From the NCBI GenBank assembly GCA_043799545.1, contig JAZDNO010000030.1, forward strand, positions 1 through 64,000: 64,000 nucleotides of DNA, in the 5' to 3' direction. This stretch comes from Methanobacteriota archaeon (GTDB lineage: Archaea > Thermoplasmatota > Thermoplasmata > SG8-5 > DAIRED01). Below are positions 1 to 64,000 of the stretch, in pieces; within the stretch, counting starts at the first letter, position 1, and each line of letters begins with the position of its first letter. Position numbers and translations under genes: made by a program. The notes beneath the pieces are model-generated. The model saw only the letters and a program-made list of their open reading frames with translations. It did no database searches and was not told where the DNA came from.

Positions 1-1
1 A

Positions 2-274
2 AACGTCGTGGTCAGCAAGGCGCGCCAGGTCAAGCGCACGGACGGCACGTCCGCCTTCAAGTACGTATGCGTCGACGGCGAGGGGAAAGAGATAGGCGTC
101 ACCCGCTCCACGGACATCGAAGCCGCCAAGGGCGATACCATTGAAGTGGCAGTCCATCGCCTCGAGCGCGACTTCGACGACTCCATCGTCTGGACGGAAG
201 CCAAAGTAATTAAAAAGCTCCCGGCCGATACAAAGCCGACGGAGAGGAAAGTTCTGGAAAAGCTGGCGAAGTGA
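2..274 (+). CDS. Partial CDS (3' end only), hypothetical protein; possibly an OB-fold C-terminal domain such as that of ATP-dependent DNA ligases
   Basis: Frame is open from the window edge. The beta-rich pattern 'EIGVTRSTDIEAAKGDTIEVAV...IVWTEAKV' is loosely OB-fold-like; no catalytic motif is visible. Confidence 0.35.
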   Translation, partial: NVVVSKARQVKRTDGTSAFKYVCVDGEGKEIGVTRSTDIEAAKGDTIEVAVHRLERDFDDSIVWTEAKVIKKLPADTKPTERKVLEKLAK

Positions 275-280
275 TTTTGC

Positions 281-1525
281 TCAGCCGTCTTCCATCAGCC
301 AGTCGTCGAGACGGATGAACTTTATCTTCTTCCCTCTGTGCTCCTCGGTTCCGGCCCTATCCTGCGTGACCACCAGGAGATTATCGCAGCGAAGCTCCGC
401 AGAAGCCGTCACGAGCGCCGACATCTCCCGTTTCAGGGTCGAATCCTCCCACGGCTCCCAGCATGACTGCACAAGCGCTTCCACGCCGCCGTCCGTGCGA
501 ACTGCAAAATCGACCTCGCGCCCGTCGGTCGACTTCCAGTAGTGTAATGTGTAACCCTTCGAAGACAGCCCGTTCGCCACCGCGTTCTCGCAGAGCCGAC
601 CGTAGTTCTTGGAAAACCGCGTGGAAAGCGCTGAAACGAACCCGGTGTCCTCGAAGTACACTTTGCGAGGATGGCGCATCTGGTCCTTGACCTTCGGCGA
701 TAGAATCGGGACCGAGCGCAGCAGATACGACGATTCGACGTGGGACATGTACTTGAGGATAGCCGTCTTGCCCACCTTCATCTGCATGCTCCTGATCGTG
801 TTGTAGAGCTTGGTGAAAGAGAACTGCGTCGAGTTAGCCAGAAGCTTCAACATCGCCTTCAGCGCCTCCGAGTTCCTTATCCTGAACCGCTCGATGATGT
901 CGCGGCGGATCACGGTGGAGTAGTATTGGCGGAGCATGTCAAGTTTCACGTCCCCGCCCGCCAGGACGACCTCGGGCATCCCGCCGTACAGAAGATACTC
1001 TTCCAGCAGGGCTGCCGTTCCCGCGCTTTTATCCTTGAAAACGAGGAATTCGGCGTAGGATAGCGGACGGACGCGCACCTCCAGGCATCGGCCCCTCAGC
1101 TCGTAGGGTATCTCTTCGCTGGACAGCTGCGCCCCAGACCCGGTCACGAAGATTTCGAAGTCGTCCTCGTCGTATATCCGCCTGAGCCAGCGGCTCCAAT
1201 CAGGGAGGCTGTGGACCTCGTCGAGGAACAAAGTCTCCGGCCGCACATCCAGCATATTCTTTATAGCCGGGACCAGGCCCGTGAGGAATTCGGTCCGAGC
1301 CGGAATCCTCTCGTCATCGAAGTTAATATAGAGTATCTTATCCCGCTCCTGTCCTGCCAGCTGGTAGAGCATGCACGTTTTTCCGACGCGCCTGAGCCCG
1401 GTAGCGGCGATTATCTTCCTCGGTTTCAGTCCCGCGTATTTTGACATCGGGTTTGTTCTGGGCACTAGGCCTTCCTTGCGCCTCTCCTTCCACTCGGCGA
1501 AGATTGAACTATATATGTCTTTCAT
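281..1525 (-). CDS. AAA+ ATP-binding protein, COG1373/DUF4143 family
   Basis: Walker A GLRRVGKT, Walker B LFLDEVH, YGGMPEV motif, C-terminal YWKSTDGREVDF nuclease-like DUF4143 segment. Confidence 0.88.
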   Translation of the reverse strand: MKDIYSSIFAEWKERRKEGLVPRTNPMSKYAGLKPRKIIAATGLRRVGKTCMLYQLAGQERDKILYINFDDERIPARTEFLTGLVPAIKNMLDVRPETLFLDEVHSLPDWSRWLRRIYDEDDFEIFVTGSGAQLSSEEIPYELRGRCLEVRVRPLSYAEFLVFKDKSAGTAALLEEYLLYGGMPEVVLAGGDVKLDMLRQYYSTVIRRDIIERFRIRNSEALKAMLKLLANSTQFSFTKLYNTIRSMQMKVGKTAILKYMSHVESSYLLRSVPILSPKVKDQMRHPRKVYFEDTGFVSALSTRFSKNYGRLCENAVANGLSSKGYTLHYWKSTDGREVDFAVRTDGGVEALVQSCWEPWEDSTLKREMSALVTASAELRCDNLLVVTQDRAGTEEHRGKKIKFIRLDDWLMEDG

Positions 1526-1605
1526 GGTCCGTTATGGGTATGGTTTCGGACTACTTAAGCGTTTTGTAAGCCAAAAGTGGCAGGCTCTTGTTCTATAATT
1601 ATGTT

Positions 1606-2409
1606 TTACAACACGAATTGAGGCATTTGTATGGGATTGATGTTCACTTCTCCTGCGCTTTTCTTCAGTTCCGTTTTCGATGGGTACGTTATCAGCACCG
1701 CCCTATGCGGGCCGTGGAACACGAAGAACGCCCCGGCGGAAACAGCGGAAGCCCCGCCGATCTTTATCGCCGCAGCCAGGTCGGAAACGCTGTTTGCTCC
1801 GCCCATCGCCACCACCGGTATCTTCACGGATGAGGCAACGCGCTTAATCAGCTCCAGGTCGTAGCCGGAGAGCGTCCCGTCTTTATCGACGGAATTTATC
1901 ACTATCTCGCCAGCCCCGAGGCGCCCCAGCTCCGCAGCGTACTCGCCCGGCTCGCGGGACAAAGTCTTCCCAGTCGCGTGCGAGTACACGCCGTACTTGC
2001 CCAGGAAGCCCTTCTTCGCGTCGATGCACACCACGACGCTCTGGCTCCCGCATTCTCCAGCGGCCGCAGTCACAAGCCCGGGATTGTCGAGCGCCGCCGT
2101 GTTCAGCACGACCTTCTCGAAGCCCAGGTTCAGCACCGCGCGCACCTGCTCCACGGTCGATATGCCGCCGCCGTAGCCGAGCGGCATGAACGCCTCGCGG
2201 TTTATCTTCGACAGCAGCTCGAGGTTCGGGCCGCGCTTCTCGCGCGAGGCGTCGATGTCCAGTATCACGAGCTCGTCCACTTCTTTGTCGTTGAATATCT
2301 TCACGGCGTTGATGGGGTCGCCGACATATTTAGGCTCCCTGAACTTCATCGTCTTGACCAGCCCGCCGTTGTGCAGCAGCAGGCAAGGAATCACACGGTG
2401 GCGCAGCAT
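1606..2409 (-). CDS. HisF-like cyclase subunit of the glycan amidation type (AglZ/WbuZ/HisF2 family)
   Basis: True start is MLRHRVIPCLLL (ATG 2409, TGATG overlap with the hisH-like stop). Motifs KYVGDPINAVKIFNDKEVDEL and FHGPHRAVLITYP are typical of the WbuZ/AglZ paralogs rather than histidine-pathway HisF. Confidence 0.85.
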   Translation of the reverse strand: MLRHRVIPCLLLHNGGLVKTMKFREPKYVGDPINAVKIFNDKEVDELVILDIDASREKRGPNLELLSKINREAFMPLGYGGGISTVEQVRAVLNLGFEKVVLNTAALDNPGLVTAAAGECGSQSVVVCIDAKKGFLGKYGVYSHATGKTLSREPGEYAAELGRLGAGEIVINSVDKDGTLSGYDLELIKRVASSVKIPVVAMGGANSVSDLAAAIKIGGASAVSAGAFFVFHGPHRAVLITYPSKTELKKSAGEVNINPIQMPQFVL

Positions 2410-3023
2410 CAGGCCAGCTCCACGAAGTTCTTCATCAGCCTCTTGCCGAATTTGTGGCTCTTCTCCGGGTGGAACTGCGTCGCGAAGATGTTGCCGTGCT
2501 GGAACGAAGATGTGAAATCCACGCCGTAGGAAGTGGTTGTCAGCACGTCGGAGGCGTCGGCGCACTCGACGTAGTACGAGTGGACGAAATAGAAGCTCGG
2601 CTCCGGGTCCATCCCCGCGAGCAGCGGGCTCTCCTTCTTGACAGAAACCTCGTTCCAGCCCATGTGCGGTATGCGCAGCGTCTCGTCCGCGAGCTTGAAC
2701 TTGAGCGTCCGGGCGTCGACGAACCCCAGCCCCGGCAGGGTACCCTCCTCGCTGCCCTTGGTCAGCAGGTGCATCCCGAGGCATATCGCCAGCAGCGGTT
2801 TCTTCTCGGCGGCGACCTTCAGCCTGAGCGCCTCGGAGAAGCCGAGCTCGTTCAGCCGCCTCATCCCGTTGTCGAACGACCCGACGCCGGGCAGTATGAT
2901 TTTCTCGGCGGAGGCCAGCTCTGCGGGAGATTTGGCTACGCGGGCCTTCCCCCCGACCTTCTCGACCATGTTCTCCAGGGAGCCGATGTTCCCCATGCCG
3001 TAGTCGACGATTGTGACGTCCAC
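2409..3023 (-). CDS. HisH-like class I glutamine amidotransferase (WbuY type)
   Basis: VDYGMGNIGS, ICLGM nucleophile Cys, QFHPEKS His-Glu dyad. Probable GTG start at 3023. Confidence 0.88.
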   Translation of the reverse strand: MDVTIVDYGMGNIGSLENMVEKVGGKARVAKSPAELASAEKIILPGVGSFDNGMRRLNELGFSEALRLKVAAEKKPLLAICLGMHLLTKGSEEGTLPGLGFVDARTLKFKLADETLRIPHMGWNEVSVKKESPLLAGMDPEPSFYFVHSYYVECADASDVLTTTSYGVDFTSSFQHGNIFATQFHPEKSHKFGKRLMKNFVELA

Positions 3024-3116
3024 GGATGGACGAAGCAAGGTGAGCATAAAACCGTTGCGCCCCGAATCATTAATCGAGCCATCAATATTATATAGCCCTT
3101 TGGACATAGAATCCCA

Positions 3117-3308
3117 ATGCGCGTGAGGGACGTCATAAAACTCATCAAGGCTGACGGCTGGCGTCTAGTGGCGACCAAGGGAAGCCACAGGCAATTCAAA
3201 CACCCGACGAAGAGTGGACGGGTGACGATTGCGGGCAACCCAAGCGACGACCTCGCGCCAGGAACGCTCGGGAGCGTCCTAAAACAGGCGCAATTGAAGC
3301 ACAGGTGA
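3117..3308 (+). CDS. hicA: HicA family toxin (mRNA interferase)
   Basis: 63 aa, GWRLVATKGSHRQFKHP...VTIAG motif. Confidence 0.93.
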   Translation: MRVRDVIKLIKADGWRLVATKGSHRQFKHPTKSGRVTIAGNPSDDLAPGTLGSVLKQAQLKHR

Positions 3309-3547
3309 GGAAGATGTACAAATTCCTGATTGTGATCGAGAAGAGCGAGACAGGCTATTCAGCATATTCTCCAGATCTTCCCGGATGTGTCGCCACTGGC
3401 AGGACTGAACGCGAGGCAGAAGAGCGTATGTATGGCGCTATCGAAATGCATGTCAAGGGGATGCTGGAGGATGATGTTCCAGTCCCTAAATCTACGGCAA
3501 CATCTGCCTATGCCATTGTGTCGAAACCCTCGAAGCAGCCCGCGTAG
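3305..3547 (+). CDS. hicB: HicB family antitoxin (short, no obvious DNA-binding domain)
   Basis: YSAYSPDLPGCVATG...EAEERMYGAIEMHV. Overlaps the hicA stop; alternative ATG at 3314. Confidence 0.9.
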   Translation: MRKMYKFLIVIEKSETGYSAYSPDLPGCVATGRTEREAEERMYGAIEMHVKGMLEDDVPVPKSTATSAYAIVSKPSKQPA

Positions 3548-3618
3548 AGAACGTTCGTCGTCTTTTTATCCCCCCGCGCCAATCACGTGGCGATGAACCG
3601 CCTAGGGGGAGGTTTGGA

Positions 3619-4020
3619 ATGACCGTGCTGGTTGCATATGATGGCTCCGACGACGCCGACAAGGCCATAGAGCGTGCCATCGTATCCAGGAACGAGGGCG
3701 AGTCGGTCATAGTTCTTTTCGTCATCCCCAAGGCGATGATAAAGGCGCTCGAGACCATGCCGTCCGAGGAGAGCCACCAGCGAGCCCAGGAGTTCGTGAA
3801 CGCGGCCGTGCGCAAGCTCTCCCAGCGCGGCGTAACGTCCATAGGCGTGGTGCGAGAAGGCAACGTCGCGGGGGAAATACTGGACTTCGCGAAGGAGCTG
3901 GACTGCAGCATGATTGTCATAGGCTCGAAGGGCGCGGGGAAGGTGGGGCGGTTCACAATAGGGTCTGTGGCGGACAAAGTGATGAGGCATGCGGACAGGC
4001 CCGTATTGGTCGTAAGGTGA
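3619..4020 (+). CDS. uspA: Universal stress protein (UspA family)
   Basis: VLVAYDGS N-terminus; MIVIGSKG...IGSVADKVMRHADRPVLVVR ATP-binding motif. Confidence 0.93.
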   Translation: MTVLVAYDGSDDADKAIERAIVSRNEGESVIVLFVIPKAMIKALETMPSEESHQRAQEFVNAAVRKLSQRGVTSIGVVREGNVAGEILDFAKELDCSMIVIGSKGAGKVGRFTIGSVADKVMRHADRPVLVVR

Positions 4021-4123
4021 TGGGCTATCCGCTTGCAGAACCGGGATGAGAACAAGCGAAAGCGATGGGTTTCCGATAATTTATTATCGTGCGCGCGCAT
4101 ACACGCACACGGATGTATTGAAG

Positions 4124-7100
4124 ATGAAGAGCGCTAGAAATAAGAGCCAAGGGGCAAGCGTGGGTTTTACCAACGGCGCCGGAAAGGGTTTTACGAATGG
4201 AGCCGGCAAGGGATTCACCAACGGTTCCGGAAAGGGGATGACCAACGGACTCGGCCGCACGAACGGCCTGACCAACGGCTCCGGCCGCGGAATGACGAAC
4301 GGCGTCGGTAGGACGAATGGATTGACGAACGGCGCGGGCCGCGGAATGACGAACGGAGTCGGGCGCACGAACGGTCTGACCAACGGCCTCGGCGGCTCGC
4401 GCGGTTTCACGAACGGGATGGGCGGCCGCTTCGACGACCAAGGCGCGATTCACCCGAAGAAGCTCTCGGTCATTCTTGTGGTCGTGCTGGTGACGATTGT
4501 TCCCATATCGCTCGCGTTGCTGGCGACTCCGCAGGGAGTCCCTGGAATGAAGGTCCAAATCGACGGCAAGTTCGGGGACTGGAAGCACGAGATTCTATAC
4601 ACGGACGATTCCATCGCGCCCGACGCGGCGCTGGACGTGACGCAGTTCTCGGCATACGCCAAAGACGGCTACTTCTTTCTAAGGTTCAAGACGCAGGGGG
4701 TGCCGTTCGCCAGCGCGCGAATCGACAGGTTCGTGGCGCTCGTAGATTCGGACTCGAACGCCGGCACTGGCTACGACGCCTGGAATCTGGGTGCGGAATA
4801 TCTCTTCGAAGTCTACGGCTCGGGGGGAACGCCGTCCGCAATGATGTCCAAATTCCAGGGCGCGGACAGGGCGAACTGGAGCGCGTTCGCGACGCTGGGC
4901 GGCGGAATCGTGGACGGTTCCGACGGGGAGTTCGAGGCGCGCGTGCATATTGACGACGACGCAATCGGCCAAGGCGGCTACAGACTGTGCTTGCTGACGC
5001 TGGCGGAAGGGACGAGAGGAGAAACATGCCGGCCGATCATCAACGGCGCGGACGGCTCGCTCATCGTAACCCAGACATCGCTCGCGGTCAACGACATCGT
5101 CACGGGTGGCGCAGTCCTCCAGATGCATCTCAAGGCAAGTGGGAAACAGGTCGTCGTCAACACCTTGCCAATCACGGCCCAAGGCGCGACGGCGGCGCTC
5201 TCGGGCTTCACGGCCGGGATGCTCGTCAACCCGGACTCGCCATCCACGGTCACGGTGTCCATGGATTTGGGTGCCGCGGCGAGCGGTGCGCTGGTCAAGG
5301 CGAGCACCGGAGCGATAGACGCCGACGGGCCAGTTTCAGTATTCGGCAAGGGGCTCGCCGCGAGCGCATTCGCCGCTCCGGCCGGTCTAACGATAGACGG
5401 CGGGTTCGCCGACTGGGCCAGCATCCAGAAGACCTCGGACGCGGCAGCGGATGTCGCGAACCCGAATATAGACATCGTGGAGGAAGCCGCGGCGTCGCAG
5501 GCGCAGAGCTTCTTCGCGTTCGTGAAATTCAACGGCGCAGGCCAGGCGATGGCTGGCCGCTCAATTCCGAACGTCCGTACGGTTTCATCAGGAGGCTCCA
5601 CCGGAGGCGGAACGGGCGGCGGGGTCTCGGTCGTGCCGAGGGTCACGGGCGAGGACGTCACGCGCATCTACGTGGACAGCAAGGCGGGCGGGAGCAACAT
5701 CGGCGGCATCCAGGCGGACTATGTCATAGAGATGAGGGGAAGGAACGGCATCGTCCTGACGAAGAACGTCTTCACGCACCCGGCGAGGTCGCTCGTCGGC
5801 ACGGCGTCGGCGGAAGCGGGGGAGAGCGCGCTCGAAGCCAGCGTGCCATTCGCATTGATTGGGAACCCGAGCGGAACCATCGGGATGTTCGTGGAGACGA
5901 CGGACTGGGCGAACAACAAGGACGGCGCCAGTCCGATACAGGCAATTCCATCGCTCCGCACCCGCTCGACTTCGATTGAAGAAATTGAGGGATTTGGCAC
6001 CGCCGTGGTGTTCAATCCCGCAACGTCAGAATACATAGCGACCGCCTTCGATCCTTCCAACGGCAAAGTTGTGGTTGCCTACTCAGATGGAGGCAACTTC
6101 GGTTTGGGAGCCGTGGTCGTCGGGACGGTGTCCGGGACAGGAATCTCCTTCGGTACGCCAGTCACATTCTCGTCCGGCATTGTAAGCGATGTGTCCGTCG
6201 CATATACCACAGGCGGGAAGGTCGTCATCGCATACTCCGACGTAACCGACAGCGGAAAAGGTACAGCAGTCGTCGGAACGGTTTCGGGAACCTCAATCAC
6301 GACGGGCATGCCCGCAGTATTCGAGCCCGCCTTAACGACCAAGACTTCTGTAACCTACGACTCAGCGCACACCAAGGTCGTGATTATTTACAGCGATTTT
6401 GGCGGTTTTGATTACGGCAATGCCGTTGTCGGGACGGTATCGGGGACGGACATATCCTTCGGCACACCAGCGGTGTTCGTGAGCGCTTCGCTGGAATACT
6501 GCTCCGCGGCATACGACGCATCCAGCAGCAACGTCGTCGTGGCATACTCTGAATGGGCGACTTCAAGGTTTGGCACGTGCAAGGTTGGAACGGTTTCGGG
6601 CACCTCGATATCTTTTGGCGCGCCAACGGTTTTCGAATCCGCGACCACCGAATACATCTCTGCAGTATATTGCCCATCCCAGGGGAAGGTGGTGGTGGCG
6701 TACACGGATGGGGGCAATGCGTTAAGGGGCACGGCCGTAGTAGGTACGGTTTCAGGCACCTCGATTTCGTTCGGAACGCCTTCGGTGTTCGAGACCGGGA
6801 CCACCGCACAGATATCTGCGGCGTACGACTCCTCGCAGAACAAGCTTGTGGTCGCCTACTCGGACACTGGCAACCTAGGCTATGGCACCTCGGCGGTCGG
6901 AACGGTCTCAGGCACCTCGATATCTTTTACCACACCAGAGCCATTCGAATTGGCGGCAATAACTTACACATCATCAGCTTTCGATTCCGCCAACGGCAAG
7001 GTTGTCATCGCATACCAAGACAATGGAAACTCTGACTTTGGGACAAGCATAGTCATGGAGGTTCCAGAATACGGTGAATGGGGGATACCCATCGTCTTCT

Positions 7101-7150
7101 TAGCAATCCTTCTCATCGTTTGTCGCTCCAGAACGCGCAGGGGTGATTGA
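4124..7150 (+). CDS. Large cell-surface protein: N-terminal TNG-repeat region, TM helix, two IDG-x-F-x-DW domains, 7-blade repeat (beta-propeller-like) domain, PEF-CTERM-like C-terminal sorting signal
   Basis: TM helix LSVILVVVLVTIVPISLALLA; IDGKFGDW and IDGGFADW; C-terminal VPEYGEWGIPIVFLAILLIVCRSRTRR. Start placed at ATG 4124, downstream of the AT-rich promoter-like segment at 4075-4088. Confidence 0.75.
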   Translation: MKSARNKSQGASVGFTNGAGKGFTNGAGKGFTNGSGKGMTNGLGRTNGLTNGSGRGMTNGVGRTNGLTNGAGRGMTNGVGRTNGLTNGLGGSRGFTNGMGGRFDDQGAIHPKKLSVILVVVLVTIVPISLALLATPQGVPGMKVQIDGKFGDWKHEILYTDDSIAPDAALDVTQFSAYAKDGYFFLRFKTQGVPFASARIDRFVALVDSDSNAGTGYDAWNLGAEYLFEVYGSGGTPSAMMSKFQGADRANWSAFATLGGGIVDGSDGEFEARVHIDDDAIGQGGYRLCLLTLAEGTRGETCRPIINGADGSLIVTQTSLAVNDIVTGGAVLQMHLKASGKQVVVNTLPITAQGATAALSGFTAGMLVNPDSPSTVTVSMDLGAAASGALVKASTGAIDADGPVSVFGKGLAASAFAAPAGLTIDGGFADWASIQKTSDAAADVANPNIDIVEEAAASQAQSFFAFVKFNGAGQAMAGRSIPNVRTVSSGGSTGGGTGGGVSVVPRVTGEDVTRIYVDSKAGGSNIGGIQADYVIEMRGRNGIVLTKNVFTHPARSLVGTASAEAGESALEASVPFALIGNPSGTIGMFVETTDWANNKDGASPIQAIPSLRTRSTSIEEIEGFGTAVVFNPATSEYIATAFDPSNGKVVVAYSDGGNFGLGAVVVGTVSGTGISFGTPVTFSSGIVSDVSVAYTTGGKVVIAYSDVTDSGKGTAVVGTVSGTSITTGMPAVFEPALTTKTSVTYDSAHTKVVIIYSDFGGFDYGNAVVGTVSGTDISFGTPAVFVSASLEYCSAAYDASSSNVVVAYSEWATSRFGTCKVGTVSGTSISFGAPTVFESATTEYISAVYCPSQGKVVVAYTDGGNALRGTAVVGTVSGTSISFGTPSVFETGTTAQISAAYDSSQNKLVVAYSDTGNLGYGTSAVGTVSGTSISFTTPEPFELAAITYTSSAFDSANGKVVIAYQDNGNSDFGTSIVMEVPEYGEWGIPIVFLAILLIVCRSRTRRGD
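4163..4417 (+). repeat. Coding tandem repeat: 13 TNG motifs (3x GFTNG[AS]GK, then 3x 18-aa G[KR]GMTNG[LV]GRTNGLTNG[SAL])
   Basis: Visible in both translation and DNA (recurring acc/acg aac ggc). Confidence 0.92.
5990..7055 (+). repeat. Seven ~48-aa repeats ([KN]VV[VI]AY...GTVSGTSISFGTP), predicted 7-bladed beta-propeller
   Basis: Seven VVxxY blades and six GTVSGT linkers in the translation; DNA here is AT-richer by eye than the rest of the gene. Confidence 0.8.
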
Positions 7151-8420
7151 TGTGACGGACGAGCGTACGGCCGCTCTAGATGAAACTGAGGAAATCCTAG
7201 ACGATGCTCCTGGAGAGATGGTCTCCAGTCCACCCGAGACAGATGGGGAGCAGCCTGCGGATGAGCCGGCGATGGAAGATGCCGTGGATTCCGTGCCTAA
7301 GGAAAGCGAAGACGGGGAAGAAACGACGGTAGATGCCGACGATGCCCCAGCTGAGGATGGGGATGCGGCCGCAGCCAAGCAAGGCTTCGTGAAGCGCTAC
7401 TGGATGCTCATCGCGGGATTCGTGCTCGCCCTCGTCGGAATCGCAGGCGTTCTGGCCCTCAGATTGAACTATGCGCAGGTTTACATTTTAGGCGAGACGG
7501 ACCCGTACACCGGCATCGGCACCGCCGAGCCGCTCGGCCACGGCGCGTCGATTGCGCCTTTCATAATCGGTGTAATCCTGGTCATGTACTGGGGGATGAG
7601 GACGCCGCCGCTGCCAGAAGCGGAAGAGGGCGGTCGCAAGAAGCCCGCAGCCGCCGAATCCAAACCGGCCGCACCGGAGGAGCCCGAAACCTCGGCCGAG
7701 CCAGAGGAGTTCGGCCACGAGCACCTGCCAGCAGACCACCTCTCCGCGGTCGAGAAGATTAAGCACCTGACCAAAGCGTATGCCCAGGGCAAGATCAGCG
7801 AGGGCCTTTACAACGAGAACATAGCAAGGTTCGAGGCGGAAATGGATGCAGAGCGCGGCGTTGCGAAAGAGCCCGAACCTCAGCAGGAGGAGCCGAAGAA
7901 GGCTGCGAAGTTGTCCGCGTACCAGGAGCTCAAGTCCCTGAAGCCAGAGGTCGCGAAGAACGAGGAGGACCACCTCCCGCCTCACCACCTCAGCCCCGAG
8001 GAGAAGATTGACCATCTGACCAAGTCCTACGCCCAGGGGAAAGTATCCAGGCCGTTCTTCGACAAGAACCTGAAGAAGTTCGAGGCCGAGCTCAAGCGCG
8101 AGAAGGATTACCTACCCCCGCACGAGATGCACCCGCGCCAGAAGCTGGAGCAGCTGGAGGACGCATTCAAGATGGGCGTCATATCTCAGAGCACCTACGA
8201 CAAGAACAAGAAAATCTTCGAGGAGGAGGCGGAAAACTCCCAGGAGGAGCTGCCCGAGATGGACACTGAGTTCAAGGCCGAGGTTCCGGAACTCCAGAGC
8301 CTCGACGACGATCTCGATTCCCTGCTGAAGGAGGTCGTGGACGATGAAGATTCGAAGAAACCCTCGGAGAAGAGGAAGAAGACCCTGATGGAGGAGCTGG
8401 AGGAGCTGGAAGATTTATAG
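7143..8420 (+). CDS. Acidic membrane protein with two TM helices and three SHOCT-like repeats
   Basis: TMs YWMLIAGFVLALVGIAGVLAL and IAPFIIGVILVMYWG; three repeats of the HLP..HL...EK..HL..[AS]Y..G.[IV]S...[YF]..N...FE type. Overlaps the upstream gene's stop. Confidence 0.72.
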   Translation: MIDVTDERTAALDETEEILDDAPGEMVSSPPETDGEQPADEPAMEDAVDSVPKESEDGEETTVDADDAPAEDGDAAAAKQGFVKRYWMLIAGFVLALVGIAGVLALRLNYAQVYILGETDPYTGIGTAEPLGHGASIAPFIIGVILVMYWGMRTPPLPEAEEGGRKKPAAAESKPAAPEEPETSAEPEEFGHEHLPADHLSAVEKIKHLTKAYAQGKISEGLYNENIARFEAEMDAERGVAKEPEPQQEEPKKAAKLSAYQELKSLKPEVAKNEEDHLPPHHLSPEEKIDHLTKSYAQGKVSRPFFDKNLKKFEAELKREKDYLPPHEMHPRQKLEQLEDAFKMGVISQSTYDKNKKIFEEEAENSQEELPEMDTEFKAEVPELQSLDDDLDSLLKEVVDDEDSKKPSEKRKKTLMEELEELEDL

Positions 8421-8446
8421 ATACGCTTTGTTTGCATAGGTTCACC

Positions 8447-8563
8447 ACGGTCGAGCTGAGCTGGCGAGGTCTGAGTTTCTTTGCTCCAAATGCTTTCTTT
8501 GCGAAGACCGAGCCGGAGAGGCGAGACTCAAAGAAAGCGTTTCGATGGCAGGAAAAGGGGTTG
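8447..8563 (+). repeat. Dispersed REP/MITE-like element, copy A
   Basis: ACGGTCGAG left end; 14-bp hairpin arms AAATGCTTTCTTTG / CAAAGAAAGCGTTT around a GCC-rich core; CAGGAAAAGGGGTTG right end. Homologous to 25781-25877 and 40869-41024. Confidence 0.8.
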
Positions 8564-8613
8564 CGGAGGATTAATATACCTCTGCGGGAATGTAATCCAC
8601 GTTGGTGAGTCAG

Positions 8614-8868
8614 ATGATGTTCGTCGCGCACATAACCGCAATGCCAGGAAGGTACGAGGAGACTGTCAGGTTGCTAAAGCACCTTAGGTTGCCGAAGGAA
8701 ATCAAGATAAAGCTGTTCCTGGGGCTGTTCGGGAAGCCGGACGCCATCATCGTTTTCGAGACCCAATCGGAGAGCACCGCGGCGGAGTTCGTCGGCCAAT
8801 TCGCAAACGTCGCCGAGTGCTCGACCGCGCTGGGCGTACCGATAGAGGACTTGAAGTGGACCTCTTAA
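8614..8868 (+). CDS. Small ferredoxin-fold protein (GYD / Lrp-AsnC ligand-binding-like)
   Basis: GGTGA RBS at 8604-8608 and TTAATATA at 8571-8578; LGLFGKPDAIIVFE resembles the GYD-family motif. Confidence 0.6.
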   Translation: MMFVAHITAMPGRYEETVRLLKHLRLPKEIKIKLFLGLFGKPDAIIVFETQSESTAAEFVGQFANVAECSTALGVPIEDLKWTS

Positions 8869-9042
8869 TGGCAGACAAGCGGTAATCATTTGTCTGACAA
8901 ACGTACTCAAACAGAGCCAAGGGCTTTATTAGTGGGAAAAAATGGAGCGCAACATTGCACGCGTGCGCGAGCCAGCATCTTGTATTTCGTGCATGGAAAC
9001 ATTTATATACTCAATATAGCATATCATCCCTTTGTCTGACAA
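8869..9042. promoter_or_regulatory. Repeated palindromic sites TTGTC-W-GACAA (8890-8900, 9032-9042, degenerate 8869-8878) plus TATA box TTTATATA (9002-9009)
   Basis: The 12-mer TTTGTCTGACAA occurs twice, 142 bp apart; the second copy lies ~23-33 nt downstream of the TATA box. Confidence 0.55.
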
Positions 9043-9058
9043 GCGTCGGACTAAAATA

Positions 9059-9234
9059 GGGATGGGATGGCGTGTCCAGGGCCCACGGCCTTGGATTCGC
9101 TTGCGGCCCGGGGAAACCGGGAAGCGCACGCAGCCAGCGTTCGGGATGCGCGCGAGCCGCCTGAGGCGAAAGCCCGGGCGGACGATGCGGGTTGTCGGAC
9201 GGCGGGCGCGCGGCACGGTGCGCCATCTTCTCCC
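9059..9234 (+). ncRNA. Candidate structured RNA (5' leader of smc or independent ncRNA), family not recognised
   Basis: Long closing helix 9059-9076 with 9217-9234; hairpins CCAGGGCC-cac-GGCCUUGG, CCCGG-ggaaa-CCGGG, CCGCC..GGC-gaaa-GCC..GGCGG. Lies between the TATA box and the smc start. Confidence 0.5.
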
Positions 9235-9248
9235 GCGAGGCGGCAAGG

Positions 9249-12200
9249 ATGCACCTGAAAGGAATACAGCTCGAGAACTTCAAGTCGTTCGGCAGGAAGC
9301 TCGAAGTGCCGATTTTACCCGGGTACACGGCCGTGACTGGCCCGAACGGAAGCGGCAAGAGCAACATCTCCGACGCGGTGCTTTTCGTGCTCGGGCCCAA
9401 ATCGTCGAGGGCGATCCGCGCTGGCAAGCTCCCCGACCTCATCTTCAACGGCGGCAAGAGCCGCCGCGCGGCGGACGAGTGCACCGTGAGCCTCATCTTC
9501 GACAACCAGGACAGGATTATGCCCATCGACTCGCAGGAGGTCAGGCTCACGCGCACGATACGCCTCTCGAAGTCGACGGAGGACGGCTACAGCTCCTACT
9601 TCTACATCAACGAGCGCAAGTCCAGCCTGGGCGAGTTCGACGACCTGCTCAGCCACGCGCGCATCTCCGCAGACGGATACAACTTCATCCAGCAGGGGGA
9701 CATAAACAGGATAATCTCCATGAGCAACCTCGAGCGGAGGAGGATGCTGGACGACATCGCCGGCATCACGAAGTTCGACGAGGACATCGGGAAGGCGGAG
9801 CGCGAGCGCACGGTCGTGGAGGACAACCTCGGCAAGATAACGATAATTCTCGACGAGATAGGCAAGCAGCTCAAGCAGCTGGAGCACGACCGCACCGACG
9901 CCCTGAAGTACAAGGAGCTGAAGGAGCGGGCGGACCTGGCCAGCGCGCAGATGGTTTACAAGAACCGCGACGTGATACTGCACGAAATCGAGGGCTTGGA
10001 CGAGAGCATCGCGAAGGGCGAGGCGGAGGTCGCGAAGCTCGCCGAGAAGCGCGAGGCCGTGGTCGGGGAGCTCAAGGGCTGCGAGACCGAGCTGCAGAAG
10101 CTGGAATCTGAAATCGCCTCGAAGAGCAGCGAGGAGATGAAGTCTCTCAAGATGAAGATCGACGGGCTGAAAATCGAGGCCGCGAAGGCAGAGAGCGCGG
10201 CCGAGAACGCCCTCGCGCAGTCTGCCGAGCTGAAGGAGCAGAGGTCCGTGAAGTCGCGCGACCTGGCAAAGCTCTCGAAGGAGCTTGAGGCCCACAGGGC
10301 AGAGCTGGAAAAGCACGAAGGGGCCTACGCCAGCCTCGACAAGAAGCTCGCGGGGGTCCGCGACGAGGCCAAGGGGCTCGAAGACACCGCCGCAAAGTCC
10401 GACAAGGAGGTGACGGTCCTTCAGAAGAAGGTCCTGGGCGCTAAGAACGAGCTCGAGGCCAAGCAGAGGAAGCGCGGCGAGCTGCTCCTCGAGAAGGACA
10501 GGCTCTCGGCTTCGAGGGAGCGCGCGCTCGAAATCGTCTCCCAGGCGGAGCAGAGGCGCAAGGACTCCGAGTTCGCCCTCAAGGACGCCGAGTGGCGCTT
10601 GAAGGAGCTGAAGGGCACCGAGAAAGTTTCGACGGATGAGATTAAGAAGATTCAAGAGGCGTTCTTCGCGAAGCGGTCCCAGGAGCAGAAGCTCGGGCGG
10701 GAGTCCGTGGAGCTGGCATCGGCGGTCCAGACCCTGGCGCGCAGGTACGAGCAGCTCAAGGCCGAGGTCGACGCCCAGGACTCCGTGCGCAAGGGATACA
10801 ACGCGGCGGTGCAGAGCATCCTCGAGGCCCGCGACAAGGGCCATCTGAAGGGAATCCACGGGACCGTCGCAGAGCTGGCCAAGGTCGACCGCAAGCAGGA
10901 GGTCGCGATGAACACTGCCGCCGGTCCTCGCATGCAGAGCATCATCGTCGACGACGACGAGTGCGCCTCGAAGGCGATAGACTACCTGAACAAGACGAAG
11001 GCCGGCCGCGCCGCCTTCCTGCCTCTCAACAAGATGCTGGAATCGCGCCCGAGGGGCAAGGCGCTCCTCGCGGTCAAGGAGTCGATGGGCTTCGCGATTG
11101 ACCTGATAAAATTCGACGATAAGTACAGGAACGCCTTCTCGTACGTTTTCGGAGACACCATAGTCGTTGACACGCTGGAACACGCCCGGAGGCTCATGGG
11201 CGGCGTGCGCCTCGTCACGATTTCGGGAGAATTGATCGAAGCCAGCGGCGCGATGATAGGCGGCAAGGACGAGCGCTCGATGGTGAAGTTCGGCGGCGGC
11301 GCGGGGGAGCTGGAGAAGGCGTCGAAGGAGCTCAGGGCCGCGACGGAGCACCTGGACAGGCTCGAGGCGGAGCTGAAGAAGCTCAGGGAGGAGCTTCTGG
11401 ACCTGGAGGGGAAGCTGAAGGACGCCGGCGCGAAGTCAGGACCCGCGGGAGAGAAGGCCAAGCACGAGATGCTGGTTTCGGAATCGAAGCGCCTCCTCAA
11501 GATTTCCCAGGAGGAGATTGAGAAGGGCAACGCCGAGCTGAAGGGCGCAGACGGGACCCTCGTGGCTCTGACGGACGACCTGGCGAAGCTGCAGGTCGAC
11601 ATCGAGCGCCTCGACGGCGAGGCCCAGGCACTGGGCAAGAAGCTCGTCGCCGCGACGCCGGAGGAAATCGGCCGCAGGCTCAGGCAGATACAGATGGATG
11701 TCACGAAGATGAGCACAGAGCTGGCGAAAATCGACAGCGTCCGCAACGTGTCCATCGGAGAGGTGAAGGTCCGCGAGGAGCTGCTGGAGGAAGGCGGGAA
11801 GACGCTTGCGGAGATGGACGCCAAGCTCAAATCGCTCGCGGAAATAGCCAAGACTGGCAAGTCGCGCAACGAGTCCCTGAGGGTCGAGATAGACGCGCTC
11901 GCCAAGACCGAGAGCGGGATGGACGCCGCCATCCAGGCAGTCCGCGACAAGCGCGACGCGGCCTTCAAGCGCAAGACCACGCTCGGCGGCGACGCGGAGA
12001 AGCTGCTCTCGAAGGTCCAGTCCAGGCAGGACTTCGTGGACGCGCAGAAGCTCGAGAGGCAGGGCGCGGACCAGAGGCTGCGCGACGCGGAGGCGTCGCT
12101 CCGGAGCGTCAAGCTGGAGAAAACGGACGAGCTCCCGAGCATCGACGAGATAAAGCGCACGCTGGCCGAGTGCCAGGCCTCGATGGAGCGCCTGGGGAAC

Positions 12201-13064
12201 GTCAACATGCGCTCGCTGGAAGTATACGACGACCAGCTCAGGCGCCACGAGGAGCTCAAGGAGGAGCTCAAGCGGCTCAACGACCAGCGCAAGAGGCTGC
12301 TCGACCTGGTCGCGGAGCTCAACGGAAAGAAGAAGGAAGGGCTCGTCAAGGTCTTCGAGGGAATCAACGAGAGGTTCAAGGTCGTCTTCGCAGAGCTCTC
12401 GGAGGGAGGGGATGCGGAGCTGATACTGGAGAACCCGGAGGACCCGCTCAACGGCGGACTTGGGATAAAGGCAAGGCCGAAGGGCAAGAAGGTCCTGCGC
12501 CTCGACCTGCTCTCGGGCGGCGAGAAGGGGCTCGTGTCGATGGCCCTGATATTCGCGATACAGCAGTACATGCCGTCGCCGTTCTACCTGCTGGATGAAA
12601 TCGACCAGAACCTCGACGCCATCAACGCCGAGAACGTGGCGCGCATGATAGGCCGCAACTCGAAGACCGCGCAGTTCATACAGATATCGCTCAGGAAGGT
12701 CACGCTCGCGCAGGCCCAGACCCGCATCGGCGTGACGATGCAGGACGACGGCCTCTCCCACGTCGTGATGAACGTGGACATCAGCAAGATGGACGACTCG
12801 GGCAAGGACTCGGGGACTCCAGAAGCCCGAAGGCTGGCTTCCGAGGCGATAAAGGCCGCTATGGAGTCGTCGGCCCTGGCGAAGGCTGAGACATCGGTCA
12901 AGGTCGAGGCTCCAAAATCTGTAAAACCAAAGAAGTCGAAGGCGGCGAAGAAACAAACGGTCGAGGATAATGGCGCGGTCACCAATCAAGCTCAAGAAGT
13001 AGACGAAAATGCGAAGGAATCTCCGGAGCCAGTGCCGGAAACGGCCAAGCGAGGAGATGAATAG
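9249..13064 (+). CDS. smc: Chromosome segregation protein SMC
   Basis: MHLKGIQLENFKSF start, Walker A GPNGSGKSN, hinge GIHGTVAEL, signature LSGGEK, Walker B LLDEID, long coiled coils. Confidence 0.97.
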   Translation: MHLKGIQLENFKSFGRKLEVPILPGYTAVTGPNGSGKSNISDAVLFVLGPKSSRAIRAGKLPDLIFNGGKSRRAADECTVSLIFDNQDRIMPIDSQEVRLTRTIRLSKSTEDGYSSYFYINERKSSLGEFDDLLSHARISADGYNFIQQGDINRIISMSNLERRRMLDDIAGITKFDEDIGKAERERTVVEDNLGKITIILDEIGKQLKQLEHDRTDALKYKELKERADLASAQMVYKNRDVILHEIEGLDESIAKGEAEVAKLAEKREAVVGELKGCETELQKLESEIASKSSEEMKSLKMKIDGLKIEAAKAESAAENALAQSAELKEQRSVKSRDLAKLSKELEAHRAELEKHEGAYASLDKKLAGVRDEAKGLEDTAAKSDKEVTVLQKKVLGAKNELEAKQRKRGELLLEKDRLSASRERALEIVSQAEQRRKDSEFALKDAEWRLKELKGTEKVSTDEIKKIQEAFFAKRSQEQKLGRESVELASAVQTLARRYEQLKAEVDAQDSVRKGYNAAVQSILEARDKGHLKGIHGTVAELAKVDRKQEVAMNTAAGPRMQSIIVDDDECASKAIDYLNKTKAGRAAFLPLNKMLESRPRGKALLAVKESMGFAIDLIKFDDKYRNAFSYVFGDTIVVDTLEHARRLMGGVRLVTISGELIEASGAMIGGKDERSMVKFGGGAGELEKASKELRAATEHLDRLEAELKKLREELLDLEGKLKDAGAKSGPAGEKAKHEMLVSESKRLLKISQEEIEKGNAELKGADGTLVALTDDLAKLQVDIERLDGEAQALGKKLVAATPEEIGRRLRQIQMDVTKMSTELAKIDSVRNVSIGEVKVREELLEEGGKTLAEMDAKLKSLAEIAKTGKSRNESLRVEIDALAKTESGMDAAIQAVRDKRDAAFKRKTTLGGDAEKLLSKVQSRQDFVDAQKLERQGADQRLRDAEASLRSVKLEKTDELPSIDEIKRTLAECQASMERLGNVNMRSLEVYDDQLRRHEELKEELKRLNDQRKRLLDLVAELNGKKKEGLVKVFEGINERFKVVFAELSEGGDAELILENPEDPLNGGLGIKARPKGKKVLRLDLLSGGEKGLVSMALIFAIQQYMPSPFYLLDEIDQNLDAINAENVARMIGRNSKTAQFIQISLRKVTLAQAQTRIGVTMQDDGLSHVVMNVDISKMDDSGKDSGTPEARRLASEAIKAAMESSALAKAETSVKVEAPKSVKPKKSKAAKKQTVEDNGAVTNQAQEVDENAKESPEPVPETAKRGDE

Positions 13065-13070
13065 GATGGG

Positions 13071-14108
13071 ATGCACATGGTAGGCGAATGGGACGCGGTA
13101 CTGGGACACCTGCTCTTCCACAAGAGCCTCATAGACGAGGACTCGGACGGCAGGAAGATAGACGACTACATGGCGATGGTCAGGCAGCTCGAGACTGGCA
13201 TGACCGTCATAGCCTCGGACCCGATAGAGAAGGCGATTTCGATTGCCTTCCAGCTGGTCGAGGAGCACGGCTTCAACCCGTGGGACATAGACCTCTCGGA
13301 GTTCACGAAGATGTACATGAAGCGCATCCGGAACGAGCCGGAGGTTAACTTCGTCATCGCCGGGCGCCTGGTGCTGATGGCCTGGTCGATTCTTAAGATG
13401 CAGAGCGAGGAGGTGCTCAGCCTGGCAGAGCCGCCCGCGCCCGCGGAGCCGATGGAATGGGACGCCGGCATATACGTCATGCCCGAGGACATAGACTACC
13501 GCGAGACGGTGCTCGGCGCGGACGTTCCCCTCCTCCAGGAAGCCGTGAGGGGCCAGCAGACCCGCCCAGTTACCCTGATGGAGCTCATAGACGCGTTCGA
13601 CGAGGCTCGCCAGGAGATTAAGCTCCAGGAGACGCTGAAGAAGCTGCGCGACGGCCAGAAGCCGAACGAGCCAAAGTCCATCGAGGACAAGGTCCACCGC
13701 GAGAACATGCAGGAGGACATCGCGATGACGTGGGAGAGGATATCGCAATTCGGGGTGGAGCCGATACCGCTCACAGCGCTGCACACAGGGGACCCATGGG
13801 ACCGCATCGCGGTCTTCACATCGGTGCTGTTCCTGGCGAAGCACAAGCGCGTGCGCCTCGAGCAGAAGTCGCTGCCCTACGGCGAGATTTACGTCTCCAA
13901 CATCGAGCTCAGGAGGCTCATGGAGCAGAACGCCCAGGCGACGGTCCAGTTCGACGCGATGCAGATGATAGCCTCCCCGGCGGCCGCTTCCCTAATGGCG
14001 GCCGCCCCACGGGAGATCGCAGAGGGCGTGACGGCGTCGGCGCAGGTCGAGATGACGGGGCAGGCGCAAACGGCAGTCTACGAGGTGTCCAACATTGGCA
14101 GAGCCTAA
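13071..14108 (+). CDS. scpA: Segregation and condensation protein A (kleisin)
   Basis: Directly follows smc; FNPWDIDL, AGRLVLMAWSILK, C-terminal FTSVLFLAKHKRVRLEQ...YGEIYV winged helix. Confidence 0.92.
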   Translation: MHMVGEWDAVLGHLLFHKSLIDEDSDGRKIDDYMAMVRQLETGMTVIASDPIEKAISIAFQLVEEHGFNPWDIDLSEFTKMYMKRIRNEPEVNFVIAGRLVLMAWSILKMQSEEVLSLAEPPAPAEPMEWDAGIYVMPEDIDYRETVLGADVPLLQEAVRGQQTRPVTLMELIDAFDEARQEIKLQETLKKLRDGQKPNEPKSIEDKVHRENMQEDIAMTWERISQFGVEPIPLTALHTGDPWDRIAVFTSVLFLAKHKRVRLEQKSLPYGEIYVSNIELRRLMEQNAQATVQFDAMQMIASPAAASLMAAAPREIAEGVTASAQVEMTGQAQTAVYEVSNIGRA

Positions 14109-14760
14109 GCACATTGCGGAAGCGGCGCTTTTCAGCGCGGGGAAGCCCCTATCCATCGGCGAGATAGCCAAGGCGACGGGGATGGACGAGGCGGCGGTGC
14201 GGGCTGCGATTCGCCAGCTGCTGAAGGTCTATCGGGTCCGCGAGACGGCGCTGGAGATTGCCAAGATTGGACCTCGTTATTCCCTGCAGCTCAAGTCGGA
14301 ATACGTCGCGCCGACGCAGATGGTCGCGCGAAAGGAGCTTCCGCTGGCTGTGCTGAAGATCGCCGCGCTCGTCGGATACTACCAGCCGATGCACAAGAAG
14401 GATTTGGTGGAGATGGTCGGGCCGCGCGGCTGGGACCACGTCCTCGCCCTTGAGCAGCTCAACCTGCTCCAAGTCAAGCGCAGCGGCCACGGCTACAAGA
14501 TCGAGACGACGCCCAAGTACGCCGAGTACTTCGGGCTCGCGGCGAAGACTCGGGAGGATGTCAAGCGCATACTGGCAAGGAAGGCCGGGATAACGCTGAC
14601 GGAGAAGCCCGTAGCGCAGGCCGCAGAACCCGCGGAAGGCGAGGCGAGCGCACAGGAAGGCCAGGCTGCGGCGGATGGGCCGCGGGCGCAACCCGATGAA
14701 CCATCGGAAGAGCATGCAGAAGAACAGCCGACAGCATCTGACGCTGGCGGCGAAAAGTAG
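14095..14760 (+). CDS. scpB: Segregation and condensation protein B
   Basis: EAALFSAGKPLS, ALVGYYQP, ETTPKYAEYFGL; TTG start overlapping the scpA stop. Confidence 0.92.
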   Translation: MAEPKHIAEAALFSAGKPLSIGEIAKATGMDEAAVRAAIRQLLKVYRVRETALEIAKIGPRYSLQLKSEYVAPTQMVARKELPLAVLKIAALVGYYQPMHKKDLVEMVGPRGWDHVLALEQLNLLQVKRSGHGYKIETTPKYAEYFGLAAKTREDVKRILARKAGITLTEKPVAQAAEPAEGEASAQEGQAAADGPRAQPDEPSEEHAEEQPTASDAGGEK

Positions 14761-14770
14761 CGGCTTTCGC

Positions 14771-15781
14771 TCAGTTCCTCATCAGGTTGTTTATCACGAG
14801 CTCGGACAGGTTGCCGGAATATTCCCCGGTCCTGCGGATGCTCTCGGCGATGTAGCTCAATGATATTGCCGAAGGCCCGCTGGTGCGCATCGCGTCCCCG
14901 AGGATTTCCCTGCACCGCTCGGTCAATGGCTCTATCGAGTTCAGGTTGTCGTTCGCAGCGGATATGTCCTTCCTGAACCACGCGTCGACGGAATTCTTGA
15001 AGAGTGCGAGAGAGACCTGGCTCGCGGAATGGATGCGCTCGTATGTTTTTTCATCGAGCTTCTTCCCCGAGAGGCCAGGCAGCGCCTTCGCGATGTGGAC
15101 GGCGTGGTCTCCGATGCGCTCGATTATCCGGCTCACGAGGTAGTAGTATGACGACTCTTCCATGGAGACCCCCATCTTCTTTGCCAGCGTGACGTCGCGC
15201 AGCACGACGTTGGACTGCCGCGCAACGAGCCAGTGGAGCCTATCCAGCTCGCGGTCGCGCTCTACGACGGCCGAGGCGAGCGCCTGGTCGCGCTCTCTCA
15301 GCGCGCGTACGGCGTCCTCGTGCATCGAACGCGCAAGCAGGGACATTCGCTTAACCGTCTTGTCGAAAGGCATCTCCGTGGGGCTGAGCAAATCCTTTAT
15401 GATTATCTCCTTGCTGGACTCCTCGATGATTTCGGGACCGATGGCCGTCTGGGTGAAGTCGATGACGGCCTCCATGAGCGGCTGGTCTATTCGAGATTTT
15501 GAACTTATCTCTATTGCGGTGTAGCCCATGACGTATGCTCCGATGAGCATCCTGAAAAGGTGCTTCGGGTCATCGATGCCGTCGACGGCTATGGACTTGG
15601 TCAGATGGATTGAATCCTGGGACGTGCGCGCGGTGACCACGAGCGTCCCGTCCGGCTGGACCATGAGCCCGAGCGGGTCGTTCTTCTTGATGTTGAGGGA
15701 GCGTATCCAGTCCTTCGGAAGCGTGAGGACGAACGACGAGCCGCCGGTTAGCTGCACCTTGCGGATTTCCATAGGTTTCAT
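14771..15781 (-). CDS. phoU: Archaeal phosphate uptake regulator (AbrB-like DNA-binding domain plus PhoU domains)
   Basis: RKVQLTGGSSFVLTLPKDW AbrB N-terminus, DRLHWL, ERIGDHA; divergent from pstS. Confidence 0.92.
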   Translation of the reverse strand: MKPMEIRKVQLTGGSSFVLTLPKDWIRSLNIKKNDPLGLMVQPDGTLVVTARTSQDSIHLTKSIAVDGIDDPKHLFRMLIGAYVMGYTAIEISSKSRIDQPLMEAVIDFTQTAIGPEIIEESSKEIIIKDLLSPTEMPFDKTVKRMSLLARSMHEDAVRALRERDQALASAVVERDRELDRLHWLVARQSNVVLRDVTLAKKMGVSMEESSYYYLVSRIIERIGDHAVHIAKALPGLSGKKLDEKTYERIHSASQVSLALFKNSVDAWFRKDISAANDNLNSIEPLTERCREILGDAMRTSGPSAISLSYIAESIRRTGEYSGNLSELVINNLMRN

Positions 15782-15930
15782 TTAACTACAATCTCCTACG
15801 GAGTTAATAATTCTTTCTATATTGTATCAATATAACTATAGAGATGTATGTATGCAACATTCTACAATATATTTCCATTCGAGAACATATATGCCCGGTG
15901 CCTCCCTTTTCATCCTCAAGGTGAAAGCAA
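15782..15930. promoter_or_regulatory. AT-rich divergent promoter of the regulator and pst operon, with 9-bp inverted repeat TATATTGTA / TACAATATA
   Basis: Arms at 15818-15826 and 15863-15871; further CAATATA and CTACAAT copies nearby. Confidence 0.45.
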
Positions 15931-16965
15931 ATGGCAAAGATGCTATGGATAGGAATGGTGGCCATCGCCGTGACGGTTGCCGTGGTCGGCGCCGCGGTCA
16001 TGGGCGGATGGCTCGGAGGAAATGAGAACAACAAGGTCCATCTCACACAGACTGGCTCAAGCACGGTCTTGCCGCTCGCGGTGGCGTGGGCGGAGGAGTT
16101 CAAAGGGGCCGATATCTCTGTCTCAGGTGGCGGATCGAGTCATGGACTGAACGCATTGCTCCTGGGCGAGGCTGACCTCGGGGACGCGAGCAGGCTTTTA
16201 AAGGGCTCTGACTACACAGCCGTGAACGGCGATGCGACTCTAGTGAGCGCGGATGGCACAGCTACAGGCGCCGCACCGAGCGGTGTCTTGCCGATGAAAT
16301 GGGTCGTGGCATACGACGTGCTGGCCGTCGTCGTGAACAACGAGAACGACTGGGCGACGCAGCTGACTTACGACCAGCTCAGGCATATCTTCGCGTACAA
16401 CGACTCGCAGCCCTCTGCGGTCTGCTGGGACGACGTTCCCGGCCTGACGGGCGCCCCCCACGAGGCGATAGAGATTTACGCCCCGGACGAGGCTAGCGGG
16501 ACGTACGACTACTTCTTCGAGTCCATAATAAAAGACTGGGGGAAACCAACCCAGGCCATGAAGCCGAGGCTCGAATCGACAGACGGCGTGTACCACCCGA
16601 GTGCTGACGACAACGTCATCATGAACGCGATATCGTCGAAGAAGAACGCGATAGGCTACTTCGGGTTCGCATATCTGGTCGAGAACCCGGGCGTCGTGAC
16701 GCCGATCAAGCTGGCCAAGACTGGTACAACGTACATCGAGCCGTCCTTCGCCAACGTGGCTACCTATCCGATGGCCAGGCCGCTGCACATCTACACCAAC
16801 GGAATGCCTGACGAGACGACTCCGAAGGGCGGGGCGATAGCAGACTACCTCCGGTTCATACTGGGCGAAGGCGGCCAGGCGATGGTCCCCGATGTGGGCT
16901 ACGTCAAGCTCGAATTAGTTAACGCGGCCCTGCTGGATGAGCAGCGGGCGAAGCTGGAAGGATAG
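15931..16965 (+). CDS. pstS: Phosphate ABC transporter substrate-binding protein
   Basis: N-terminal anchor, TGSSTVLPL, GGGSSHG, SGTYDYF, IGYFGFAY, YPMARPLHIY. Confidence 0.95.
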   Translation: MAKMLWIGMVAIAVTVAVVGAAVMGGWLGGNENNKVHLTQTGSSTVLPLAVAWAEEFKGADISVSGGGSSHGLNALLLGEADLGDASRLLKGSDYTAVNGDATLVSADGTATGAAPSGVLPMKWVVAYDVLAVVVNNENDWATQLTYDQLRHIFAYNDSQPSAVCWDDVPGLTGAPHEAIEIYAPDEASGTYDYFFESIIKDWGKPTQAMKPRLESTDGVYHPSADDNVIMNAISSKKNAIGYFGFAYLVENPGVVTPIKLAKTGTTYIEPSFANVATYPMARPLHIYTNGMPDETTPKGGAIADYLRFILGEGGQAMVPDVGYVKLELVNAALLDEQRAKLEG

Positions 16966-16974
16966 GCGCGACAA

Positions 16975-18855
16975 TTGGCAGGCAAGGTGAAAGCCAACAA
17001 CCTGGCGGGCGGGAAACCGTTCGCCAGGAAACCCGATTATGTCGAGAAGGCGATAGTCCTAGCCCTGTTCATAGCCGCCAGCGTGGCGCTGGTCGCCAGC
17101 GCGGCGATAATATACACGCTGGCCGAGGGCTCGTACGATTTCTTCATGGACCCGCGCGTGGATTCGCTCGAATTTTTCATAGGGAGCCAGTGGACGCCAA
17201 ACGGGGGCGAGCCTCGGTTCGGCATCCTGCCGCTCCTCTCTGGCACGATACTGGTGGCAGGTGGCGCGCTTCTGATAAGCGCCCCGCTGGGCGTGGGGGC
17301 CGCGATATACCTCGCTGAGTTCGCAGGCCCGAGAATTAGGTCTGTCGCTAAGCCAGTCATCGAGCTGCTGGCGGGCATTCCGTCGATAGTATACGGGTTC
17401 TTCGCACTGCTGGTCGTGAGCCCTTTCTTCCAGGATTACTTCGGGGCCAGCTACTTCAACGCGGCGAGCGCGATAGTCGTGATGGCGATAATGGTCCTGC
17501 CGATAATCGTCAGCATCTCGGACGATGCGATGAAAGCCATCCCGAGGAGCATGCGGGAGGCGAGCCTCTCGATGGGAGCCACCAGGTGGGAGACGGCGAC
17601 GCGCGTGGTGATACCCGCAGCATCAAGCGGCATAATGGCCTCGATCCTGCTGGGTCTCGCGAGGGCGATTGGGGAGACGATGATTGTCGTCCTCGCCGCT
17701 GGCAGCGTCGCACAACTCTCCTTCAACCCGCTAGGCGAGACCCAGACAATGACCTCGTACATCGCGCAGGTGGCGACGGGGGACATACCGCCTGGCGTGG
17801 CCGTGAGCGCGGCATTCGCTGTCGGTCTGCTTCTATTCGCGCTGACATACACAGTCAACGCCGCAGCGTCGATGGTCGTGGACAGGATACGCAGGGGCTC
17901 CGCGCCCCGGCACTCGCAAGGAAGGCTGGCGCGGCTCCGTCGATTCCTCATGGCGGGGCTCTCAAGACTCGACCCGAGAAAGGGCAAGGTCGTCGACAGG
18001 GTGCGACTGCTGAGATCGAGGCACCGGAAAGCGAAGCTCGGCGCATATTCGATGGCCATCTGCCTTCTTTTCGCCGGCATATTCCTCATATACCTCGTTG
18101 GATCCATAATCGCCGACGGAGCGGGCGTGATTGACTGGCAGTTCCTCTCCCACTATCCGAGCTACGCCCCCGAGCGCGCAGGAATCAATCCGGTGATACT
18201 CGGCTCGATCTATCTGGTCGGGCTGACCATGCTCTTCGCAGTCCCGCTGGGCGTCGGGGCGGCGACGTATCTGAACGAGTTCGCCAGGGACACGCGGCTG
18301 ACCCGTTTCCTTCGCAGGGCGATACAAAACCTCGCCGGCGTGCCCTCGATTGTGTTTGGCCTCGTCGGCCTCATGATATTTTCGAGGCTCTTTGATTTCG
18401 GCCCGAGCCTGCTGGCCGGAGCGCTGACGTTGGCGATGATGTCTCTGCCCGTGATAGTTGTGACGACTGAAGAGGCCCTCCGCGGCGTGCCGCAAGGGTT
18501 CCGGGAGGCGGCGCGCGGCCTCGGGGCCACGAAGTGGCAGACAGTACGGCACCATGTCCTCCCAAACGCCGTACCGGGGATACTCACGGGCACGATACTC
18601 TCGCTTTCGAGGGCGATAGGGGAGACCGCCCCAATCCTATTCATCGGGGCGGTGTTCGCAAAGACGGCTCCAGCAGGCATCATGGATGGCTTCTTGGCAC
18701 TTCCCATGACAATTTTCTATTGGACGAGGCACCCAAGCGCCGAGTTTCATGACCTCGCCGCCGGGACCATCGTGGTACTTCTCATCATATTGCTCTCGAT
18801 GAACGTGTTCGCAATATACATACGCCATCGGGCGCAATCTAGGAGGGATTGGTAG
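16975..18855 (+). CDS. pstCA: Fused phosphate ABC transporter permease PstC-PstA
   Basis: One 626-aa ORF with two permease modules (LAGIPSIVYG...REASLSMGATRWE; LAGVPSIVFG...REAARGLGATKWQ). Confidence 0.92.
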   Translation: MAGKVKANNLAGGKPFARKPDYVEKAIVLALFIAASVALVASAAIIYTLAEGSYDFFMDPRVDSLEFFIGSQWTPNGGEPRFGILPLLSGTILVAGGALLISAPLGVGAAIYLAEFAGPRIRSVAKPVIELLAGIPSIVYGFFALLVVSPFFQDYFGASYFNAASAIVVMAIMVLPIIVSISDDAMKAIPRSMREASLSMGATRWETATRVVIPAASSGIMASILLGLARAIGETMIVVLAAGSVAQLSFNPLGETQTMTSYIAQVATGDIPPGVAVSAAFAVGLLLFALTYTVNAAASMVVDRIRRGSAPRHSQGRLARLRRFLMAGLSRLDPRKGKVVDRVRLLRSRHRKAKLGAYSMAICLLFAGIFLIYLVGSIIADGAGVIDWQFLSHYPSYAPERAGINPVILGSIYLVGLTMLFAVPLGVGAATYLNEFARDTRLTRFLRRAIQNLAGVPSIVFGLVGLMIFSRLFDFGPSLLAGALTLAMMSLPVIVVTTEEALRGVPQGFREAARGLGATKWQTVRHHVLPNAVPGILTGTILSLSRAIGETAPILFIGAVFAKTAPAGIMDGFLALPMTIFYWTRHPSAEFHDLAAGTIVVLLIILLSMNVFAIYIRHRAQSRRDW

Positions 18856-19716
18856 ATGTTCGCAAGCTTGAGGAAAGCGGTTGCCTCGGAATCCGAAATA
18901 GAGATGCCAGGGAACCAACATGTGGGCGCGCCGAAAGGGGCGTGCGAATCGGGGCAGCCAGTCGAGGGGGGGATATCTATTTGCTCGCTGAGCGTGAGCT
19001 ACGGCAGCAACGAGGCGGTCAAGGACGTCTCGATGACCATACCTCACAAGGCAGTCACGGCATTCATCGGGCCGAGCGGTTGCGGCAAGAGCACGCTGCT
19101 TCGAGCAATCAACCGCATGAACGACGAGATAGAAGGGTGCACGACCACAGGTAAGCTTTTCTGGAATGGGACGAACATCCTGGACCATTCGGTCGACCCC
19201 GTGGCTCTGCGCTCAAAGGTCGGCATGGTCTTCCAGAAACCAAACCCGTTCCCGAAGTCGATATTCGACAACGTCGCTTACGGCCCCAGGATACATGGCG
19301 TCACGGACAAGTCAGAGCTGGAGCGAATCGTTGAGAAGAGCATCAAGGATGCGGCGCTCTGGGACGAGGTGAAGGACAGACTCGGGGATTCCGCAATGTC
19401 ATTGTCCGGAGGCCAGCAGCAGAGACTATGTATCGCACGCGCACTCGCGGTCGACCCCGAGGTCATCCTTATGGATGAGCCATGCTCCGCCCTCGACCCG
19501 ATTGCCACATCGAAAATCGAGGACCTCATCGAGGAGCTGAAGAAAACGTACACTGTGGTGATAGTCACTCACAACATGCAGCAGGCTGCGCGCGTGAGCG
19601 ATTTCACGGGATTCATGTACCTTGGAAAGCTCATCGAGTTCGGGGCGACGACTCAGATGTTCGAGAGCCCGAAGGAGGAGCTCACCAGCAGGTACATCAC
19701 AGGGAGGTTTGGTTGA
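18856..19716 (+). CDS. pstB: Phosphate ABC transporter ATP-binding protein
   Basis: [36 protein letters not shown]. Confidence 0.97.
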
Positions 19717-20367
19717 ATGAGCGAGAAGTTCCACGCGGAGCTGGACGAGCTGAAGAAGGACGTCCTGACCATGGGGCGCCTGGCGAACGATATGCTGTGG
19801 AAGTCCATCGAGGCTCTGAAGGACCGAGACACGAGGAAGGCCGAATGGGTCGTTTCCAAGAGGAAGGAACTCTCGGAGCTGGACGACCGAATCGAGGAAT
19901 CCTCGCTGCGCCTCATCGCCCTCTACCAGCCAATGGCCGAGGACATGAGGACAATCGCCACGTCGCTGAAGATGAACACGTACCTTGCCCGGGTCGGGCG
20001 CTACGGCAAGGACATCGCCAAGGTCGCCATCGAGCTTGCGGACCAGCCTTCCATGGCCAAGCTCGTCAGCATCCCGTTCCAGGCCAAGACAGTGTGCGGC
20101 ATGGTAGACGACGCGCTGACTGCATTCGAGACCGGCGATCTGGCGAAGATAACAGACATGGCGGAGAGGGACAGCACAGTCGACGCTCTGAGATATTCAA
20201 TCTTCCGCGAGTGCCTCTCCTACATGATGGAGGACCCGAAGAACATCACGCGGTGCTCCCACTACACGATGATTGCCAGGTATCTCGAGCGCTGCGGCGA
20301 CCACGCCTGCAAGATGGCGGAGAAGATACACTACATGGTCACGGGCGAAAGGATAGAGATAAAGTAG
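19717..20367 (+). CDS. phoU: Phosphate signaling complex protein PhoU
   Basis: LIALYQPMAEDMR, YLERCGDHA; follows pstB. Confidence 0.95.
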   Translation: MSEKFHAELDELKKDVLTMGRLANDMLWKSIEALKDRDTRKAEWVVSKRKELSELDDRIEESSLRLIALYQPMAEDMRTIATSLKMNTYLARVGRYGKDIAKVAIELADQPSMAKLVSIPFQAKTVCGMVDDALTAFETGDLAKITDMAERDSTVDALRYSIFRECLSYMMEDPKNITRCSHYTMIARYLERCGDHACKMAEKIHYMVTGERIEIK

Positions 20368-20376
20368 GCCGCGCTC

Positions 20377-20793
20377 ATGTCTGCCTCCATGAAAAAGCGA
20401 GTCCTGTTCCTATGCACCCACAATTCAGCCCGCTCGCAGATGGCCGAGGGGCTCTTGAAATTCTACAAAGGTGGCAGCTACGACGCCCACAGCGCGGGGA
20501 CGGAGCCAACAATTGTGCATCCGCTGGCAATCGAGGCCATGCGCGAGAAGGGCATAGATATCTCAAGCAGCCGTTCCAAATCCCTGCACGAATTCGACGG
20601 CATGGAATTCGACCTCGCCGTTACGCTGTGCGATGCGGCGGGAAAGGTCTGCCCGTTCTTCCCCGGCGCGAAGGAGATGGCGCACAGGGGTTTTGACGAC
20701 CCGGCCGCCGTCGAAGGGAACGAAGAAGCCAGGCTGGAAGCCTTCAGGCGCGTGCGCGACGAGATTCTCGATTGGCTGCTGGCAAGCTTGTAA
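20377..20793 (+). CDS. arsC: Arsenate reductase ArsC (LMW-PTP family)
   Basis: CTHNSARSQMAE P-loop, TLCD..CP, FDDPA. Confidence 0.92.
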   Translation: MSASMKKRVLFLCTHNSARSQMAEGLLKFYKGGSYDAHSAGTEPTIVHPLAIEAMREKGIDISSSRSKSLHEFDGMEFDLAVTLCDAAGKVCPFFPGAKEMAHRGFDDPAAVEGNEEARLEAFRRVRDEILDWLLASL

Positions 20794-20869
20794 TCAAGCG
20801 ATATTGGGCAGATTGGCTCCAAAACGGAAAGCTTCATATCCGCAGGACTGAATTGGGGTACGAGGGATT

Positions 20870-21109
20870 GTGGTCCGGTTGAACGTCGACGCGAAACTGG
20901 CCGATTACATGAAGCCCCTGTTCGGGGAGATGGCCGAGAGGACGGTCCAGCTCCACAAGGAGCGCCTGGGACTCAGGGGCGAGCTGAGCAGGGACAACTA
21001 CATTTCCATAGTCAAATCAATCTCCTCGCTGTGCCGTACGATGGCAGGGGAGGCGATGGCGCGCAGGATGGAAGAGGGCCTGACGCGGATAGTCGAGCAG
21101 GCGGGCTGA
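20870..21109 (+). CDS. Small helical hypothetical protein, first gene of the KaiC-like operon
   Basis: 79 aa, GTG start; ends 3 nt before the next gene with a GGAGG-like GAGGGG between them. Confidence 0.6.
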   Translation: MVRLNVDAKLADYMKPLFGEMAERTVQLHKERLGLRGELSRDNYISIVKSISSLCRTMAGEAMARRMEEGLTRIVEQAG

Positions 21110-21112
21110 GGG

Positions 21113-22399
21113 GTGGACTTAATGGCCGACCAAGCGAACAAGGAAACCACGCTGAAGGAGTTCATGACGCTGCCGGGCGTTGGCGTCTCCAAGGCCAAGG
21201 CGCTCTACGACGGCGGGTTCGCCAGCCTGGAGCAGCTCTCGACCGCGAAATGCGAGGACATAGTCCGCTGCAAGGGGTTCAACGAGAGGTCGGCGGTGGA
21301 GCTGCTGCGCCACCTGAATCTGGACGGGGCGGCAAAACCGAAGGCATCGAAGGAGGAGGCGCTGGTCCAGTCCGGCCTGTCGTTGTACGGTGAGGGGAAG
21401 TGGGGCCAGGCGCTGCAGGAAATGGACAAGGTGCTGGCGGACAACCCGAAGAACGACCGGGCGCTTCTCATCAAGGGCGACATCTACTTCGAGCGCGAGC
21501 GCTTCGACAGGGCCGAGGACGCCTACAGGCAGCTGGTGGAGGTTGCGCAGGACTCGGATATGGCTCAGGTCAAGCTGGGCGATGCAATTTTAAAGCAGGG
21601 GCGGAAGGTCGAAGCCGAGGAGCAGTACTCCAAGGCGCTGAGGCTCAACCCGGAGAACCAGGACGCCCAGGACAGGCTCGAATCGCAACGGATAATGACA
21701 TATGTGTCGGGGCTGGACGAAAGGATGGACGGCGGAATCCCATCCCGGTACGTAGTGCTTGTGGCGGGGCGGGCTGGCTCCATGAAATCGTCGTTGGTGT
21801 TCAACATCCTCTACAACCATGCCAGGCACGAGCGGAGAAAGTCCCTGTACATCACCCTGGAGCAGGGGAGGAAGAGCCTGATACGGCACATGTCTAAGCT
21901 CGGCTTCGACGTGGCAGGTACGAAGAACCTGGTAATCAACGACATAGAGGACTTGGTCGTCGTCGACATGGCAAGGCTCCGGAAGGAAGCGACCCTCGCC
22001 CCTCCGACAGGCGTGGACTGGATAAACTCCCTTCTCACCCAGATCAAAAAGTACAAGGAGGCGTTCGGCTGCGACCTGCTGGCGATAGACTCCCTGTCGG
22101 CGATATACTCGCTGTCCGAATTCAAGAACCCGCGCGCGGAGCTGTTCATGTTCTTCGAGAGGCTGCGGGACCTGGGGGTCACGGTCTTCCTCATCACGGA
22201 GATGCCGGACAAGGAGGTCTTCGGCCAGTACGGCGTGGAGGAGTTCCTCGCGGACGGCATCGTGCACCTGAAGACTGAGAAGTACGGCAACAAGGCCAAC
22301 CTCTTCCTGGGCGTGGTGAAGATGCGCGAGACGAAGCACGACAGGGACTATTTCCCCCTCATCGTGGAGAAGGGGAACTTCGAGATTGTGGCCGATTGA
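21113..22399 (+). CDS. Helix-hairpin-helix + TPR + KaiC/RAD55-like ATPase fusion
   Basis: LPGVGVSKAKALYDGGF HhH, TPR helices, then YVSGLDERMDGGIP, P-loop GRAGSMKS, AIDSL, LADGIVHL, VVKMRET. Confidence 0.88.
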   Translation: MDLMADQANKETTLKEFMTLPGVGVSKAKALYDGGFASLEQLSTAKCEDIVRCKGFNERSAVELLRHLNLDGAAKPKASKEEALVQSGLSLYGEGKWGQALQEMDKVLADNPKNDRALLIKGDIYFERERFDRAEDAYRQLVEVAQDSDMAQVKLGDAILKQGRKVEAEEQYSKALRLNPENQDAQDRLESQRIMTYVSGLDERMDGGIPSRYVVLVAGRAGSMKSSLVFNILYNHARHERRKSLYITLEQGRKSLIRHMSKLGFDVAGTKNLVINDIEDLVVVDMARLRKEATLAPPTGVDWINSLLTQIKKYKEAFGCDLLAIDSLSAIYSLSEFKNPRAELFMFFERLRDLGVTVFLITEMPDKEVFGQYGVEEFLADGIVHLKTEKYGNKANLFLGVVKMRETKHDRDYFPLIVEKGNFEIVAD

Positions 22400-22431
22400 C
22401 GGAAATCTCGTTCGAGATAGTGGCTGATTAA
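22379..22431 (+). repeat. 21-nt direct repeat of the KaiC gene 3' end (FEIVAD-stop)
   Basis: ttcgagattgtggccgattga (22379-22399) vs ttcgagatagtggctgattaa (22411-22431): 18/21 identical, all differences synonymous. Confidence 0.8.
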
Positions 22432-22541
22432 TGATATTTCGTTCAAGATGCTACCACACTTGCTGGAGTGATTTCACCTCAAAATTCCCCCGGCGATATA
22501 GATTTATATGCGTAAGCGATTCAGCGCATCGAGGGACTCTC

Positions 22542-23225
22542 ATGAAGGAGCGCATCAAGACCCACGTCGTCGGGCTCGACAATCGCATGAGCGGCGGAAT
22601 ACCGAAGGGGCACATCGTCCTGGTGAGCGGGATGCCTGGCACCATGAAGTCGTCGGTCACCTACAACATACTTTTCAACAACGCCAAGCTGGGAATCAAG
22701 GGGATGTACATCTCCCTGGAGCAGGCGCGCGACAGCATCATCGAGCACATGACCGGCCTCGGGATGAACCACGAGGACGTCAAGGACCAGGTCAACATAG
22801 TGGACCTCGGTTTCCTGAGGAAGAGCATGGACCTGGGCACCGACCAGAGCTGGATAGACATCTTCAAGATGTACGCAGAGAACCTGAAGAAGGCGCCGGG
22901 CTACGAGATTCTCGTCATCGACTCGCTGCCGGTCATAGAGATGCTGGCCGGGGTCAAGAACCGCAGGCTCGAGCTTTTCGAGCTTTTCGAATGGCTCCGC
23001 GGCCTTGGCGTGACGACAATAATCATCGCGGAAGCGACTTCCGAAATCACCCAGGTCCGGGACGAGGACTTCCTCGCCGACGGGGTCATACACCTGCGCA
23101 CAGAGAAGGTGGGCACGAAGTCAAACCTGCACATGGGCGTCTTCAAGATGCGCGAGACGAAGCACGACAGGGACTACTTCCCGCTGATTGTGGAGAACGG
23201 CACGTTCGAGATTATAGCCGATTGA
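22542..23225 (+). CDS. RAD55/KaiC-like single-domain ATPase
   Basis: MKERIKTHVVGLDNRMSGGIPKG, GMPGTMKSS, VIDSL, FKMRETKH; start follows a GAGGG RBS. Confidence 0.9.
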   Translation: MKERIKTHVVGLDNRMSGGIPKGHIVLVSGMPGTMKSSVTYNILFNNAKLGIKGMYISLEQARDSIIEHMTGLGMNHEDVKDQVNIVDLGFLRKSMDLGTDQSWIDIFKMYAENLKKAPGYEILVIDSLPVIEMLAGVKNRRLELFELFEWLRGLGVTTIIIAEATSEITQVRDEDFLADGVIHLRTEKVGTKSNLHMGVFKMRETKHDRDYFPLIVENGTFEIIAD

Positions 23226-23256
23226 GCGATTCTCGCTTGAACAAGGCGTACCCGCC

Positions 23257-25623
23257 TCAGAGAGCCCGCTCGTCGAAGTGCCCGCGCGTGAGCTTCTTTG
23301 ATGACAGCGCCTTGACGGCAAGGACATCCGAATCGGGTATCCCCCTGCCATCTTGGATGGCCGCAAGCATCTTTCTGTAGAGCTTCGCAATCTCTTCGGC
23401 TTGGGGAGGCTCCATGAGCTGCAGGTTCAGGACGAGGCCACCGACTCCCGTCGCGACGACCTCGCCCAGCATGTCGGCCATGCAGGTCTCGGCAGAATTG
23501 TAGACGTGACTCCGGCATTCTGCGTCGACCACCACGGGGAATTCGTATCCCTTGAGGTCTGTCACCGAGAATCGCCGGCGCTCCGTGGAATCGCCCCTGC
23601 AATTCAAGCCATGGCCACAATCCTCGCAGCCTCCTTCCGAGCCAAGGATGCAATCTTCCGTCACCATGACCTCCTGGCGACCGTGGACGGAGACCCAGGT
23701 GTCGATTGCACTGGAAATGGCGCCCAGCTCGGCCGCGCTCGCCTCAGGCGAAGCCTCCACGGATTCGAATAGCGGTCGAACCGCTCTAGCAGTTTGCGAA
23801 TTGGCGATGTTGAGCGAGAACCCGCCGAAGGAAGCATTCTTGCCAAAGAAACGCCTAGCCCCGAGCGTATGGGCCATAAGCGGACCCTTGAAGCTTTTCA
23901 GCCTTTCCCCGGCCAGCCTGAAGAACCTGTTCGTCGTGATGCGGGGAAGCTCGATAACGACGCGGTCGTTCCCTTCGATGCCATCAAGGAATTCCATATC
24001 ACCGGAAAGCCCATAGAGATTGTCCAGGAGAACGAGGTCCGCGCCTGCATCGAGGAGCCCTTGCGCCGCGCGGGGATTCCTCGTCCTGGCTATGAGCTTC
24101 GGTGCAGGTTTTTCCGAACCTAATGACGGTTTATCGGCTCGGCGGGAGGTTATTCCAACGCCTGTTTTCTCACGCAAGAACGATTCGCTGATCTTTCCGA
24201 CCAAGGCTTCGACGACGGTCCGGCGAAGCTCCTTGATTGCTCCGACTGGCGCGAAGCTCCCGGGAGCGATTGAAACGTCCAGCTTGCTTAATTCGAAGGG
24301 GGTATCACCGAGCGCCCCGACGGCCTTACGCACGGCTTCCTCCGTCAGAGGGCGCTTCTCGGCCTTCACAGCCTCAGCGCCTTCAAGCTCGACGGAATAA
24401 TCTCCTGTGCGCACGGAGATGCGCATCGGTTTCCCGGCTGCAACTTCCAGACTCATTCCCATAGCGCGCCTTTTGCCTGGCCTCGCCGAGCGCGCGGCTT
24501 CGGCCAGCCTGGGCGAAGATGTGAGGAAGATGTCGTCTCCTGCCGTGGCCTTCGCATCAATTTTTAAGTCGAACAACCCGTCGACGGAATTCTCAATTGC
24601 GAGGACTATGCCTCCGGTGGAGCCGACCTTGAGCCCGTCACCGGGACCGACCTTCATCCCTTCGAGCACCCTCGCCCGCATCCACTGGCCTCCCGCCGAA
24701 ACGACCTTTCCGAGCCTCAGCCCGGCGTTGTTCTGCACCGAGTGGTTCGTCAGGTTTGCGTGCCTGGCGCCGAGCATGTACCCGCGCGTGAACTCCCTGT
24801 TGAACGCGAGCGCCAGCATCTTCGCCTGCTCGCCGTCGGGCATCTCGCCCGTGTCCAGCGCGCGCCTGTACGCGGCGGTCGCGAGGGCGACGTATTCTGG
24901 GGACCGCATCCTGCCCTCTATCTTCAACCCGCTTACGCCGGCCTTGACGATTTCATCCAGGCGTTGCAGGGTGTTGAGGTCGCGGGTGCTGAGAAGATAC
25001 GGGCCAGTGTTGCGAACTTCCTTGATTTCGTATTCCATCCTGCATGGTTGCGCGCAGCCACCCCTATTGCCGCTGCGCCCTCCGATGAAGGAGGACATGA
25101 GGCACTGGCCGGAGTAGGAATAGCAGAGCGCGCCGTGGACGAAGACCTCAGTTTCGATGGCGCTGGAAATCTCGGCGACGTCCGCGATGGGAAGCTCCCT
25201 CGCTAGTATCGCCCTGGTGAATCCCAGCTCCATCGCGGCGAGCGCCCCGTTGACATCGTGGACGCCCCACTGGGTCGAGGCGTGGAGCTCGATGTGGAAT
25301 GAATCGCGGGCGAGGGAAACGAGCCCCAAATCCTGAACGATTGCGGCGTCCGCGCCCCAGGAATAGATGTCGGCGAGAAAATCGAGCGCGTCGGGCAGCT
25401 CGTCGTCGAAGAGGAGCGTGTTCACGGTTACGTATGCCTTCGCCCCGGCAAGATGGACGTATCTCAGGGCCTCCTTCAGCTCGTCGTCTGAGAAGTTGGC
25501 CGCGCTGCGCCTGGCTCCGAACCTTTTCCCCGCGAGGTAGACGGCGTCCGCGCCAGCTTCGATGGCGGCGCGGAGCGACTCGGGCGAGCCGGCGGGGGAA
25601 AGAAGCTCGGGCTTATTCGACAT
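23257..25623 (-). CDS. U32 peptidase-family protein with DUF3656-like domain (RlhA-like, probable Fe-S RNA hydroxylase)
   Basis: PELLSPAG, HASTQ, LARE, HGALCYSYSGQC, NRGGCAQPCR, KIEGRMR; second degenerate U32-like domain at the C-terminus. Confidence 0.9.
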   Translation of the reverse strand: MSNKPELLSPAGSPESLRAAIEAGADAVYLAGKRFGARRSAANFSDDELKEALRYVHLAGAKAYVTVNTLLFDDELPDALDFLADIYSWGADAAIVQDLGLVSLARDSFHIELHASTQWGVHDVNGALAAMELGFTRAILARELPIADVAEISSAIETEVFVHGALCYSYSGQCLMSSFIGGRSGNRGGCAQPCRMEYEIKEVRNTGPYLLSTRDLNTLQRLDEIVKAGVSGLKIEGRMRSPEYVALATAAYRRALDTGEMPDGEQAKMLALAFNREFTRGYMLGARHANLTNHSVQNNAGLRLGKVVSAGGQWMRARVLEGMKVGPGDGLKVGSTGGIVLAIENSVDGLFDLKIDAKATAGDDIFLTSSPRLAEAARSARPGKRRAMGMSLEVAAGKPMRISVRTGDYSVELEGAEAVKAEKRPLTEEAVRKAVGALGDTPFELSKLDVSIAPGSFAPVGAIKELRRTVVEALVGKISESFLREKTGVGITSRRADKPSLGSEKPAPKLIARTRNPRAAQGLLDAGADLVLLDNLYGLSGDMEFLDGIEGNDRVVIELPRITTNRFFRLAGERLKSFKGPLMAHTLGARRFFGKNASFGGFSLNIANSQTARAVRPLFESVEASPEASAAELGAISSAIDTWVSVHGRQEVMVTEDCILGSEGGCEDCGHGLNCRGDSTERRRFSVTDLKGYEFPVVVDAECRSHVYNSAETCMADMLGEVVATGVGGLVLNLQLMEPPQAEEIAKLYRKMLAAIQDGRGIPDSDVLAVKALSSKKLTRGHFDERAL

Positions 25624-25780
25624 CTCTCCTCCTTGATGACGGTATCGTCAATTCCATGCCAGTCTGATTGCGCTGCCCCCATATATTTACTTCGACGTGC
25701 GATGAGTCTACGCCCACCCACCCGCCACTCCGCCCTCCATCCCAGGAAATTACATGTAATTGAAGCCTCCCGCAGGAGGT

Positions 25781-25877
25781 ACGGTCGAGGTGATCTGGTG
25801 AGGCCGAGGCTTTTGGGATACCATACACCTTTTCCCCGTAGGCCGAGCCAGAGAGCCGAGACAGGAAAAGGGGTTGT
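25781..25877 (+). repeat. Dispersed REP/MITE-like element, copy C
   Basis: ACGGTCGAG left end, CTTTTGGGATA, CCTTTTCC / GGAAAAGG arms around core GGCCGAGCCAGAGAGCCGAGAC, CAGGAAAAGGGGTTGT; abuts the dim2 stop codon. Confidence 0.8.
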
Positions 25878-26413
25878 TAAGACATCCCCCATTTCGCGAA
25901 CTTCAAATCCTTCCGCTTGTTCTCCAGGAAATGGTAGACCGCCGCATGCTCGCTCCCGTCCAACAACATCTCGACCGCTCTCCGCGCCACGTCGAGGGCC
26001 AGCAAATCTCCGATTATAGCGACAGTGTTGTAGAACACGGAGACTTCGACCTCTGCCAGCTCCTCGACGAGCTTGCGCGTGCGGCCTTCGGCGCCGATGA
26101 CGCGCGCTCTGACCCGCTGCACATCCTTGAGGTCCTTTCCCGCAAAGTCCCGGATGTCGTAGGCGAAGAAGTAGTAGTCGTTGTCGAACAGCTTGAACGC
26201 CTTCTCCGGAGAGAAACCGGCCGCTATCGCAGAGACGACATCCCTGGCATCCAGCTGCAACTCCGGGTGCTCCCCGTCGGTGATGGTGACGTCCCCGGTT
26301 TTCGATTCGATAAGCAACCTGCAGCCGCTCCTTTCCTCAATCTGTTTCTTCACGGAGCCTTCGGGGCCTATGAGCGCGCCCAGCCTTTCTGGTTCAACCC
26401 TTACGTACATCAT
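25877..26413 (-). CDS. dim2: KH-domain rRNA processing protein (Dim2/Pno1/Krr1 family)
   Basis: GALIGPEG and ARVIGAEGRTR KH motifs, GSEHAAVYHFLE; GGTGA RBS before ATG 26413. Confidence 0.93.
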   Translation of the reverse strand: MMYVRVEPERLGALIGPEGSVKKQIEERSGCRLLIESKTGDVTITDGEHPELQLDARDVVSAIAAGFSPEKAFKLFDNDYYFFAYDIRDFAGKDLKDVQRVRARVIGAEGRTRKLVEELAEVEVSVFYNTVAIIGDLLALDVARRAVEMLLDGSEHAAVYHFLENKRKDLKFAKWGMS

Positions 26414-26414
26414 C

Positions 26415-27182
26415 TCAATCACCTCTAACATATCTCAGGCACTGCTCCAAATCCCTCTTGACGCCCAGCCTTTCGAAAAACTTGAGCAGGTTCGCCACGT
26501 CCCTGCGAAGGTACTCGGGTGAGTTGGGCTGGTCCGATGTGACGGCCTGGCCCACGTCGATTAGATAACCTTTCTGCCTCTGGACGAGGATGTTGTACTC
26601 GCTCAGGTCGCAGTGGACCAGCTGAGCCTCGACGTAAACCTTCCGAATCTGCTCCAGCATATCCTCGAGAAAGTTCTCCGGGTCCTTCGGAATCGCCTCC
26701 TTCAGCATCGGCGCCGGCCTCGCGGGCGTTCCGATGTAGCTCATGACCAGCACGTTCTTCCTGCAGGCTATTGGCTCGGGGCAGCGGACGCCGTGCTCCC
26801 GCATTCGCGAGAGGTTCTTGAACTCCTTGGAAGCCCATGCGTAAATCATCTTGCGGCGGTTCCCGTGGAGCCCTTTGAAGCGCGGGTCGCCGAGTATGTA
26901 TTTCTGTATCGTGTTGAAGGTGGCGTTCGTCGTCCTGAATATCTTCACTGCGACGTAACCGCCGCCAGAGACGTTCGCCCTGAAGACGTTCCCCTCCTTG
27001 CCTGTGGAAATTGGGAAGTCCAGTATGTCGAAGACCTTGTTCGTCATCAGGTCGTAGATTATCATGAGCGTCTGGTGGTCGAAGACCTCGTCAAGAGTGC
27101 GCCTGTCGTCCGTGCCCTTGGTGTGGATGCGCAGCTCTCCCAATTTGACATCCAGCAGCCGGTCGGCGCGCTCGTCACGCAT
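26415..27182 (-). CDS. rio1: Rio1 serine/threonine kinase
   Basis: ISTGKEGNVF, AVKIFR, WASKEFKNL, LVHCDLSEYNIL, IDVGQAV; start at MRDERADRLL. Confidence 0.95.
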   Translation of the reverse strand: MRDERADRLLDVKLGELRIHTKGTDDRRTLDEVFDHQTLMIIYDLMTNKVFDILDFPISTGKEGNVFRANVSGGGYVAVKIFRTTNATFNTIQKYILGDPRFKGLHGNRRKMIYAWASKEFKNLSRMREHGVRCPEPIACRKNVLVMSYIGTPARPAPMLKEAIPKDPENFLEDMLEQIRKVYVEAQLVHCDLSEYNILVQRQKGYLIDVGQAVTSDQPNSPEYLRRDVANLLKFFERLGVKRDLEQCLRYVRGD

Positions 27183-27190
27183 CTCCCACC

Positions 27191-27535
27191 TCAAAAGATG
27201 TCTATCGCCTGCGGGAGCATCTTCTTCCTGCTTAGGTAGACTGCCTGGGTTCGCGTGTACCTGTAGCGAATCTCTGCCTTCTCGTCCTGGAACTCCCAGG
27301 GCCTGATGATGAGGAGGTCCCCCTCCCGAATCCACATGCGCTTCTTCAGCTTTCCGGGTATCCGGCCCATGCGGGTCTTGCCGTCGGCGCACATCACTCG
27401 TATCTTGGACGCACCCAGGAGTTGGTCCGCGACGCCGAAAAGCTCTCCCTCCTTGTGCCTGGGCATGGCCACCCTGATGTTCGGGTCTGCGATGTCCAGC
27501 GGCGTCTCGTCCTTGTCCCTGAAATTCGGCCTCAA
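27191..27535 (-). CDS. eif1a: Translation initiation factor aIF-1A
   Basis: QLLGASKIRVMCADGKTRMGRIPGKLKKRMWIREGD; conserved archaeal aIF1A-rio1-dim2 order. Confidence 0.96.
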   Translation of the reverse strand: MRPNFRDKDETPLDIADPNIRVAMPRHKEGELFGVADQLLGASKIRVMCADGKTRMGRIPGKLKKRMWIREGDLLIIRPWEFQDEKAEIRYRYTRTQAVYLSRKKMLPQAIDIF

Positions 27536-27586
27536 TATTTACCTCTATGCCCCATTGTCATACTTCTATAAAAAGGCTGGCTCAAA

Positions 27587-28225
27587 CTATATGTAAATGG
27601 TGAAATATTCATCGTAGTCGTCGACCAAGACCCTTTCATGGCCTTCTCTAACCCCGCAGACGACTTTGATTGTATAATACTCGCCGACTTCAAGATATTC
27701 CACGAATACCACAGAATACCACCATACGCTTGAAGCCGCCAATTCGTCGTCGACATACAGGTAGCAGGTCCGATTGTATAATTCATCATAGCCATCCAAG
27801 ACGCATGCCTGTATCTGGACTGTTGAGACATTCCCGAGCTTTAGGCGTAACGACGTTGTCTGTTGAAGGGTGACCAGCGCATTCTCGATTTCCGATTTCC
27901 GTCCTGTTTCGTCCCTGACTTGGACGGCGTGGGTTCTACCGGCGCGAGCCTCGACTGGCTCGAATGTGATGTTATCGTTGCCGTAATAGCCATAGCCGTA
28001 GTAACCGTTGGGGTCAATCTCAGCTTTTTTCACTCCATCCACATAAAGGTAGAACATGGTGCCGTTGCCGTACTGTCCGACGTGAGTCTCGCAGGTGACC
28101 GATATCCGACCCATGTTGAAGTCGCTGTTTACGAATGCCACCGTGGCCATGGACGATGTGACAATCCCGATGGCGAGAAGATAGACCCATATCTTCAACG
28201 CTTTCCCAAGCCTGTGGTCTCTCAA
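27587..28225 (-). CDS. Hypothetical membrane-anchored exported protein with internal duplication (FYLYVDG / CYLYVDD)
   Basis: N-terminal hydrophobic helix followed by two beta-rich segments; AT-richer DNA by eye. Confidence 0.6.
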   Translation of the reverse strand: MRDHRLGKALKIWVYLLAIGIVTSSMATVAFVNSDFNMGRISVTCETHVGQYGNGTMFYLYVDGVKKAEIDPNGYYGYGYYGNDNITFEPVEARAGRTHAVQVRDETGRKSEIENALVTLQQTTSLRLKLGNVSTVQIQACVLDGYDELYNRTCYLYVDDELAASSVWWYSVVFVEYLEVGEYYTIKVVCGVREGHERVLVDDYDEYFTIYI

Positions 28226-28231
28226 CGAGCC

Positions 28232-28588
28232 TCACCTCAATATGTGCTGGGCCAGCACGTATATTGTCAGGGCCATGATGACGGCGCCCGACCCCACCAG
28301 CATGCCATAAAAGCCGACGATTTCCTGACCCAGTTTATCGCGCTCGACAATCAATCCGAGTGACGCGGCGGCGCCGAGCGAAGCTGCGAAGCCCCCCAAC
28401 CCGAAGACGAAAAGTAAATGTTCCGGCCCTGTCAGGACCATGGGCAGCCACATGAACGAAGCGCCTACGATACCTATTGCCAAGGACGCCCAGCCGGAAA
28501 CGCTGGCAATGACCCCGTCCCGCCTCTCCTGCGTTGGGATTAGCTTCGTGCTCCCATCGATGACCATGTATGGAAGGTTTTTGGCCAT
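28232..28588 (-). CDS. Small 3-TM membrane protein
   Basis: Hydrophobic helices; ATG 28588 follows the upstream gene's stop at 28590. Confidence 0.6.
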   Translation of the reverse strand: MAKNLPYMVIDGSTKLIPTQERRDGVIASVSGWASLAIGIVGASFMWLPMVLTGPEHLLFVFGLGGFAASLGAAASLGLIVERDKLGQEIVGFYGMLVGSGAVIMALTIYVLAQHILR

Positions 28589-28589
28589 C

Positions 28590-28997
28590 TCACGCCCCCA
28601 GGCAATAGTAGTAGCCAGGCTCATACCAGCCATTCATAAGGACACCCATTATGATGACTATGACGGCGACCAGCCCGAGGACCGCACCGGCCACCCCCAT
28701 CCCAAAGGTCTTGTTCACGATGCGCTGCATTCGCGCCCCCAGAGCCCCGCAGACAATCGCCGCCACGGCCATCGGCAGCCCCGAGACCAGAGCGAACCTT
28801 ATCGCGCTGTATCCAAATCCGGCGAAGCTCCCGAATATGATGCCGAGAAGCCCCATGATGAATGCGGCCATCGAGAGGCCGTCGCCGACCTTCGACCGGG
28901 CGATTATCTCGGCGGTCACCGTCCCGTTCATTCCGTTTTGCCCAGCTCCGCGCACACCTTGCTGATCGGCGCCCACGGGCCCGTCATCTGCGAACAT
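28590..28997 (-). CDS. Small 3-TM membrane protein (DUF4190-like)
   Basis: GLSMAAFIMGLLGI ... AIVCGALG ... GMGVAGAVLGLVAV; minus-strand TATA (TTTATAT) at about 29030-29036. Confidence 0.6.
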   Translation of the reverse strand: MFADDGPVGADQQGVRGAGQNGMNGTVTAEIIARSKVGDGLSMAAFIMGLLGIIFGSFAGFGYSAIRFALVSGLPMAVAAIVCGALGARMQRIVNKTFGMGVAGAVLGLVAVIVIIMGVLMNGWYEPGYYYCLGA

Positions 28998-29103
28998 CTT
29001 CTGCACCGTATGTCCATTCGCGGGTGTGGATATAAACCTTCCTTTCACATGTGAGTTCCCAGTCCGGCTCAAGGTTAAATATGGCCGCCCATATCCCGCA
29101 TCG

Positions 29104-29757
29104 ATGAAATCCCGCTTCGACCTCGTCGCATTCGACCTCGACGGAGTTCTCGCCGAGCCCGAGAGCTCGTGGGTCTACGTGCACCAGCACTTCGGTGTCT
29201 CGAACAAGGCCGCGCTTGAGGCGTTCATCGCGGGCGAGATAGACGACATGGAGTTCATGCGCCGGGACATAGCGCTGTGGCGGCTCGCGAAGCCAGGCGT
29301 GTGCGCGAGCGACCTCGACGCAATTCTCGAGCGGATCGCTGTCACGAACGGAGCCCGCGAGGTGGTCCAGGCAATCAGGGCCGCAGGGGCGAAGACCGTA
29401 ATAATAAGCGGAGGGCTGAGATATCTGGCCGAGAGGGTCGCGAGGCTCACGGGGGTTGACCATGTGCTGGCCAACGACGCGGCCTGCGGCCCGGACGGAA
29501 AGCTTAGCGGGGAAGGCGTGCTGGAGGTGGAGCTGCTGGCAAAGGGCAAGGCGCTCGCGGCGTTACGAAAGCGCCTCGGCGTCCCCAAGGAGAGGTGCGC
29601 GGCCGTGGGGAACAGCTTCATCGATGCCCAGATGTTCGAGGAGTCCGCGATGGGGATAGCTTTCAACCCGGTTGACGACAGGACGCGGGAAGCGGCGGAC
29701 CACGTCGTAGAAGGGAAGGACCTCAGGCTGATTCTGCCCTACCTGCTCGTGGACTAA
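29104..29757 (+). CDS. HAD-superfamily phosphatase (phosphoserine phosphatase-like)
   Basis: FDLDGVL motif I, IISGG motif II, K motif III, GNSFID motif IV. Confidence 0.88.
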   Translation: MKSRFDLVAFDLDGVLAEPESSWVYVHQHFGVSNKAALEAFIAGEIDDMEFMRRDIALWRLAKPGVCASDLDAILERIAVTNGAREVVQAIRAAGAKTVIISGGLRYLAERVARLTGVDHVLANDAACGPDGKLSGEGVLEVELLAKGKALAALRKRLGVPKERCAAVGNSFIDAQMFEESAMGIAFNPVDDRTREAADHVVEGKDLRLILPYLLVD

Positions 29758-29779
29758 TCATTCCGGCAGGCAAAGAACG

Positions 29780-30667
29780 CTATTTGCCAGAGGACTCGGA
29801 GCGCGAACCGCGCCCGCCGTACCACCTCACGGCTTTCGCGTAAGCTCCGTCGAGCCTCCCCCAGAACCCGTCGCTGTAGCGCTCGGTGAGGAATACCGAG
29901 ACTGCCGCCACAGCCATCCCGGCGAAGATGTCGGTTATCCAGTGCACGCCGAGGTAGATTATGGCTACCGCAATCAGAGCAGTCATGACGCCGAGGAACC
30001 ATTTGTAGAGCCTGAAGCCAGGAACGCTCCGGACCAGGATCAGGAGGATGGCGAACGGGACGGCCACGTGCAGAGAAGGGAAGCAGTTGTCGAACGGGTC
30101 GTGGAGCACGAAGAACTCGTTGACCTGGGGGCTGTAGTTGTAGGCCAGCGCCTGCATGCCCGGGACCACGGCGCCCCCCCCCTGCCCGGCCATGAATGGC
30201 CAGCTCGTCACATACACGGGGAAGAACCAGTAGAAAGGTATCGAGATGACGAGGATGATGAGGTTGTTGAATATCACGTCGTTGGCGACCTTGCGCCTGT
30301 CCATGTATGCGAAAAGGGCGAATGAGAAGTTGTAGAGGAAGATGTATCCAATGAGGTAGACTATGAGCAGAAACAACGTCATCCCGTCGCTCAGCAGCGC
30401 CCGTTGGACGTGAAGCACGGCGTCCCCTTCGATGGAGAAAATCAAAGGCGTGAAGTCTAGATTGAGAGCCTCCTTGATGGGGTCGTTGAGCATGTCCAGC
30501 GCGCTCTTCATCACGAGGATGCCGAGTAAAATCGCGAGGTGGATGCGGTACCTGCTGAACATCATCACGCCGCCCTCGAGCGTGAACTTGGCCCGGCCAA
30601 ATATGTAGAACGCCACGGGAGAGAATCCGAACAGGAACGCCAGTAGCGCAAGGTCTATCGGGTTCAT
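29780..30667 (-). CDS. PAP2-like membrane protein, Aur1/IPC-synthase-like subfamily
   Basis: NCFPSLH and YLGVHWITD motifs, multiple TMs, no KxxxxxxRP motif. Confidence 0.85.
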   Translation of the reverse strand: MNPIDLALLAFLFGFSPVAFYIFGRAKFTLEGGVMMFSRYRIHLAILLGILVMKSALDMLNDPIKEALNLDFTPLIFSIEGDAVLHVQRALLSDGMTLFLLIVYLIGYIFLYNFSFALFAYMDRRKVANDVIFNNLIILVISIPFYWFFPVYVTSWPFMAGQGGGAVVPGMQALAYNYSPQVNEFFVLHDPFDNCFPSLHVAVPFAILLILVRSVPGFRLYKWFLGVMTALIAVAIIYLGVHWITDIFAGMAVAAVSVFLTERYSDGFWGRLDGAYAKAVRWYGGRGSRSESSGK

Positions 30668-30691
30668 CGAAGGGAGGAACGCCTGGCGATA

Positions 30692-31333
30692 TTATACCTT
30701 GTCGCTGATTAGCGGGACGAAGGCGACGCCCCCGTGGTTCTCCATCGCAAGCCTTCCAGCCTTTTTGGTGGCAAGCATCAGCTCCTGGTAGCGCCCGCCG
30801 CCCAAGGGTATTGCGAGCCTCCCGCCCTCGGCGAGCTGCGCGGTCAGCGCCTCGGGGATTTTCCGAGCCGCGCAGGCGACCAGCATGCAATCGTACGGGG
30901 CGCGCTCCAGGTGCCCCAGCGCTCCATCGCCCTCTATAACCATCACGTCCGGGTAGCCGGCTTTGGCCAGGTTCTCCCTGCAAATGACCGCGAGCTCGTG
31001 AATCCGTTCGATAGTCACCACCAGGCCATCCATCCCCACCAATTCGGCCATTACCGCTGCATGATAGCCAGTCCCCCCGCCGACTTCGAGGACCTTCTGC
31101 CCAGGTTCCGGCGCAAGGAGCTCGGCCATCATCGCCACCATGTGCGGCGCGGATATGGTCTGGCCATTGCCGATGGGCAAAGGGGTGTCCCGGTAGGCTT
31201 CAGAGACCGCGTTCTCCGGCAGGAAGAGGTGCCTCTCGACCTTCAGCATCGCGTCGCGGACGCGCTCGCTTCGGACGTGGCCGTTCGATTCCAGCCGCGC
31301 GACCATCCGCGCCCTCTCGTCATCCCTCGCCAT
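30692..31333 (-). CDS. pcm: Protein-L-isoaspartate O-methyltransferase
   Basis: QTISAPHMVAMM, VLEVGGGTGY, GDGALG, APYD. Confidence 0.95.
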   Translation of the reverse strand: MARDDERARMVARLESNGHVRSERVRDAMLKVERHLFLPENAVSEAYRDTPLPIGNGQTISAPHMVAMMAELLAPEPGQKVLEVGGGTGYHAAVMAELVGMDGLVVTIERIHELAVICRENLAKAGYPDVMVIEGDGALGHLERAPYDCMLVACAARKIPEALTAQLAEGGRLAIPLGGGRYQELMLATKKAGRLAMENHGGVAFVPLISDKV

Positions 31334-32237
31334 CGCCACTGCCGCCGAACGCACGCCTCCAGCGCCCCAAAGACATCGAGCGGACCTTGAAAGGATAGTC
31401 AACGGCCAGCTCGAACTTCGAGACGAAGGCCCAGGCACTGACTCCGAGCGCTAGCCCAGCCCCGACGTCGATCAGCCAGTGAACGCCCAGGTACATGGTA
31501 GCCAGGACGACGGAGACGCCGACCCAGGCAGCGAACGCGCCCCAAAGCCTCTCGCGCCCCTTGAGCACGACCAGGGGGACGAAGACGGATATCGCCGTGT
31601 GCAGCGAGGGAAAGCAATTGTCAATGCTGCTGAACGAGTACGACGCGTCGAGGTTTGTAGCGCCCATGTCGTAGAGGACCCCGTGGATGTCCGTGTATCC
31701 GTAGGCCGGAATGCCGTTTGCGGCGTTGTATCCGGCGTAGGCAGCGTTCGTGGTCCAGACCTCGTTCACGGGGAATAGGAGGAAGAATGGCAGCGCGATG
31801 GCGTAGATTATGCAGTAGCCGACCACGAGCCTCTTGACAATCGTCCCCTTGTCCACAGCCATGAAATAAATCACGGTTCCATAAAACAGAACGACGAACA
31901 GCACCATGTACATGGCGTAGAAATAGATGTCCAGCACATCGTTTTGGAAGCTCGACTGGAGCCAGCCCGAAGCCCCTCCCTCGGCGGAGTGGACGGCAGG
32001 AGTGAAATCGAGGCCCAGCGCGTCCGTGATGGCGTGGTCCAGCACGACAGATTCGAGAATCATCAGCATCAGAAGCCCGGTGAGGAGCAGGAGCATCGGG
32101 AACTGGCGCCTGAGAATCCGCACCCCATCGGAGAACCAGTGGTCGGGCGGCATCCGGCGGGCGAGCCGTTCGAGGAACGGCTGCGCGAGCACCGGGACGG
32201 CTATCAGGGCCGCAATGGCGATGGCGATGTCTGGCAA
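31320..32237 (-). CDS. Second PAP2-like (Aur1/IPC-synthase-like) membrane protein
   Basis: NCFPSLH, YLGVHWLID, LFPVNEVW. Confidence 0.85.
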   Translation of the reverse strand: MPDIAIAIAALIAVPVLAQPFLERLARRMPPDHWFSDGVRILRRQFPMLLLLTGLLMLMILESVVLDHAITDALGLDFTPAVHSAEGGASGWLQSSFQNDVLDIYFYAMYMVLFVVLFYGTVIYFMAVDKGTIVKRLVVGYCIIYAIALPFFLLFPVNEVWTTNAAYAGYNAANGIPAYGYTDIHGVLYDMGATNLDASYSFSSIDNCFPSLHTAISVFVPLVVLKGRERLWGAFAAWVGVSVVLATMYLGVHWLIDVGAGLALGVSAWAFVSKFELAVDYPFKVRSMSLGRWRRAFGGSGDGEG

Positions 32238-32326
32238 TCCTCACCTGCATTAATTCGAATGGCTAAGGCGTATAATACACTATCCGACAGCGAAACTCTT
32301 TAACCGGTGAGGGCATTCTCCAGGCG

Positions 32327-33838
32327 ATGCCCCCCAGGATGAAGCGCAGGCCCAGAAGCAAGATACACGATTCAGGCAAGGGCGCCACGAGGCAGATTCT
32401 GAACTTCGCCAGGGCCGCGCGCGACGACCCGGATTCTCTCATACCCGATTGCGCGGGCGAGTGCGCCCGCTGCCCACGCGAGGCGCTCATCCAGCGCCTG
32501 CGCAAGCTGTCTTCGATGGCGGGCAACAAGAGCGGGCTGGAATGGGCCTCCCGCTGGGGCGGGGACCTGGAACGGGCTTACGCGAGCCTCGTGCTGATCG
32601 CAGGGGAGGAGGACATAATGGCCGTTGCGAACCTCAACCTGGGCGGCAAGGTCGTGAGCTACGCCGTGAGGGGCCACCCGCCAGCCCTGGCCGTGGCGGG
32701 GCTTCAGAACTGGGACGACCCGGAGGTCAGGCTTCTGGCGTACAGGAAGACCGCCGGGAAGCTGGGCATCAGCCTATACTCGACGGACGATTCGCTTCTT
32801 TGCACTGGAACGGAATCGCGGCCTCCGAAGGCGTATCTTGATGAGGTGGCCAAGGTGGCTGGGTACGGAGGCCTGTCGTGCGGCCACAAGGCCCCGTCGC
32901 CGGTCAAGCTGAGGATTGCGTTTCCAGGAGACCTTTCGTTCGAGGCTTGCGAGGGGTGCGCGGCCGAGAGCACCAGCTTTGTCTCCGCGTACATGTCCAG
33001 AAGCTGCGAGAAGAGGCCGCTTTCCAGCGCAAGCTTCAACTTCGTGCTTGAGCCGGAGTGCGACGGCAAATGCGGCGATTGCCCATCGGAGGTCAGCACG
33101 CAGCTGGAGCCGAAACAGCTCAAGCCCTATCTGGCCCGCAACCTCAGCGACAGGAAATTGCTGTCGTCGGCGAGGGCCGCGCTGCTCAGGCTCCTCGAAC
33201 CAGGGACGGTCGTGGCCGGGGGCAGGTGCTTCGGCAAGGGGTCCGCGCGGATAGTCGCCGAACTGGCGGCTGACGACCTGGAGCGGCTGGCGCTCGAAAC
33301 CGCCTTGACAGAACAGGGAAGCCCAGTGCTTGTAGATTCGATGACCGTAAACAAGCTTTTAAACGCTGTCTGGGGCGACCGCGGAGAGGCTGTGCTCCGG
33401 GCAGTCGCGGGCGAGGAGGCGGCCAAGCTCTACGACCCCGCGGACGAGCAGCCGATGAACACGCTTCGCCAGGCGGCCGCGCGCGCGAAACGGGCGAGCA
33501 TGAACGCGGCGCTTCCCAGGTACAAGGCCCTCGGTCCCGTGGGGACGCTGGCGGACGAGACCGCGCGGGCTTACAAGGAAAGCGGCCAGGCGGGGGCCTG
33601 CGACCACCTCGACCGGCTGAAGACGCTCGGACACAGGGAAAATTCGGTGGCGCTCGCTTTCTACATCGCAATGGAGCAGGAGGCGAACAGGATGTGGAAG
33701 TACAGCAAGGAGGAAAGCGATTTGGGGGCGTCCCTGGCGCCCATGGCGAAGGACATGCTGGAATCCAGCGGCGGCGCCTACGACCGGGCGCTGAGGCACC
33801 TTCTGAAGATGTCCGGTTCCAGCGAGGAACCGGCATAA
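32327..33838 (+). CDS. Cys-rich hypothetical protein (probable metal binding)
   Basis: 503 aa with typical codon usage; CAGECARC, CGH, CEGC, CDGKCGDC clusters. Function unknown. Confidence 0.65.
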   Translation: MPPRMKRRPRSKIHDSGKGATRQILNFARAARDDPDSLIPDCAGECARCPREALIQRLRKLSSMAGNKSGLEWASRWGGDLERAYASLVLIAGEEDIMAVANLNLGGKVVSYAVRGHPPALAVAGLQNWDDPEVRLLAYRKTAGKLGISLYSTDDSLLCTGTESRPPKAYLDEVAKVAGYGGLSCGHKAPSPVKLRIAFPGDLSFEACEGCAAESTSFVSAYMSRSCEKRPLSSASFNFVLEPECDGKCGDCPSEVSTQLEPKQLKPYLARNLSDRKLLSSARAALLRLLEPGTVVAGGRCFGKGSARIVAELAADDLERLALETALTEQGSPVLVDSMTVNKLLNAVWGDRGEAVLRAVAGEEAAKLYDPADEQPMNTLRQAAARAKRASMNAALPRYKALGPVGTLADETARAYKESGQAGACDHLDRLKTLGHRENSVALAFYIAMEQEANRMWKYSKEESDLGASLAPMAKDMLESSGGAYDRALRHLLKMSGSSEEPA

Positions 33839-33858
33839 TCTGCACGCGCTGAGTGAAT

Positions 33859-34635
33859 CTAAATCAAGCGTACGTGCGATCGAACTTGCTTCTGCCTTCG
33901 CCTGTTTCTCAGGGCCTCGGCCATCGTCATGCGTCCGTCGGCCACCGCTTCAGCTTCCGCTTTCGAGAGCGTCAGCGAACCGGCGCTCTCGATTCTGGAC
34001 TTGCGCTGCAGGTCGCGGACCTTGCCTGGCTTGGGCGCGACCTTCCTTGGCATGGTGACCGGGTAACCCGCCGTCCGGGCGATGTCTATCGCGGAGTCCA
34101 TGTCCGTCGTGCTTGGCGAGGAGGTCGTCGATTCGTCGACTATCTCGCACCTCTCGGCGGTTCCGCATATGCGCCTCAGTATTCTGTCCCTGTTGTCAGC
34201 GTCGCCGTGGCCGATGCGCACGACCGTGCGCCTGGCCGCGTAATCGTCCCTGATTTCCAGAACCCGGTCCGCCGCATCCTCGGGAGACATGGCGCGCTGA
34301 GTCTCGAGGACTCGTCCTTTTAGCACGACGGCAATTCCAGGCATCTCCCCGGGGTCCACGCCTATGAAAAGAAGCTCGACCTGCCCCTTTCCAGCGATGA
34401 ACGTCAGCCCTTTTCGGATTCCGGATTTGACGTTTCCGGCGACAGCGACCTTCGGCTCGAAGAAGACGTCGGCCAGCTCGCGCTCCGACGTCAGCACTAC
34501 GCCCACGTGCTGCGGGACGCGTCCGTCGAACGTGAGGCTCGTGAACTGCAACCCCATCGACTTGAGCGCCTCCGCCAGGTCGTAGAAGAGGCGGAAGTCG
34601 CTCGTCATGATGCCGATGGTTTTGGCGTGGGTCAT
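33859..34635 (-). CDS. Hypothetical protein with RNase H-like (YqgF/resolvase-like) fold
   Basis: IGVDPGEMPGIAV, VVRIGHG, VDESTTS, DMDSAIDIA acidic motif pattern. Confidence 0.65.
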   Translation of the reverse strand: MTHAKTIGIMTSDFRLFYDLAEALKSMGLQFTSLTFDGRVPQHVGVVLTSERELADVFFEPKVAVAGNVKSGIRKGLTFIAGKGQVELLFIGVDPGEMPGIAVVLKGRVLETQRAMSPEDAADRVLEIRDDYAARRTVVRIGHGDADNRDRILRRICGTAERCEIVDESTTSSPSTTDMDSAIDIARTAGYPVTMPRKVAPKPGKVRDLQRKSRIESAGSLTLSKAEAEAVADGRMTMAEALRNRRRQKQVRSHVRLI

Positions 34636-34710
34636 CAGAATCCCCGTACACAGTCGAAATTACATAATGGTGTTGCCGTCTTTAGTGGGATCGTCTGTAC
34701 GATTATTTTC

Positions 34711-35937
34711 CTACCTAGACCAGGGAGACATTATAAAAAAATAATTGTAGGGTGAAATTAAAGTCAATGTGAGGAGCGTTTCACTCCAATTATCTGAGAC
34801 TGAAAAAAAATCGCCAGACGACAGGGTCCCTGAATTGTCTATGTCCACGAAACTCAATTCCTGTTCAGGGTTATTCATCAAATCCTTCAGTTTTCCTGAA
34901 TAATAGCCCATATCAAAAAACATGTACCGGCCATTGACCTGGACATTGATATTTTCAAGCGAGAAACACTTGGCCAGTTTAGCACCGTCCCCACCAATGA
35001 ATTCGGTATTCTCAATAAAGACTCTTGTTTCATTGTAGACCCATTCTTCCCGAGAGCCAAGTTCTGGTCCCCAGACGTGGAAAAGTCTGTTCGGAACTAT
35101 AATATATATTGAAGATGTTGTGTCCCAAGGTGTCAAGCTAATGACATCTCCTTTATCCAAATAATTCGTGCGATTTGAATCCGTAATTCGGAAACGTGCA
35201 GATCCGCTTGGAATATCTCGCAAGGCATCCTCGAACAGGATTTTTTGTTGGGAATCACTCGCATTTAATCGATTCCCCATAACTCGAATAATTACATTCG
35301 AATAGGAAAAATTGTTGAATTTCGTGTCAGGGGGCGTCGCCCTTAAAAATGCATCATAGATTGTTATCATTATTTCATTATTGGCTTCAGTTCTTGTAGA
35401 AAATTCCATTGCTGGTTCTGGAGACGGCGGGCTCCACATGGAAAACCTGGAATAAGGGTTGATGCGGCTGACTAAGACCACGCCTTCAGTGTTGCTGGTA
35501 ATATTTGAATCGATTGTCAACATATCCCCTATGGACAGAGTGTTGGAGTTATCGTTGTCCAAATAGCATATCCCTTCGGTTCCATTTAAAAAATTCTCAA
35601 AAGTATCATTGTATGTCACATTGAATGATCTATCATAAAATTGCAGAGCTAATTTTGATATGTCGGTGTAGACGATTGTATCGTGATCTGAGGCATAATG
35701 GACGTTGACAGAATTGAAGGATAATTCAATCTGTGAAGCGCTTTCATTGGTTATTGTTACAGATGCCCAGACATCATAATTCCTGTTGATAAATGAATCG
35801 TTTTTGACCACGTAATAGAAAGAAGAAAAAATCACAATTAAAAGCACAATAACGGCGAAAACGATTCGGAGAGTGTTATTACGGGGGATTTGAGATTGTT
35901 CGTCGTTCATTTTTATCGTAGCATCTATCGGAACCAT
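34711..35937 (-). CDS. Membrane-anchored exported protein with three D-x-D-N-S-x-T-L-S-x-G-D-like repeats; AT-rich gene
   Basis: TM IVFAVIVLLIVIFSSFYYVV; YLDNDNSNTLSIGD, ITDSNRTNYLDKGD, FVDIDNSGTLSSGD. Start may be ATG ~35910. Confidence 0.7.
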   Translation of the reverse strand: MVPIDATIKMNDEQSQIPRNNTLRIVFAVIVLLIVIFSSFYYVVKNDSFINRNYDVWASVTITNESASQIELSFNSVNVHYASDHDTIVYTDISKLALQFYDRSFNVTYNDTFENFLNGTEGICYLDNDNSNTLSIGDMLTIDSNITSNTEGVVLVSRINPYSRFSMWSPPSPEPAMEFSTRTEANNEIMITIYDAFLRATPPDTKFNNFSYSNVIIRVMGNRLNASDSQQKILFEDALRDIPSGSARFRITDSNRTNYLDKGDVISLTPWDTTSSIYIIVPNRLFHVWGPELGSREEWVYNETRVFIENTEFIGGDGAKLAKCFSLENINVQVNGRYMFFDMGYYSGKLKDLMNNPEQELSFVDIDNSGTLSSGDFFSVSDNWSETLLTLTLISPYNYFFIMSPWSR

Positions 35938-35969
35938 TACTATTAAAATTACCTGTCACATGTGAATAG

Positions 35970-37079
35970 TTAGCTGAATATCCCTTTCTTCTTCCCAGCT
36001 TCCTCAAAATCCCGGAGAAGGCGCTTCTGCTCCGAGTTCAGTTTTGTGGGCACCTGGACGCTCACGTTGACGTGAAGGTCGCCCTGGCCGCGCCCCTCCA
36101 TCGAAGGCATCCCCTTGCCGCGGAGCCTGAATGTGGTCCCTGGCTGCGTTCCCGGCGGTATCTTGAGCAGGGCCTTTCCATCGAGCGTTTCTATCTCGAC
36201 CTCCCCGCCCATCGCCGCCGTGGCGAAGCCTATGGGATGCGATGCCAGCAAATGCGGGCCGTGTCGCTCGAAGCGCGCGTGCTCCCTCACGTGTATGACG
36301 ACGTAAAGGTCTCCAGAGGACGTCCCGGCGGGCCCTGGCATCCCCATCCCCGGGAGCCGCAGCCGCGTGCCCGTCTCCGCCCCGGCGGGGATCTTAACCT
36401 CCAGGTCGCTCGTCTTCTGGACCTTGCCTGTGCCCCTGCAATTCGAACAGGGGTTCTTGAGGAATCGTCCGCTTCCGCCGCACTGGCGGCACGGGCCGAC
36501 CGAGATGAACTGCGTGTAGCCGCGGGTCGAGACGTTTCGCACCTGGCCTGCTCCGTTGCACGCGGCGCAGACCGCAGGCGCGGCCTTGTCCTTGGAGCCT
36601 GTCCCGCCGCACGCCTGGCAGCTCTCTGCCCTCGGCACGCGGAGCGTCCTCTTCGCCCCCCGGTAGGCGTCCTCCAGCGTCAGCTCCACGTCTATCCGGA
36701 GGTCTTCGCCCCTCCGGGAGCGCCGGCGGCCGACAGCGCCCCCGAATATCTGCTCGAAGATGGAGCCTCCGAATCCACCGAAGATGTCCTCGACGTCCGC
36801 CTGGCGCGTGAAATCCTGCCAGTTGAAACCTCCCGGGCTGAAGTTCGAGGCGACCCCGTCGTGGCCGAGCTGGTCGTAGCGGGCGCGCTTGTCCGTGTCC
36901 GCCAGGACCTCGTAGGCTTCGGAGAGCACTTTGAACTTCTCCTCCGCGGCCTTGGGGTCGTCCTTGTTCATGTCGGGGTGGTGCTTCTTCGCAAGCTTCC
37001 GGTATGCTGATTTAATTTCGTCCTGGCTCGCGCTCTTCTCCACCCCGAGAATCTCGTAGTAGTCTCGCTTGGCTGCCAA
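35970..37079 (-). CDS. dnaJ: Chaperone DnaJ
   Basis: J domain with HPD, four CxxCxGxG repeats. Confidence 0.98.
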
Positions 37080-37098
37080 CCGGGTTTAGGCCTCCGTT

Positions 37099-39009
37099 CT
37101 ATTCTTTCTTGACTTCCTTGAAGTCCGCGTCGACGTAGCCGCCGCCATCTGGCCCTGCGACGCCCTCTTGACCCGAGCCGCCGTCCTGGGCATCTCCGGA
37201 GCCGCCCTGCGGGCCGGCACCTTGCGGGCCAGCCTGGGCGGCTTGCTCGGCCTGGTACTTCGCCGCCGCGTCCTGGTAGAGCTTCGTCGAAACTTCGGAC
37301 ACCGTCTTCGTCAATTTATCGATTTCGGCCTTGACCTTCTCGGCGTCCTTGGACTTCATCGCTTCCTCGAGGTCGGCAATGCCCTTTTCGATTGTGGACT
37401 TCTGTTCCGCAGAAATCTTCTCGCCAAGCTCCTCCAGCATCTTGCGCGTCGAGTAAACGAGCGTGTCGGCGCGGTTCATGGTCTCGATTTCGTCGCGCTT
37501 CTTCTTGTCCTCGTCCGCGTGCTTCTCGGCGTCCTTGACCTTCTGCTCAATCTCCTCCTTGGAGAGGTGGCTGGATGCCGTGATTGTAATCTTCTGCTCC
37601 TTGCCCGTGCCGAGGTCCTTCGCCGAGACGTTGACTATTCCGTTTGCGTCGATGTCGAACGAGACCTCTATCTGCGGGATGCCGCGGGGCGCCGGAGGTA
37701 TTCCCACGAGGTGGAACCTTCCAAGCGTGATGTTTCCGTGGGCCATCTCGCGCTCTCCCTGGAGCACGTGTACTTCGACCGACGTCTGGAAGTCCGCGGC
37801 CGTGGAGAATATCTGGCTCTTGCGTGTCGGTATCGTGGTGTTGCGTTCTATCAGCTTCGTCATCACGCCGCCCAGGGTCTCGACGCCGAGCGACAACGGC
37901 GTTACATCCAGCAGGACGATGTCTTTGACCTCGCCGCCGATGATGCCGGCCTGGATTGCCGCGCCCATCGCGACGCACTGCATCGGGTCGACGCCGCCCT
38001 CGGCCTTCTTTCCGATTATCTTCTCGAAAGTGTCGCGCACGACGGGCATCCTCGTCGGACCGCCTACCAGTATGACCTTGCCTATTCCGGAGAAATCGAG
38101 CTTCGCGTCCTTGAAGGCGTCCTCTATCGGCTTCTTGCAGCGGGCCAGAATCGGAGCGACTATCTGTTCCATCTTCGCGCGCGTGAGCTTCATCTCTATG
38201 TGCTTCGGCCCGGTCGCGTCCTGCGTCACGAACGGCAGGCTGATTGTGGAGCTCATCGAGCTGGACAGGTCCATCTTCGCCTTCTCGCAAGCGTCCCGTA
38301 TCCGCTGGAGGGCCCCCTTGTCCTTCGAAAGGTCTATGCCCTCCTGCTTCTTGAATTCTGCAAGTACGTAGTCCGAGAGCGCGCCGTCCATGTCCGAGCC
38401 GCCGAGCTGCGTGTCCCCGCTCGTCGACACGACCTCGAAAACGCCGTCCCCGATGTCCATTATCGTCACATCGAATGTCCCGCCGCCCAGGTCCAGCACG
38501 ACTATCTTCTGGTTGCCCGCTTTCTCAAGGCCGTAAGCTAGCGCGGCCGCCGTCGGCTCGTTGACTATCCTAATCACGTCGAGGCCGGCTATCTTGCCGG
38601 CGTTCTTCGTGGCCTGGCGCTGGTTGTCGTTGAAGTAAGCTGGCACGGTTATGACCGCCTTCTCGACCTTCTCGCCCAGGTAAGCCTCGGCGTCATGCTT
38701 TATCTTCTGCAGTATCATGGCGCTGATTTCCTCCGGCGAATGCGTCTTGTCGTCTATCGTGACGCGGTAGTCCGTGCCCATCTTGCGCTTTATCCTCGAT
38801 ATGGTCCGCTCCGGATTGAGAACGGCCTGGCGCTTCGCTGACTCGCCTATCAGCCTCTCCCCGTCCTTCGTGAACGCAACCACGCTCGGGAAGTTCTTCC
38901 CGCCGTACGTGTTGCCCTCGGCGCTCGGAATAACGACCGGGCGCCCTCCCTCGAGGTAAGCCGCCTCGCTGTTCGTAGTCCCCAAGTCTATTCCAACTAT
39001 CTTTGCCAT
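37099..39009 (-). CDS. dnaK: Chaperone DnaK (Hsp70)
   Basis: [35 protein letters not shown]. Confidence 0.99.
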
Positions 39010-39011
39010 TT

Positions 39012-39599
39012 TTATCCCTCCTTCGTCTCTCTCGCTGATTTCCTTGAAACCTTAACCTTCGCACAGCGCAGCACCTTCCCGTTGAGGACGTACCCGCTGC
39101 ATATCTCACCCGCGATTGTCCCGTCGTCCAGGGAATCGTCGCAGGCCTGCTCAACAGCCTCGTGCCACCTTGCGTCGAACTTCGCCCCGCAGGTCTCGAT
39201 GCGTCTGAGCCCGTGCCTCTCCAGGACAGACCATATCTGGGACCTGGTCAAGGCCACGCCGTCCCGAAGTTTCTTCACGCTCTTCACGTTCTTGGCCGAT
39301 TCCAGCGCCCTGTCCAGGTTCTCCACGGGTTCGATTATGTCATGGATGATCCGCTCGGAGGCCGCCTTGGCGAACTCCTCCCGCTCCTTCAGCATTCGCT
39401 TCCTGTAGTTGTCGAAGTCGGCAATGGTGCGCTGGAGCTGGGCGAAATAGCCAGCAGCGTCCCCCTCGGCCTTGGCGAGCCTGGCTGCCAGCTCATCCGA
39501 GGAGGGCTGGACGGATCTCGCCTGCACATCGACTGCTGGCTGCTGCCCGTCATCGGCGCCGTTCTCGTCCAATTCCTCTTCTTCTTTTTCGTACGTCAT
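39012..39599 (-). CDS. grpE: Nucleotide exchange factor GrpE
   Basis: [34 protein letters not shown]. Confidence 0.96.
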
Positions 39600-39606
39600 T
39601 GCATCA

Positions 39607-40158
39607 CTACTCTATCCTTATCTTCTTCTCCGGACCGTGCCCGGATTTGCACAACGTGATGTCCAGCACGCCGTTGTTGTACGTCGCTTTGGTGCTGTTA
39701 GGGTCCACGTGCGTGGGCAGCTGCACTTCCTTGAAGTAGCGCCTCTCCGCCGAATCGACCTTGATTTTCAGGATCTGCCCGACGACGGACAGGTCGATGT
39801 CCTTCTTCTCGACCCCCGGTATCTCGACGGTGATGGAGATCGTTTTTGAGTCCTCTATCACGTCAGTCAGAGGTTCGCGCTCGCCGGGATTCTCCTCCAG
39901 GCGCTCGCTCCTCTCGTGTCTAGTCTGCGCGAGCTCCCTGGTGTCCCCGAACTTCTGCATCACCGGCTTGCCGTCAGGCCCCATGCGCATCGAGAAACCG
40001 TATACGAACGGCCCGGACTCCTCCGTCCCAGCTTCTCCGCTGGCCATCTGCTCGACGAGCCTGGACATGTACTCCCTCATCTCCTCGAACTGGTCCTCGA
40101 AGCCGTCGATGCCGAACGGGTCTCGCTCCTCGTCGCCGTGCCTCCTCTTCTTATTCAT
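39607..40158 (-). CDS. hsp20: Archaeal small heat shock protein Hsp20
   Basis: PFVYGFSMRMGPDGKP, EPLTDVIE, EIPGVEKKDI, ATYNNGVLDI. Confidence 0.95.
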   Translation of the reverse strand: MNKKRRHGDEERDPFGIDGFEDQFEEMREYMSRLVEQMASGEAGTEESGPFVYGFSMRMGPDGKPVMQKFGDTRELAQTRHERSERLEENPGEREPLTDVIEDSKTISITVEIPGVEKKDIDLSVVGQILKIKVDSAERRYFKEVQLPTHVDPNSTKATYNNGVLDITLCKSGHGPEKKIRIE

Positions 40159-40813
40159 CCGAATCGACCTCCCTGAACAATCCCAGAGCCATCAACCGCT
40201 TGAGCGCGACTCTCGCGGCCTTCTCGCGTATGTTGAGTGCCTCCGCAATCGAGTCAACATCCGTCTCGCCTCCCTCGATGATGTGGCGCAGGACGCGCTT
40301 CGTGTCCTCGTCGTCGCAAGCCTTGTCCGCCAGCTCGTAGGCGGTCTTCATCAGGCGCTCCTTCTCGTCGAGGAGCAGGGTGCGCCTGGCATCGAGGTCT
40401 TCCATCGCCGCCCCGACGCGCTCGAGCCCGTCCAATATATCGGCGAGCATCTCGCGCGCCTCGTCCGGCTCGTGGAAATCGCCCTCTCGCTCGACCTCGC
40501 CGCCGCTCTCCCCGAACGTCCTTACGACTTCCTCGAAAAGGCCCGGACCCATGTCTATCGTCACTGAGAAACGCTTCGAGGCCAGGTAGCACTTGCGCGG
40601 CGGCCCTCCGGCGTCGCTCTTCTCGACAATCACGCGGACCATCTCGCGGTCCTCCATCACCCTGAGGTGCTTCATTATGGCCTGCTGGCTGACGTTGAGC
40701 ATCTGAGCAAGCTGCAGCGAGTACCGTGGCTCGCGGGCCAGCTCCCGGAGTATCATGCGCCTCGTGGGATTCTCGAGGACCTCCAGGATCTCGTCGATGT
40801 CGTTCTCCGCCAT
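40151..40813 (-). CDS. ArsR-family HTH heat-shock transcriptional regulator (HSR1/Phr-like)
   Basis: EVLENPTRRMILRELA, SQQAIMKHL, GPPRKCY, coiled coil; first gene of the hsp20-grpE-dnaK-dnaJ operon. Confidence 0.85.
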   Translation of the reverse strand: MAENDIDEILEVLENPTRRMILRELAREPRYSLQLAQMLNVSQQAIMKHLRVMEDREMVRVIVEKSDAGGPPRKCYLASKRFSVTIDMGPGLFEEVVRTFGESGGEVEREGDFHEPDEAREMLADILDGLERVGAAMEDLDARRTLLLDEKERLMKTAYELADKACDDEDTKRVLRHIIEGGETDVDSIAEALNIREKAARVALKRLMALGLFREVDSDE

Positions 40814-40816
40814 TAC

Positions 40817-40858
40817 ACAACCTCGGGTTGTATACCTAATGTTCGTGGGGGTATAAAA
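40817..40858 (-). promoter_or_regulatory. Heat-shock operon promoter: TATA (TTTTTATA, ~40852-40859) and palindromic operator ACAACC-N3-GGTTGT (40817-40831)
   Basis: Perfect 6-bp arms starting 3 nt upstream of the ATG, in the expected transcription-start zone. Confidence 0.6.
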
Positions 40859-40868
40859 ACCTTCCGCC

Positions 40869-41024
40869 AAACGCTTTCTTTGCGTCTCGCTCCGCTGGCT
40901 GGCTTTCGCCAAAGAAAGCATTTGGAGCACGACAACCCCTTTTCCTGTCTCGCTGTGCTGGCTTGGGCTCGCGGAAAAGTGGCATGATATCCCAAAAGGC
41001 TCGCCCAAGCCTGCTCGCTCGACC
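40869..41024 (-). repeat. Dispersed REP/MITE-like element, copy B (two hairpin modules)
   Basis: On the minus strand: GGTCGAG, CCTTTTGGGATA...CAGGAAAAGGGGTTGT (module shared with C), then GCTCCAAATGCTTTCTTTG...CAAAGAAAGCGTTT (module shared with A; first 19 nt identical). Confidence 0.82.
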
Positions 41025-41049
41025 TATATCGAAGTTCAGAAACCGTCAC

Positions 41050-42195
41050 CTATTTGGTACCTACTAGTTCCCTAGCAATAACCATCCTTTGGACCTCTGA
41101 CGTGCCCTCGCCTATTTCGTAGAGCTTCGCGTCGCGGAGGAATCGCTCGACCGGGTAGTCCTTCGTGTATCCGTAGCCGCCGTGAATCTGTATCGCTTTG
41201 AGGGCCGTCTGCGTCGCCATGGTCGATGCGAAGAGCTTGGCCATCGAGGCCTGGAGCGTGAATCGCTTCTTCTGGTCGTCCATCCAGGCTCCCCTGTAAA
41301 CGAGCAGGCGCGCCGCGCTTATCTGCGTCGCCATGTCCGCCAGCATCCACTGTATCGCCTGGTTCTTGCATATCGGCTTGCCGAACTGCTCGCGCTCCTT
41401 CGAGTACTTCACGGCCTCGTCCAGCGCTCCCTGCGCCAGCCCGACCGCGAGCGCCGCGATAGCCACTCGGCCCTTGTCCAGTATGTTCATAGCGCCGACG
41501 AAACCGTCCCCCGCCTTCCCGAGGAGGTTCTCCTTCGGCACCCGGCAGTTTTCGAAGACCAGCTCTGAAGTTATCGTCCCGCGCATCCCGATTTTGTCCT
41601 CGTTCAGCCCGTATCCGAAGCCGGGCGTTCCCTTCTCGACGATGAACGCGCTGATACCCTTGGCCCCCTTCGTTGGGTCCGTAATTGCCATCACGACGAC
41701 TACCTCGGCGACCGCGCCCTGGGTGATGAAGCACTTCGTGCCGTTGATGACCCACTCGTCGCCCTCCAGCTTGGCGCTCGTCCTCAGTCCGCCAGAATCG
41801 GAGCCCGCGCCGGGCTCGGTCAGAGCCCACGCCGCCAGCGCTTCGCCCGTCACCAGCTTCGGGATGTACTTCTTCCTCTGCTCCTCGGTCCCCTTCTCGT
41901 AGACGTGGCCGATTCCGAGCGTGTTGTGTGCTTCCATCGTCAGGCCAGTCGAGGCGCAGACCCTGCCGACCTCCTCGAGCGCCAGCATATATGAAATCGT
42001 ATCCGAGCCGGTCCCTCCGAGCGATTTCGGAACGGTCATCCCCATGAGGCCGACCTTCCCCATCTTCTTGAAGCTATCCCAGGGGAACTCCTTCTCCTCG
42101 TCCACGCGCTGAGCGATTGGCCTTAGTTCCTTCTCCGCGAATTCGCGTATCGTCTGCCTTATCATCTCGTGCTCTTTGCTGAGGTTGAAGTCCAT
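41050..42195 (-). CDS. Acyl-CoA dehydrogenase
   Basis: [50 protein letters not shown]-type C-terminus. Confidence 0.95.
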
Positions 42196-42197
42196 TT

Positions 42198-42983
42198 CTA
42201 TGCCCCCTTGAAGGCCTGTTTTCGCTTATCCAGGAAAGCGGCCATGCCCTCCTTCTGGTCACCTGTTGAGAAGCAAGCTCCAAACGCCTCCGCCTCGGCC
42301 GCGCACCCCGGTTCCAGCGGGACGTCGCCCGCGAGGTTTATCAGGCCCTTCGCCGACGAGACTGCCAGCGGGCTTTTCGCAGCGATACACTCGGCCATTC
42401 TCCTCGCAACCTCCATGAGGCGCTCGTGGGGGACCACCTTTTCCACCAAGCCGATGCGAAGTGCTTCAGCTGCACCGATGGCCTCCGCCGACATCAAAAG
42501 CTCCTTCCCCCTGCCTCTGTTGACGAGCCTGGGCAGGCGCTGAGTGCCGGCGAAGCCTGGTGTGATGCCGAGGCCGACCTCGGGCTGGCCCATTATAGCC
42601 TTGTCCGAAGCGATGCGGATGTCGCACGCCATTGCGATTTCCGTTCCGCCGCCGAGCGCGTATCCGTTTATGGCCGCGATGACGGGCTTCGGGCAGCGCT
42701 CGATGGCGAATAGGGCGCTCTGGCCGGCGAGACCGTACTCCTTTCCCGCTTTGGGATTCTTGACGGACATCTCTGCGATATCCCCGCCGGCGACGAAAGC
42801 CTTTTCTCCCGCGCCAGTGAGTATGATGCACCTGACGGAATCGTCTCGCCCAAGCTCCGTGAACGCCGCCTCTATCTCGGCGACTGTCGCGGTGTCCAGC
42901 GCGTTGAGGACCTTCGGCTTGTTGATAGTGACGACTGCGACGGAGTCTGCGCCCTTCTCCACAATCAGCCTATCGAAGTTCAT
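42198..42983 (-). CDS. Enoyl-CoA hydratase/crotonase family protein
   Basis: [38 protein letters not shown]. Confidence 0.95.
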
Positions 42984-43101
42984 GATGACCCAGGAAATGC
43001 ACCCGGGCATTAAAACCCTTCGACTGGTGATGCGGCATCACTATGCGCACCAACGCCAAATAGCCGAAACCTTTATCTCGCGCCAATAGGTCGCCAGCCC
43101 G

Positions 43102-43836
43102 ATGCTCACAATCGTAGGCACCGGCCACGTTCTCGACATTGGAAAGCCCGTCAGGGCAATCGTGAAGGCGCGCGCGCCCTCCGTCGTGGCGCTCGAGCTG
43201 GACCCCCCGCGCTTCCACGGGCTCCAGCACCCGGAGCTGCGTGGGCGCGCCCCTCTCCCGTACATGATAATGGCTTTCATCCAGCGCAGACTCGCCAAGG
43301 ATTACGGAGGCCAGGCGGGGGACGAGATGCTCGCCGCCGCAGACGAGGCAAAGAAAAACGGGGCGTCCGTGGCGCTCGTGGACAAGGATGCCAGGCTCGT
43401 CTTCGAGGAACTGAACCGCGAGATACCGATCAAGGAGAAGGTGAAGATCGGCTGGGCGATGCTGGCGAGCCTTTTCTTGATAGGCGGGACGACCGTGGAC
43501 GCAGAGATGGAGCGTTACAAGAGCGACGAGGCGTCGTACCTGGAGGAATTCGGGAAGGAGTTCCCGGCCATCAAGGAAATCCTCCTGGACCGGAGGAACG
43601 AGCACATGGCGCGCGCCCTGCGGGAGCTGGACGGCAAATACCCGAGCACTGTGGCCTTCGTGGGGGACGGCCACGTGGAAGGACTGCGGAGGCTGCTGGC
43701 GGACCTCTCGCCGGAGATAATCCGCCTGAAGGACCTGACCCGCGAGGGTTTCGAGCCGGAAGATATACATTTTATGTCAATGTGTACGGTGTCGGATGAT
43801 TCTAACTCAAACTGTAATATACAATTTCAGTTATAA
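43102..43836 (+). CDS. TraB/GumN (TraB-domain) family protein
   Basis: VGTGHV, VALELDPPR, EMLAAA, LLDRRNEHM, VGDGHVEG. Confidence 0.85.
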   Translation: MLTIVGTGHVLDIGKPVRAIVKARAPSVVALELDPPRFHGLQHPELRGRAPLPYMIMAFIQRRLAKDYGGQAGDEMLAAADEAKKNGASVALVDKDARLVFEELNREIPIKEKVKIGWAMLASLFLIGGTTVDAEMERYKSDEASYLEEFGKEFPAIKEILLDRRNEHMARALRELDGKYPSTVAFVGDGHVEGLRRLLADLSPEIIRLKDLTREGFEPEDIHFMSMCTVSDDSNSNCNIQFQL

Positions 43837-43885
43837 TCCGACAAAATCCTTATAATCAGAACTTCCCTGTAGGGTTGAGTTCGTC

Positions 43886-44749
43886 ATGAAAGTACGATTA
43901 ATTTCCGCAACGAGAGACGCAGAACGATTAGTGGCAATGGCTGCGAGATCAACGCACACATTAAAATTCCCTGACCACATTTCGGACGTTGAACAAATAG
44001 CCATTATCTCGAATGCCCTAGAAATGGGAATATATACTAAGTCGCAAAAAACTATTATGGATTATTTGCCGAAAAATGAACGGGAATATGGTAAAAGGAT
44101 TCATGATAATGAAGCGACAAGTATGGTAGAAAAAATTAATGCGCTGGGACATACAAGTGTTTTCGAACATGCATCATTCACATTTTCTATTGAAGGGGTA
44201 AGCAGAGCCTGTACGCATCAACTAGTTCGCCACAGAATAGCCTCATATTCTCAACAGAGCCAAAGATACGTTGAAATAAAGGATTGGAAATTTGTGGTGC
44301 CACAATCAATAGAAGGTAATGCCGAAGCAAAACAATGCGTAGATGAATTTAATATTCATGTGAGAAATATTTATATCAAGCTACGTGAACTTGGGATTGA
44401 ACCGCAAGACGCCAGGTATATGTTGCCGAATTCAATGACGACAAACATTGTAGTTACGATGAATGCGCGCGCACTATTAAATTTCTTTGAGCTCAGGACA
44501 TGCTTGAAAGCGCAATGGGAAATTCGCCAAATGGCAATATTAATGCTAAAAGAGGTTCGTAAAAAAGCACCAAATATATTTCAAAATGCTGGCCCCCAGT
44601 GTAGAAAATTAGGCTATTGCCCAGAACGTGATGATAACTGTACAATGAATCCAAGGCACATGAGGGGCGGGAAAAAAATAAAGATTGAAAAAGACACTTC
44701 GCAGCAAATTCAGGAGGTGGCGAATCACAATGTTCCTTCTAACGAATAA
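43886..44749 (+). CDS. thyX: FAD-dependent thymidylate synthase; AT-rich gene
   Basis: GHTSVFEH, QLVRHRIASYSQQSQRYV, ARYMLPN, AQWEIR. Confidence 0.95.
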   Translation: MKVRLISATRDAERLVAMAARSTHTLKFPDHISDVEQIAIISNALEMGIYTKSQKTIMDYLPKNEREYGKRIHDNEATSMVEKINALGHTSVFEHASFTFSIEGVSRACTHQLVRHRIASYSQQSQRYVEIKDWKFVVPQSIEGNAEAKQCVDEFNIHVRNIYIKLRELGIEPQDARYMLPNSMTTNIVVTMNARALLNFFELRTCLKAQWEIRQMAILMLKEVRKKAPNIFQNAGPQCRKLGYCPERDDNCTMNPRHMRGGKKIKIEKDTSQQIQEVANHNVPSNE

Positions 44750-45263
44750 AAAGATAATCGATTATATGGAGGAAGGTCTATTAGATATTGAAAATTTTAA
44801 ACAAGAATTACTCAGTCATACCTACTATAATTTTCGATTGGGAAACCTCTATCGATTATGGGATTCCGAAAAAGAAGACTGGCAGATTAATGAACTAGAT
44901 GGAGGGAAAAACAATATCCTTTTTATTCCACCCGGGGGATATGCACTTATCAAATCCTATGAGCGATTTTATTGTTCAAAAAAGGTTATGGCAATTTTTG
45001 GGCAAAAGTCCAATTTGCAACAAATGGGTTTGTCGCTGAACCATTCACCAAGCATCGATCCTGGCTTTAGAGGTTATTTAGAACTTGGCCTTGTGAATTA
45101 CTTATCAAAGCCTGTAGAGATATGCGTCGGCGAGATAATTGGGAAGGCGCTATTCTTCGATGTCTCAGATACATATCCTGTTGGGCCAATAAATCCTCTA
45201 GATGAAGCAAATTACTTGCGCAGACAGAAATTAGAAGACGGGCCGATACAAAGCAATAAATAA
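44730..45263 (+). CDS. Trimeric dUTPase / dCTP deaminase-family protein; AT-rich gene
   Basis: IPPGGYALIKSYE, SIDPGFRG, GKALFF; overlaps the thyX 3' end by 20 nt. Confidence 0.78.
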   Translation: MFLLTNKKIIDYMEEGLLDIENFKQELLSHTYYNFRLGNLYRLWDSEKEDWQINELDGGKNNILFIPPGGYALIKSYERFYCSKKVMAIFGQKSNLQQMGLSLNHSPSIDPGFRGYLELGLVNYLSKPVEICVGEIIGKALFFDVSDTYPVGPINPLDEANYLRRQKLEDGPIQSNK

Positions 45264-45264
45264 A

Positions 45265-46326
45265 TTACCCTGGCACGAAGATGCCCAGCACGCAGAACAC
45301 CCCCGTGACCGCCCACATCGCCGTTGTGGCCTGCTTTTCGTTCATCCTGTAATAATACGGCAGGATCCACTTCAGCGTGTACGGGTTGGGCACCTCCAGC
45401 GTGCCGTCCTCGCGGACCTTCGAGAACTTTGCGGTGGCGTAGCGCGGGTCGTCGGGCAGGCGCTTGTTCTGCGCGCGCCAGTATACGTAGAGGACGAAGT
45501 TCGCTATGTGCGGGATGAGCATGACCGTCCCCGCCCAGAGGTAATGCTTCGAGACGATTATCGCCCCCAGGGCACCCCCGACTGCCATGGAGCCGATGTT
45601 GCCCTCGAACGCCCGCGAAGGATATTTGTTGTACCAGAGGAACACGAGGAGGGCGCCGGCGATGGCCGCCGCCGTGTAGAGGTTATCGAGGTCGTCCTCG
45701 ACCCAGGCCTTGAGAAGCACCGCGACCAGGACTATGAATGCGCAGCCCGACTGCAGGCCGTTGAAGCCGGAGTGCATGTTCTTCAGGTTGGCCACGACCA
45801 TGATGTAGACGGGAACTATGATGTACCGGATGAACGTGCTTCCAGTGACCTCGCCGAAACCCCAGAGGTCGAAGCTGTACTGCGCGCTCTGTATGACCCC
45901 GACGCCGGGAATCCAGGGGTCCCATCCAGTCAGGACCAGGACGAGCGGGTACGAGAAGAGAAGCGGGAGGATTATCTTGGAGGTCCTGCCGACGTCGATG
46001 AAGTCGTCTAGCACACCGTAGAAGGCGTACATCAAAAGGACGATGAGGATTGCGTTGTCTATGTCAGACGGGTCGCGCGGAAGGAATCCCTCGCCCGCGA
46101 ACCTGTTGACGAACCTGAAGACCAGCGGCAGGAAGATGACCGTTATCAGCACAACGAAAAGGGTCAGGATGCCCGCGTTCGTCGCCACCTCCCGCCCGTC
46201 CGGCTTGTGCATGTCATTGACGACGACGCGCTTGACGGACATCTTCCATATGAACCAGTGCATGAGCCTGGCCGACATGAGCACGGCGACGATGAATGTC
46301 AGCAGCAGCCCGTAATCGATTTCCAT
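45265..46326 (-). CDS. Polyprenyl-phosphate N-acetylhexosamine-1-phosphate transferase (MraY/WecA/DPAGT1/AglH family)
   Basis: DMHKP, GVLDD, NLKNMHSGFNG, YPSRAFEGNIG; about 10 TMs. Confidence 0.88.
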   Translation of the reverse strand: MEIDYGLLLTFIVAVLMSARLMHWFIWKMSVKRVVVNDMHKPDGREVATNAGILTLFVVLITVIFLPLVFRFVNRFAGEGFLPRDPSDIDNAILIVLLMYAFYGVLDDFIDVGRTSKIILPLLFSYPLVLVLTGWDPWIPGVGVIQSAQYSFDLWGFGEVTGSTFIRYIIVPVYIMVVANLKNMHSGFNGLQSGCAFIVLVAVLLKAWVEDDLDNLYTAAAIAGALLVFLWYNKYPSRAFEGNIGSMAVGGALGAIIVSKHYLWAGTVMLIPHIANFVLYVYWRAQNKRLPDDPRYATAKFSKVREDGTLEVPNPYTLKWILPYYYRMNEKQATTAMWAVTGVFCVLGIFVPG

Positions 46327-46376
46327 TTAGTTCAGCATGAACGCGAGGGGGAATATATATATTTCCTTCGGGCGCC

Positions 46377-47102
46377 CTACTTCTTCTCCGAGCCATGGGC
46401 GCCTTTTCGAGCCAGCTCCTCGAGGATTTCCGTCTGTATCTGCTGTATCTCCAGGAGGCGCTGCCACTGGTTCGAGACCATGTTGTCCATCTTCTCGTTG
46501 AGATGCCTTATCTCCAGCTCGGCCTTGAGGTTCACCTTGTAATCCTCCTGGGCGCGCAGCCTGTCGCGCTCGGCCTGGCGGTTCTGGCTCATGATGATTA
46601 TCGGAGCCTGCATTGCGGCCAGGGTCGACAGGACGAGGTTCAGCAAGATGTATGGATACGGGTCGAAAGGCTCGCTCAGGAGCGCGATTGAGTTGGCCGC
46701 GACCCACGCGATGATGATGGCGCTGAAAATACCTATGAAAGTCCAGCTGCCGCCGAATGCCGCCACGCGGTCGGCCAGGCGCTCCCCGAATGTCAGATGG
46801 CGCCGGAACTCGGTCTCGACGTTCTTCGAAAGGATTTCGTTCTCTGTGACTCCCCTCACGACGTCCTGCTCGAGGGAGGTTATCTCGACCTTCTCGGCCT
46901 CCAGCACCGCCCTGACCGCTTCGGCCCGGAAGAAGTTCACGTCCTCCCGGCATATGTAGCCTGAACGGGCCCAGTCCGGACGCCTCTTGGAAATCTCCCT
47001 CGCCACGCTTTCGCGCACCAGCTCTCCGAGAACGCACTCGGACGCCTTCTTCTGCCTGCCGCAAATCTGGCAGGCGACAATTTCGTGAGGTTTCCTGGCC
47101 AT
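46377..47102 (-). CDS. DUF1003 domain membrane protein with N-terminal CxxC
   Basis: ADRVAAFGGSWTFI, FDPYPYILLNLVLS..AAMQAPIIIMSQNRQ. Confidence 0.9.
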   Translation of the reverse strand: MARKPHEIVACQICGRQKKASECVLGELVRESVAREISKRRPDWARSGYICREDVNFFRAEAVRAVLEAEKVEITSLEQDVVRGVTENEILSKNVETEFRRHLTFGERLADRVAAFGGSWTFIGIFSAIIIAWVAANSIALLSEPFDPYPYILLNLVLSTLAAMQAPIIIMSQNRQAERDRLRAQEDYKVNLKAELEIRHLNEKMDNMVSNQWQRLLEIQQIQTEILEELARKGAHGSEKK

Positions 47103-47160
47103 CCCGTCACATCCCTTCCTTGCCTGCGGACAGGGGGTGCGCGTAGAATAAACTGCCGAA

Positions 47161-47712
47161 TCAGAACAGGGCGGAGATGCTCTCGCAAACCTTTTCGAGG
47201 AAGGCGCGGTCCTCAGCCGAGAAAGCCCTCGGCGCGTGGGAATCTATGTCCAGTTCTCCGGCGATTTCCCCCCTGGCCATGATGGGAACGACGATTTCCG
47301 AGCGGACGTACATGCTGCAGGCGATGTAGTTGGATTCTTGAGAGACGTCGTCCACAACGAACGTTTTTCCGCTCTCGGCCGCCTGGCCGCAAATCCCGCT
47401 TCCGAACGGGATGTGCGTGTGCTCGGTCGGCTCGCCAACGTATGGACCCAGTACGAGCTGCCTGTCCCTCGTCGCGATGTAGAACCCGACCCAGTTGTAA
47501 CTGGGGAACTTGCTGTTGAGCAGCCAGCAAATCTCCAGCATCTTGGCCTCGCACCCCGCCTCCTTGGCGACGATGGCCTTGACTCTATCGTATGCGTCGA
47601 GAAAATGTCCGGAAAATTTGGGTGCCTTGGCGGTCTTTGTGACCGCTTTGGGCTTTATCGCCTTCATTGGTTTCGGTGCTGGCGCTTTCTTTCCCGACTT
47701 CTTCTTGGGCAT
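47161..47712 (-). CDS. msrC: GAF-domain free methionine-(R)-sulfoxide reductase-like protein
   Basis: NWVGFY, LGPYVG, IPFGSGICGQAA, YIACS...SEIVVPI, ELDIDS; Lys/Pro-rich N-terminal tail. Confidence 0.8.
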   Translation of the reverse strand: MPKKKSGKKAPAPKPMKAIKPKAVTKTAKAPKFSGHFLDAYDRVKAIVAKEAGCEAKMLEICWLLNSKFPSYNWVGFYIATRDRQLVLGPYVGEPTEHTHIPFGSGICGQAAESGKTFVVDDVSQESNYIACSMYVRSEIVVPIMARGEIAGELDIDSHAPRAFSAEDRAFLEKVCESISALF

Positions 47713-47766
47713 TCGTCACCTGTCCCCTTAATGTTTTTCCGGCAGATAACCTTTGGGCAGGCGCGC

Positions 47767-50700
47767 TCAATATTCGTCCCACGCCTTCACTTTCAAATCT
47801 TCGGGGGCCAGGGTCGTCAGGGCCTCGCACAGCCTCTTCGCAAGCTGGAGGTTCGTGATGAGCGGCACGCCGAAGTCGACCGCCTTGCGCCTGATGAGGT
47901 AGTCGTTCTCCAGCTCCGTGCGCTCGACGTTCTTCGGGATGTTGATGATGAGGTCCAGCTTCCCTTCGGACGTCCAGGTCAGGACGTTCGGCTCCTCGCC
48001 GTCCAGGGGCCAGTGGAGGGGTTTGACCTTCACGCCTTCTTTCGAGTAGAAATCGGCGGTGCCCTTGGTCCCGTAAAGCTCGTAGCCTTTTGCCTCCAGC
48101 GCCCTGATGCCGGGCAGCAGCTCCGCCTTGCTCTCCACGGGACCGGTCGACAGGAAAACCGTCTTCTTCGGTAGCCTGAAGTTCACGGAGAGGAGGCTCT
48201 TGAGGAAAGCTTCAAGGAAATCGTCGCCCAGGCACGCCACTTCTCCCGTCGAGACCATCTCCACGCCAGACACGGGGTCGGAGCCCTTGAGCCTGGTGAA
48301 CGAGAACATCGGGGCCTTCACCCCCACGTAGTCCAGGTCGAAAGACGACTTGTCCACCTTCGGCACGCGCCTTCCCATCATTATTTTCGTTGCGATGTCA
48401 ACGAAATTCACCTTGAATACCTTTGACACGAACGGGGTGCTCCGCGAGGCGCGGAGGTTGCACTCGATGACCTTCACCTCGTTGTTCTTGCAGATGAACT
48501 GGATGTTGAACGGGCCCGTTATCTTCAGAGATTTGGCTATCTGGGCGGTTATCTTCTTTATGCGCCTCATAGTCTCCAGGTAAGTCCTCTGGGGGGGCAG
48601 CACCAGCGTGGCGTCGCCGCTGTGGACGCCCGCGTTCTCCACGTGCGCCGATATGCCGTAGCAGTACAGCTCGCCCTTGTTCGCCACTGCGTCTATCTCG
48701 ACCTCCTTCGCCCCCGCGATGAACTTGCTTATGACAACGGGCGCGTCCGCGCTGACGTCCGAAGCCTTCTTCAAATACTGGCGCAACTCTGATTTCGAGA
48801 GCGCCACCGACATCGCCGCCCCGCTGAGCACGTAGCTCGGGCGAACCAGCACCGGGTATCCGACTCGCTCTGCGAACGCTTCCGCCTCCTCGACGCTCGT
48901 GAGCTCCTCCCATTCCGGCTGGTCAATGCCGAGCTTGTCCAGCAGCGCGGAGAACTTGTGCCTGTCCTCGGCGATGTCGATGCTCACGGGGGACGTGCCG
49001 AGAACCTTCACCCCGGCGGCGTGCAGCTTCAAGGCGAGGTTGTTGGGCGCCTGGCCTCCCATCGAGACGATTGCCCCCAGCGGGCGCTCGTGCTCGAATA
49101 CGTCCATCACTCGCTCGAGGCTCAGTTCCTCGAAGTACAGCTTGTGGCATACGTCGTAATCTGTGCTCACGGTTTCGGGATTGCAGTTGATGACTATGGG
49201 CTTGAACTTCATCCTCTCCAGAGCCTGGACGGCGTTGACGCAGCACCAGTCGAACTCCACCGACGAGCCTATGCGGTAAGGCCCGCCTCCGAGGACGACC
49301 ACCTGGCCCTTCTCCCCCCTTTTGATGTCGTCCTCATCGCCGTTGTATGTCATGTAGAGGTAGTTCACCCCCGCCGGATATTCGGCGGCTAGAGTGTCAA
49401 TCTGCTTGACGCAGGGGATTATCCCGTGCTTCTTGCGGAGCTCTCTAATTTTCAGCTCGGTGGCGTCCGTGGCGATTGCGACCTGTCTATCCGAAAATCC
49501 CATCCTCTTCGAGCGGAGGAGCGTCTCTGGAGCGAGGGGCTTCGACCCACGGAGCTCCCGCTCCATCGCTATGACGTTCTCCATCTTCTGGAGGAACCAG
49601 GGGTCTATCCTCGACAGCTCCGATATCTTCTCCACGGAAAAACCTCTGCTGAACGCCTCGGCGACCGCGAACATCCTCCTGTCCGTGGGAACGGAAAGCG
49701 CCTTCTCCAGGTCGTCGAAGGGCGCGTCGTTGCATGCCAGGCCGTTCATGCCCGCGTCCAGCATCCGTATCGCCTTCTGGAGGGCCTCCTCGAAGCTCCG
49801 GCCGATGGCCATCACCTCGCCGATGGACTTCATCTCGGAGCCCAGAATCATGCTCACGTTGCGGAACTTCTGGAGGTCCCATTTCGGGTACTTGACGACG
49901 ATGTAATCCAGCGCGGGCTCGAAGCAGGCGAAGGTCTCGCCCGTTGCGACGTTCCTTACCTCGGCCAGGGATTGCCCGAGGGCGAGCTTCGTTGCTATGA
50001 ATGCGAGAGGGTAGCCGGTGGCCTTCGATGCGAGCGCGGAGCTGCGGCTGAGGCGCGCGTTCACCTCTATTATGCGGTACTGGCTTGACCGGGTGTCCAG
50101 GGCGAACTGGACGTTGCACTCCCCCACTATCCCGAGCGACCGGATGAGCTTGATGGCCAGCGAGCGCAGGAAGAAGTTCTCGCCCGCCGTGAGCGTCTGG
50201 ACCGGGGCGACTACGATGCTCTCCCCAGTGTGGATGCCCATCGGGTCGACGTTCTCCATCGTGCAAACGACGATGCAGTTGTCGTGCCTGTCCCGGACGA
50301 CCTCGTACTCCAGCTCCTTCCAGCCGTAGAGATACTCCTCGATCAGTATCTGTTTCGCGTGGGAGAGCGCCTTGGCGGCCATCTCCTCGAGCTCGCGCGC
50401 ATCGTGGGCCGCGCCCGAGCCCAGCCCGCCGAGCGCGTAGGCGATGCGGCACATGACTGGGTAGCCGATTTTCTCCGCGGCTGCCAGCGCCTCGGCGACG
50501 GTCGCCACCGCGGCGCTCTCGGGGACTTCCATTCCCACGCCACGCACCCTTTCCGCGAAACGCTCGCGGTCCTCGGTGTCCCGTATCGCCTCTATCGGCG
50601 ATCCCAGCACAACTATCCCGTATTTGGCGAGGACGCCGCTCTCCGCGAGAGCCAGCCCGACGTTGAGCGCGGTCTGCCCGCCGAAGCCGAGCATTATGGC

Positions 50701-50943
50701 GTCCGGGCGCTCCTTCTCTATCACGCGCTCCACGAAAGCCGGGTCGACCGGAATCAGGTAAATCTTGTCCGCCATGCCCTCCGAGGTCTGGATTGTCGCG
50801 ATGTTCGGGTTGACCAGGACGGTCTTGATGCCCTCCTCCTTAAGGGCTTTTATGCACTGGCTTCCCGAATAGTCGAACTCTCCCGCCTGGCCGATGCTGA
50901 TTGCGCCGGAACCGAGCAGCAGGACCTTCCGGACCTTTTTCAT
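47767..50943 (-). CDS. carB: Carbamoyl-phosphate synthase large subunit
   Basis: IGQAGEFDYSGSQ, MGIHTGES, IGSSVEFDWC, two ATP-grasp halves, C-terminal MGS domain. Confidence 0.98.
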   Translation of the reverse strand: MKKVRKVLLLGSGAISIGQAGEFDYSGSQCIKALKEEGIKTVLVNPNIATIQTSEGMADKIYLIPVDPAFVERVIEKERPDAIMLGFGGQTALNVGLALAESGVLAKYGIVVLGSPIEAIRDTEDRERFAERVRGVGMEVPESAAVATVAEALAAAEKIGYPVMCRIAYALGGLGSGAAHDARELEEMAAKALSHAKQILIEEYLYGWKELEYEVVRDRHDNCIVVCTMENVDPMGIHTGESIVVAPVQTLTAGENFFLRSLAIKLIRSLGIVGECNVQFALDTRSSQYRIIEVNARLSRSSALASKATGYPLAFIATKLALGQSLAEVRNVATGETFACFEPALDYIVVKYPKWDLQKFRNVSMILGSEMKSIGEVMAIGRSFEEALQKAIRMLDAGMNGLACNDAPFDDLEKALSVPTDRRMFAVAEAFSRGFSVEKISELSRIDPWFLQKMENVIAMERELRGSKPLAPETLLRSKRMGFSDRQVAIATDATELKIRELRKKHGIIPCVKQIDTLAAEYPAGVNYLYMTYNGDEDDIKRGEKGQVVVLGGGPYRIGSSVEFDWCCVNAVQALERMKFKPIVINCNPETVSTDYDVCHKLYFEELSLERVMDVFEHERPLGAIVSMGGQAPNNLALKLHAAGVKVLGTSPVSIDIAEDRHKFSALLDKLGIDQPEWEELTSVEEAEAFAERVGYPVLVRPSYVLSGAAMSVALSKSELRQYLKKASDVSADAPVVISKFIAGAKEVEIDAVANKGELYCYGISAHVENAGVHSGDATLVLPPQRTYLETMRRIKKITAQIAKSLKITGPFNIQFICKNNEVKVIECNLRASRSTPFVSKVFKVNFVDIATKIMMGRRVPKVDKSSFDLDYVGVKAPMFSFTRLKGSDPVSGVEMVSTGEVACLGDDFLEAFLKSLLSVNFRLPKKTVFLSTGPVESKAELLPGIRALEAKGYELYGTKGTADFYSKEGVKVKPLHWPLDGEEPNVLTWTSEGKLDLIINIPKNVERTELENDYLIRRKAVDFGVPLITNLQLAKRLCEALTTLAPEDLKVKAWDEY

Positions 50944-51043
50944 CTATGGCGCCTCCGGAAGGAGGCCTCGGATTCCAGAGCCGAGCGGGAGAACCTTTTT
51001 GATTTTCCTCTTTCGAGCGACCTCGTGAACGGGAGGAACCGTC

Positions 51044-52120
51044 TCATTTGAAAGCCCTCCCGAAGATGTCGAAGATGAACTCCGTGTCGTCCGGGCCAGG
51101 CGACGCTTCGGGGTGGAACTGCGCGCCGAAGAACGGCTTGGAGATGTGATGGATCCCCTCGTTCGTGCCGTCGTTGTTGTTTCGGAACCACTCGCGCCAG
51201 TCCTCGGGAAGGGTCGCCGAGTCGACAGCGAAGCCGTGGTTCTGTGATGTGATGTAGCAGCGCTTCGTTCCCGACTCGAGGCAAGGCTGGTTCTGCCCCC
51301 TGTGGCCGTAGCTGAGCTTGTAGGTCTTGGCTCCGGCCGCGAGACCGAGTATCTGCGAGCCCAGGCAAATCCCCAGCAGCGGCCTGCCAGATTCCATGTA
51401 GCGCCTGGTGTTCTCCACTGTTCTGTCCATCCGCTTCGGGTCCCCGGGGCCGTTGGAGAGAACCGCGCCGTCGCAGTCCTCTTTCGAGAAATCGCAGTCC
51501 CACGGCACGCGGACGACCTTCATTCCGCGCTTCAGGAACGCCCGCAGGATGTTGTTCTTGACCCCGCAATCCACGACCGCGATTTTGCGTTTCCCCCGGC
51601 CGTATTCGACGGGTTCGCGCACGCCTGCCTCCGCAGCGAGGTTGCCCTCGTTGGGGTCGGAAAACTTGCCAGGTTCCTGGCCAGGATGCGTTATCTTGCC
51701 GAGCGCCGTCCCCCTTTCCCTCAAATGCTTGGTCAGGGCGCGCGTATCCACGCCGGAAATCCCGGGTATCCCCCGCTCGCCGAGCCAGTCGGAGAGAGAC
51801 TTCTTCGCGCTCCAGTGCGAATACCTTGCCGAATGCTCGGAGACCACCAGCCCCCTGACGTGGATGCCGTCCGATTCGAAATTCCGCAGAAGGCCGTTCT
51901 CGCGCTCGTCGCCGGGCACGCCGTAGTTGCCCACGAGCGGGTACGTCATGGCGAGTATCTGCCCCCTGTACGATGGGTCCGTGAGGGTCTCCGGGTATCC
52001 AATCATCCCCGTGTTGAAAACGACCTCGCCGTCCGTCTCCGTTTCCGCGCCGAACCACTCCCCCTCGAAGGTCCGCCCGTCCTCGAGGACCAACCGGGCG
52101 GGTCTGGCTCGCTCAGACAC
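51044..52120 (-). CDS. carA: Carbamoyl-phosphate synthase small subunit
   Basis: GEVVFNTG, LTDPSYRGQ, LSNGPGDP, GICLG, SQNHG, QFHPE. Confidence 0.97.
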   Translation of the reverse strand: MSERARPARLVLEDGRTFEGEWFGAETETDGEVVFNTGMIGYPETLTDPSYRGQILAMTYPLVGNYGVPGDERENGLLRNFESDGIHVRGLVVSEHSARYSHWSAKKSLSDWLGERGIPGISGVDTRALTKHLRERGTALGKITHPGQEPGKFSDPNEGNLAAEAGVREPVEYGRGKRKIAVVDCGVKNNILRAFLKRGMKVVRVPWDCDFSKEDCDGAVLSNGPGDPKRMDRTVENTRRYMESGRPLLGICLGSQILGLAAGAKTYKLSYGHRGQNQPCLESGTKRCYITSQNHGFAVDSATLPEDWREWFRNNNDGTNEGIHHISKPFFGAQFHPEASPGPDDTEFIFDIFGRAFK

Positions 52121-52277
52121 GGAGGGCCCTCCCTTCGGGAGGCGATGGTGTGCGCTGGAAAACGCGATGGCTAAAAACCCCCCAAACCGTCTGGTCCATT
52201 GGGAGGATGTGATACGCCTCGGAGATATAAATCTAATCTACGCAATCTATTTCTTCTTCCAAAGCAATGCATGCCTC

Positions 52278-52628
52278 ATGGAAGCGGATGTGTTGAAGGC
52301 GGAGATTGTCGAAACGGGGAAGGAAGGCAATACAAGGCTGGTGGACACAGACCGCCTGGGGCAGTCGTTCATGCTCCTCGGGGCAATCGTGCTCTTCATC
52401 CACCTTTCGCTCACTGTCCTGTCGCTTGCGGTTCCGGCAGAATCGAGCTGGATGGTTTTCAACATGTGGGGCATCAACAGGTTCGTTTCCGTCACAGTCG
52501 TTTGCTGCGTGATTATCGCCATAGGGTGGATGCTCTGCAGGAAGGCCGGATGCTCTTTTCTAGGGGACGAGCCTCAGCCTGTCCCTGGGGAAAAGAACGC
52601 ACTCCCTGATGTTCGGGAGCCCCAGTAG
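52278..52628 (+). CDS. Small 2-TM membrane protein
   Basis: Two hydrophobic helices; TATAAA-like site at ~52225; 3' end overlaps aspS convergently. Confidence 0.55.
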   Translation: MEADVLKAEIVETGKEGNTRLVDTDRLGQSFMLLGAIVLFIHLSLTVLSLAVPAESSWMVFNMWGINRFVSVTVVCCVIIAIGWMLCRKAGCSFLGDEPQPVPGEKNALPDVREPQ

Positions 52629-53891
52629 CTTGTGGACGAACCTCTCGATTCCCAGGCCGAAGCCGCCGTGCGGCGGCATGCCGAAGCGGAACGCCTTGAG
52701 GTAGAACTCGAAAGCGGCTGGGTCCATGCCGTTCTCCGCCATCTGGCTCAGCAGGACGTCCAGGCGGTGCTCGCGCTGGCCTCCCGAGACCAGCTCTTCT
52801 CCGTCGTATTCGAGGTCGAAGTATCCCGTCAGCCCGGGGTTCTCCGGTTTCCTCATCGCGTAGAACGTCGTCCGCTTCAGCTCGGTCGGGAAATCTGTGA
52901 TGAAGAAGAACTGGTGGTTCGTCTCTTTCTTCACTATCTCTCCCAGGACCTTTTCGCCAGTGGTGTCGATGTCGTTGTTTGCGGGGACGGGGTGGCCCGC
53001 CGCGCGGAGCATCTCGGCGCACTTGGCGTGCGGGATGCGCGGGAATGGCAAGGCGGGCTTCTCCAGCTTGATGCCGAGCAGTTCCAAATCCTTTGCGCAT
53101 CCCTCGATAACGCGCCCAATCCCGGCGGCCACGAGCCCCTCCAGGAATTTCATCACGTCCTCTGAGGAATCGATGAACGCCATCTCAACGTCCAGCGAGG
53201 TGAATTCCGAGAGGTGGCGCACGGTGTCGCTCGCCTCCGCCCGGAACGCCGGGGCGATTTCGTAAATCCTGTCGAGCCCGGTGGACATCAGGCTCTGCTT
53301 GTACAGCTGCGGGCTCTGGGCCAGGTAGGCCTTCTTGTCGAAGTAGGTGATGGGGAAAAGGGTCGCGCCGCCCTCGGCCCCGGCAGCCACGATTTTAGGT
53401 GTGTGAACTTCGACGAACCTCTGCGAAGCGAAGTGCTCCCGCAACCCTTCCAGCAGGACGGAGCGGATGCGGAACACCGCGCGGACCTCATCCTTGCGCA
53501 GGTCCATGAACCTGGCGTTGAGGCGCGTGTCCAGGTCGACGTTGACCTTGTCTATGACGCCGAGAGGCAGCGGGGCCTCCGCCGGGCTGATGAGGGTCCA
53601 GCTATCGGGCAGGAGCTCGACGCCGGCCTTGGCCTCCTTGTTGGCCTTCAGGGAGCCGGTGAAAGAGACGACGCTTTCGCGCATCACGCCGGACATTTCC
53701 TTGAACGGCTCCGGGCCGAGCTTCTTCTTCAGGAGCGTGACCTGGACGATGCCGGCCGAATCGCGCAGCTGGACGAAGGCTATGCCTCCGAGGTTGCGCA
53801 CGTCCTGCACCCACCCGGCGACCGTGACGTTCTGCCCGTCCAGCGCTGGACCGAGTTCCGAGGCCATCTTTCTCGATGAGAGCTGCGCCAT
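52560..53891 (-). CDS. aspS: Aspartyl-tRNA synthetase, archaeal type
   Basis: OB anticodon domain (GWVQDVRNLGG), YLAQSPQLYKQ, FRAEAS...HLSEF, SGGQRE, GMPPHGGFGLGIER. Confidence 0.97.
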   Translation of the reverse strand: MAQLSSRKMASELGPALDGQNVTVAGWVQDVRNLGGIAFVQLRDSAGIVQVTLLKKKLGPEPFKEMSGVMRESVVSFTGSLKANKEAKAGVELLPDSWTLISPAEAPLPLGVIDKVNVDLDTRLNARFMDLRKDEVRAVFRIRSVLLEGLREHFASQRFVEVHTPKIVAAGAEGGATLFPITYFDKKAYLAQSPQLYKQSLMSTGLDRIYEIAPAFRAEASDTVRHLSEFTSLDVEMAFIDSSEDVMKFLEGLVAAGIGRVIEGCAKDLELLGIKLEKPALPFPRIPHAKCAEMLRAAGHPVPANNDIDTTGEKVLGEIVKKETNHQFFFITDFPTELKRTTFYAMRKPENPGLTGYFDLEYDGEELVSGGQREHRLDVLLSQMAENGMDPAAFEFYLKAFRFGMPPHGGFGLGIERFVHKLLGLPNIRECVLFPRDRLRLVP

Positions 53892-53968
53892 GAGTCCTGG
53901 GATTGCTCCGGGCTATAAAAATGTGAGTGGTGAAACGATAAATAACCGAAACGCCTAGAGACGTTGAA

Positions 53969-55297
53969 ATGAAAGTGCTGCTGGTGTACCCGCCGTTCTG
54001 CGCCCCCACGGTGCCTCCTTACTCGATAACATATCTTCAGTCGTTCTTGTCCGCGAATTCCGACGTGGATGTAAAATGCATCGATTTGAACGCGAAATTC
54101 CATATGTGTAGAATGGCATCCTTGTACAACGGCCTGGAAAAAGCGAAAAGGAATTTAAAATCATATTCCGAACTGCTTGAAAAGTACTCCAGCAAGGCAA
54201 AGAAGGTTCACAGGGAAAACATCGTGAAAATATCCGAGGGAGCAGCGCCCGAACTATTCAAGGAGCTGGCTGGGCTGCTTCTGAAAGAAAAGCCCGATGT
54301 GGTCGGGTTCAGCATCGTTTACAACAGCCAAATATTCTACAGCCTGTCGCTCATCGAGAAGCTCACCGATAATGGAATTACTTGCGTGGCCGGCGGCCCC
54401 GCCGCGAGCCAACTTGTTCGAGAGCGGGTGAAGGTGCTGGATGACGAGGTCGCGCTCCTGAGATTCCTGACCAAAAAGGAAAAATGCAAGGCACCCCGCG
54501 CTCTGGATTTCAGCCACTACCCGGAAGAAGACTATCTTTCAAAAGAGATGATATACCCCATCAGAAGCTCGTATGGCTGCTTCTACCGGGCATGCGCTTT
54601 CTGCACCCATCACGGCAACGTTGCCTACAGGGAAATCGATGTGAAAGAAATCAAAAAGTCTATTCTTAAAAACAGGATGAAAAACATTTTCTTCATCGAT
54701 GACACGATTCCTGCGAGAAGACTTTCCGAGCTCGCGGACATGCTCAAGCCGCTTAAAGTACGGTGGTGGTGCCAAACCCGGCCCACGCAAGACCTGCTCG
54801 GGCTTTTCAACAAGCTGAGGGAAACCGGGCTGGTGGCAATCTCTTTCGGCGCCGAGTCAGGAAACCAGAGGATGCTGGACCTGATGAGAAAAGGCACGAG
54901 AGTGGATGACGTCAAAAAAGTACTCTCTGAGAGCCACAATGCCGGCATAAAAAACATAGTTTTCATAATGTTCGGATTTCCGGGAGAAGACGAATCCTCT
55001 TTCATCGACACGGTGAATTTCCTCAGGGACAACCGCGGGAACCTCGACATCGTATCGGCTTCCATGTTCGGCCTGCAGAAAGGAAGCTGCGTCTTTGACA
55101 ATCCAGGCGAGTTCGGGGTGTTCGACATTATGGAACATGGCGCGCCGCTTGGCGAAATCATCCGGTTTGAGGTCAGAAACGGGCTCGGTGAAAAACAGGC
55201 AAAGGCAATGAAAGAAAATGTTGCGAAGGAGCTGAGGGCGATGAACAAGCTTCCCAAGATATTCTGCCTGTTGAAAGAACAGAGTTTGTTTTTTTAG
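53969..55297 (+). CDS. Cobalamin-binding radical SAM protein; AT-richer gene
   Basis: N-terminal B12-binding-like region (VYPPF, DVVGFSI), YGCFYRACAFC cluster motif, FGAESG, MFGFPGE. Confidence 0.88.
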   Translation: MKVLLVYPPFCAPTVPPYSITYLQSFLSANSDVDVKCIDLNAKFHMCRMASLYNGLEKAKRNLKSYSELLEKYSSKAKKVHRENIVKISEGAAPELFKELAGLLLKEKPDVVGFSIVYNSQIFYSLSLIEKLTDNGITCVAGGPAASQLVRERVKVLDDEVALLRFLTKKEKCKAPRALDFSHYPEEDYLSKEMIYPIRSSYGCFYRACAFCTHHGNVAYREIDVKEIKKSILKNRMKNIFFIDDTIPARRLSELADMLKPLKVRWWCQTRPTQDLLGLFNKLRETGLVAISFGAESGNQRMLDLMRKGTRVDDVKKVLSESHNAGIKNIVFIMFGFPGEDESSFIDTVNFLRDNRGNLDIVSASMFGLQKGSCVFDNPGEFGVFDIMEHGAPLGEIIRFEVRNGLGEKQAKAMKENVAKELRAMNKLPKIFCLLKEQSLFF

Positions 55298-55387
55298 CTT
55301 TCAAACCCATTCTTGCGGAGTTCCTCGCAGGAGGCCGAAATCAAAGCCCCGACGTTCAGTTATGCTCCGCCAGAGAAGCTAGGAATC

Positions 55388-55398
55388 AAAAAGAAAAA
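55388..55398 (-). terminator. Oligo-T terminator of the C/D sRNA
   Basis: TTTTTCTTTTT immediately 3' of the terminal stem on the minus strand. Confidence 0.6.
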
Positions 55399-55527
55399 CC
55401 TGCGTCCTCAGCACTCATGGGGTCAATCATCCGGCCTTAGCCCGCGAACCGAAGTCCGCAGCGTGGTTCCAGACCTTCGGGGTCGAAACCGCCGTCATCT
55501 GACCCTCTTGTCATCACAGAACAAAGG
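55399..55527 (-). ncRNA. Box C/D guide sRNA with extended D'-C' insert
   Basis: Box C GUGAUGA 55517-55511; 12-nt guide; D' AUGA 55498-55495; C' AUGAUUG 55430-55424; 12-nt guide; box D CUGA 55411-55408; 9-bp terminal stem; upstream TTTTATTA (55552-55545) and downstream T-tract. Confidence 0.85.
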
Positions 55528-55574
55528 CGTATCCGCGCACAAGATAATAAAATGCACCTTTCCGAGTAGTGGTA

Positions 55575-55836
55575 ATGTTTATCTACACCTGCTCACCTAC
55601 GCCACAATGGTGGAACCTTGTTCCGCGACATCATTGGGTTCGCGTCCGACGACCCGGCATATTCGATCGCGCAGTTCAGGGCCGACATTAGTCAGTCGAC
55701 GGCAGTCGTCGAGACGTTCGACGCCGCTGCGGTGCCATACCTGACCAGCATCATGAACGCGGGCGACTTCTTCTTCCCGGGCCGGGGATACTGGGTCTGG
55801 GTCCCGACGGACGTCGTGTGGGACAAGCCCTTCTGA
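55575..55836 (+). pseudogene. Remnant of the C-terminal domain of a surface protein
   Basis: The 72-aa ORF IIGFASD...VETFDAAAVPYL...PGRGYWVWVPTDVVW resembles the C-terminal domain of large Thermoplasmata surface proteins. A WNLV motif lies in another frame just upstream, and there is no signal peptide or convincing start. Confidence 0.45.
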
Positions 55837-55889
55837 TGGCCAATAAAATATATATATAGTCGGACATATAGCTCGCCCGAGGACAGGAC

Positions 55890-58311
55890 ATGCAGATTCC
55901 CAGCGGCAAGATATTGGCGACGTCTTTCGGAGGGCCCAAGGCGTTCGCGGAGGCCTTTGCCAGGATGAGCTCGGAATCTCTGGACGGGTTCGTGAGGACC
56001 TCGCTGGCGAGCAGGAAGGGTTACGCGATTGGAACGCTGGTCTTCAAGGGTGGCAGGGCCATCCTGGTCGCGCACAAGACAGCCGGGCATGAAACCCTAG
56101 GCGACGATGCCGTCCCGCTCGTGGCAGCAGATTCTCTCTCCGAGGATTGCGTCATGGAGATTCACACTTACGGCTTCAAATCATCCAGCATCAGCGTAGG
56201 GCACCTCGAGACCCGGTTTTCCGACGCCGCAGTCACCTACGACATCGACCCTGCGGAGGAGGTCAGGGGCGCGGAAAAGGCCACGAGCGAGGAGGCCGAG
56301 AAGTCCCGGAGCGCCGCCTCGATAGACCGTATGCGCGACGCGGGAATCGAATCCAGGGAGCGCGAGCTGGCCGAGAAGAAGCGACTGCTCGACGAAGAGC
56401 GCCAGCGTTCAGCCGAGCGCGAGGGCTCCATAGAGCGGTTGAGGCAGGAGCTCGACTCCGTAAAAGCGGGAAGCGTCTCTCTTTTCAAGCATTTCACAGA
56501 AGACCGAAAGGGGCTCACCCAGCAGGACGTCCTCGCTCTCGCGGACAAGCGCGTGGAGGAGATGCGCCTCGACTCGAAGCGCGAAGAGCTCGACAAGCGC
56601 GAGAAGGTGTTGAAATCCGAGGAGGCCACCCTGAGGGAGCTGGAAGGCCAGCTGTCTGCCAAGGACGGCTCGATGCGCGAGCGAGAGGCCTCCATCCGAA
56701 CCGAGGAGAGCGCACTGGCCAGGGAGCGCGCCGAACTCGCAGAGCTATGGAAGCGCATAGGCCAGGAGACGGAGAAGCACAAGTCTTCCGAGGAGGAGCT
56801 GGAGCGCAGGCTCGAGGAGTACCTCGTCAAGGAGCGGAAGCTGCTGAAGCTCGAGGACGGCCTGGAATCCCGCGAGGCCGAGATGAAGTCCGCGCAGGCG
56901 AGCCTGGAGAAGGGAGCCAAAGCCCTCGAGGCGAAACTGGATGACGTTTCAAAGCGCGATGCCAAATTGACTGAGCGCGAGAAGGCGCAGACTGACGGCG
57001 AGCGCCAGGCCAAGGCAAAGGCCAAGGAGCTGGCGAAACTCGAAACATCATTGAAGAAGGAGTCGGACGCGGTCGAAAGGGAGAAGCGCCGCGCAGCTTC
57101 CGAGCTGGCCGAGCTGAACGCCCTCAAATCCGAGCTCGAGAAGGGCCGCGAGCGGCTGGAGGCGGACGAGTCGTCTCTTGCGGAGGAGCGAGACTCAGTT
57201 GCGGAGAAAGGCAGGGAATTGAAGGAGCGCGAGGAGAGCATCGGGGAGCTCCAGGCGGCGATGGCGTCGGAGAAGGCCGCGCTGAAGTCCATGTCGAAGG
57301 ACATCGCCAAGCAGGCCAAGGCCATAGAATCCGAGAGGCGCTCGCTGGACGACTGGCGCGCCGAGATGGACAAGGCCGAGGCCGTGGCGGAGAAGCTCAA
57401 GCGCGAGATGGCGCACCGGGAGAAGGGACTGAAGAAGGCCGAGAAGTCCGCAGAGAAGGCGGAAGAGAGGCTGGCCGCGGAGATGGAAACCGTAGCGAAG
57501 CTCCAGGAGGAGCTCGGCGCGAAGGCCCAGAGCCTATCCGACCGCGAGGAGGACCTGAAGGACCGGGAGGAGCAGGCCGCCTTGCGCGAAAAGGAGCTCG
57601 ACGATTCGATTTCGAAAGCCAAAACGTCAATCGCCAAGGACAAGTCGAAGCTGGCGGAGCAGCTCAAGGAGCTGGCTTCTCGCGAGGACGCGCTGTCGGA
57701 CGGCGAGGACGCGCTCGAGAAGCGCGCGGGAGAACTGAACGCGAGGGAGAAGTCCCTCTCGTCCGAGGCCGCGGCCAACGAGGCGAAGGCGTCGGAGCTG
57801 GCGGCCCGGAGCGAAGAGCTCGACGAGCGCGCGGAGTCGCTGGACGCTCGTGAGAAGGAGTCTGAGGCGTCGGCGGCGCGGAGGGAGCAGCAGTTCGCGG
57901 AGCGCAAGGAGGACCTGGACAAGCGGTCCAAGGAGCTGGCTTCCGCGCAGCGCAAGGCCCAGTCCGAGCTGAAGAAGCTCCAGGAGAAGGAGTCGCAGCT
58001 GGCGGCGAAGGAAACCGGCGTGAAGAAGGAGTTCGCGGCCGTACTCAGGGAGCGCGAGGAAATTGACGGGGCGCGGGCCGAGCTCGACGAGCGAGAGACC
58101 CAGTTGAAGGACGCCCCAGGACAAGCTCAAGGCGCGCGAATGGCAGCTCGAGAAGATGGAGAAGGAAATCCGCGTCGAGGCCGAGGGGAAGCTCGCGGAG
58201 CGCGCGAGGGAGCTCGACGAGCGCGAGGAAGCCATCGAGAAGGCGGAGAGCGCGTACAAGAAGCGCCAGAGCGACCTGGCGAAGCTGCGGGAAGGGCTAA
58301 AGGGATTGTAA
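55890..58311 (+). CDS. DUF2226-like N-terminal domain plus very long coiled coil; +1 frameshift at the C run 58114-58117
   Basis: MQIPSGK...GFVRTSL...GTLVFKGGRAIL...CVMEIHTY, then ~650 aa of E/K/R/A heptads. Removing one C restores DAQDKLKAREWQLEK...REGLKGL* (TAA 58309-58311). Confidence 0.8.
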
Positions 58312-58407
58312 CAGTCTGGGCTTCGCAAGAGCCCGGGGTCAGGCGGCTCCCGGGATACGTATAAATATTGACTCAAACGTTGACGGGCAAGCGCGCGGGG
58401 ATTTGAA

Positions 58408-60075
58408 ATGCTAGATTACGATTTGATTGTCGTTGGCGGGGTCGCCGCTGGAACGAAGGCCGCCGCCAAAGCCCGCCGCGAGAGGCGCGACTGGAAAATA
58501 GCAGTCATAACACAGGAGTCGGACGTATCTTACGCGGGTTGCGGGCTGCCTTACTATCTGGGAGGAGTCATCCCGGAGCGCAGCTCGCTGATTGTCAAAA
58601 CCCCCGAGAAGCTCAAGACCACCAACGACCTGGACATCATGGTCCGGCACAGGGTCCTTTCCATAAACCGGGACACCCACACGCTCGCTGTAAAGTCCCT
58701 GGATGCCGGAGAGGAATTCCAGATGAAGTACGGCAAGCTTTTCCTGGCGACGGGGGCGCAGCCAATCCGGCCTCCGATTCCTGGCGCGGACGCTCCGTGC
58801 GTGAGCTCGCTTCGGACTATTGCGGACGCCGATGCGATTCTCGGGCGCATGGCTGGCGTACGGAAGGGCAAGGCCGTCGTCGTTGGCGGCGGATTCATCG
58901 GGGTCGAGGTGGCCGAGAACCTTTCATTCCGCGGCTGGGAGGTCGCAATCGTTGAGATGCTGCCGCAAATCCTTCCGCCTTTCGACGAGGAGGTCGCGCT
59001 ATATTTCCAGCGCCACCTGGAGAAGAAAGGAATCCAGGTTTTTACTGACGCGAAGGTCACGTCAATCGCCGGCAGAGGGGCAGGAGCGACGGTCAACACA
59101 TCGAAGGGAAACGTCGATGCGGACCTCGTCCTGATGTCCGTCGGCGTGAAGCCGGACACGGAGCTGGCCAAAGCTGCCGGGCTCGAGCTTGGGGCGCAAG
59201 GCGCGATACGGGTCGACCGCGCTGGCAGGACGAGCGACCCGGACATCTACGCTTCGGGCGATTGCGCGACGACGTTTGGCTTGGTATCAAAGTCAGAGCT
59301 GTGGGCGCCGATGGGCTCCACTGCGAACAAGCAGGCGAGGGCGGCGGCGCTGGCATTGACTGGCTCGGCGGGGGATTTCCCCGGAGTGCTGGGAACGATG
59401 GTTGTGCGGGCGTTCGAGGTATCGGCGGCCAAGACTGGCCTCTGCGAGCGGGAGGCAAGGGAGGCAGGTTTGGACGTCGTTGCAGCGACTGTTCCAGCGG
59501 ATGACCGGGCACACTACTATCCAGGAAGCCAGAAGATTGCCATCAAGCTCGTGGCGGAGCGCGAGACCGGGAAAATCCTGGGGGCGCAGGCGTACGGGCC
59601 AGGAGTTGTGGACAAGCCGATAGACGCGTTCGTCGCCGGTATAACGATGGGCGCGGCCGTCCGAGACCTGGCAAACGCCGACTTCGCTTACGCGCCGCCT
59701 TTCTCGACCGCGATAAACCCTGTGAACCTGGCGTGCAACGTCCTATTGAACAAAATGAAGGGCAAGATGGAAGGAATCGACTGCATCGCGGCGAAGGAGA
59801 TGATTTCCCGCGCAGGATGGGACGGCCTCGTGCTGGACAACAGGGATGTTCGGGAGTACGAGTCGGGAAGCCTTCCCGGCGCGGTCAACATTCCCAACGC
59901 CGAAATCAAGGCCAGATTGAGCGAAATCGAGCGATTCAGAGACAAGGACATTCTGGTGGTCTGCAACTACGGTCGGGGAGCGTACGACGGCTACCTCCGC
60001 CTGAAGCATCTCGGGTTCTCTAGGGTGTATGTGCTGGAAGGCGGAGCGAGGTTCTGGCCGTACGAACTGGCTTGA
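58408..60075 (+). CDS. CoA-disulfide reductase / NADH oxidase-like flavoprotein with rhodanese domain
   Basis: GGVAAG, SYAGCGLPY redox Cys, GGGFIGVE, YAPPFS, C-terminal rhodanese (LDNRD...CNYGRG). Confidence 0.92.
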   Translation: MLDYDLIVVGGVAAGTKAAAKARRERRDWKIAVITQESDVSYAGCGLPYYLGGVIPERSSLIVKTPEKLKTTNDLDIMVRHRVLSINRDTHTLAVKSLDAGEEFQMKYGKLFLATGAQPIRPPIPGADAPCVSSLRTIADADAILGRMAGVRKGKAVVVGGGFIGVEVAENLSFRGWEVAIVEMLPQILPPFDEEVALYFQRHLEKKGIQVFTDAKVTSIAGRGAGATVNTSKGNVDADLVLMSVGVKPDTELAKAAGLELGAQGAIRVDRAGRTSDPDIYASGDCATTFGLVSKSELWAPMGSTANKQARAAALALTGSAGDFPGVLGTMVVRAFEVSAAKTGLCEREAREAGLDVVAATVPADDRAHYYPGSQKIAIKLVAERETGKILGAQAYGPGVVDKPIDAFVAGITMGAAVRDLANADFAYAPPFSTAINPVNLACNVLLNKMKGKMEGIDCIAAKEMISRAGWDGLVLDNRDVREYESGSLPGAVNIPNAEIKARLSEIERFRDKDILVVCNYGRGAYDGYLRLKHLGFSRVYVLEGGARFWPYELA

Positions 60076-60135
60076 GAGAACGGGTTCCGCCCCATTCCCA
60101 AAAACCTTAATTCCCACCTCCACATCCCATCGCCG

Positions 60136-61023
60136 ATGAACGACGTCCATTACGACAAGCCATCCGCTCGTTTCATGCTCACGAGGGTCGGCGTCTCCGG
60201 AATAAAGAAACCGATTCGCGTCACGCGCCCGGGAAAGGAGACGCAGCTCACGGCCACAATCGACCTGTACGTCGACCTTCCAGCGACCCACAAGGGTTCG
60301 CACATGTCCAGGAACGCAGAGGTCCTGGAGGATGCGATAACGGACGCCTCATCAGGTCCGACTGGAGGGCTCGAGATATACGCGGCGGGGCTCGCCCGCG
60401 CGCTGCTCCAGAGGCACGAGTACGCCACATTCTCCGAGGTACACATCTCGGCGGACTATTTCCTGGACAAGGCAGCGCCGTCGGGCAGGAAGACTACCGA
60501 AGTCTACGGGCTGGAGGCGAGCGCTTTCGGCACCAGGGAGCCGGGCAGAACGAGGGTGAGGAAATCGATAGGTGTCAAGGTCGTAGGCATGACCTCGTGC
60601 CCGTGCGCCATGGAGGGCGTGCGCGAGCTCATGAGCGCGGACAAGCCCGAATGCGCCCTCGCGCTCCGCTCGATACCGGTCATAACGCACAACCAGCGCA
60701 ACGTCACCTCCCTGAAGATGGACGTGCCGGACGGTTCCGACGTCGAGGCTGACGTTCTAATAGAAATTGTGGAGAATGCGCTCAGCAGCCCCACGAGGGA
60801 GATACTGAAGCGCAGGGACGAGGCCGAGCTGGTGTACGCGGCCCACCAGAACCCCAAGTTCGTCGAGGACGTGGTCCGCGGCGTGCTGGAGCAAGTCGTC
60901 GCGAGATTCGCGGCCTTGCCCGGGGAGGTCGAGGTGGCGGTCAGGAGCGTGAGCGAGGAATCGATTCACAAGCACGACGCGATGGCAGAGCGCGTCACGA
61001 CTCTGGCAGAGCTGAGGAGCTGA
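60136..61023 (+). CDS. mptA: GTP cyclohydrolase MptA (FolE2 family)
   Basis: LTRVGV, KGSHMSR, GMTSCPCA, THNQR, NPKFVEDVVR, ESIHKHDA. Confidence 0.92.
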   Translation: MNDVHYDKPSARFMLTRVGVSGIKKPIRVTRPGKETQLTATIDLYVDLPATHKGSHMSRNAEVLEDAITDASSGPTGGLEIYAAGLARALLQRHEYATFSEVHISADYFLDKAAPSGRKTTEVYGLEASAFGTREPGRTRVRKSIGVKVVGMTSCPCAMEGVRELMSADKPECALALRSIPVITHNQRNVTSLKMDVPDGSDVEADVLIEIVENALSSPTREILKRRDEAELVYAAHQNPKFVEDVVRGVLEQVVARFAALPGEVEVAVRSVSEESIHKHDAMAERVTTLAELRS

Positions 61024-61027
61024 GAAT

Positions 61028-61174
61028 ATGGGAACTGTTGTCGGAGCCTGCCACATATGTGCCTCGCCCACCGTGATCGAGTGCAGGTTCTGCGGGAAGC
61101 CCGCCTGCGGCGCGCACTTCGACGCGGCCAGCGGTGCGTGCTCCGTCTGCGCGGGTTTCAGGGGAGCGAACTGA
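61028..61174 (+). CDS. 48-aa zinc-finger microprotein (not in the ORF track)
   Basis: MGTVVGACHICASPTVIECRFCGKPACGAHFDAASGACSVCAGFRGAN*: CxxC, CxxC, CxxH, CxxC. Fills the gap between mptA (stop 61023) and the dehydratase (ATG 61177). Confidence 0.85.
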   Translation: MGTVVGACHICASPTVIECRFCGKPACGAHFDAASGACSVCAGFRGAN

Positions 61175-61176
61175 GG

Positions 61177-62139
61177 ATGGGTGAGACGGGAGCGCCGACT
61201 AAGGATGACATAATCCGGTCGGCAGAGAGGATTGCGGCTTTCGCGAACCGCACCCCCGTCATGACCTCCCGCACGCTGGACGAGCGCCTGGGAGCCGAGG
61301 TTTTCTTCAAGTGCGAGAACTTCCAGAGGGTCGGCGCGTTCAAGTTCCGAGGCGCGTGCAACGCCGTTTTTTCTTTGAGCGAAGATGAGGCTAGAAAGGG
61401 AGTGGCCACGCATTCGTCCGGAAACCATGCGGCCGCTCTGGCGCTGGCCGCCAGATTGCGAGGGATAAATGCGCACGTGGCAATGCCTTCGAACTCGTCG
61501 AAGGTCAAGGTCGATGCGGTCAAAGACTATGGCGCCAAGATAACGTTCTGCGTTCCGACGCTGGAGGCGCGCGAGAGCACGCTCGCGGAGGTTGTTGCGA
61601 GGACGGGGGCGCACGTAGTCCATCCTTACGACGACGTCCGGATTATCGCCGGGCAGGCGACTGCCGCGAAAGAATTGCTGGAAGATGTTCAAGACTTGGA
61701 CATTCTAATTGCGCCGGTCGGCGGCGGCGGCCTCCTAAGCGGCACGGCGCTGAGCGCCAAGCATTGGTCCACAGGCACGCGCGTTTTCGGGGCGGAGCCT
61801 GCGGGCGCGGACGACGCCTTCCGCTCGTTCGAGGCAGGCAAGCTGATTCGCCAGACGGACCCGCGGACGATTGCGGACGGGCTGCGAACTTCTCTCAGCC
61901 CGCGGACGTTCAAGATAATCCGCGAGAATGTGGCGGGCATCGCCACCGTCGGCGAGGGCAAGATAATCGAGGCGATGCGGTATCATTCCGAGCGCATGAA
62001 AATTGTCGTCGAGCCGTCGGGGGCGGTGCCGCTGGGGGCGCTGCTCGAGGGGAAGCTGGACGTCGCGGGAAAGCGAGTCGGGGTAATCATATCGGGCGGA
62101 AACGTTGAGTCCAAATTCTTTTCAGAGTGCACAAGCTAA
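61177..62139 (+). CDS. PLP-dependent threonine/serine dehydratase (serine racemase-like)
   Basis: KCENFQRVGAFKFRG, SSGNHA, PVGGGGLLSG, VEPSGA, IISGGN. Confidence 0.92.
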   Translation: MGETGAPTKDDIIRSAERIAAFANRTPVMTSRTLDERLGAEVFFKCENFQRVGAFKFRGACNAVFSLSEDEARKGVATHSSGNHAAALALAARLRGINAHVAMPSNSSKVKVDAVKDYGAKITFCVPTLEARESTLAEVVARTGAHVVHPYDDVRIIAGQATAAKELLEDVQDLDILIAPVGGGGLLSGTALSAKHWSTGTRVFGAEPAGADDAFRSFEAGKLIRQTDPRTIADGLRTSLSPRTFKIIRENVAGIATVGEGKIIEAMRYHSERMKIVVEPSGAVPLGALLEGKLDVAGKRVGVIISGGNVESKFFSECTS

Positions 62140-62177
62140 GTAGTGCTGTCAATAAAAAAGCTGTTAGCGGATTTTGT

Positions 62178-62678
62178 TTATTTCATTTCCGCCATGAGCG
62201 CCTTTGCCTTCTCCGGGCTGAGGTTTATCGCCTTGAGCAGGTACTCTATCGACTTCTTGTGAATCATGGCCATCGTCTTGTCGTCGAGGAACTTCTCGTA
62301 AACCACAGGCGCCTTCATGTAATATCCGATTGCGAACTCCGAGAGGTACAGGGGGGCGCTCTCCTCGTCCAGCTCCGTCGCCTTGTTGTACGATGCCTCC
62401 GCGTCCTGGAACTTGCCGACGTCTAGGCAGAAGTTACCGTAGCTCGTCAGGTAGAAGACGTTCTTCGGGTCGAGCTCGATTGCCTTCTTGTACCATTCGA
62501 TGATGTGGTCGACGCTGACCTTCGGCTCGCCCAGGGCGGACTCGGCCTTCCCGAAGTAGCCCCGAGGGTCTCCTGGCGCGGCCTTGATGACCTTCTCGTA
62601 GGCCGACATGGCCTTCTTCGTCTCGCCCGCTCCGAGCAACATTTCCGCTTCCTGCAAGGTGTCGTCGATTCCCGCCAT
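62178..62678 (-). CDS. Tetratricopeptide repeat protein
   Basis: TPR pattern: AYEKVIKAAPGDPRGYFGKA, YKKAIELDPKN. Confidence 0.85.
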   Translation of the reverse strand: MAGIDDTLQEAEMLLGAGETKKAMSAYEKVIKAAPGDPRGYFGKAESALGEPKVSVDHIIEWYKKAIELDPKNVFYLTSYGNFCLDVGKFQDAEASYNKATELDEESAPLYLSEFAIGYYMKAPVVYEKFLDDKTMAMIHKKSIEYLLKAINLSPEKAKALMAEMK

Positions 62679-62773
62679 TTGAACCCCTCAACACAAGTAT
62701 CGTCGGAGGCTTCTTAAGGCTTTTGCTGGACGGAAGGAAAAAGGATAAATAAGCATATACTGACGGAGGGTCG

Positions 62774-64000
62774 CTATTGGCGCTTTTTGCGGAAAATGAA
62801 GGAGGCGATTGTCACTCCCACGGCAATAACACCGATGACGCCCAGGATAACTGGAATGTTAGTCTCAAACGAGCAACAAGGTGCCGAAACATCAGCGGAG
62901 CCGTTCAATAATAGAATCACCACAGAGCAATCACCTGAATCAGCAAAGCTTGGATGTCTTACTGATATTTCAATTCTGATATCCTCACTCTCGACGACTT
63001 TATTCGGAGCCGTCAAAGTCAGAATGGTTTTGCCATCGATGTCTGTCGTTGTGTTCCCATCTATAGCGATACCCTCATCGGATGTTTGCGCCTCGATGGT
63101 CGCACCAGCGATAGGCAAACCATCCTGGTCTCGCACGGTCACGGTCATGGGCGCGGTATCACCAGGGTCGAGGACATCGGGCTCGACAACGGCTCGCACC
63201 CTGAGGAATTTCGTGTCATCCGGTTTGACCGTGACGATGACAACTTTCGATGGAGCGGGGTTATAATTCATATCGCCAGTTATTTTTGTCGCTCCTAGCA
63301 AGCATATATCCACCTTCATGTCGCTAGTCGCGTTCGCTGCTACATGGGGCGCAGTCCATGATGTCACAACTTTGCCATTCGAAAGCGTTGTAGAGTTGTA
63401 TGTCCTCAATCCATTAGCGAATGTGCCATCGGTACAAGCGAGCTCGACGCGAGCACCCTCGATGATGGTTCCCCACTGGTCGGTTACTGAGACACTTATT
63501 TCTGAAATACCCTCAGACAGGACTGGAGATTCCACGGATAGGGATGCCCGCAAGCCTGGACAGGTATGCGGATATATCCCGATTAGCGACCTCCAAGAGA
63601 ATATCGAGCCAGATGGTCCGACGCTCCAGTTTAGAAACCTATCCGAGTTGTATGCCTCGATGCTGGTCTTAGAATAGAGGGCGCTTATTGGCTGGTCGTA
63701 TACGATGGATGCTTGGCAGTCCTTTATGGCTTTCTGGCGTTCTTGGATTTTCGGGGCGGAGCGCGCTTTTTCGATCAACGAGTCGCAGCTGCTGTTTTGA
63801 TATCCGGCATAATTTAATCGGGTTCCCGCCATCGAAGAATGGAACATATCGTGCAGATAGGTTGGTGGTTCCGTTTCGAAAACATTGCTCGTAATTGCCA
63901 TCTCGAAGCTCGACGATTGTATTCTGTCGACGACAGCAGAGAAGTCGATGGGATTGGACTCAGCATTGATACCAATTTGCTGCAATGATGTTGATATCAT
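62774..64000 (-). CDS. Partial (3' part): family 5 ABC substrate-binding protein fused to Ig-like domains and a C-terminal TM anchor
   Basis: NYAGYQNSSCDSLIEKAR...QERQKAIKDCQASI SBP5 C-terminus; VTDQWG and VRDQDG Ig-like repeats; TM followed by RKKRQ. Frame is open at the window edge. Confidence 0.8.
   Translation of the reverse strand: MISTSLQQIGINAESNPIDFSAVVDRIQSSSFEMAITSNVFETEPPTYLHDMFHSSMAGTRLNYAGYQNSSCDSLIEKARSAPKIQERQKAIKDCQASIVYDQPISALYSKTSIEAYNSDRFLNWSVGPSGSIFSWRSLIGIYPHTCPGLRASLSVESPVLSEGISEISVSVTDQWGTIIEGARVELACTDGTFANGLRTYNSTTLSNGKVVTSWTAPHVAANATSDMKVDICLLGATKITGDMNYNPAPSKVVIVTVKPDDTKFLRVRAVVEPDVLDPGDTAPMTVTVRDQDGLPIAGATIEAQTSDEGIAIDGNTTTDIDGKTILTLTAPNKVVESEDIRIEISVRHPSFADSGDCSVVILLLNGSADVSAPCCSFETNIPVILGVIGVIAVGVTIASFIFRKKRQ

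Follow-up and report, generated by a model that had tools for sequence, protein, structure and literature searches.

Archaeal box C/D guide RNAs for elongator tRNA-Met have been described as a family. Additional file 5 of Grosjean et al. 2008 (PMC2584109) gives a duplex of CACU-Cm-AUAggg with GUGAGUAUCCC and lists 17 homologous sRNAs with the guide (G/A)CCCUAUGAG(U/C)N, from haloarchaea, Methanosarcinales, Thermococcales, Methanothermobacter, and Methanocaldococcus. The H. volcanii sR-tMet (Joardar et al. 2011) is the Cm34 guide as it is cited in PMC4033218 and PMC2584109, and the P. abyssi sequence in the PMC2584109 table matches the consensus of the Rfam family sR41 (RF01126). On 23S rRNA, Neq sR20 of Nanoarchaeum equitans guides Cm1920 in helix 69 (H69), a modification confirmed by mass spectrometry and RiboMeth-seq (PMC5389701), so that C1920 is a known archaeal target site. 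The usual length of archaeal sRNAs is 50-70 nt, and eukaryotic C/D RNAs range from 50 to 300 nt (PMC7994747).

The window analysed here, a stretch of 64,000 nucleotides from an organism represented by a 31-contig assembly, contains on its minus strand, at about 55528-55398, a complete box C/D sRNA that can be read directly from the sequence and has a predicted length of about 125-130 nt. It is located in a gap of about 590 nt between a radical-SAM gene (53969-55297, plus strand) and an ORF of 824 amino acids (55890-58364, plus strand), which is divergent from the sRNA and for which no Pfam family was found. A plus-strand ORF overlapping the sRNA (55313-55744) was rejected as spurious, as it has no Pfam family and its similarity to relatives is confined to the sRNA halves. 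The features of the locus are as follows.

55552-55544, minus strand: TATA-like element TTTTATTAT, a putative promoter element
55528-55518, minus strand: 5' strand of the terminal stem, GCCUUUGUUCU, pairing with 55407-55398; its last U is the k-turn loop nucleotide L1
55517-55511, minus strand: C box GUGAUGA, part of the orthologue search pattern
55510-55499, minus strand: D' guide CAAGAGGGUCAG, 12 nt, assigned from the sequence and from pairing with 23S rRNA
55498-55495, minus strand: D' box AUGA, whose A pairs with the U at position 6 of C'
55494-55431, minus strand: insert of 64 nt, predicted to form a three-way junction
55494-55491 with 55435-55432, minus strand: closing stem of the insert, CGGC/GCCG, predicted fold
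55490-55465, minus strand: insert hairpin 1, GGUUUCGACC-CCGAA-GGUC(U)GGAACC, predicted fold with loop CCGAA
55461-55442, minus strand: insert hairpin 2, CUGCGGAC-UUCG-GUUCGCGG, predicted fold with loop UUCG
55430-55424, minus strand: C' box AUGAUUG
55423-55412, minus strand: D guide ACCCCAUGAGUG, 12 nt, assigned from the sequence and from pairing with pre-tRNA-Met
55411-55408, minus strand: D box CUGA
55407-55398, minus strand: 3' strand of the terminal stem, GGACGCAGGU, pairing with GCCUUUGUUCU
55398-55388, minus strand: T5CT5 tract, a likely archaeal terminator, termination being suggested by the oligo-T tract alone

As in archaeal C/D RNAs, a C box of the form RUGAUGA and a CUGA D box are joined through a terminal stem k-turn, and internal D' and C' boxes accompany two guides. 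The flanks GCCUUUGUUCU and GGACGCAGGU pair in k-turn register over five contiguous pairs, one mismatch, and four further pairs, and one unpaired nucleotide separates the terminal stem from the C box, as this register requires. Each guide is complementary to an rRNA or tRNA with its N+5 position on the target nucleotide. A short D'-C' k-loop and a total length of about 50-70 nt, which also belong to the archaeal type, were not found, the spacer being 64 nt and the RNA about 125-130 nt. The 3' end of the TATA-like element lies 26 nt upstream of the C box, which places the predicted transcription start a few nucleotides upstream of that box; in several orthologues an A/T-rich element is present 17-25 nt upstream of the C box. 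The initial annotation, made from the letters of the window, had described a complete C/D architecture with its own TATA element, terminal stem, and T-tract and with two guides of exactly 12 nt, and all of these elements are indeed there.

Genes for fibrillarin, Nop5, and the L7Ae family were all detected in the genome, with matches to PF01269, PF01798, and PF01248 above the cut-offs. The fibrillarin and Nop5 genes, which are adjacent in most archaea, are located here on separate contigs (G000:C18:90354-91001 and G000:C31:22703-23347). A search of the whole window against Rfam at gathering thresholds yielded no match, and a permissive scan of 55200-55800 gave only sub-threshold hits to the guide halves, namely sR46 (15.4 bits), sR20 (15.1 bits), and sR41 (14.7 bits, the gathering score of this family being 54 bits). 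The weak sR41 match is explained by the agreement of the P. abyssi tMet sRNA with the sR41 consensus; these Rfam models are built on Pyrococcus sequences alone, so that a miss says little. Another box C/D sRNA, canonical in all its parts, is located about 1.5 kb past the window end (minus strand of G000:C29, about 65450-65518); it reads AUGAUGA, an 11-nt guide, CUGA, UAAA, GUGAUGA, a 12-nt guide, and CUGA within a terminal stem GCCAC/GUGGC. Eleven of the 12 positions of its D guide are complementary to 23S UUCGCCCAUUAA, immediately 3' of the A-loop, and by our count N+5 falls on about E. coli C2558.

For the D' guide, positions +2 to +11 form 10 contiguous Watson-Crick pairs with UGACCCUCUU in the genome's own 23S rRNA (contig C30), with a duplex energy of -17.3 kcal/mol. 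The site is unique within the 23S rRNA, and no comparable site was found in the genome's 16S rRNA. The surrounding sequence, GGGGUAACUAUGACCCUCUUAAGG, is that of helix 69, and in E. coli numbering the guide pairs with U1917-U1926 and places N+5 opposite C1920. This assignment was counted from the conserved UAACUAU as E. coli 1911-1917, in agreement with the equivalences that PMC2584109 gives for 1915 and 1917. The proposal that the D' guide is complementary to H69 with D'+5 on C1920, made in the initial annotation, therefore holds in the organism's own rRNA. The 16S gene (G000:C30:50457-51924) and the 23S gene (G000:C30:100323-103173) lie about 50 kb apart on one contig and are thus unlinked; the 23S gene runs off the contig end, with about 52 nt missing at its 5' end. 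Unlinked rRNA genes have been described for Thermoplasma.

The D guide finds its target in a tRNA precursor. Using the Rfam tRNA model, an intron-containing tRNA was located at G000:C13:21076-21185, whose sequence ...GUCGGA-CUCAUA|GGGAUU... is that of elongator tRNA-Met with an intron after position 37. Complementarity of the guide ACCCCAUGAGUG covers A31-U36 and the initial GGG of the intron, and C34 faces N+5. The guide fits the family motif NCCCUAUGAG(U/C)N, which immediately precedes box D, except that +8 is C in place of U. This C is mismatched with A37, so that the duplex comprises 9 bp split into 6+3 bp; relatives with CCCUAUGAGUG form 10 bp. The calculated energy is -13.0 kcal/mol here versus -17.8 kcal/mol in G001, a relative of the same genus. 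In the assembled sequence, this copy alone has C at +8 (55416), the position being U in all 88 other class orthologues and in the 17 published species. Given the C-A37 mismatch, guidance of Cm34 may be weakened, and it is perhaps less efficient in the source organism. The CUCAUA|GGG exon-intron junction is also present in the five relatives checked (G001, G038, G058, G135, and G255); no covariation between guide and intron was detected among these six genomes, in all of which the intron begins with GGG, and the D-guide variants across them pair less or through G-U.

A scan of the tRNAs called by ARAGORN without introns gave no target for the D guide, a misleading result because the real target includes the intron. 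Near-perfect complements found in a genome-wide search at C1:37820 and C28:43638 are not tRNAs and were treated as chance. In five relatives, the exact complement CACTCATAGGG occurs in the sRNA gene of each and additionally at G034:C8, G004:C44, and G024:C28. Only one CAU-anticodon tRNA was called by ARAGORN across the assembly, and a further, low-scoring tRNA match at G000:C24:15642-15709 (minus strand; 31.6 bits, 68 nt) combines a CAU anticodon and an initiator-like GGG/CCC stem below it with an aberrant 5' half. At least three intron-containing tRNAs were found in the genome. The tRNA genes at G000:C15:18633-18741 and G000:C15:50455-50569, each about 110 nt and apparently intron-containing, are separated by 32 kb and differ little in their acceptor stems.

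The two guides are partly complementary to each other (GGGUCA/UGACCC), as had been noticed at the outset. The complementarity is real, but it follows from the two target sequences, which dictate it, and the conformational switch that had been proposed on its basis is not needed.

We then turned to the distribution of the RNA in the class of the source organism, for which the initial annotation used the name Thermoplasmata. A BLAST search with the 129 nt against 40 relatives revealed that both halves are conserved with very different spacings between them. A strict pattern, which fixed the C box and the ten pairing positions of the D' guide and left two D' guide end positions free, recovered both guides and the box arrangement in 89 of 401 class genomes, and the reversed-pattern control recovered none. 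This conserved arrangement of boxes and guides goes far beyond chance and bears out the initial identification as a box C/D sRNA. Among the 72 copies that were fetched and parsed individually, the D' guide varies only at the two free, non-pairing end positions, and the D guide varies mainly at +12. The pair between D' position 1 and C' position 6 covaries across these 72 orthologues, with C-G in 59, A-U in 10, G-C in two, and one exception, and the C' variant AUGAUUG accompanies D' AUGA in the other orthologues of the AUGA type. The A-U combination seen here, first read as a compensatory change, is accordingly one state of a covarying family pair.

Stems are conserved as pairing rather than as sequence. 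A terminal stem of at least 4 bp in k-turn register is present in 35 of the 72 orthologues versus 6.2 expected (maximum 13 in 1000 partner permutations), and the stems differ in sequence yet pair across orthologues. Between D' and C', a closing stem of at least 3 bp that starts directly after D' and ends one nucleotide before C' was found in 31 of 53 unique spacers of 9-23 nt, versus 2.6 in shuffled spacers (maximum 8). A stem-closed C'/D' motif, predicted from this pairing to be a true k-turn, is thus a common trait of the class family.

When the D' guide was left free in a looser pattern, the tRNA-Met guide proved constant and the D' guide was replaced or degraded in several class lineages. 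With these patterns, no matches were found in the large families f13 and f20, and the looser pattern matched one of 33 genomes in f9, also a large family. Synteny connects the locus to G001 through the radical-SAM neighbour (67% protein identity) and to G011 and G034 through the 824-aa ORF, homologues of which (31-37% identity over the N-terminal 270-370 aa) adjoin the orthologous sRNA in these two genomes, indicating a neighbourhood conserved across families. The pre-tRNA-Met of G001 is 99% identical to that of the source genome.

The feature that sets this copy apart is the 64-nt insert between D' and C'. Spacer lengths, calculated as the matched length minus 44 and parsed directly for 72 copies, are 3-21 nt in 87 of the 89 orthologues; the exceptions are the 64 nt seen here and 83 nt in G021. 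The insert doubles the usual length of an archaeal sRNA (50-70 nt, PMC7994747). Folded alone, it adopts a predicted Y shape at -29.9 kcal/mol (z -1.85 versus shuffles), a fold in which we place modest confidence. After the closing stem and before C', the unpaired G at 55431 takes the place of the k-turn nucleotide L1, which gives full k-turn geometry, and the earlier view that the insert closes a complete internal k-turn is borne out by the register of the CGGC/GCCG stem. Only two points of the earlier anatomy need correction: the insert measures 64 nt instead of about 63, and the small GGU-UUCG-ACC hairpin becomes part of hairpin 1, which is longer than had been described.

Conservation of the insert, for which a search in related genomes had been suggested, was not found. 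At the orthologous locus of G001, the same-genus syntenic orthologue, the spacer is a 17-nt hairpin, CGCGC-CCGAA-GCGCG-AG, and the insert therefore arose after the split of the two species. The 7-mer CCCGAAG is common to the G001 spacer and insert hairpin 1, with a chance probability that we estimate at about 0.04; this hints that hairpin 1 may descend from the ancestral hairpin, the remainder having been added 3' of it. No second copy of the insert was found in the genome, and no similarity to Rfam in a permissive scan. A repeat or mobile element was considered and rejected, since the insert is single-copy and its short matches in relatives fall in coding sequence and look like chance.

A scan for spacers of 54-84 nt in one genome for each of 185,579 species, a set in which records near the source genome may not be represented, returned only the contig DAOVAY010000022.1 of G021, and two metagenome scans for large spacers, with the same reservation about records near the source genome, returned no match. 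The G021 sRNA (L013:1500-1650; G021:C101:18055-18181) comes from a MAG labelled Methanobacteriota archaeon and has D' ACGA and C' AUGAGUG. Its 83-nt insert likewise folds into a predicted Y shape (-28.9 kcal/mol, z -2.61), and no similarity to the insert studied here was detected (local alignment score 12 versus a shuffle mean of 12.8).

These observations leave several ways of reading the locus, two of which start from the substitution in the D guide. The initial annotation had tentatively aimed this guide at a 16S segment around h23, and the segment UACUCCAGGGGU does pair 5+5 with it; at -14.3 kcal/mol the duplex is comparable to the weakened tRNA duplex, and the +8 C supplies a C-G pair where relatives would have U-G, as if the guide had been re-aimed there. 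The mismatches, however, are adjacent, at +6 and +7, directly beside the N+5 nucleotide. Because box C/D guides require pairing around the target nucleotide, methylation at this site is unlikely, and since in all relatives this guide is conserved as the one for tRNA-Met, directed at C34 of the precursor, we rejected the 16S rRNA as its target and regard such a re-aiming as highly improbable. The substitution could also be taken together with the insertion as signs of relaxed selection, in a decaying gene that has lost one or both guide functions: no other of the 89 pattern matches (72 tabulated) has C at D-guide +8, the tRNA-Met duplex is weakened, and this copy is one of only two with a large insert. 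We give little credence to decay, as none of the four boxes is damaged and all have functional-looking counterparts in relatives, the D' guide retains 10 of 10 pairs, the TATA-like and T-tract signals are present, and the insertion has left both stems, the terminal one and that closing C'/D', in place together with the k-turn register.

Other readings concern the insert itself. It might be a functional module, a docking site for protein or RNA or an element for RNP assembly or stability, which arose convergently in two lineages. In favour of this, both large inserts (64 nt here, 83 nt in G021) occupy precisely the D'-C' interval, both are predicted to be Y-shaped (z -1.85 and -2.61) and to close with a stem that keeps the k-turn register, and the present one contains a C-UUCG-G tetraloop hairpin. 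Such a module is nevertheless unlikely, being missing in the same-genus syntenic orthologue and in 87 of 89 family members; the two inserts are without common sequence, neither an Rfam match nor another genomic copy exists, the two metagenome scans gave no further example and the 185,579-species scan only the other MAG, and comparable folding is frequent in GC-rich sequences of 64-83 nt. A more specific form of the idea, in which the modelled three-way junction would be an accessory domain on the C'/D' k-turn, convergent with that of G021, that recruits a protein, anchors the RNP at a complex processing pre-rRNA or pre-tRNA, or favours one guide over the other, is unlikely in our view. Finally, the insert might be an intron-like element removed after transcription, restoring a short D'-C' loop, in a genome that uses bulge-helix-bulge (BHB) splicing for its at least three intron-containing tRNAs. 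A BHB motif suited to excise the insert was not found by brute-force search, the one weak match cutting inside the C' box, so that this reading is almost certainly wrong.

We consider it very probable that the RNA is the class orthologue of the sR-tMet/Pyrococcus sR41 C/D guide, carrying two guides, and that the insert is a lineage-specific hairpin expansion. From the computed anatomy, complementarities, conservation, covariation, and synteny, we infer the following course of events. The RNA would be transcribed from its own TATA-type promoter and end at the oligo-T tract. The C and D boxes with the terminal stem would form one k-turn, and D' and C' with the CGGC/GCCG stem a second, full k-turn; L7Ae would bind both, and Nop5-fibrillarin would assemble there. 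Pairing of the D' guide with 23S 1917-1926 would direct 2'-O-methylation of C1920 in helix 69, and pairing of the D guide with elongator pre-tRNA-Met, across the anticodon loop and the start of the intron, would direct Cm34 formation before splicing. The RNA is most likely part of a working dual-guide sRNP making Cm1920 and Cm34. Like the terminal stem, the 64-nt Y-shaped insert would point outwards from the RNP core, here as an extension of the C-stem of the internal k-turn. It is most likely neutral or mildly stabilising and not a separate functional module, the sole argument for neutrality being that it is not conserved.

Neither the RNA family nor its two target sites nor the chemistry is new; Rfam and the 2008 table (PMC2584109) contain no member from this class and no RNA that combines these two guides. 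The main result is therefore a correct annotation, that of a dual-guide RNA of the sR-tMet type, by which wobble methylation of tRNA-Met would be linked with methylation of 23S helix 69 across many lineages of the class. It seems that 60-80 nt can be added to an archaeal C/D sRNA where its C'/D' k-turn has its apex, and the insert, a modest curiosity, offers a natural test case for what an sRNP tolerates there. Were the accessory-domain reading true, it would represent an archaeal counterpart of the accessory domains of eukaryotic snoRNAs.

Compared with the known systems, the RNA shares with sR-tMet/sR41 the D guide (G/A)CCCUAUGAG(U/C)N, the duplex with elongator pre-tRNA-Met (CACU-C34-AUA plus the beginning of the intron, C34 being at N+5), and an independent (exonic) gene; the haloarchaeal sR-tMet homologues also have an enlarged D'-C' spacer, of 19-21 nt. 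It differs in its 64-nt spacer with a predicted three-way junction, in its D' AUGA and C' AUGAUUG boxes, and in the substitution at guide +8. In the listed sR-tMet species, the D' guides are unrelated to the one found here, which is directed at 23S C1920, and the sR-tMet list of PMC2584109 has no members from the class of the source organism. Eukaryotic C/D snoRNAs with internal stems are similar in that C' and D' are joined by an internal stem and the length exceeds 100 nt, but they use Snu13, whereas the RNA described here is of the archaeal L7Ae type with symmetric 12-nt guides, so that the resemblance is architectural only. In bacteria, the protein TlyA methylates the same site to the identical product, Cm1920 in H69, but it is a stand-alone 2'-O-methyltransferase that acts without a guide RNA and by an unrelated mechanism. 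Neq sR20 (PMC5389701) is likewise a box C/D sRNA directing Cm1920 in 23S helix 69, and its second guide targets Gm1530 of the 16S rRNA, whereas that of the present RNA is directed at tRNA-Met.
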